A stretch of 64,000 nt of DNA from Octopus sinensis (Eukaryota), in the NCBI RefSeq assembly GCF_006345805.1, contig NC_043021.1, positions 5,580,001 through 5,644,000 on the forward strand, in the 5' to 3' direction. The translations under genes were made by a program, and so were the position numbers. The notes beneath the pieces were generated by a model that worked only from the letters and a program-made list of their open reading frames with translations, was not told the DNA's origin and made no database searches. Shown here piece by piece: positions 1-64,000 of the stretch (position 1 is its first letter; each line of letters opens with the position of its first letter).

Positions 1-12734: not shown

Positions 12735-14127
12735 GAATCCACATCTCACTTGTAATATATGGCAAAACCATCAAAGTACTTTGTTGGTATTTGTTCTGGC
12801 TATTTTATGTTCTGAGTTCAGATTCCACCTAGGTGAAATTAGTATTCCTTCTTCCAGTGCAGGTCAATCAAAATGCCATGCTGTGGGACTGAACCCCACA
12901 CCATGTAGTTCGGAAGCAAGCTTTTTAATCATACAGTCACACCTGTGTTTATATAATCAATATGAAAATAAAATTTCAAAAAGTAAAGTTCCCTCTCAAT
13001 GAGGTGGGACACCACCTTGGGTAACTCAGGGGAAAAACCCACACAAAGGCCCGGGTTAATCTGCCACATCCATAATAATAATAATAATATCTCGTTTTTG
13101 TATTTATTTTTTGTGTTGGAATGTTTGTTGTATCTTGGTTGGGTCATTTATACCAGTAAGTATATTATACCATTTATACCAATATAAATATTATACCATT
13201 ATATTATAAGTATTATACCATTTATACCAGTAAGAGATACATATACAGTGAAGGTGTTTCTCTTTGCTAAAATAGCTTTACCCAAATTCAACAACAATAA
13301 TGGTTTCAAATTTTGGCACAAGGCCTGCAATTTTGGTGGAGGAAGTATGTCAGTTATATTAACCCCAGTGCATGAGTGGTACTTATTTATCAGCCCCAAA
13401 AGGATCAGAGTCAATCCTTGTGACTATTGAACTCATAATGTGAAGTTGGAAAAATGCCAGTAAGCATTTTGCCTGGTGAGGTAACAATTCTGCCAACAAT
13501 AATAATTTCTGCTATATGCACAAAGCCTGAAATTTTAGGGGAGGGGTGGTCTAGTTGATTACATCAACCCCAGTACTCAACTGGTACTTATTTTATTGAC
13601 CCTCAAAGGACGAAAGGCAAAATCACCCTAATGATGATAATAATATTGTGATGATAGTAATAATGGTATGTACCTATGTATGTATGTATGTGTGTATATA
13701 TATATATATAATATATATATATATATATACACATACACGTGTGTAATGTGTGTGTGTGCAAGCAGCTATACTACATGGCAGTGAAACATGGGCTGTGACC
13801 ACTGAGGACAATGGTCGTTAAATGATGATGATGATATACTTGTGTATGTATGTATATTTGAATGTGTGCATATATACAGATATATATGTGTATGTATATG
13901 AAGATTATTATAATGATGATGGTTCTAATATGTCTCTCACCTCAAGGTGGCAACTGACTAATGAATGACCAGAACTAATTAGTCATAAGTAACAAAAGTT
14001 CTACTTCTTTACTCACCCTCCTCAAATTTCTACTGGTCATAGACTGGGATTGGGTGTGTTGGGGACGATTCTAAAAAAATTTTTTGTTGTTTAGTTATAT
14101 TTATGTTGCAACCCCTGTTTCCTTTCA

Positions 14128-14205
<78 letters not shown>

Positions 14206-14309
14206 ATTTCTCTCATATATATGTGTGCATGCGTGTGTGTGTGTGTGTTTGGTGATGCAGGCAGGAAAATAAAACTCAAGCATCAGTCTATATATTTTTC
14301 GTTATTAAG

Positions 14310-14601
14310 AATCGCAAGCGTGGCTGAGTGGTAAGAAGTTTGCTTCCTATCCATTCAGTTCCTGGTTCAGTCCCAAGGCATCTTGGGCTCTGGTCTTTCA
14401 CTATAATAGCCTCGAGATGACCTAAGCCTTGTGAGTGTATTTGGTAGCCAAAAACTGAAAGAAGCTCAAGTAGCTTGCTTACCAACTACATGGTTCTGGG
14501 TTCAGTCCCACTGCGTGGCACCTTGGGCAATTCTACTACAGTCTCGGCTGACCAAAGCCTTGTGAGTGGATTTGGCGGACGGAAACTGAAAGAAGCCTGT
14601 C

Positions 14602-14646
<45 letters not shown>

Positions 14647-14880
14647 TATATGTGTGTGTGTTTGTGTGTCTGTATTTGTCCCCCCAACATCACTTGACAA
14701 CTGATGCTGGTATGTTTACGTCCCCCTTTACTTAGCGGTTCGACAAAAGAGACCGATAGAATAAGTACTAGGCTTACAAAGAATAGGTCCTGGGGTCGAT
14801 TTGCTCGACTAATAAAAGCGGTGCTCCAGCATGGCCACAGTCAAATGACTGAAACAAGTAAAAGAGAGAGAGAGAGTAAA
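14310..14880 (+). mobile_element. SINE B with duplicated head
   Basis: Degenerate head at 14310-14465 followed by a second head from ~14468, (TA)n and tail. Confidence 0.75.
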
Positions 14881-15414
14881 GAGTATGTATATATCTGTGC
14901 GTCTTTGTGCTGCGTTTGCTCCCCACCACTACTCGACAAGCAATGTTTGTTTGTTTATGTCCCTGTAACATAGCAATTCAGCAAAAGTGACTGATAGAAT
15001 GAGTACCAGACTTTAAAAATAAGTATTATTCAACTAAGCCCTTCAAGGCAGTGCCCACTGAGAAGACACATTGCGGAACTGTAATTCTAACGAGTTACAT
15101 CTATTTGTCACCCAAACTGACACACATCTGCACTGTCTGATGCTCCTGAGCTAGCTGTTAAGTATCCCAGCCATTAGGGACCAATGCTAGATGAGTCGAA
15201 ACAATTGTAGGGTTTAATAAAAATTCTTATATCTTCCATCTTTTGTTAACCAAAAACCTATATCTATATGTATACACACACACACACACACCACATATAT
15301 ATATAAACACACACATATGTGTATACACACACACACAAATATGTATATATATTCATCATCAGTTAACGTCCGTTATATATATATATATATACCACATATA
15401 ATAATATACATATA

Positions 15415-15465
<51 letters not shown>

Positions 15466-16284
15466 TTCGTTACTTCCTTCTTCCTATATAATCTGGAATC
15501 AGATAAACCTATCTGAACTATGAGCACATAGAAAACTAAAAATAAAACCCTCTTATATATAAATATAGATATATATATACACATGTACACAGACACACAC
15601 ACAATGTTTATCTGTGCAAATGGGTTTGTATGCGTGTGTTAACTCATCTCTCGTATGTATTCATATTATATATGACTTCTACATTTTCTCATCTACAAAC
15701 TTCAACACTTTAAGATATGAGAATGCTTATGAGTGTGTACGTGTGAGTACGGGTTCATGTGTGCACATGCACAGAGTCTGACTCATATATACATAAATAT
15801 ATATATATATATATAGCATGAAAAGCGGACGCTAAACGAAACGATATATATATATATATGTATACAGTACACACCTACATATGCATAGAAGCATTCACAT
15901 ACATACGTACATACATATATATATATTCTTTGTAGAAAGCAGGAAATGTGGCAAAAATAAAAATCTCAAAATAGCCAAATTTAACATGAAATTTGGAAAT
16001 GGAAGAGAGAGAGAGAGAGACACTAGTGATGGTGGTGGTGGTGGTGGTGGTTGGTTGGTATGATGAAAGACACCAAGAAATAGAGATGGGGGTGAAAGGG
16101 AAAGAGAGAAGGATAGGGACACGGTGGTGGTGGTGGTGGTGGTGGTGGGAAGAGAGAAATAATCTTTCTTTGTTACTTCTTTTGATAGACATCATCCTGT
16201 CTTGTTGCTAAATAAAGAAGTGATGGAGATGAGAGAGAGAGAGAGAGGGAGTGAGAAAGAAGGGCATGGAAACGGGTGGAGTGT

Positions 16285-16507
16285 GGGGCGGTAAGGGAAA
16301 GATAACAGCAGCAACAACAATAACAACATCTGGCTGTTTGTCTCTGCATGTGTCTGTCTGTACATGTGTGTGTGTGTGTGAGTGTGTGTGTGTGTGTTCT
16401 GCTACTTATGGCCACTTGTGGTTTATGGTATAATTGGTTTAGTGTATTATGTGTGTGTGTGTGTGTGTGCCTGCAGTTCTTGGACAGAATCGGTTACTGC
16501 TTCAGTC
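16285..16507 (+). promoter_or_regulatory. Candidate internal promoter elements: GC box and Inr-like TCAGTC
   Basis: GGGGCGG at 16285-16291 and TCAGTC at 16502-16507 upstream of the putative first exon, in a stretch without full-length SINEs. Short motifs, weak on their own. Confidence 0.25.
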
Positions 16508-16613
16508 TACGCTGGCAGGAACCGTGTACCGGTTGGTTGGTTGCTTGCTTGCTGCTGCTTTGTCAGTGGTGGTGGTCACCTGAACCATTCCGTACTATTG
16601 TCTCTCACAAAAT

Positions 16614-16649
16614 ATGGATAATACTTACGACATTCCTGTATCTCTCTTG
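16614..16649 (+). CDS. PXN: Putative alternative first coding exon (MDNTYDIPVSLL) of a short paxillin isoform
   Basis: ATG in A(-3)/G(+4) context, in-frame upstream TGA at 16581, 12 codons, then TTG|GTGAGT donor in phase 0, matching the phase-0 acceptor at 29188. Confidence 0.5.
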
Positions 16650-16659
16650 GTGAGTTGAC

Positions 16660-17400
16660 ATTACATTAAGTCTCACTCAACTGTGTCTCACTCAACTCTG
16701 TCTCACTCAGCTCTGTTCCTACTGCTTTTTTTTTTTTTTGGCACTTTTTCTTTCATTCAAATTTCTCTCACTCTCACTCAACTTTGTCTCATTTTTATCA
16801 CACTCAACATTTAATTCCTTTGATTCTCTTCTCACTCAATGTTTTACTCAAATTTCTTTCACTCAGCACTCTCTTGTTTTTATCACCCTCAATTTTCCCC
16901 TCACTCAGTCAATTTTCCTTTACTCCACTTTCGTTAATTCAACTCTTCTTCACTCAGCTTATCCATCACTCATATTTGCCTCGCTCATCTTGCCTCACTC
17001 ATCTTTACCTCATACAATCTTGTCTCACTCATCTTTGGCTCACTGACCTTTTCCCTCACACGTCTTGTATAATGCACATGCAATTAACCCTCACTCAATG
17101 TTTCCTCACTCATCTCTCACTGACCTTTCCCATTTCTCATCTTTCACTCACCTTACCCTTCACTCACCTTTCCCCTCACTTATCATTCCCACTCTCACAT
17201 TTCCTTCATATACCTTTCCCTCACTCATCTTCCTTCACTCACCTTCCCTCACTCATCTTTCTTCACTCACCTTCCCTCACTTATCTTTCCCCCCACATAC
17301 ATTCCCCTAACATAACTTCCTCATTCAACTTTCACCACTTTGTCTCTCCTTCTTTCTTACCCCTCTCTCAACTCTCCCCCATCTGTCCATCTTTTACAAT
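16660..17400 (+). repeat. Pyrimidine-rich cryptic (CTCACT/CTT) low-complexity tract
   Basis: ~740 bp strongly C/T-biased on the + strand with recurring ctcactca. Confidence 0.8.
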
Positions 17401-18289
17401 CCACTCTTTAAATTCCCATTATGTGTGTGTGTGTGTGTGTTTAGGTGGTGCTCCAGCATGGCCGCAGTCAAATGACTGGAACAAATAAAAGAATATATAT
17501 ATGTACACACACACATAGATTTTTTTTGGTTTTGCTTTTGTCTTTATCCGCAGACCCATGCATGGCATTGAAAGGTGTGCATAGATATATAGGTAGAGTA
17601 GTTGGTGAAGGTTCATTTTTCAAATGAGATTTGGGCCCAGCAAAAGAAAGACCTGGTCTGTCACAAACTGTGCACACAAAAATGTCACTGACATTCACCT
17701 TCTCAATCACACCATTCTTCTTTAAATCTCTCTCGAGACTTGCATGTGTCATCCCAGCCTCCCCAAAAGCTTTCACTCCACTGCACACTTTCGTTTGCCA
17801 TCCAGCTCACCCTAAAGCAAGGGTTTCTATGGCTTTTGGATCTATTCCAAGTAACTTCATGGTAGTCCTTATGCTGTCCTTAAACCTCTTTTTTAGGTTT
17901 ACACTGGTTGCGTTTTCCCCTCTGCAAGCTCACATAAAACAGCTGTTTGGGTGTGCATTCATTTGCCATTCGAACAATATGGTCAGACCATCTCATTTGA
18001 TTTTCACACACACACACACACACGGTTGCATTGCTTATTATGATGAACCACATCTACCAACATTATGATAGATCTCTGAACCCCTAGAAACAGCTGTTGG
18101 ACTTATAACACCTTTCTTCCACCCTTTTGATTTTCTCTGTTGTTTGTACTCTGTTAGTAGGATTTATTAATATAAATATCTATATACTTAAAAATTCAAC
18201 GTCTGAAAGTCTCCACTTTTTTTGCTTTCTCTCATTTTGCTTGTATACATATTTTGTATTTCATACCCAAACTGTTGTATCTAATATAT

Positions 18290-18495
18290 TTAACCCTTTA
18301 GTGTTTAAACTGGTCATATCCGGCCAAAAGTATCCTACCTGTCTTATGTTCACACCAACCCTACAATATCGTTTTAAAAATTAACAGCTACCTCATCAAA
18401 ATCTCATAACTACAAGATAATGCATGATTAGTTCAAAACAATGTGAATAAAGAAGCATTAACTTTGGCAGAATAATGTGAACACTAAAGGGTTAA
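18290..18495 (+). mobile_element. piggyBac-type MITE family P1
   Basis: TTAACCCTTTAG...CTAAAGGGTTAA; internal sequence matches 6191-6420. Confidence 0.8.
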
Positions 18496-18710
18496 TGTGT
18501 CTAATTTGTTTATCCACATAATTACCTCGCGCTCTCTCTCTTTTCTCATATATGTTTTATTAATTAACTATATATATATATATAATGAAGTTAAACCAAA
18601 TGATGTTTTGAAAACATTTAATTCATACATTTCATATCTGTGAAACAAACAGTAGGAAATGCACCCCAGTTTGTAAAACCTTCCTTAGTTATAGCACACA
18701 ACCACTACTA

Positions 18711-19120
18711 TAGGCGTAGGAGTGGCTGTGTGGTAAGTAGCTTGCTTACAAACCACATGGTTCTGGGTTCAGTCCCACTGTGTGGCACCTTGGGCAAGTG
18801 TCTTCTACTATAGCCTCGGGCCAACCAAAGCCTTGTGAGTGGATTTGGTAAATGGAAACTGAAAGAAGCTCGTCGTATATATGTATGTGTGTGTGAATGT
18901 GTGTGTATGTTTGTGTGTCTGTGTTTGTCCCCCCAACATCTCTTGACAACCGATGCTGGTGTGTTTACATCCCTGTAACTTAGCGGTTCGGCAAAAGAGA
19001 CTGATAGAATAAGTTCTAGGCTTACAAAGAATAAGTCCTGGGGTCGATTTACTCGACTAAAGGCGGTACTCCAGCATGGCCACAGTCAAATGACTGAAAC
19101 AAGTAGAAAGAGTAAAAGAG
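18711..19120 (+). mobile_element. SINE B, full length
   Basis: ggcgtaggagtggctgtgtggtaag head to gtaaaagag tail. Confidence 0.88.
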
Positions 19121-19554
19121 TTAATACATTTCCAAAATACTTTGAATATAATATTTCCTATTATATATTTTGCAGAGATCTGAAATGTTCATATTAAATG
19201 CTTTCAAAATATCACTGTTTGATTTGATTTCATTATTACAACTTATATAACTTGATGCCAGTACAAACCACCCATCCTGTCTCCACTTACATGGAGACTT
19301 TAACAAGGATTTGGAGTAGTTTATTATATTCGACTTGAGAGGAAAATTCCAGCACCAAGCATAACTTTTAAGTATAATGTGAAATATATATGTAATATAA
19401 ATATAATACACGTGTGTGTGTTTGTGCACACATTTGCACATATGTGTGTAGAAACTTTGTCAAAGATATTTGGAGCTCAATACATACACACACGCATGTA
19501 TGTATATATGTATGTATGTATGTACTTTTTGATGAAGCATTGTGTGGTATAACT

Positions 19555-19782
19555 TTAACCCTTTCGTTACCAACCCGGCTGAAACCGGCTCTGGCTCTAA
19601 GTAAATATGTCTTGTTTTCATAAGATTTGAATTAAAATCTTCCACCAAACCTCAGACACAATTTATGTTCCTAACACTAGCTGAATGATAACTAAGTTAT
19701 TTCACTAAATTCTTTGCTATATTTAAAGTAATTGAAAGAAACACAGACCATCTCAACAGAAATACAGTAACAAAAGGGTTAA
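19555..19782 (-). mobile_element. piggyBac-type MITE family P2, uninterrupted
   Basis: TTAACCCTTTCGTTAC...GTAACAAAAGGGTTAA; reverse complement of the 12072 element minus the SINE. Confidence 0.85.
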
Positions 19783-20494
19783 AGAGATATGCAGTGTAAG
19801 GTTGGTGTAAAACAAGAAGATACGAAGTAAATTACAAAAGGAAAAGAAAAACTAAACTAAGTTGTAGTTTTTACCTTGTAGTTCTATATTTTGGGCTTAC
19901 AGTCTCTTCTTCAGGAAATTGGGAAAGAAGGGGCTGTAACCCTGACAGATAGAAATACAAGGTAAAACTGCAACTTTGTTTTGTTTTCCATTTTATTTTG
20001 TACCTTCTTTCATTCTTCCAGTCTTACACAACAAATCTCTTTAAAACACACACACATACACACACACATCTTAATACCACCATCTGGTCTTTGGGTGTCT
20101 TTGAGTAAAACTTCACACTGTTGCAAGAATTTCCCTTCTTCCTCCCTCCTGGTTCTCTTCCCTTCCCCCTCATGTCCCCGTTTCTCCCCCCCCCCTCCAA
20201 CCACCCCCTTCCTTCCTACAGATATCCAAACACTACATTAGTTCCATCAATCTAACCAAGTCTTTGACTGTCGCCTGAAGCAGTTTCTACCACTGAACCG
20301 ATTAAAACATTATCATAACATTATAAACAAAAGTACTGCACTGTCTGATATCTCTAAAGGATGGTGGTAGTGGAATTGGTTCTAGTAGTGGGGGTGATTG
20401 CAGTGGTGTTGGCTGCAGTTATGGTGGTAGTGGTGGTAGTAGTTCTAGTGGTGATATTGGCATTAGCATTGATTATTGTTGGATTGCAATGGTA

Positions 20495-21495
20495 GGGGTG
20501 ATTGTAGTGTTGGTTTCTACAGGGGTGGTATTCACAGAAGCAGTGGTTTGTGTTGGTGGCTCTATGAGGTGAAGGTTATACCAGTCATGGTTGTTGTAGT
20601 GGCAGGGGTTGCAGTAGTGGTGGTGGTGGTGGTGGTGGTAGAAGTGGTTTTGATAGCTGTAGTGGTGTTGGTTGTAGTAGTTGTGGCAGTGGTCATTATG
20701 GTGAGAGTGGCATTAGCATTGGTTATTGCGGCGAGCTGGCAGAATCGTTAGCACGCCAGGCAAAATGCTTAGTGGTATTTCATCTGCTGTTACGTTGTGA
20801 GTTCAAATTCCGCCGAGGTCGACTTTGCCTTTCATCCTTTCGGGGTCAATAAATTAAGTACCAGTTACGCACTGGGGTCGATGTAATTGACTTAATCCGT
20901 TTGTCTGTCCTTGTTTGTCCTCTCTGTGTTTAGCCCCTTGTAGGTAGTAAAGAAATAGGTAGGGGTGATTGTAGTGTTGGTTTCTACAGGGGTGGTACTC
21001 ACAGTAGCAATGGTTTGTGTTGGTGGTGGTTGTGATCTTGGGGGGCTCTATGAGGTGAAGGTTATACCAGTCATGGTTGTTGTAGTGGCAGGGGTTGCAG
21101 TAGTATTGGTGGTGGAAGTGGTTTTGATAGCTGTAGTAGTAAATGTATTGGTAGTGTGGGTAAGTGTATTGGTGGTGGTAGTTTTGATAGCTGTAGTGGT
21201 GTTGGTTGTAGTAGGAGTTGTAGCAGTGGTGATATTGGTGGTCATTATGGTGAGAGTGGCATTAGCATTGGTTATTGCAGCGAGCTGGCAGAAACGTTAG
21301 CATGCCGGGCGAAATGCATAGCCATATTTCGTCTGCCGTTACGTTCTGAGTTCAAATTCCGCCAAGGTCGACTTTGCCTTTCATCCTTTCGGGGTCGATT
21401 AAATAAGTACCAGTTACACACTGGGGTCGATGTAATCGGCTTAATGCCTTTGTCTGTCCCCTCTGTTTAGCCCCTTGTGGGTAGTAAAGAAATAG
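20495..21495 (+). repeat. Tandem duplication of a GTA/GTG-rich segment plus SINE A (two units)
   Basis: ggggtgattgtagtgttggtttctacagggg starts at ~20495 and ~20961; each unit ends in a SINE A (~20727-20960, ~21275-21495). Confidence 0.85.
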
Positions 21496-21851
21496 GTAAT
21501 GGTGGTTGCAGGAGTGGTGTTCATTGTATTGGTAGCAGTTTTAGTAGTGGTAGTCTTCCTGTTAGTTCTCACTTCTTCCTCTCTCTCTCTCTTCATTAAT
21601 CTGTTACATGTTTGTGATGCAAATTCATTCTGCTGCACATTCAGTGCACATCCAACAGATTCAGTTAAACAATGACGCCTATGTGTTCTGGGTCTTAATT
21701 AGATCTTTATTGCCACATTGTAAACTGATATACACAGTATTGATTGAGGTGGTGGTGGTTGCTGCTGTTGGTTGTTGTTCAGGTCATAGTGGTGGTGGTG
21801 ATGGTGGTAGTGATAATGGCCAAAATCATTGGCGCATCTGACAAAATAGCT

Positions 21852-22075
21852 TTTTCTTTACTACCCACAAGGGGCTAAACACAGAGAGGACAAACAAGGA
21901 CAGGCAGACGTATTAAGTCGATTATATCGACCCCAGTACGTAACTGGTACTTATTTAATCGACCCCGAAAGGATGAAAGGCAAAGTCGACCTTGGCGGAA
22001 TTTGAACTCAGAACGTAGCGGCATACAAAATACTGCTAAGTATTTCACCTGGCGTGCTAACATTTCTGCCAGCTG
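21852..22075 (-). mobile_element. SINE A
   Basis: Reverse complement of the SINE A consensus seen elsewhere in the window. Confidence 0.85.
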
Positions 22076-22412
22076 TGACCGACTTACCTGACAAAATACC
22101 TAGCCATATTGACTTCAGCTCCTTAGTTTCTGAATTCAAATCCGACTGAAGCCAACTTTGCCTTGCAATTGAGTAGTAGTAGTAGTTTTGTCTTGAGCCC
22201 CAAGACTCATCTAGTTACCTATTTTCCATGAGATCACAGCATTCCTCCATTACTCATCAGCAGCTGAGTGAATTGGAACAACTGTGAAATGCAGTGTTTT
22301 GCTCAAGAACACAACATAATGCACTGCTTAGTCCAGGAATCGAAACCTTGATCTAACTGTTACTAGTTTGACACCCTAACAACCAAGCCACGCATCTTCA
22401 TCAGTTTATAAG

Positions 22413-22571
22413 TACAGGCATGGCTGTGTGGTAAGAAGCTTGCTTCCCAACCACATGGTTCCGGGTTCAGTCCCACTGCATGGCACCTTAGGCAGGTGTC
22501 TTCTACTATGGCCTTGGGCCTACCAAAGCCTTGTGAATGGATTTGGTAGATGGAAACTGAAAGAAGCCTGT

Positions 22572-22636
<65 letters not shown>

Positions 22637-22865
22637 ATATATGTTTGTATATTTATGTGTGTGTGTCTTTGTGTTTGCCCTTCCTGCCCCATTGTTTGAC
22701 AACCAATGTTGATGTGTTCACATCCCCATAACTTAGTGGTTTGGTAAAGAGACCGATAAAATAAGTACTAGGCTTACGAAGAATAAGTCCTGGGGTCGAT
22801 GTCTTCAACTAAGAAACCCTTAGTACTCCAGCATGGCCATGGTCAAATGCCTGAAATAAGTAAAA
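22413..22865 (+). mobile_element. SINE B, AGAAGCTTGCTTCC head variant
   Basis: Head reads gtggtaagaagcttgcttcccaaccac (22434-22447) instead of gtggtaagtagcttgcttaccaaccac. Confidence 0.85.
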
Positions 22866-23235
22866 AAAATAAAATAATGTGGTTAAGTTAATTTCCAAAT
22901 TAGAAACTGGAATCCTTAAGGGAGTCCTTAAGGGAGTCCTTAAGGGAGTCCTTAAGGGAGTCTGAAGCCTTCAATTTTATCCTGTGAACTCCTGTTATGT
23001 GAAAATGTGTGGCTTAGTGATTAGGATATTCAGCTCGAAATTGTGAGGTTGTGAGTTCAATTCCTGGTGGCACATTGTGTCCTAGAGCAAGATACTTTAT
23101 TTCATTTTGCTCCCGTCCTCTCGGCTGACAAAAATGAGTCGTACCTGTAATTTAAAAGGCCAGCCCTTATCACAATGTGTCATGCTGAATCTGCCTGAAA
23201 ACTGTGTCAGAGTATACCAGCCTGCGGAGTACTCA

Positions 23236-23661
23236 TCTGGCAGCTGACTTGGCAGATACCCATAAAATTATCAACCATCTTACAAACAATAACTCTGAGC
23301 ACCTTTTCGAACTCCACCTGTCTAACACCCGTGGACATATTTACTAAGTCAGAAAACAGCACAGCTCCCATGACTTTAGGAAACATTTTTTCATGCTGAG
23401 AGTTGCTGAAGCTTGGAACAAACTGCCGGCATCAGTTGTTAGTTGTTGGAGCACTGCATCCTTCAAAACTTCCATGCTTCCTGAGAGATTCGCCAAAACT
23501 ACACCTGATTTTCTCCCCTCCATACACACGCAAGCATGTATCTGACTCATACACTGTTCGCTTTCCAGGCATTTGTACATTACTGCATATACTTTATACG
23601 CACTTTCCGACAAGTTGTGGTGCACCTGAGCACTGTATACAATAATTTCATTATTATTATT
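23236..23661 (+). mobile_element. 5'-truncated CR1/L2-type LINE 3' end (family E)
   Basis: Encodes ...TRGHIY..RKHFF..VAEAWNKLP..VV...FK, typical of the CR1-group ORF2 C-terminus; (ATT) tail; copies at 30950 and 55130. Confidence 0.8.
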
Positions 23662-23800
23662 TTTTTTCTATCACCTGCATGTTAATAATTTTATGAGCAG
23701 GCTGTTTAGTTGTTTGGCTTGACTGGAATACTTATCATTGTATCTGATGGAGTGCCAGGTGTATGAACTCCTATGATGAGACTGAGGCCAAGGTGTGTTG

Positions 23801-24594
23801 ACTTTTTGTCCACTTGCCCTTCTCCTAGATGACATCTGGGCACAGAAAGGGGAGATGTGGCTTGGACAAATGTTGATGTTTCATACTAGCCTTGCCCAGG
23901 CCTACATCCTGGAGCGAACACTCTGCTGTCTGTTATCTCACTACATAACATCAACACAGACTGAAAGGAGGGTTTCCGTGGTAACACAAAATATACTGAT
24001 GACTAAGAGGGTGGCAGTAGTATAGGTAAGTAGCTTGCTTACGAACCACATGGTTCCGGGTTCAGTCCCACTGCGTGGCACCTTGGGCAAGTGTCTTCTA
24101 CTATAGCCTCAGGCTGACCAAAGCCTTGTGAGTGGATTTGGGAGACGGAAACTGAAAGAAGTGTGTATGTTTGTGTGTCTGTGTTTGTCCCCCCAACATC
24201 GCTTGACAACCGATGCTGGTGTGTTTACGTCGCCGTAACTTAGTGGTTCGGCAAAAGGGACCGATAGAATAAGTTCTAGGCTTAGACAGAATAAGTCCTG
24301 GGGTCGATTTACTCGACTAAAGGCGGTGCTCCAGCATGGCCACAGTCAAATGACTGTGGCCATGCTGGCCTTTTTGCCCCTTTGCTCTTCTCCTTGATGA
24401 CATCTGGGCACAGAAAGGGGAGCTGTGGCTTGGACAAATGTTGATGTTTCATATTGGCCTTGCCCAGGCCTACACCCTGGAGAGAACACTCTTCTGTCTG
24501 CTATCTCACTACATAACATCAACACAGACTGAATGGAGGGTTTCCTTGGTAACACAAAATATACTGATGACTAAGAGGGTGGTGGTAGTATAGG
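23801..24594 (+). repeat. ~225-bp direct repeats flanking a 5'-truncated SINE B
   Basis: ctttttgtccac...gtagtataggta at 23801-24025 and 24369-24594; SINE B at ~24024-24350. Confidence 0.85.
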
Positions 24595-36813: not shown

Positions 36814-37098
36814 CAATGCCAGGTGCCCTTTGGAAATACAAGTTTCTTCGACCATGATGGCCTGCCATACTGCGAACAGCATTACCATGCCAAACGAGGC
36901 TCCCTGTGTTCCGATTGCCAGCAGCCGATTACTGGGCCGAGCATCATAGCCATGGGTCGCAAGTTTCACCCAAAGCATTTCACGTGTGCCTTCTGTCGTA
37001 AACAACTGAACAACGTCACCTTTAAGGAACAGAATGAGAAACCCTACTGTCACCCCTGCTTCAGCAAACTCTTTGCCGGGACGAAGATGATGGATTAA
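36814..37098 (+). CDS. PXN: Paxillin-like last coding exon: end of LIM3, LIM4 and stop
   Basis: ttgcAG|CAA acceptor. [38 protein letters not shown]...[10 protein letters not shown]...[18 protein letters not shown]. All Zn ligands present; TAA at 37096-37098. Confidence 0.95.
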
Positions 37099-38650
37099 TG
37101 AAGAATTTAGGGATTTATTGATGGTTGGGGAGGTGGGGGGGTTGGAGAATTTAAAGAAGTTTGTGTCAATTCGTTTCTCTTTGAGATCTGATATTTAAAT
37201 AAATAAATAAAATAAATATAAAATTTTCCCCTTCCCCGAAAATATATAAATAATGAGGGAAGGAAAGTGGGGGGTGGGGATTATATATATATATAAAAAA
37301 AACAAAAAAATATTGATTTGCAATATTTGGAGTGTATACTCACATTTTACACATACACACACAAATGCATATACATATATATGCACTTACATACATACAT
37401 ACGCTATAAGCCAACGTGTGTAAAATGAAAATGTATATATATATAAATATATACGACTGTTGAATTACCAGCAACTGCTGGTAGGAGTGTAATTGGAGTG
37501 GTCTCCCCTTATACTGTCTTGAACGGAAACACGTGTAGGTGGACGCGTGTATGTGTGTAACTTTTCCATTTTGATTCCAAGATAAAAAAAATTTTTTTAA
37601 ATTATGTAAAAGAAAGCTAGATGACAAAAAAAAACACATAATGAACTAAAATCAACCACTCTCACATGAACGCATTCAGTCACTTATAAAAGTTATGTGC
37701 TATATTCACTTTATAAAAAGAGGTTCTGAACGAATGAAAAGGGGGGGGTGCAAGACGATAGCAGGAGGTGTGGTAGGAGGAGGAAGAGGAGAAGAAGAAG
37801 AATTTCTGAAACAAACAATGTCGGCGTGATTGCTATTTTGAATTTGTTGGGGTGGGGGGATGAGTCGGGTGGGCGCGGGTGGGTGAGGGTTGTCTTCATT
37901 ACACAGCAGCAGCAGCAACAATGATGATTATAACATTTTTTTTTTAAATATATTTTCCCCTGCTTATGGAAAATTATTCTACTTATTTGAATTTCTATCA
38001 AGACTGAAATACCATTCTTGACAATAATAATAAATAACAACAGACATTTCTATGATAAACATAGATGGTTTCTTATATTACGAAGTGATTATGATTAAAA
38101 AAATATTTGCATGTATGTATGTGCGTATATATATATATATGTGTGTAATTGTATTCCGAAGCCAAAGCTTCTTGAATCTTAAATCTTTGTTTCATGTTGC
38201 CAACTTGTTCAAAGGATTTCCAAATGTTCAAAAATGTAACGTGAAACTCTGAGTTAGAAGTCAAGATGATTCAGCTTACAACAGAATAGAACTATGCACT
38301 CAAACACACACACACTACATATATGTGTATATCTATGTGTGTATATATATATATGTGTGTACGCACATACATGCATGCATCTATATGCATACAAAGGTTA
38401 CATACACAATAAAAAAATGCAAGAGTTTAAAAACAAAAGCCTTATACAAAAAAATACAATAATAACAATAATAATAATTGCTCCTAAAAAGGGGTAGTTG
38501 TTTTGTTTGGATATTTTTCTTGTTTGTTTGTTTTTTTCTTTTTGTTTTGTAGATTTATTTAGTCGGTCCTGGAGTTGGATTTATATTATATCATATTATA
38601 CTATACTATATTATATTATATTTCAAAAATAAAATTAATATGATGGTTTT
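37099..38650 (+). other. Probable 3' UTR of the paxillin-like gene (end uncertain)
   Basis: Follows the stop codon, lacks recognisable SINE copies unlike the introns, and has AATAAA motifs near 37200 and at 38628-38633. Confidence 0.4.
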
Positions 38651-39734
38651 TACATATATTTTGTTTGGAGTGAATTATTCTTAACTTGTTGGAAAAAAAA
38701 AATTATGATAAATGAAAATATAATTTTACAAGGTAGGGTTACAAGGTGTGACCCTCATCCTGTCTTAAGGTAAAAAGTTTGATTCCCAAACTTCTCACCA
38801 CACAGCTATTTTTCTCTGCAAAAATTGCTGAACTCTTTGGTTTTGTAGATTTGCAATCTGCATGGTTTTCTCAATAGTGCTAGTGGCATGCAAAAGCACC
38901 CGGTATGCACTGTGAAGTGATTGGCATTAGGAAGGGCATCCAGCCACAGAAACCATGTCAAAGCAAATACTCAAACACAATGCAGTCCTGGGACACATTG
39001 GGTCTTTGTCAAACCATCCAATCCATGCCAGCATGAAACATGGACAATAAATGGTGATGATGATATAGTGTTTTCACACTTGTCAATTCGTAGAAATTTC
39101 TCCAGGGATTACCTAAATGTGTTGGATATGATTTTATATGAATGTTTTACTCAACACTACTTTGTGTGGCTTTATGTATTCAATGGTTGCTTGACAAAGC
39201 TTTATGCACATCAGTATATGCACAATATGCTATTATAATATATATAAATGAATTTGTTCTTACTGGGCTGTGAATGACAGATTTGTTCTTCTTAGTTGAC
39301 AATGCAAAACAACATAGAAAGACATGCATCTTATTCACAGCCCAATGTGTTTTCATACATGTTGAGGAGAATTTTCTCCTGGAACTATTTGCACAATGGA
39401 AAGTTTTCTACATTTGGGTGTGCTTGAGCATGTAAATACAATGAGTGTGTATACACACACACACACGGTTTGTGGATTAACTATGCTATTGATAATTTTA
39501 TCCGAAATGGACTCAGTTACTGACATGCTAAAGTGGAATGGTTGAAGAATTGGGAATTTTTACCCACATGAAACCAGCACTATTGATCCACACATAAAGA
39601 ATATTTATCCACCAAATATAGTTTTAATCACTCATTCTCACTGTTTAATTCTATCTATCTATCTCTTTGTCTCTGTCTGCCTGTCTCTGTTTATCTGCTT
39701 ATCCAGGTATCTGTCTGTCTGCCTGATCCCTACA

Positions 39735-42700
39735 TACCTTGGTCATAGGGCCACAAAATTAAAAATCAAAGATGTGCCTCCTGAGATACAAATAAAATGG
39801 CTTGTGTCTGCCATTTATTATGATACTGAGGAGGCTATCCACACCTTATAAATCGCTGTCCTAGACCAGCAAAATTGGATTGCTCAAGGAGTAGAAATCC
39901 TTGCTCAAGTCGATCCAATCAGTATTGAAATTATTCCACATCTCATCAAACTGGCAGACGGTTCGAATTTACATGAGGCTGTCAAAGGCAGAAAGCCACA
40001 TTGCTATGTTTATGGTAGCAAACCACACTTAAAAATTAATTGCCCATTAGCACAGAAACAACAACCACAACAATAAGTAAACTAAAAACCAAGAATAAAA
40101 AACAGCATTGCTACCCACACCACCATATGCACAACTGATAAAACAGCTCTACCAACAAATGAAAGAATATCAGCAACCAACAAACAAGCTCAACTAATGG
40201 CATCCCCATCAGCACCACCAAGAACAGAAACAACACCATCACCACCACCACCATCAACAACTCCAAAGAAAGAAGAGAAAAACAAAAGGACTCATATTCC
40301 ACCCCCCAAAACCCATATACCACACACCAACCAACACCGATAACAAAATCAACATTAATGCACTCATAAATAGACCCCAACACCCTTCCCTTTCCACAAA
40401 GGGTTGGCAAGTGGCCAGAGGGGGAAAAGAATAGAGAAACAAACAAAGCAGGAAGGTTTACCACCCCTGAAACCAAAACACCCGAAGAAAACAAAAGTAT
40501 TAACACAAACACAAGAACACCAAATGGCCCCACAATGTTGACAGCTATAAACACTAACAATTCAAAGTGAATGGAATACATTAAGTCAAACACCAACATA
40601 ACAGAAAACGATATCAAAACAAATAATCACCCACACACAACACATTAAAATCATGCATATAACACACTGAAATCTCTCTACCCAGATGCAGTAGGAAGAT
40701 TCCAAAAATACCTGTCTAAAAAACTGTACAAAACTCTTCTGGGAGAAGACTGAGGTGGAGGACAAACAACTTTCAAACACCAAGTGACTCTCTCTTTTTC
40801 ATCTTCCTTTCATGTGAAAAACACAACTTTTGATAGGACCATGCTCAGAATAGGTTTTATAAATGTACGTGGCTTGGGGTTGCCTTGGAAACAAGGCTAC
40901 CTGTTAAATGACATCAAGTCACAGAATGTGCATATCATAGCCATCAGTGAGACCAGACTCCACAACCAGTGGGCCCTCCAGCACATGTTCGGTGCACATT
41001 TTGACATTTATTTTTCTCCTTGTCTGCTGAGAATGGGTGGAGGTGGTACCATGGTGCTTCTTCGGAAGGGTATGGACCTTAAAGTAAGAGCAATATTCCT
41101 CGACCCAGAGGATACGCTGGACGTCTTGGATGTCGATGGCAGTAATGGGTGTGCTTTTCGACTGGTAACAGTTTATGCACCGTCCTTAACAGGTCGGCTA
41201 TATTACTTTTGACGTCTAGAGGTTTTCCTGGGAACGGCTCAACCTTTACTTTTAGTGGGAGATTGGAACACTACCTTGGACACGCATCTAGACTACTTGG
41301 GTAGAGATAGTAATAGGAGGGGATGTAAATTCATCAAAGACCTGCTCAGACGTTTCCAACTGTCTGAAAGGTACTGACTGGACCATGTGCCAATGTGGAC
41401 ATGGTGCAACCGCATCGGATTGTCCAGATCATATTTAGATAGAGTATTCTGTAGGACAGTGTAGGTTGTCCACAATTCCATATAGTCAACCACACAGATC
41501 ACAAATTTGTGACTTGTATGCTTGACTTAGATAAGAGCCACAGCCAGGGTCCTAGTTACTGGAAGCTGAATGCGTTGTTCACAGCATGCCAGGCTTACAG
41601 GGACTGGATTAGCACATTAGTAAAATGAGCACTGACGGGTGCCATCGTCAACAAAAGATGGTGGTATGCCCTAAAGAAAGCAATTAAAGCAGAATTGGTT
41701 AAGTATAGTAAGGCTCTAGCATTAGACTGAAATAGAACAGAGGGAGACCTAGATAAGAAATTAGAAGAGGGACTTAGAGCTGGCATCATGTCCAACATAC
41801 TGGTGGCAAGGTTGGCCCTCGACCAACACTTCAACACCAGACACAAAGGATGCGTTGTCAGAGCTAAGATGCGTGCTCTGGGGAATGAAGAGGTTGGAGC
41901 CACCCCAGTGGTGGAGGCATAACGAGGCAACAAAGCCACCACTAGGTCTCTGACAGAAGAACAAGAGCGCAAATTACTTGAGCCCAAAAGGATGTGTGAG
42001 GCCTTTCAACAATACTTTGCCTGACTGTTTGCGACAACTAGTGGGTCAGAACACAGGGTGGACTTTAGTGCCAACCTGCTTGGCCTGCCACAACTCTTGG
42101 CAAGAGAGGCGGAGTGTTGTGGAAGACCCATCACAGCCACGGACGTATGGGATGCAATGGCAGGCTGCACAGGAGACAAGTTGCCAGGCTCGGATGGTCT
42201 GCCCTATGAACTCTATTGTCATATGCCAGACTTGTTTGGAGGTGTCTTGACAGCTGTCTACTGCAACTGGCAGCAAAACGGGAGTATTTCCATTTCTGTG
42301 AAGTGAGGAGCAGTGGCACTGCTAAAGAAAAATTCAAACAAGGGGAACGTCATAGATAACTTCAGGCCCATCACTCTGTTCAATGCAGATTTGAAGATTT
42401 TGGCCAAGGTGCTAGCTGAGAGGTTGGCACTTGTCATTGAGAAACTGGTTGACAAGGCACAAACATGCACTGTGCCGGGCAAGAGTATCCATGATAACCA
42501 GCATCTGATGGGCTACCTCATAGAGAAGATAGTTAAGGAACCTGGCATTGGTGATGCACTGATCAATTTGGATCAATCGAAAGCTTTTGATAGGGTCAAC
42601 CATCACTACTTGAAGGCTGTCCTTAGAGAGGCTGGTTTCAGTCCTGTTTTAAACAGAGGCATCCGCTTGGTAGTTCGCATAAATAGTCATCTGTCCAGAC

Positions 42701-43250
42701 CATTTAACATCACACGTTCTGTCCATCAAGGATGCCCCTTCTCGTCGCTTCTGTACGTATTGACTCTAGAGCCACTTCTGCAGAAGCTGGCAATGCTGAG
42801 GGACATCCCATGAGAAGTGGTATTTGGGAGGAGTGTGTCTGCATACGTGGATGATGTTACCGTAATATTGTCGAGCCGCAGGCATATTGACCTGATTGGC
42901 AAGACACTAAAAGAATATGGAGCAGTAACAAGAGCGAAAATTAACCAGGAAAACTCAGTGGGTTTGCAGCTCGGCACCTGGAGAAGGAAACCTATGCCAT
43001 TCAACAGTGTCTTCATCATGGGACACTGGACCAACAGATGGGTTAAATTGCTCGGGGTCTGGTTCAGTCCGGAGCTCCAAATGGATAAGAACTGGGACAA
43101 GATAATGAGTAGGGTGGCTACTCTCATCCAGCAATGGGCTGAGAGGAAGCTATCCCCAAAAGGTTTTCCTCTTTTTTCTCTTTCGAAAAGAAAAGCTCTA
43201 CGTTGTATTTTGTCTCCTCTGTGTTCAGCCATGTGTGGCTAATAAAGAAA
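39735..43250 (+). mobile_element. Decayed L1/Tx1-clade LINE: ORF1 remnant, ORF2 (APE + RT), internally deleted 3' part
   Basis: ORF1 with a degenerate knuckle KGRKPHCYVYGSKPHLKINCP. ORF2 from ATG 40841 (MLRIGFINVRGL..ISETRL, GDWN, SYLDRV), RT motifs PGSDGLPYELY, NFRPITL, DQSKAFDRV, QGCPFS, YVDD. Several stops and frameshifts; AATAAA at 43241. Confidence 0.9.
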
Positions 43251-43251
43251 G

Positions 43252-43619
43252 ATATCTATCCATCTATCTATCTAATTATCCCTCTATGTAATTATCTATC
43301 TAATTATCCATCTATTTAATCATCTATCTAATTATCCATCTATTTAATCATCTATCTAATTATCCATCTATTTAATTATCTATCCATCCATCCATTTATC
43401 TATCTATTTAATTATCTATCCATCCATCTATTTAATTATCTATCCATCTATCTATTTAATTATCTACCTACCTACCTACTTCTGTCTGTCTGCCTTTCTG
43501 TCTGTCTATCTATCTATCTATCTATCTATTTAATTATCTACCTACCTACCTACCTGCCTTCTGTCTGTCTGTCTATCTATCTATTTAATTATCTATCCAT
43601 CTATCTATTTAATTATCAC

Positions 43620-43653
<34 letters not shown>

Positions 43654-43693
43654 GTCTGTCTGTCTGTCTGTCTATTTGTCTGTCTATCTATCT
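43252..43693. repeat. (TCTA)/(TCCA)/(TCTG)n compound microsatellite
   Basis: Directly visible. Confidence 0.92.
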
Positions 43694-45055
43694 AGTTAGC
43701 CAACTGTTGTTCACTGAGTTCCATTAATGACACTTGTATATAACAATGTTTTTTTTTTGTTTCTTTTTTCAAATGCTCAGAGTCATTAGTAAGCATTCCC
43801 CAGTGGACCAAGCACAAATTGAAGGTAGCTGTCTTGGTGCCTAAATGTCGAATGCTCACAGCCCTCTTTAACAGTTGGATATCACAGTTTGGTAGAGTGT
43901 CAATCATTAGCCCTTACGTTTTATAGATGTTTAGTGGAGGGTAATATGAACAACAGTGGCCTTTGGGGATAGCCTGGGTCCCTATGAAGGATAATCTGTA
44001 CAGCTTTTTTCGAAGAACTTTCAGATTCGGAACTATAAATATTAGGTCGCGCGTGCGCAACTCAAGGGAAATAACCATTGCAATAATCCTGAAACGATTA
44101 CGTCCCTTTATAAAAATTCATTTATCCTTTTCGTACCATTTGGTCCAGTATTGGAATCTTGCGCAACGTCTCGTTCATGTTCAAGAAATGGGTCTACTAT
44201 GTCTCTATCTTATTTTATCTGCAGTGGAATAATCGCTAGGATTCAGCATGAAACCATTAGGAATTACAACTGTGTTTCGTGGTCTGCTACCACAACATCT
44301 CCTTTATAGGATCCAGTTAGCTCAAGACATCATCAGGAGGGACCACGTCCGGTTTCGGCCCCCTACGCCTCTACCGTTTTGACGTGCCCCCCCCCTTTCG
44401 GAGGTGTCTTCAGCTCTGGTGTTGGGTGCATGTCTTCTTTCTTCTGTTCCCTGGCCTCTTCGGTGTATCGTCAGCGAGTGTCAGCCGGTGACTGACTGTC
44501 TTGTCAAATTTTTCCCTTAAAAAAAAAACAAAAAAAACCACCTATTATTCTATATCTAAAACCATGGTAGCCTGTATATACTGGCCCACAGCCCAGTCTC
44601 GAACCTGCTGCAGTGTAACTTATCAGTGACTAGATTGTAATCGACTGACCCCTCCCGCGAATTCACTGGACATGCCGGGCAAAATGCTTAATGGCATTTT
44701 GTCCAGCGTACGTTCTGAGTTCAAATTCTGCCGAGGTCAACTTTGCCTTTCCTCCTTTCGGGGACGATGTAATCGATTTATTCCCCCCTCCACCACCCCA
44801 AATTGCTACCTTTGTGGTAAAATTTATAACTATTACTATTGTTGTTGTTATTTAAAGGCGGCGAGCTGGCAGGATTGTTAGCACGCCGGGCGAAATGCTT
44901 AGCAGCATTTCGTCTGTCTTTATGCTCTGAGTTCAAAATCTGCTGAGGTCGACTTTGCCTTTCATCCTTTTGGAATCGATAAATTAAGTACCTGTAAAAT
45001 ATTGAGGTCGAAGTTATTGACTAGTCCCCTCCCCCAAAATCTCAGGCCTTGTGCC

Positions 45056-45103
<48 letters not shown>

Positions 45104-45664
45104 TATTGAGTGAGAGAGCAATGCATGCCATCAAAGTGAAGCCCAGTATACCCATCATAATTACTTGTCTGATAAGGGTACACCAGGCACATGCATCACA
45201 ACCATATGTGCGCAACATGGTGGTCTTATATCAAGATAAACAGCACATGACCTTGCAGGTGGGGGCCCAGTTAGAATTTTTTTCAGGTTGAGTAGCCCAT
45301 CCCGCTCAAAAGGTCCCTGAATAAGGTTTGTTTAAGGATGTTGAACGAAACACCCATGTTTCCAGAAGTGAATTATTCAAACCCCAAAGAATCCCTCTCA
45401 ACATATGGCTTTAATGCTCTCCCACTACTTCTGCACATGAGCAGAGATGCACATATCGTCAGCCACTAAGGGACATGCTCAGCTGGTTAAGGTCAAACAA
45501 CCGACAAGCAAATCTGTGGTATTGAGCAGAATATTTGCTGTAGCCCATCTTTTATACCAAGACAAAACAATGTACATGAACCAAGGGAGGAAAGACAAAG
45601 AAGGGCAGAGTTGAGCAATTAAAAGGTGATTATACTGGCAGTGACCGAGCATGGCCGCAGCCCC

Positions 45665-45784
45665 AGGTCTACCAAATCCACTCACAAAGCTTTCGTCGGC
45701 CCGAGGCTATAGTAGAAGACACTTGACCAAGGTGCCACGCAGTGGGACTGAATACAGAACCATGTGGTTGGGAAGCAGGCTTCT
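45665..45784 (-). mobile_element. SINE B head remnant interrupted at AGAAGCCTGCTTCC
   Basis: Reverse complement of the head from agaagcctgcttcccaaccac to ggatttggtagac; the head's first ~25 nt are absent. Confidence 0.8.
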
Positions 45785-46242
45785 TTATTTCATTACATTT
45801 GCCATAAAGGCAGTACATACAGTAAAGTAGCATTGCAGGCTGGACAAGGACATTAATGAAATGAATGATAATGAAAGAAAGATGATAAGGATGGGAGAAG
45901 ACAAAAAGCGCCTGCCGACTCCTGCTTCTCTAAAACATTGTTCTTTAAAACCAAACACAAAACGAGGTATTAAACCTCTTACAACTTTTGGACTTAACAA
46001 ACAACATAGTTCAATAATTACATGTATATAAATACAATACACAAAGCCCCTCCTCCCAGACCTGGCTTACGCTTCCCTCAGGCAATGCACCAGCTCTAGG
46101 TCGGGGCCCCAGAAGGCGTATCTAAACATGTCCTTTGAGAAGGTGTTCATTACCCTGACCATAGCGACATCCGATATGATCTTCGTAGTCCCCTGCGAAG
46201 GCCACTCCTCGTCCTCTGTCCAGGGCATGGGCTCCTCCCTCT
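45785..46242 (-). mobile_element. ORF1-only L1/Tx1-like element, unit 1 (5'-truncated)
   Basis: C-terminal ORF1 piece EDEEWPSQGTTKIISD...FRY, then 3' UTR and AATAAA; 3' UTR homologous to unit 3. Confidence 0.65.
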
Positions 46243-46257
46243 GGGAAGCAAGCTTCT

Positions 46258-48094
46258 TTATTTTATCAAATTAGCCATGGAGGCCTTACACTTACATAAA
46301 AATCAAAACGTCAATCAAACATCAAAAATACATTATCACTTTTCCCTACCTCCTCTTTCCGGGGACCCCAGTCAAATATCTAGCCGCCTGCAGAGCAGAC
46401 CACGTTGACAGCCGGGAGTTCAGAAAGAAGGCGAAGTGCCTATTATCAAATGTTTGTGTCACACAGTGCCACGATTTATAACTCACCCTCAACATAACTT
46501 GTGCCCGCATCCTCCTCCATCCTCCACGCCTCTTTCAAGATCGAATCGAGTTCCGTGTCAGCGTTGCCCGGGAACAAGCGATATTCCTCATCGAGCCCCT
46601 TCAAGCCTAAACGTCTCGTCAAATGTTATGGTCTCCACAGCTATCTGTGGAGGCCATTCGGGATCCTGTGTGAAGGCTAAAGGTGCTCCCTTATGGTGCT
46701 TTTCCACCACCTTTTCAACCTCTCCGCCTCTATAGAAGAAGATCAATAATTCGTCTTCCTCCGGGGGCGGGATATCCAATTCTTCCGTTGGCGGCACAGT
46801 ACCCGCCAACGGTGTTTCTTCTCCTGCCGGTGGCACAACCCCAACCGACGTAGTTCCAGGATATTCCAGTATTAAGGCACCGACTGCCGGCAATGTTCCG
46901 TTTCTCTTCCTCTTTTTTTTTCTTTTCAACTGAGGAAGGGTGCGTCTCCTCCGTGACCAAGAGATTCGTCTTCCCCTCCTCATCTCTAGGATCCTTCGGT
47001 GAGCAACAATGGGTGCTCACCTTCTTCCTCTTTCGGCCCCTGTTTGAGGAGTCCTCCGCCTCCTCGGCCGCCTTCATTCCCTCTTCTACAGAGGTCTCAC
47101 TCAACTGCTCCGGGACCTTATTTTGTTCCTGGGGACAGTTTTTCTTTATATAGCCTGACTCCAGGCACCGATGACACCTGGTGGTGGGGGGGACCTTCAA
47201 ATAGCAACCACACCGTTGCGTATTTGACACCCCTGGAAATGAATTTAATTTTTGGCAAATACTCTGCCAACTCCTTTTCAATTGCCATCTTTTCGAATAG
47301 GGCGATGGTGTAGCATGACTTGGAGTAGGTTCTCAACACCATCGTCCCAACTTCACGGTCTTTCAACTTTTTGGGCAGTATAATCTCCCTCTCCAAAACT
47401 TTGTTTTTTTTTTCATTGCCCCCCCCCCCCTTTTTTTTTGAAAATATGTTCAAAATAAAACTTAAAAAGAGAGAAGAAAAATGAAATCAAAAGAAAGTCA
47501 CAATAAACAAAAAGGAGAAAGTCAAATAAAGTTTAGAAGAAAGAAAGTCAATAGTTCAGAAACACAGCAAAAAAAAAAAATCTTCCAGCCATTCGGTACT
47601 CCCGGCTTAGGTTGAACCCGGAACGCCACAACTGGAACACAACTTCCACAAAAATTGATATACAAATTGTTCAAGCTTCGGAGGCAAAAACACTGCCCCA
47701 AACAGCAGTTCTCACAATTATTTTAAAATTCTTCAAAAGGCACAATACTCCTTCAAGCAACAATTAAGTGAGAAAATATTCCTCCAAGCAATAATTAAGT
47801 GAGAAAAATATTCACTCAACATAAACCGAAGACGAATACGCCCCTAAACAAAAATTCTCACAATTCAGCGAGAAAAAAATATTCTCTCGATGCAAGCAGA
47901 ACCAGAATTCTGAATCCAGTAGGACTTTGTACAAAAACCAATTCTCAACAAAAATTCCCACTGGACCCCCACCAAAAAAAAAAATAGAATCTTACCTTGC
48001 AAAGGAGCTTCAAAATTTTTCAATTCGAGACGGCTTCCAAAGCATGTCTCACCGCTTTGGTGCCAAACACCACAATAATTCGCACATGCGCAGT
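46258..48094 (-). mobile_element. ORF1-only L1/Tx1-like element, unit 2 (5' UTR, ORF1 with apparent internal deletion, 3' UTR)
   Basis: MVLRTYSK...KFISRGVKYATV, knuckle RCHRCLESGYIKKNCP, basic KRKK runs, DPEWPPQ; ~200-bp 3' UTR and AATAAA; no APE/RT. Confidence 0.7.
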
Positions 48095-48108
48095 GGAAGC
48101 AAGCTTCT

Positions 48109-49520
48109 TTATTTTATTAGATTTACCACAAGGGCAGCACACAGAGAGAAGCTTGCGGGCTGGACACAGACATTAATGGGATGAATGACAATGATACAAG
48201 GATGATAAGGATGGGAGAAGAAGAAAAGCGCCCGCCGACTTTCGCTTCTCTAAAACATTGTTCTTTTTTTCTTTTTTAAACACACAATGAGGCGAAAAAC
48301 CTCTCACATAGTTCAGACGTGGAGGCGCAATGGCCCAGTGGTTAGGGCAGCGGACTCGCGGTCGTAGGATCGCGGTTTCGATTCCCAGACCGGGCGTTGT
48401 GAGTGTTTATTGAGCGAAAACACCTAAAAAGCTCCACGAGGCTCCGACAGGGATGATGGTGATCCCTGCTGTACTCTTTCGCCACAACTTTCTCTCACTC
48501 TTACTTCCTGTTTCTCTTGTACCTGTATTTCAAAGGGCCGGCCTTGTCACTCTCTGTGTCACGCTGAATATCCCCCGAGAACTACGTTAAGGGTACACGT
48601 GTCTGTGGAGTGCTCAGCCACTTACACGTTAATTTCACGAGCAGGCTGTTCCGTTGATTCGGATCAACCGGAACCCTCGTCGTCGTAACCGACGGAGTGC
48701 TTCCATCCTCATAGTTCAGAATTAAAAACACATACACGAGGCAATAATCCTCTAACTTTTTACATTTTACAGAGTCTTTTTGAGGTAATACACCTCTTAC
48801 ACAATTGTCCCATATTTCAATTTTTCTGTCCGGCCAGGCTCCTCGCTTCATTGAAGCATCTAGTCGGTTCCAAGCCGGACCACTTGGCCATATATCTAAA
48901 GGAGTCCGCTGGGAAGGAAGTCATTATCCTGCACAGACCGTTATCCCATATGACCTCCGCATTCACTTGCGAAGGCCACTCTGGGTCCTCCATGCAGGAC
49001 AGAAGCCCCTCCTACCGACCCTTCCTTAACAATTTTCCTAATCGAATTTTGTAAGGTCCCTCCCTTATGGAAGAGGACTACAAATTCCTCCCCCAGCGGC
49101 TCATCCGCCGAAGAAGCATCGGGACATTGCCGGCAGCGTGTCACAATGTCCCTTTTCCTTTTCCTTTTCTTTTTCCCTTGGACCGTGGGAGAGTGGTGTT
49201 CCTTTGCTGTGTCCAGCAGGTTCTCCCTTCATCCCGCAGCCCCCGGGTCCTTCGGTGAGCAACAATGGTTGCCCACCTTTCGCTTTCGTTTTTTCGAGGA
49301 GGTTTCCACCTCCTCGACATCCTCCTCCTTCTCTCCCGCCAATGAGGGAGCAGGGAGTGATGCCTCTATTAACTGCCCCAGGACCCTATTTTAGGGGCAG
49401 TTTCTCTTGATGTGGCCGGTTTCTAGGCACAGGTGAGACTTGGGGGGGAGGCGTCCCTCGAGCATCACCGGATACCTAGACCCGGCCATCCTCAAAAATT
49501 CCGGGAAAACCAGACTTTCG
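48109..49520 (-). mobile_element. ORF1-only L1/Tx1-like element, unit 3 (5' end lost)
   Basis: VMLEGRLPPKSHLCLETGHIKRNCP, HCCSPKDP (shared with unit 2), EDPEWPSQ; 3' UTR and AATAAA; no APE/RT. Confidence 0.7.
48318..48709 (+). mobile_element. tRNA-derived SINE family F with 11-bp TSD
   Basis: A-box tggcccagtgg, B-box gtttcgattccc; TSD catagttcaga at 48307-48317 and 48710-48720; diverged relative near 23005-23235. Confidence 0.85.
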
Positions 49521-49689
49521 GTTGATTGGGTCCATAGGGTCAAACCAGCTTTTATGGAATGATGTCAAAGTAACACACATGTAGTCCCAACCGAGCGAGG
49601 CCGTGTTATGTTTGTGTAAGAAAAAAATACATAAAAACACCTCTAGTTTTCATATATATTGCAACAGCTAACAGTGAAATATAGAATTT

Positions 49690-51170
49690 AAAAATAGCTT
49701 TTTCGACCATCAGATTGGTGCGGCTAATATGGCAGGTAAACATCGTGGTTGTCAAGCAGAAATAAAGAAGACTCGGCCTCTGGTCCAATACGTGCACTGC
49801 TGTGCTCATGTTCCTCAACTTATAGCTAAGTCCATTCAACAAGCTTCATTTATCAAAAATGTTCTCGATTACGTGAATGAATTGGGGAAACTATATAGTA
49901 CATCAGAGAAATTTAAGCACGCATATTTATTACAATACTAGCAGTATCGCCCGGCGTTGCTCGGGTTTGTAAGGGAAGTAACTATAAAAGCATTTTTAGA
50001 GAATTACTTCCCTTATATAAACCGAGCAAAAAATGCATTAAAAATGCGGAAAAATGATGATAATTTTTTTAAAATCGTAGACTCATCGTAGACGCGCGCT
50101 AGTACCCAGAAGGGCTCGATATGAATGACGACTATAATATACCCGCTTTTGGTTAAACTGCACCGCAAAATGTGGGAGTAGTTAGGAATTTAAATCGGAG
50201 TAGACAGACTCTCACACAAGTTCAGTTTTATATATAAAGATAATGAAGAAAATGAAGTATCGTTACCACGCTCCTTAAAACCTGTGTGCCCTACTCGATA
50301 GCTAACACGACTTCCTGCAGTCAAAGCCGTTCTTGAAATTATCCAGATGTCCTCATTTCTTTACAAGAGTCATCAAATGTGTTTGGCACCAACATTGTAT
50401 CCAGAGCTAATGGCATTCTTACGTGTCTCTCTACGGGCCAATATGTTCTTGCATTGCACGTTGTAGTTCCGTTACTTCAACTCCTTTGAGGATTGAACAA
50501 ATCTTTTCAAAGTATCACCGTCAGTCTAGGTGGAATGTTGCGTAGTGTCAAACTAGTGCAGGATGAGCTAAAAAAAAATCTACGCAGGGAAGAAAAATTT
50601 CAGGAGCTGTTCAATACAGTAGAAAAAATGAATTATCAACTCAATATTTCTTCTTTGGAGCTATCCAGACAACGAAAAATTGCTAAAAGATACCAGGAAG
50701 GAAATGCGTTAAAATATCAACACTGCACTGTTTTGGATCATTGCAGGGTGCAGTATTTGCAAGTAGTGGATACTGCAATAGCAAATTTGAAAGATTTTTT
50801 TTTTCACATGATTTAGCAGATTGGGAAAAACTGAGCAATATTTTACTCAATGGAAATTTTTGTGCTGAAATGATCAGTATTCAAAGCTTGATGAATTTTC
50901 CTTAAGGAACGAAATACTTTTTTTTATAGAAATCATCATAGTGGATCATCTCTCGAGGATCATCGTAAAATATTTGGTGAACAGCAGCCAGAAGTTCATC
51001 GCATGTTTCCAAATGTTGAGCGATTGCTCAGGCTATTTTTAGTGTTTCCAACCAGTTCTTGTGAAGCTGAAAGATCTTTTAGCGCTCTGGGGAGACTCAA
51101 AACTTGGCTGCGCTCGACCGTGACTCAGCAAAGGTTGAATTATATTCTAATATGCCATGTTTAGAAAAAA
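49690..51170 (+). mobile_element. hAT-superfamily transposase remnant (pseudogenised)
   Basis: GAANMAGKHRGCQ...YVHCCAH, LKPVCPTR*, and dimerisation domain FPNVERLLRLFLVFPTSSCEAERSFSALGRLKTWLRST; stops and an insertion. Confidence 0.85.
49937..50241 (+). mobile_element. Helentron/Helitron-like non-autonomous element (short form) inserted in the hAT remnant
   Basis: actagcagtatcgcccggcgttgctcggg 5' end with hairpin, ttttatatataaagat 3' end, no TSD; relatives at 61406 and 63380. Confidence 0.65.
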
Positions 51171-51469
51171 ATTAGTTGTGAAAAAGTTGCTAAATTATTT
51201 ACTGACGGCAAGATATATAAAACATTTGGAAAATACTAAAAGACAATAATTTTACTTAATATTTTTTATTTAAGAGCCTTTGTTTTATATTTTGTTTATT
51301 TGATATAATAAATTCTTTTAAAGCTTTTTTTTATAACTGAACTTCATTTGAATATATAAAATTTAATTAGCATAAAATTTTAGTAATGTGATAGGGTCCG
51401 GGAAAGGCACCATAAGCAATACCAACATGCTCCTTTTAAGATGCAGCAAATGTTGGTTCGCCCCCCTCA

Positions 51470-52995
51470 CATTTTCATGGAAAATAAGGCCCCTAGTAGC
51501 AAGGATGCACATGCTGGCATATATGGAAGATGCGATCAGAATGTGTAGAGAACACAGTATATAAAAATATAGGGAGAAATAAGTATTAGAAGTGGGGGAG
51601 AAAGGGAAAAGGAAGAATATATAAGGGAGTGAGAAGAGGGAGAAATTTAAGCAAGGTCAATTGACTGTTGCTAAGCAAAAACTGTATTGGTTGAATCACA
51701 GAATTTAGTAAGGGAATTGGTATTTGAAGGAAGGATAATTTGGAGGGGAGTCAGGAAGAAAACGAAAGTGTGCATGAATAAAGCAAGATAGAATGGGGAA
51801 TTTAAGTACGGTTAGTTGACTAATGGCATTCAGGGGCTTTCTGGCCGAATCACAAAACTATGTACTTGTGAGTTTACGGAGAGAGAGGGTTAGAGAGGGA
51901 GAGGCAGTTGAAATAAAAACAAAGAACAAAATTTTTAAAAGGTAAAGAAAAATACGGAGAGAAGTGTGTAATTGACAATAAAGGAATTAAACTGGAGAAA
52001 TAGTGTTGGTTTAATATATAGTGGTAGTGAGGGAAAATCCATGAAGGTTAGGGGAGAGGGGTTGTAAATATTTGTATTTTGAGAATAGATTTAGTGACCG
52101 ATGCTGTGTTCATTAAGACAATCCACGGATTGCAGAATAGCCAAGACTTCGGCTATGCAGAGATCACTCTTGTTATTGTTACAGCTGTTGTAAAGCTCGG
52201 CGTGGGTGACTATGGACCACGAGAGAGTGTAAATAGCTGAATCAGGCGCTTGTTTACTGATAAGTTGGATGTACTGTTGGATTTTGTTTGGAACTTGAAG
52301 CTGGAGTAGTGGCTGTTCACTCTATAAATGTAGTTACAGTTGGCAGTCGATACTGTACACTTATAAACAATATTTTTTGTGAGACAGCGGTTATCTAAAG
52401 GATAGGGGGTTGGGCATCTGAAGTTTTGCAGGCTGTGTTCCGGATGAACTTGTGAGGGGATTGCTATTTAGTGTGGAATCGGTGTTAGGTTATTATTGCT
52501 GGCGTTAAGATTAGTATTTGTTAAGGAGTTGAGGGTGGTGTTGTGGGTGGGGTTGTACAATATGCTAGTTACTGTGTCTTGTGGAATCCTCTGTGTTATT
52601 CTCAGTTTTTACAGGAGGTATAGTTGGGCGTCGTGGTAAATTTAGGTATCGGGTGTTAGTAGTAGAATTATAGTTGGAGTTATGAGTGTTAGTGTTGCCA
52701 AGGGGGTCGATTTGTTTTGGGTTTATATGTATGGAACTAGGGGTTATTTTGAGTTAATTTATTAGGGCGGAGAGGTTAGCTGGCTGTGAATTTCTGAGTT
52801 TCTTGTTAAGAGGCCAGACAACCCCGGCAGTGTTGATAGCGGAGGAGTTGTACAATTTCATAGATTGGGGGTTAAATAGTTTTGTAAGGGGGCTAGAATC
52901 GGGGAAATGTTTCTCGAGTAGGACGAAGAAGAGTTTAGGGATTCGAGTCTAAACGTTAAGGGCGAAGGAAGGGAGCGGTGGAACCAGATACCACA
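51470..52995 (-). mobile_element. Decayed Penelope-like element (RT C-terminal region and GIY-YIG remnant)
   Basis: Minus strand: IWFHRS..IPKLFFVLLEKHFPDSSPLTKLFN, later YPLDNRCLTKNIVYKCTV...YIY, resembling the Penelope linker and GIY-YIG; many disruptions. Confidence 0.6.
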
Positions 52996-53010
52996 CCAGG
53001 TTCTAGTTCG

Positions 53011-53068
<58 letters not shown>

Positions 53069-53690
53069 CATATAGATATATACATATATATTTATGTGTG
53101 TGTGTGTATGTATGTTATATATATGTTATATATGCGTAATGTGAATATGTATATACGTATGTGATAAGTATGTGTGTATAAATGTGCATATGTATATGTA
53201 AGTGTGGATGTGTGTGTATGTGTTAGGTAGGAAGACGGATCGAATGTTTTTTTTTATTTTGAAAGAATTTGAACAATTGTCAGTATTGGCAATAGAAAGA
53301 GAAGTGGTGTTGGACTTTTGGTGACAGACGAAGGGGACGCAGAACAATGAGTGTTGGAATTAGTGTGCTTTCTTGTGCAGGAAGAATATCCCATGACCAC
53401 AGCAAGGTAGTTTTGCTCTTTGACTCCGCTGATCAGATGAGACATCGGTCCTCGGGCGTAAGCAACGACGTCCTTCCCGCCATGGGTTTCATCGGCCAGA
53501 GGAACGGCACTTTGTTGTAGGTATTTTTTCAAAGCTAGACGATTTAAAGAGAAAAAAGAAAAGCGAAAATTAATTAATAAATAAAAGCATATAAATTATT
53601 TAACACTCATCTACACCCCTCACACACACACATACATACATACATATATACATACATACACACAAACATACGTACATATATACCTACATA

Positions 53691-53915
53691 CAGCGAGCTG
53701 GCAGAAACGTTAGCACGCCGGGCGAAATGCGTGGCCGTATTTCGTCTGCCGTTACGTTCTGAGTTCAAATTCCGCCGAGATCGACTTTGCCTTTCATCCT
53801 TTCGGGGTCGATAAATTAAGTACCAGTTGCGCACTGGGGTCGATATAATCGACTTAATCCCTTTGTATGTCCTTGTTTGTCCTCTCTGTGTTTAGCCCCT
53901 TGTGGGTAGTAAAGA
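53691..53915 (+). mobile_element. SINE A
   Basis: Full head, body and tail. Confidence 0.88.
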
Positions 53916-55129
53916 AATATATATACCTACATACATATATACATACATACATATATACATACATACATACACACAAACATACATATATATATACATACAC
54001 ATACATACATACATACATACATACATACATACATACACACAAACATACATACATACATACATACATACAAACAAACATACATACATACATACATACATAC
54101 ATACATACATACATACATACATACATACACATATTTATATATACTTATAATTTGCTTAAATCCTTAAATCCTTTAAAATGTTTTAGCCCGAAGGCCGCGG
54201 CCATGCTGGGGCACCACCGCCGAATGAATGCTTGTTGAAAGAACTAATCTTAATAGATTTAAAAGCATGCTAGGCCATGCATCATGCTCGGTTTACAATA
54301 ATCTGCTCGGTGAGATCAAAGCCTTTAAAAATATAAAGAGAAAATATAAAGAAAAATATAAAGAGAAAACTTGCTTGTGTCTCTGGATGCATAACAGAAA
54401 TTGGGGATCTTTTCCTTTTGAAGGTCGATTTCAACACAATTTCTAGTTAACTAAACACTTTAAAACTTCGTATACTGGTAGAATGTGTCAAAATAAAACA
54501 TTATTTTCACTTGGCTTTCTTGATAAACTTGTAATTCGTTTGTTTAACGTAGTTTAATTTTTCGAATTTTAACCAATGAATCGTCTCTATTTGAGCTGAA
54601 ATCATTTGCTGCGTCTAAAAACTGACACAACATCCTGTCAGTGTTACGTAAACAGCTATTTATAGCGTATCGGAGAGGAAGAGAGGGAGAAAGAGAGGGA
54701 GAAAGAGAGGGGAGGAGCATGAAAAAGTGAGAGAAAGGCAAAGATCCGAAATTGGTTAGTTCATTTCCATCTTTTCTTGTTTTATTTATTAACGATGGAC
54801 CTTGGAGGGGATTTTTGGTCTCCTGCAGTAAGTATACGCTGGAGGACTTGTCTGGGCGCTAAATGTCAATTTTCACTCATGATTGCAAGTCGACATGCTA
54901 CTCGAAATGCTTTAACACTTTTCAAAGTCACCATATAACGCCTGATACTATATGTCCACACTATCTGATACGTCTCATCTTGGCGGATAGGCTGCGTGTC
55001 AAGGGATCAACGTCTTTATCGCATATTGTAGCCTCATAGCAATAAATAAAGAGTTTTGAATGTCTTAATTCCAATATCCCAGAATGTAGCAGACAAATAA
55101 TATACGGAAATGGACTCGTTTGCTACTTT

Positions 55130-55575
55130 CAGAAATCATATTGAAACTCCGACGTCTGGCAGCTGACTTGGCAGACACCCATAAAATTATCAACCATCGT
55201 ACAAACAATAACTCTGAGCACCTTTTCGAACTCCACCCATCTAACACCCGTGGACATATTTACAAAGACAGAAAACAGCACAGCTCCCATGACTTCAGGA
55301 AACATTTTTTCACGCTGGGAGTTGCTGAAGCATGGAACAAACTGCCGGCATCAGTTGTTAGTTGTCGGAGCACTGCATCCTTCAAAACTTCCATGCTTCC
55401 TGAGATTCGCCAACACTACACCTGATTTTCTCCCCTCCATACACACACAAGCATGTATCTGACTCATACATTGTTCGCTTTCCAGACATTTCTACATTAC
55501 TGCATGTACTTTATATGCACTTTCTGACAAGTTGTGGTGCACCTGGGCACTGTATACAATTAATTTCATTATTAT
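55130..55575 (+). mobile_element. CR1/L2-type LINE 3' end (family E)
   Basis: ORF 55120-55425 RRLAADL...TRGHIYK..RKHFF..AWNKLP..FKTSM. Confidence 0.82.
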
Positions 55576-55924
55576 TTTTTTTTTTATATAAAAAAAAAAC
55601 TAGAAATATTCGCTGCGACTTTGCGTTGATGAAATTTTTCAAATTTTAACTTCTCAACGTAAACTTCTTAACAGTAAAAGGGAGAGAGGGTTATCCTGTA
55701 TGTACGTCAACAAATATGTATTTAAAAATTACAATTAAATTAAAAGTTGCGAAAATTATAAATTTATAATTATAAAATCATATCTATTAGATATAAAATT
55801 ATAAAAATTATATCTATTAGATATAAAATTATAAAAATTATATCTATTAGATATAAGTAGGCATTAAAAAAATATATATAATTATAATTAAAATAAAAAT
55901 TAATATTAGAGTGAAATAAAGTAT

Positions 55925-56140
55925 ATATTGAACGCCATGTTGGACCGTTAGCTCCTACACGCATTTTTTTATCTCCTTGTTTCTCTCCTTGTTTCTTTTC
56001 TGTGTGTCTTTCTGTCGAAGAGCGTAGGCTCGAAACGTAAAAAACTTGTTTTATTTTTATTCCTGAGCGCCATACTAATACAATTGTTTGTTTATACTCC
56101 ACCTGCCTTCGTCTTTTGTTTATTTTCGTAAACCTTCCCG
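55925..56140 (+). mobile_element. Penelope-like terminal repeat fragment
   Basis: gtctttctgtcgaagagcgtaggctcgaaacgtaa motif resembles PLE terminal-repeat ends; no ORF. Confidence 0.4.
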
Positions 56141-56328
56141 TAAAGTATATATCAATTGGTTAAACGATATAATTTTTTAAATATTAATATATTCCTCGAA
56201 TATTATCCTTTTGCATTCTCTTCTTATTATTAAAATAAAAAAAAACATATTAAACATCTCGATGATGTAGAATGCAGCCACCAATTGTAGTAAGCAGATG
56301 GAGTCCGTCATAGTCACGTTGTATAATA

Positions 56329-56545
56329 AGGCGGCGAGCTGGCAAGGCGGCGTGCTGGCAGAAACGTTAGCACGCCGGGCGAAATGCGTAGCCGTATTTC
56401 GTCTGCCGTTACGTTCTGAGTTCAAATTCCGCCGAGGTCGACTTTGCCTTTCATCCTTTCGGGGTCGATAAATTAAGTACCGGCTACGCACTGGAGTCGT
56501 TGTAATCGACTTAATCCGTTTGTCTGTCCTTGTTTGTCCCCTCTG
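56329..56545 (+). mobile_element. SINE A with duplicated 5' 15-mer
   Basis: ggcggcgagctggca-aggcggcgtgctggcagaaac. Confidence 0.85.
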
Positions 56546-58070
56546 TGTTTAGCCCTTTGTGGGTAATACGGTAAGCAGTAACTAGGATTAATAGTATAAA
56601 TTGTATTAATTAAAAAATTAAGTGATTAATTGTTAAAACTGGCAGTTATGACTTAGTAACTTGGAAATACTTCTCACTTAACTAATTAAGCAAGAGTAGC
56701 ATTCATACTCTCACAAGTAATTATGAAAATTTAAGAGTAAATAGATTTACTGACCGTTAACCGTATCCGAGGGTATTGTTTATGCAAATATAACGGTTCC
56801 TTTGTTTTTCAAATATATCAACATGCAAACATGCACACAAATAAAATAAAAATAAAAACGAAAACAAAATTATATATACACAAGTAACAGTTTTTTTTTT
56901 CTCTTTTAAACATTAACATGCCCACGTGCGCGTAACAGAATGAACGTTGATATGCTGAGTCCGCCAATGATCTCTCAATCCATTGGGATATGGTTCTTTT
57001 TTTGTGTTGTCTTTTAACCCTGATGGAATGTTCAATTTATTATATTCGAAATGCATCTATAGTTGAAGCGTGGAAGGTGTTTGTAAGCCATATAAGAAAC
57101 ACACAAAAGCCGTTCGATTCACTTCAACATTTAAGTTTAATTTGTCAAAATATTTTCGTCGCTTTAAGACCGCGACCTGTTCACTGACAAAAATCCGTGG
57201 TGCATCTGAGAAAGTAACAGTTAGTTCGTTTCAACACACGATCTCAGATCAAATTACTTGCTATGCAAGTACATCTCCGTAAATCTATAATTGAATTATT
57301 TGTAATTTGAATTAATTGAATATAAAAACAATCGTAGGGTATAAGAAATTGATGTTGTTCGAATTTGGATTTGTGTTAATAAATTGATGTCTATCTGTCG
57401 ATTTTTCCATTTTCTTTTTTTTTTTTTTATGCATAAACGATAATATACATCGATGAGAAGCTAACATCTTTTTAGTATTTCCCTGATACACTGGATTAAA
57501 CCTGGGGAACTTGGATGCTAACATCTCTTTAAGAGGTGTATATCCTCATAATAATAAGTATATATATGTGTATGTATAAAAAAGGAAATGAAGAAAATGC
57601 TGACAAAATAATTTAAGTAATTTAAGTAATTTAATTAGGTGAAAGTTCTTTTTACCGGTTGCGCATTTGTTATGCTTATCAAAAGATAATTTTTTTAAAG
57701 AGAGATAGAGTTCTTTTCTGATAGATTTTTTCCTCTTATATGTATGTATATATATATATATGTGTGTGTGTGTATGTGTATGTTGTTCAAACGATGAATA
57801 AATAGCTTTGCGTAAACTACTGGTTCGTTTTGTTCTCTTACTTTATTATCATCTTTTAATCATCTCATAATAATGACTTTTATGACTCGTATTACTACCT
57901 CAGTCAATCTAAATGTATATGTTTGTCGCTACCTGTCATAAATAGCCTTTTTCTATTTGCAATGTGCATTTTCGTTGATTTTTCATATTTTACCCTTACA
58001 TTTCCACGTGTATTTTATATTTTCTTTTCGTAACATATTTCTACTATATATATATATAGATAGATATATG

Positions 58071-58148
<78 letters not shown>

Positions 58149-58457
58149 TATATAATAAATAATTAATTAATAAGGGTGAGAGAATTAGATACTAATTTAA
58201 TAGTATATCTATTCAACACCAAGTGGCCTAGTGCTCCGAGAAACCTGGATTATTATAATATTTTATAATATATTACAATATTTTTACATATATAATATAT
58301 ATTATATATATATATATGTGCATATATATACTATTTATATATATATATACACATACATAAATGAATATGTGTACATATGTGTGTGCGTGTGTGTGTGTAA
58401 GTATATATGTATGTATTTACATATATGTATGTATATGTATATATATATGCATATATA

Positions 58458-58534
<77 letters not shown>

Positions 58535-58967
58535 TGCATACGTATATATGTATGTATGTATGTATCTATGTATGTATGCATGCATGTATGAATGTCGGTG
58601 TCAATCGTAGATCAGCCAATCTTTCCTCTTTCATCTCGGAGACGGGACGTGTGTTGGAAAGGTCATCGTCCATCACTGCCGTTGACCTCCATCCCAATCA
58701 GGTACATTTCGTGTTAAGTCTTAACTCTGGAATGCAACAGAATGATGTGACACAAGAAAATTCCTCCCAATTACGTCACATGTCTGGCTTCAAAGACATC
58801 TTGACTTCCTGAAGATTGTCTTGGCACAATGAATCGCTGAGAAAATTAATCAATCATCTTGACGTTTCTGCAAAAATTTCTCCAATTCTGTGTAATACGC
58901 GCTTATCTGTGTGTGTGTGTATGTGTGTGCTTATACATTTGCATACATACCCAATCACACACACAAG

Positions 58968-59096
58968 TGTACATACATACATACATACATACATACATAC
59001 ATACATACATACATACATTCATACATACATACATACATATATACATGCATGAATGCTTACATACATACATACATACATACTTATATACATACATAC

Positions 59097-59127
<31 letters not shown>

Positions 59128-59374
59128 CATACATACATACATACATACATACATTCATGAATGCATACATACATACATACATACATACATACACACATAC
59201 ATACATACACACATACACACATACATACATACATACATACACATACATACATACATACATACATACATACATACATACACACACATACATACATACATAC
59301 ATACATACATACACACATACACACATACATACATACATACATACATACATACACACATACACACATACATACAT

Positions 59375-59405
<31 letters not shown>

Positions 59406-61078
59406 TACATACATACATACATACATACATACATACATACATACATACATACATACATACATACATACATGCATACATACATACATACATGCATACATAC
59501 ATACATACATACATACATACATACATACATGCATACATGCATACATACACACACATACATACATACATACACATACATACACACACACACACACATACAT
59601 ACATACATACATACATACATACATACATACATACATACATACATGCATACATACATACATACATACATGCATACATACATACATACATGCATACATACAT
59701 ACATACATACATACATACATACATACATGCATACATACATGCATACATACATACATACATACATACATACATACATACATACATACATACATGCATACAT
59801 ACATAAATACATGCATACATACATACATACATACATACATACATACATAATACATACATACATACATACATACATACATACATACATACATACATACATA
59901 AATACATACATACATACATACATACATACATACATACATGCATACATACATACATACATACATACATACATACATTCACACATACATAAATACATGCATA
60001 CATACATACATACATACATACATGCATACATACATACATACATACATTCACACATACATACATACATACATACATACATACATACATTCACACATACATA
60101 AATACATACATACATACATACATACATACATACATACATAAATACATGCATACATACATTCACACATACATACATACATACATACATACATACATACATA
60201 CATACATTCACACATACATAAATACATACATACATACATACATACATACATACATACATACATAAATACATGCATACATACATACATACATACATACATA
60301 CATACATTCACACATACATAAATACATACATACATACATACATACATACATACATACATAAATACATGCATACATACATTCACACATACATACATACATA
60401 CATACATACATACATTCACACATACATAAATACATACATACATACATACATACATACATACATAAATACATGCATACATACATACATACATACATACATA
60501 CATACATTCACACATACATAAATACATACATACATACATACATACATACATGCATACATACATAAATACATGCATACATACATACATACATGCATACATA
60601 CATAAATACATACATACATACATACATACATACATACATGCATACATACATAAATACATGCATACATACATACATACATGCATACATACATAAATACATG
60701 CATACATACATTCACACATACATAAATACATACATACATACATACATACATACATACATAAATACATGCATACATACATTCACACATACATAAATACATG
60801 CATACATACATTCACACATACATACATACATGCATACATACATACATACATACATACATACATACATACATACATACATACATACATACATACATACATA
60901 CATACATAAATACATACATACATACATGCATACATACATAAATACATGCATACATACATACATACATGCATACATACATAAATACATGCATACATACATA
61001 CATACATACATACATACATAAATACATACATACATACATACATACACACACACATACATACATACATACATACATACA
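58968..61078. repeat. ~2.1-kb (CATA)n array with variant higher-order units
   Basis: Directly visible; explains the HTYI/MYVC ORFs. Confidence 0.97.
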
Positions 61079-61405
61079 CTACCGTCTTCGGCCACTTTTA
61101 ACTCATTTACTCATTTACTTGTTTCAGTCATTTGACTGTGGCCATGCTGGAGCACAAATTTCTACTAATTGCCAACTTATAACTGGATGTTTCGCATTGC
61201 GTTTTTACAGATGAAACACTGACCCTGTTGGAGTCATTTCCACACTAAATCATTATATTTTGTAGTAGGGGTTCTGAATGAAAGGGGACAGTGCGGGACG
61301 ACCAACAAAAATGACCGCGCAGAACTTTTCGGCCACCTCACATAAACCAATCATGATACAAGGTTTTAAAACAGAAAAATATTTATAATGAATATTTATT
61401 ACATA

Positions 61406-61803
61406 ACTAGCAGTATCGCCCGGCGTTGCTCGGGTTTGTAAGGGAAATAACTATATAAGCATTTTTAGAGATGTAAAGTATAACAGCCATCTCAATATGG
61501 CTAACCACAAAGCGGGGGGGGGTGTTACTGTAGCTTTTTACGTTCTGAGATTTAATAAATTTTTAGAGAGTTACTTCCCTTATATATGCCAAAAATGCAT
61601 TAAAAATGGGAAAAATTGATGGTAATTTTTTTTAAAATCGTAGACTCATCGTAGACGCGCGCTAATACCCAGAAGGGCTCGATATGAACCACGACTATAA
61701 GATACCCGGTTTTGGTTATACTTCACCGCAAAATGTGGGAATAGTTAGGAATCTAAATCGTAGGAGACTGACAGCACACAACCTCTCTTTTATATATAAA
61801 GAT
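61406..61803 (+). mobile_element. Helentron-like non-autonomous element (long form)
   Basis: Same ends as 49937-50241 plus an internal ~90-bp extra segment. Confidence 0.65.
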
Positions 61804-61849
61804 ATTCATTTCAAGAAGTTACTGTACATTGTTAATATTTCATATGGTT

Positions 61850-62230
61850 TCCCTTGGCTTGAATAATTGGTTCAATGCACCTGGAAAGAGATGCGTACAA
61901 ATCCTTCACCATCTTCACAGGTATGAGATTCCATTCTCTGTGGCTGATCTCCTACAACTCTTCAAGATTGTGTAGGTTTTTCAGACGAACCTTCTCTCTA
62001 GTTCTGTCCATATTTGCTTGATGATATTTAAGTCAGGGCTCTGAGATGGCTAATCTTTCAATACGGTAACACCTTCATCAGCCAGACTTTGTTGTGTTGC
62101 ACGCGATCTGTGGAATGGAGTTCCGTCATGCTGAAATATCACACCTTCATCCAAGACTAGTATCAAATTGTCCTTCAGCGACTGGATGTGTTTGGCACCA
62201 TTCAAGTTACCGTGAAAATTTAACCAACTT
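61850..62230 (-). mobile_element. Tc1-like transposase remnant
   Basis: VIFQHDGTPFHRS...*PSQSPDLNIIKQIW matches the Tc1 DD34E C-terminal motifs, with stop and substitutions. Confidence 0.8.
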
Positions 62231-62321
62231 TCTTGAAACTTCACTTTTTATGTATCCCCAAATTTCACTGCTTTTCGTTGTGTAACGTAGGTCGTTTCGC
62301 TTTCTATTGCAGCAGCAGCGG

Positions 62322-62429
<108 letters not shown>

Positions 62430-62476
62430 TATAAATGACAGAAAATGACATGCAACAAAATAAGGTAAATTTTGAC

Positions 62477-62700
62477 CCTTTAGCATTCGGATTATTCAGT
62501 CACGTGTTATGTTTATTTATTCACGTTGTTCTAAATTGATCGTGAACTGCCTTGTAAGCCTCAAGACTTAAGATGGTGTGATTTTTTTTTATTTTTAGAA
62601 TGACATTGTTGGGTAGGTGTGAGAGACTAGATCAAGTCAGATTGAACGTAAAGCAGGCAGAATATTTTGGCCGGATATTGCCGGTTTAAATGCTAAAGTG
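62477..62700 (-). mobile_element. Degenerate piggyBac-type MITE related to P1
   Basis: Right end is the reverse complement of the P1 left arm (ccggatattgccggtttaaatgctaaag); left end tgaccctttagcat. Confidence 0.55.
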
Positions 62701-62739
62701 TTTGGGGTGCGAGGCAGAGCCGGCTCGACAGCTTTATAT

Positions 62740-63230
62740 TCCCACTGCGTGGAACCCTGAGCAAATATCTTTTACTATAGCCTCGGGCCGGCCAAAGCCT
62801 TGTGAGTGGATTTGGTAGACGGATACTGAAAAGAAGCCCGTCGTATATATGTATATGTATATATATAGGTGCAGGAGTGGCTGTGTGGTAAGTAGCTTGT
62901 TTTCCAACCACATGGTTCCGGGTTCAGTCCTACTGCGTGGCACCTTGAGCAAGTGTCTTTTACTATAGCCTCGGGCCGGCCAAAGCCTTGTGAGTGGATT
63001 TGGTAGACGGATACTGAAAAGAAACCCGTCGTATATATGTATATGTATATATATAGGCGCAGGAGTGGCTGTGTAGTAAGTAGCTTGTTTTCCAACCACA
63101 TGGTCCCGGGTTCAGTCCTACTGCGTGGCACCTTGGGCAAGTGTCTTCTACTATAGCCTCGGACCGGCCAAAGCCTTGTGAGTGGATTTGGTAGACGGAA
63201 ACTGAAAGAAGCCCGTCATATATATGTATA
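62740..63230 (+). mobile_element. SINE B 5' half, tandem triplication (~188-bp unit)
   Basis: Three head+body units, each ending in the (TA) tract; no tail. Confidence 0.85.
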
Positions 63231-63379
63231 TTATCATTATTTCTAAATCTTTCTAAAGGAGACTACGGCAGCAGTACTGGGTATTAATAGTTATCGCCAA
63301 GCTAACATGACAGTCCAGAAAAATAGGACTTACCCAACCCTCGAAATTTCAGGTCTTAATAGAAAAGATTTATACTTCT

Positions 63380-64000
63380 ACTAGCAGTATCGCCCGGCGT
63401 TGCTCGTGTTTGTAAGGGAAATAACTATATAAGCATTTTTAGAGATGTAAAGTATAATAGCCATCTCAATATGGCTAACCACAAGAGGGGGGGGGTTACT
63501 GTAGCTTTTTACGTTCTGAGATTTAATAATAAATTTTTAGAGAGTTACTTCCCTTATATATGCCAAAAATGCATTAAAAATGGGAAAGATTGATGGTAAT
63601 TTTTTTTTTAATCGTAGACTCATCGTAGACGCGCGCTAATACCCAGAAGGGCTCGATATGAATCAAGGCGGCTAGCTGGTAGAAACGTTAGCACGCCTGG
63701 CGAAATGCTTAGCGGTATTTCGTCTGCCGCTACGTTCTGAGTTCAAATTCCGCCGAGGTTGACTTTGCCTTTCATCCTTTCGGGGTCGATAAATTAAGTA
63801 CCAGTTACGCACTGGGGTCGATATAATCGACTTAATCCGTTTGTCTGTCCTTGTTTGTCCTCTCTGTGTTTAGCCCCTTGTGGGTAGTAAAGAAATAGAT
63901 ATGAATCACGACTATAAGATACCTGCTTTTGGTTAAAACTGCACCGCAAAATGTGGGAGCAGTTAGGAATCTAAATCGTAGGAGACAGACAGCACACAAC
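63380..64000 (+). mobile_element. Helentron-like element (long form) with nested SINE A (63665-63897)
   Basis: SINE A flanked by 10-bp TSD gatatgaatc (63655-63664, 63898-63907); the element runs off the window end. Confidence 0.75.

What the first reader, a model, noticed from the sequence alone, without database searches (positions are those of the whole stretch)
45665..49520. Three retroelements stacked at one repeated 14-bp site inside a SINE head: candidate SINE-targeting retrotransposon system
Seen: on the minus strand each of three units ends AATAAA immediately followed by GAAGC(T/C)TGCTTCC (plus-strand GGAAGCA(A/G)GCTTCT at 45771-45784, 46244-46257, 48095-48108). After the first junction the sequence continues as a SINE B head (caaccacatggtt...cagtcccactgcgtggc). 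The same 14-mer is the native head sequence of the SINE B variant at 22434-22447. Established: Tx1-group LINEs include sequence-specific families (Keno at U2 snRNA, Mutsu at 5S rDNA, Dewa at tRNA arrays), and TPRT creates target-site duplications. Inference: each insertion regenerated the target on its 5' side, so later copies stacked in order unit 1, 2, 3. This would be a retroelement family using a SINE's tRNA-like head as its landing site, a safe-harbour or hyperparasite strategy. Caveat: the expected 5' SINE remnant right of unit 3 is not visible, as the hAT remnant begins there.
Basis: partly seen in the sequence, partly recalled or inferred. Interest (0 to 1): 0.8.

Follow-up and report, generated by a model that had tools for sequence, protein, structure and literature searches.

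The report
SINE-head-targeting ORF1-only retroelement stack
Three decayed copies of a small LINE-derived retroelement lie head to tail at one exact spot in an octopus SINE, and relatives at two other loci abut the same spot, so this looks like a new SINE-targeting family of the known site-specific retrotransposons.

Summary
On the minus strand three units (45785-46243, 46258-48094, 48109-~49557) each end in AATAAA followed by (A)GAAGCYTGCTTCC. After unit 1 the sequence continues as the rest of the abundant octopus SINE.

The units are not full retrotransposons. They are decayed copies of a ~2.15-kb non-autonomous element with three parts: a 5'UTR, a LINE type-I ORF1 (two RRM-like domains, a CCHC knuckle and a basic tail), and a 3'UTR. 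The 3'UTR ends in a small hairpin plus AAUAAA. There is no ORF2 and no poly(A).

Two independent Octopus sinensis loci carry full-length relatives. In both, the 5' end abuts the missing SINE 5' head at exactly the same nucleotide (...GTGGTAAGAAGYTTGCTTCC|element).

Five junctions therefore fit one model: target-primed insertion at a fixed site in the SINE head, with a 13-15-bp target duplication that re-creates the site.

Autonomous relatives share the ORF1 type and the 3' hairpin-AAUAAA end. They encode an L1/Tx1-like ORF2 and sit in microsatellites.

Limits:
- Only three loci were examined.
- No locus has both SINE halves.
- The autonomous partner was not found.
- Tx1 membership and the insertion order are untested.

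Verdict: a new SINE target for a known kind of element. Interest is moderate.

The parts
45668..45784 (-). 3' part of the target SINE (SINE positions ~17-134), beginning with duplicated-site copy 1. Its own 3' tail is missing.
   Evidence: blastn to the intact SINE at 22417-22575: 88% over 118 nt. In register with other copies.
45771..45784 (-). Site copy 1: AGAAGCCTGCTTCC, contiguous with the SINE remainder (CAACCACATGG...)
45785..46243 (-). Unit 1: 459-bp copy, 5'-truncated inside the ORF tail (last 53 codons plus 3'UTR). Same subfamily as unit 3.
   Evidence: 83% identity to the unit 3 3'UTR and 72% in the ORF tail. ORF 46067-46228.
45800..45812 (-). 3'-terminal hairpin UGCC-UUUAU-GGCA of unit 1, about 15 nt upstream of AAUAAA
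   Evidence: Conserved with pairing kept in all three units. The same motif ends autonomous relatives in L080, L083 and L084 and the ORF1-only element in L081.
46244..46257 (-). Site copy 2: AGAAGCTTGCTTCC, between the unit 2 3' end and the truncated unit 1 5' end
46258..48094 (-). Unit 2: 1837-bp copy with complete 5' and 3' ends. It has a ~317-bp internal deletion (second RRM-like domain) and frameshifts. Diverged subfamily.
   Evidence: Positions 1-896 and 895-1683 align to L002 15741-16662 and 16979-17740 at 81-86%. ORF pieces listed.
46477..47416 (-). Unit 2 ORF remnant in three frames: N-terminal RRM-like domain, degenerate CCHC knuckle (CHRCLESGYIKKNC), basic stretch and C-terminal tail
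   Evidence: 66% identity to P0001 over aa 8-78.
46273..46285 (-). 3'-terminal hairpin GGCC-UCCAU-GGCU of unit 2
48095..48108 (-). Site copy 3: AGAAGCTTGCTTCC, between the unit 3 3' end and the full-length unit 2 5' end (ACTGCGCATGTGCG...)
48109..49557 (-). Unit 3: a copy that stops inside the ORF (about aa 150 of P0001) next to a 5'-truncated hAT remnant. No SINE 5' head is present there.
   Evidence: tblastn with P0001 aa 152-276 hits 49552-49175 at 62%. blastn to the L001 element reaches 49553. CCHC knuckle CLETGHIKRNC.
48124..48136 (-). 3'-terminal hairpin UGCC-CUUGU-GGUA of unit 3
48318..48709 (+). Later insertion inside the unit 3 3'UTR: a different SINE-like repeat flanked by an 11-bp duplication CATAGTTCAGA (48307-48317 and 48710-48720). 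Not part of the system.
   Evidence: Read directly. Unit 1 has a near-match to this sequence (CATAGTTCAAT) once. Copies of the repeat occur in L002 and L082.
22417..22575 (+). Intact, unoccupied SINE of the variant that carries the exact site (22434-22447). This is the 'empty' form of the target.

Best explanation
The block is a head-to-tail stack of three old, decayed copies of a ~2.15-kb non-autonomous LINE derivative.

A full-length copy has three parts:
- a ~700-nt 5'UTR;
- one ORF of about 400 aa, a type-I LINE ORF1 with two RRM-like domains, one CCHC knuckle and a basic/acidic tail;
- a ~300-nt 3'UTR ending in a 4-bp hairpin, an A-rich stretch and AAUAAA(GAA).

It has no ORF2 and no poly(A).

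The element inserts by target-primed reverse transcription at one fixed position in the head of the abundant octopus SINE, between ...GTGGTAA and GAAGCTTGCTTCC. The two nicks are staggered by 13-15 bp, so (AA)GAAGCTTGCTTCC is duplicated on both sides of the insert. Each insertion therefore leaves two usable copies of the site, and later copies land there. This produces SINE5'-site-[unit]-site-[unit]-site-[unit]-site-SINE3'.

The endonuclease and reverse transcriptase must come in trans from a related autonomous L1/Tx1-type LINE. That LINE probably recognises the shared 3' hairpin-AAUAAA end. The short GAA/AAGAA overlap between the RNA end and the target probably helps priming.

Shown here:
- the junction anatomy at five junctions in three independent loci;
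- 5' truncation of unit 1;
- ORF1 homology and fold;
- absence of ORF2 in every copy where the region survives;
- the 3' motif shared with autonomous LINEs that sit in microsatellites.

Inferred, not shown:
- the TPRT mechanism;
- that endonuclease specificity, rather than RNA-target annealing, picks the site;
- trans-mobilisation;
- the order of the three insertions, which cannot be determined.
For: Junctions in the window: unit 3 AATAAAGAAGCTTGCTTCC|ACTGCGCATG (full-length unit 2 5' end). Unit 2 ...GCTTCC|CAGAGGGAGG (unit 1, truncated in the ORF). Unit 1 ...GAAGCCTGCTTCC-CAACCACATGG (SINE continues for 118 nt).

Independent loci:
- L001 (O. sinensis CM016886.1): SINE head ATAGGCTGAGGCATGGCTGTGTGGTAAGTAGCTTGCTTCC|TGTGCATGCG.
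- L002 (CM016865.1): TAGGCGCAGGCGTTGCCGTGTGGTAAGAAGTTTGCTTCC|ACTGCGCATGTGCG.
- Their upstream flanks are unrelated and they belong to the unit-3-like and unit-2-like subfamilies respectively.

Chance estimate: there are about 17 SINE heads in 217 kb. By my estimate a random end falls on that exact nucleotide and strand with a probability of about 4e-5 per junction.

ORF identity:
- phmmer against 1.8 billion representatives gave 47 hits at 22-36% identity (plus P0015 at 64% over 45 aa). The ten looked up were Octopus CCHC/ORF1-like gene models plus unnamed Logan, ENA and JGI contigs.
- Such ORF1s lie directly upstream of APE/RT ORF2s in the window LINE, in L003 and in L080.
- The AlphaFold model has pLDDT 78 with two RRM-like domains. 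The top Foldseek hits are tandem-RRM proteins.

No ORF2: none is present in unit 2, unit 3, L001 or L002.

Shared 3' end: GSC-CUUGU-GSC followed by AAUAAA occurs in units 1-3, in the full-length LINE of L080 (which has (ATT)n on both flanks), and in L081, L083 and L084. The L080 ORF2 relatives carry RVT_1 plus zf-RVT. The window LINE RT matches human L1 ORF2p best (1e-16, against R2 at 1e-8).

Literature: Tx1-clade families target DNA transposons, LTR elements, microsatellites and small-RNA genes, and copies stacked next to earlier copies at the target are reported (PMC4494074). Type-I ORF1 in animals is described as consistent with Tx1 (PMC5203782). L1-Tx1 families have been recently active in O. 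vulgaris (PMC13282606).
Against: Only three loci were available. None shows both SINE halves around an element:
- The window lacks the 5' head. Unit 3 ends against a hAT remnant.
- L001 and L002 have both lost the element's 3' end and the SINE 3' part.

Other weaknesses:
- The exact ...GCTTCC variant is rare among unoccupied SINE heads (2 of 15). Part of the repeated 14-mer could be templated by the element RNA rather than duplicated from the target.
- No autonomous partner with this target was found.
- All copies are decayed (frameshifts, deletions, 14-35% divergence), so nothing shows present activity.
- Tx1 membership is untested.
Confidence: 0.75

Rival explanations
1. The SINE-like pieces belong to the element itself. 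Under this reading it is a composite retroposon whose 5' end is a captured SINE head (nt 1-31) and whose 3' end repeats the 14-mer, a terminal redundancy. It would insert without target specificity, and the SINE continuation after unit 1 would come from a chance insertion or from recombination with a SINE.
For: Both full-length copies outside the window carry the SINE head at their 5' end and no SINE 3' part. The ...GCTTCC form of the 14-mer is rare in free SINEs. Captured small-RNA heads on LINE-derived bodies are known (SINEU; PMC4494074).
Against: Full-length unit 2 is preceded only by the 14-mer, not by SINE nt 1-18. Unit 1's 14-mer runs without a break into 104 more nucleotides of SINE in perfect register, which would need targeting anyway. 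An intact SINE with the exact site and no element exists at 22417-22575.
Confidence: 0.1
2. A single chimeric retrocopy rather than three insertions. During one TPRT event the reverse transcriptase would jump from a SINE RNA to the 3' end of one element RNA and then to further element RNAs. The jumps would be guided by 14-nt microhomology, because each element RNA ends in read-through target sequence.
For: End-to-end template jumping by LINE reverse transcriptases and chimeric retrocopies are established (from my own knowledge). AAUAAA lies 13-14 nt before the end of the 14-mer, so cleaved transcripts could end there (inference). L084 shows a near-identical head-to-tail array of an autonomous relative.
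Against: It does not explain two independent 5' junctions with SINE nt 1-31 at the same nucleotide. It needs three jumps at the same sequence, including one from inside a truncated unit 1. Even so, it would still imply that the family normally resides at this SINE site.
Confidence: 0.08
3. Assembly artefact or local rearrangement. Repeats sharing a short palindromic 14-mer would have been mis-joined, or unequal crossing-over would have built the array.
For: The region is repeat-dense. The 14-mer contains a short inverted repeat (GAAGC-TT-GCTTC). No independent assembly of this locus could be retrieved.
Against: The three units differ strongly: unit 2 against unit 3 is ~68% in the only alignable stretch, and units 1 and 3 are 72-83%. 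One is truncated, one has an internal deletion and one carries a nested SINE, so this is not a collapsed or duplicated repeat. A 14-bp overlap is far too short to mislead a long-read assembler. The same junction type recurs in a different assembly.
Confidence: 0.03

Closest known systems
Tx1-clade target-specific LINEs that land in other transposons (Tx1L in the piggyBac-type Tx1D of Xenopus; Tx1-Mar families and their dependent SINEU-3 in Mariner-N4_AMi of crocodilians)
   Same: Insertion at one fixed sequence inside another mobile element. Non-autonomous dependents share the target. New copies are found next to earlier copies at the same target. ORF1 is type I (RRM plus CCHC) and the partners are APE-type. 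Sources: PMC4494074 and PMC5203782.
   Different: The target here is the head of a SINE. The two papers read on Tx1 targets and ORF1 types do not mention a SINE target. The copies seen encode ORF1 only. Clade membership could not be tested because the units have no RT.
Keno (U2 snRNA), Mutsu (5S rDNA), Dewa (tRNA arrays), and Kibi/Koshi ((TC)n and (TTC)n microsatellites)
   Same: Sequence-specific Tx1-group families that use multicopy small-RNA genes or microsatellites as safe sites. The autonomous octopus relatives found here sit in (ATT)n (L080) and (TCTA)n-like repeats (window).
   Different: Those targets are host genes or simple repeats, not a retroposon. Here the site is a short sequence with an internal inverted repeat, found in a SINE-head subfamily.
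HAL1 ('half-L1') elements of mammals
   Same: A non-autonomous LINE derivative that keeps the 5'UTR, ORF1 and 3' end, lacks ORF2, and depends on the parent LINE's ORF2 protein. This is from my own knowledge. Non-autonomous L1 derivatives made by internal deletion (Bao and Jurka 2010) are cited in PMC4494074.
   Different: HAL1 is a poly(A)-tailed L1 derivative with a type-II ORF1 and no target specificity. The octopus element has a type-I ORF1, no poly(A) and a fixed target.
R1/R2 rDNA elements
   Same: Precise insertion at one site of a multicopy target, no poly(A), 5'-truncated copies, and probable use of target-derived sequence at the RNA 3' end for priming (from my own knowledge).
   Different: They belong to different clades (R2 has a restriction-like endonuclease), are autonomous, and use rDNA as target.

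Membership tests
Sequence-specific non-LTR retrotransposon (TPRT-inserted) | Independent copies occupy the same nucleotide position of the same target sequence | tested here: met
   Five junctions in three loci are in register with the SINE head. The flanks of L001 and L002 are unrelated.
Sequence-specific non-LTR retrotransposon (TPRT-inserted) | Defined target-site duplication flanking an insert | tested here: inconclusive
   (AA)GAAGCYTGCTTCC flanks units 1 and 2 on both sides. No locus has both SINE halves around a single insert, and part of the repeat could be templated by the RNA.
Sequence-specific non-LTR retrotransposon (TPRT-inserted) | Conserved 3' ends with variable 5' truncation | tested here: met
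   All three 3' ends are complete and alignable. Unit 1 is truncated inside the ORF and unit 2 is full length at its 5' end.
Autonomous LINE | Encodes an endonuclease and a reverse transcriptase (ORF2) | tested here: not met
   Nothing APE- or RT-like lies between the ORF1 tail and the 3' end in unit 2, unit 3, L001 or L002. The family as seen is non-autonomous.
Tx1 clade (L1 superfamily) | RT domain groups with Tx1 in a clade phylogeny (RTclass1-type test) | not testable with these tools
   The units have no RT and no reference clade set was available. The RT of the related window LINE hits human L1 ORF2p best in the PDB (1e-16, against R2 at 1e-8). The L080 ORF2 relatives carry RVT_1 plus zf-RVT. 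Source names gave no clade.
Tx1 clade (L1 superfamily) | Type-I ORF1 (RRM domain(s) plus CCHC knuckle) | tested here: met
   Homologues have zf-CCHC. CX2CX4HX4C is present in unit 3, L001 and P0001. The model shows two RRM-like domains with tandem-RRM proteins as top Foldseek hits. This ORF1 type is not exclusive to Tx1.
HAL1-like ORF1-only LINE derivative | 5'UTR, ORF1 and 3' end retained, ORF2 absent, and 3' end shared with an autonomous LINE | tested here: met
   The architecture is the same in every copy where the region survives. The 3' hairpin-AAUAAA motif is shared with the autonomous LINEs of L080, L083 and L084. The specific parent LINE was not identified.
tRNA-derived SINE (the target) | Head recognisable as tRNA-derived | tested here: not met
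   ARAGORN found none. Rfam gave no tRNA match even at E<=10 on the intact copy. A-box-like TGGCTGTGTGG and B-box-like GGTTCAGTCCC are visible by eye only.
tRNA-derived SINE (the target) | Short, highly repeated, dispersed, with a simple-repeat tail | tested here: met
   Fifteen or more copies of ~155 bp at 82-92% identity in 64 kb, ending in (TA)n.
LTR retrotransposon / retroviral gag | Long terminal repeats, primer-binding site, pol | tested here: not met
   The only repeat at the unit ends is the 14-mer. There is no pol and no Pfam gag hit.
Processed pseudogene / retrogene | Poly(A) tail, random insertion sites, and a single copy per site | tested here: not met
   AATAAA is followed directly by the site with no A-run. 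The flank is the same at every junction.

The most novel reading that the evidence does not exclude
Octopus genomes may hold a whole guild of ORF1-only, sequence-specific LINE derivatives. Each would supply its own RNA-binding ORF1 protein and borrow ORF2 protein from Tx1-like LINEs, and each would have its own landing site. The candidates seen here are the SINE head, a TGCTGGGTTCG site in L081, and microsatellites for the autonomous relatives. Under this reading the SINE-head family treats the SINE population (~11% of the genome) as a safe harbour, re-creates its own target at every insertion, and so builds arrays. This would be a three-level parasite chain: LINE, then SINE, then an ORF1-only element that lands in the SINE.
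Probability: 0.3. Interest if true: 0.65.

Novelty: new member of a known kind. Interest (0 to 1): 0.5.

Why it matters
Site-specific LINEs are used to study how an endonuclease and an RNA 3' end together choose a genomic address, and they are being explored for targeted gene delivery. A family whose address is a 13-15-bp site inside a SINE would add a new target class, a retroposon, to the list of small-RNA genes, microsatellites, DNA transposons and LTR elements.

It would also be an example of a site-specific ORF1-only (HAL1-like) dependent element. And it would help explain how nested repeat arrays build up in the very repeat-rich octopus genome. None of this changes what is known about the mechanism in principle.

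Tried and rejected
- Rfam at gathering threshold on the whole window and ARAGORN found nothing. Rfam at E<=10 on the intact SINE gave no tRNA match.
- Pfam on the unit ORF pieces gave no hit.
- Word-indexed protein searches with the stitched unit 2 ORF and with P0001 returned only P0001 itself. The exhaustive phmmer run was needed to find P0015 and the ORF1 superfamily.
- A metagenome scan for AATAAAGAAGCYTGCTTCC gave 70 hits in soil and gut contigs. None is homologous to the units, so they are chance matches.
- An exact-protein look-up of a window ORF, meant to find an independent assembly of the stack, found nothing on record.
- I tested whether the ORF tail is a relic of an ORF2 C-terminus. 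It shows no similarity to the window LINE or to other loci.
- A search for hAT terminal inverted repeats, meant to decide whether the hAT interrupted unit 3, returned only (TA)n noise. The unit 3/hAT boundary stays unexplained.
- The last protein search, with the L080 ORF2 C-terminus, was meant to obtain a clade name. It gave only 'hypothetical protein' names, although the RVT_1 plus zf-RVT domains were informative.
- The loci L080-L084 contain no further copy of this family.
- LTR element, retrogene and simple tandem duplication were considered and rejected (see the membership test and the rival explanations).


Full report
**What is in the sequence**

The window is octopus DNA. It is packed with a ~155-bp SINE: at least 15 copies at 82-92% identity. 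The best protein matches are Octopus sinensis and O. vulgaris gene models.

GGAAGCA(A/G)GCTTCT lies at 45771, 46244 and 48095 on the + strand, each followed by TTTATT. With one mismatch allowed there are six matches in the window, against 0.01 expected.

On the minus strand the region reads as follows:
- unit 3 (49557->48109), AATAA-AGAAGCTTGCTTCC
- unit 2 (48094->46258), AATAA-AGAAGCTTGCTTCC
- unit 1 (46243->45785), AATAA-AGAAGCCTGCTTCC
- then CAACCACATGGTTC..., the SINE from its position ~17 to 134 (88% identity)

An intact SINE of a minority variant at 22417-22575 carries the same 14-mer at 22434-22447. The majority subfamily has GTAGCTTGCTTACC there. The site lies ~18 nt inside the SINE. 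Neither ARAGORN nor Rfam recognises the head as a tRNA, so its tRNA origin rests on box-like motifs seen by eye.

**What the units are**

All three units are on the minus strand, and all three are damaged.
- Units 1 and 3 are one subfamily (83% identity in the 3'UTR, 72% in the ORF tail). Unit 2 is a diverged subfamily.
- Unit 1 (459 bp) begins inside the ORF, which is the 5' truncation typical of LINE-type insertion.
- Unit 2 (1837 bp) has both ends complete. Compared with a relative in O. sinensis it lacks ~317 bp inside the ORF.
- Unit 3 carries a later insertion of another SINE-like repeat (48318-48709, 11-bp duplication CATAGTTCAGA). It stops at ~49557, inside the ORF, against a 5'-truncated hAT transposase remnant.

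The ORF is frameshifted in the window. It encodes an N-terminal domain, a CX2CX4HX4C knuckle, a K/R-rich stretch and a ~130-aa tail. Pfam finds nothing.

The only close database relative is O. sinensis LOC115225585 (P0001, 281 aa). An exhaustive phmmer run gave 47 hits at 22-36% identity, plus P0015 at 64% over 45 aa. The ten I looked up were five Octopus gene models plus unnamed Logan, ENA and JGI contigs.

These proteins are LINE ORF1s:
- In the window, the same ORF1 type (39615-40178) precedes an APE-endonuclease/RT ORF2 (40784-43242).
- In the Logan contig L003 the ORF1 is followed by the start of an APE ORF2.
- In L080 a 615-aa ORF1 is followed by APE, RT and a zf-RVT-type C-terminus.

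An AlphaFold model of P0001 (pLDDT 78) shows two RRM-like domains. Its top Foldseek hits are tandem-RRM proteins such as SFPQ/NONO, hnRNP A1 UP1 and U2AF65. This is a type-I ORF1 as described in the literature (PMC5203782).

No copy of the family has an ORF2. The ORF1 tail runs straight into the ~300-nt 3'UTR in unit 2 and unit 3. L002 has the same layout, although its 3'UTR is cut ~155 bp short. L001 is cut within the ORF tail. The family is therefore an ORF1-only, non-autonomous LINE derivative of about 2.15 kb, comparable in architecture to mammalian HAL1.

**The decisive test: other loci**

I could not search octopus genomes by DNA. However, two gene models that overlap relatives gave me their loci.
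- L001 (CM016886.1) holds a unit-3-like copy. Its 5'UTR begins immediately after ATAGGCTGAGGCATGGCTGTGTGGTAAGTAGCTTGCTTCC.
- L002 (CM016865.1) holds a unit-2-like copy (81-86% identity). Its first base follows TAGGCGCAGGCGTTGCCGTGTGGTAAGAAGTTTGCTTCC.

Both upstream sequences are the SINE 5' head up to and including the 14-mer. The element's 5' end (ACTGCGCATGTGCG...) is the same as the one that follows the 14-mer in front of unit 2 in the window. The alignment puts all five junctions in register with the intact SINE.

The two loci are on different chromosomes. Their flanks share only microsatellite matches, and they belong to different subfamilies, so they are independent insertions.

There are about 17 SINE heads in 217 kb of octopus sequence. 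My own estimate is that a random end falls on that nucleotide in that orientation with a probability of about 4e-5 per junction. Three such coincidences are not credible.

**Mechanism**

The simplest model covering all junctions is target-primed reverse transcription at a fixed site.
1. The bottom strand is nicked at the left edge of (AA)GAAGCTTGCTTCC.
2. The top strand is nicked 13-15 bp downstream.
3. The site is therefore duplicated, giving SINE5'-site-element-site-SINE3'.
4. Either copy of the site can be hit again, which yields exactly the 14-mer-only internal junctions seen in the stack.

The boundary is ambiguous within AAGAA. Relatives end in AAUAAAGAAA (L083), AAUAAAGAGAAA (L081) and AAUAAAAAGAA (L080). 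The element RNA probably ends ...AAUAAAGAA and overlaps the target's GGTAAGAA by a few bases, as is usual for priming by microhomology.

AAUAAA lies 13-14 nt before the end of the site. Transcripts of an inserted copy could therefore be cleaved just after the target-derived sequence and carry it for annealing. This is inference.

The last ~45 nt are the only part conserved between the two subfamilies. They contain a 4-bp hairpin whose pairing is kept through one-sided changes: UGCC/GGCA, UGCC/GGUA and GGCC/GGCU. The same GSC-CUUGU-GSC hairpin followed by AAUAAA ends the autonomous LINEs in L080, L083 and L084 and the ORF1-only element in L081. That shared end is the likely handle by which a related LINE's ORF2 protein mobilises the ORF1-only copies in trans.

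The relatives also behave as target-specific elements:
- The full-length LINE in L080 has (ATT)n on both sides.
- The window LINE fragment has (TCTA/TCTG)n on both sides.
- The L081 element is flanked by TGCTGGGTTCG on both sides.

**Rivals**

(a) The SINE pieces could be part of the element, as a captured head and a terminal redundancy. This fits the fact that L001 and L002 show only the head. It fails on three counts: unit 2 is preceded by the 14-mer alone, unit 1's 14-mer runs on into 104 more SINE nucleotides, and an unoccupied SINE with the site exists.

(b) One chimeric retrocopy could have been made by template jumping. This cannot explain the two independent 5' junctions.

(c) Misassembly or duplication is unlikely, because the units differ strongly and each has its own lesions.

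What remains weak:
- There are only three loci, and no single locus has both SINE halves.
- L001 and L002 have both lost their 3' ends, so the 3'-flank test outside the window is missing.
- The ...GCTTCC variant is rare among free SINE heads. Selection of a rare subfamily and RNA-templated site sequence cannot be separated.
- No autonomous partner with this target was found.
- The order of the three insertions cannot be derived.

**Comparison with what is known**

Target-specific non-LTR elements are well known. The Tx1 clade in particular uses U2/U5 snRNA genes, 5S rDNA, tRNA arrays, microsatellites, satellites, DNA transposons (Tx1D, Mariner-N4_AMi) and LTR elements. It has non-autonomous dependents (SINEU-3) that share the target, and copies are found next to earlier copies at the target (PMC4494074). 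L1-Tx1 families have been recently active in O. vulgaris (PMC13282606).

The present family works like these. Membership of the Tx1 clade cannot be tested, because the units have no RT. The related LINE's RT is L1-like, the ORF2 has zf-RVT, and the ORF1 is type I. All of that is consistent but not diagnostic.

I did not find a SINE head as target, or a site-specific ORF1-only element, in the papers searched. I could not consult Repbase.

**Verdict**

This is a new member of a known kind: a sequence-specific LINE-type retroelement with a new target class and a HAL1-like architecture. The copies are old and decayed. Interest is moderate (0.5), and confidence in the site-specific model is 0.75.

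Noticed in passing
window 39600-43250 (+), flanks 39650-39720 and 43250-43700: An L1/Tx1-like LINE fragment with the same ORF1 superfamily (39615-40178) and an APE plus RT ORF2 (40784-43242). It has (TCTA/TCTG)n-like microsatellite on both sides and may be a microsatellite-targeting relative. The ORF2 stops shortly after the RT, so its 3' part is missing.
   Followed up: partly
window 48318-48709 (+), duplications at 48307-48317 and 48710-48720: A different ~390-bp SINE-like repeat (head GGCGCAATGGCCCAGTGGTTAGGGC...) is inserted in the unit 3 3'UTR, with an 11-bp target duplication CATAGTTCAGA. Copies also occur in L002 and L082.
   Followed up: partly
window 49729-51300 (+): A frameshifted hAT-type transposase remnant with a CCAH motif and a C-terminal dimerisation-like region. 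It lacks its N-terminal half and starts where unit 3 breaks off. No terminal inverted repeat was found, so which element interrupted which is unresolved.
   Followed up: partly
L080 9700-15360 (O. sinensis CM016872.1): A full-length autonomous relative: ORF1 of 615 aa, then APE, RT and a zf-RVT-like C-terminus. It ends ...AGCCCTTGTGGCCAATAAAAAGAATTA and has (ATT)n on both flanks, which is apparent microsatellite-specific insertion.
   Followed up: partly
L081 9904-11665 (O. vulgaris OX597833.1): A second kind of ORF1-only element (379-aa ORF, no ORF2) of about 1.75 kb. It ends GGAGGCCTTGTGCCTATAATAAAGAGAAA and is flanked on both sides by TGCTGGGTTCG, a candidate 11-bp target duplication in a B-box-like sequence. 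The related element in L082 sits next to duplicated MITE-like sequence.
   Followed up: partly
L084 445-13026 (O. vulgaris OX597840.1): A head-to-tail array of a 5.28-kb autonomous relative, with at least two and a half copies at 98.5-99.7% identity. Each junction reads ...GGCCCCTTGTGGGTAAATAAAATAAAAC followed within ~7 nt by the next 5' end. This could be recent stacking or tandem duplication.
   Followed up: partly
L003 ~1848, L081 ~11152, L082 ~11168, L084 ~7340: A consensus splice-donor-like GGTAAGT sits right after the ORF1 stop or directly before the ORF2 ATG in several relatives. ORF1-only forms might derive from spliced LINE RNAs. This is an untested idea.
   Followed up: no
L083 ~9100 onward (O. 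sinensis CM016876.1): A 5'-truncated LINE 3' end reading ...GGGCCCTTGTGGCTAATAAAGAAA, followed by a flank with repeated GTTCTACCACA...-type motifs. The flank may be a satellite target.
   Followed up: no
window 45103-45579: The left flank of the stack is a copy (90% over 497 bp) of a repeat also present in O. vulgaris (L082 2889-3384). The 88 bp between it and the SINE fragment (45580-45667) are unmatched. On the minus strand they include GCTGCGGCCATGCT, which resembles an inverted piece of the long octopus SINE tail.
   Followed up: partly
window 47689-47908 (unit 2 5'UTR): Short internal direct repeats, including 31-nt tandem units at 47744-47805 and further copies about 146 nt apart. They are also present in the L002 relative, so the 5'UTR has a repetitive structure of unknown role.
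   Followed up: no
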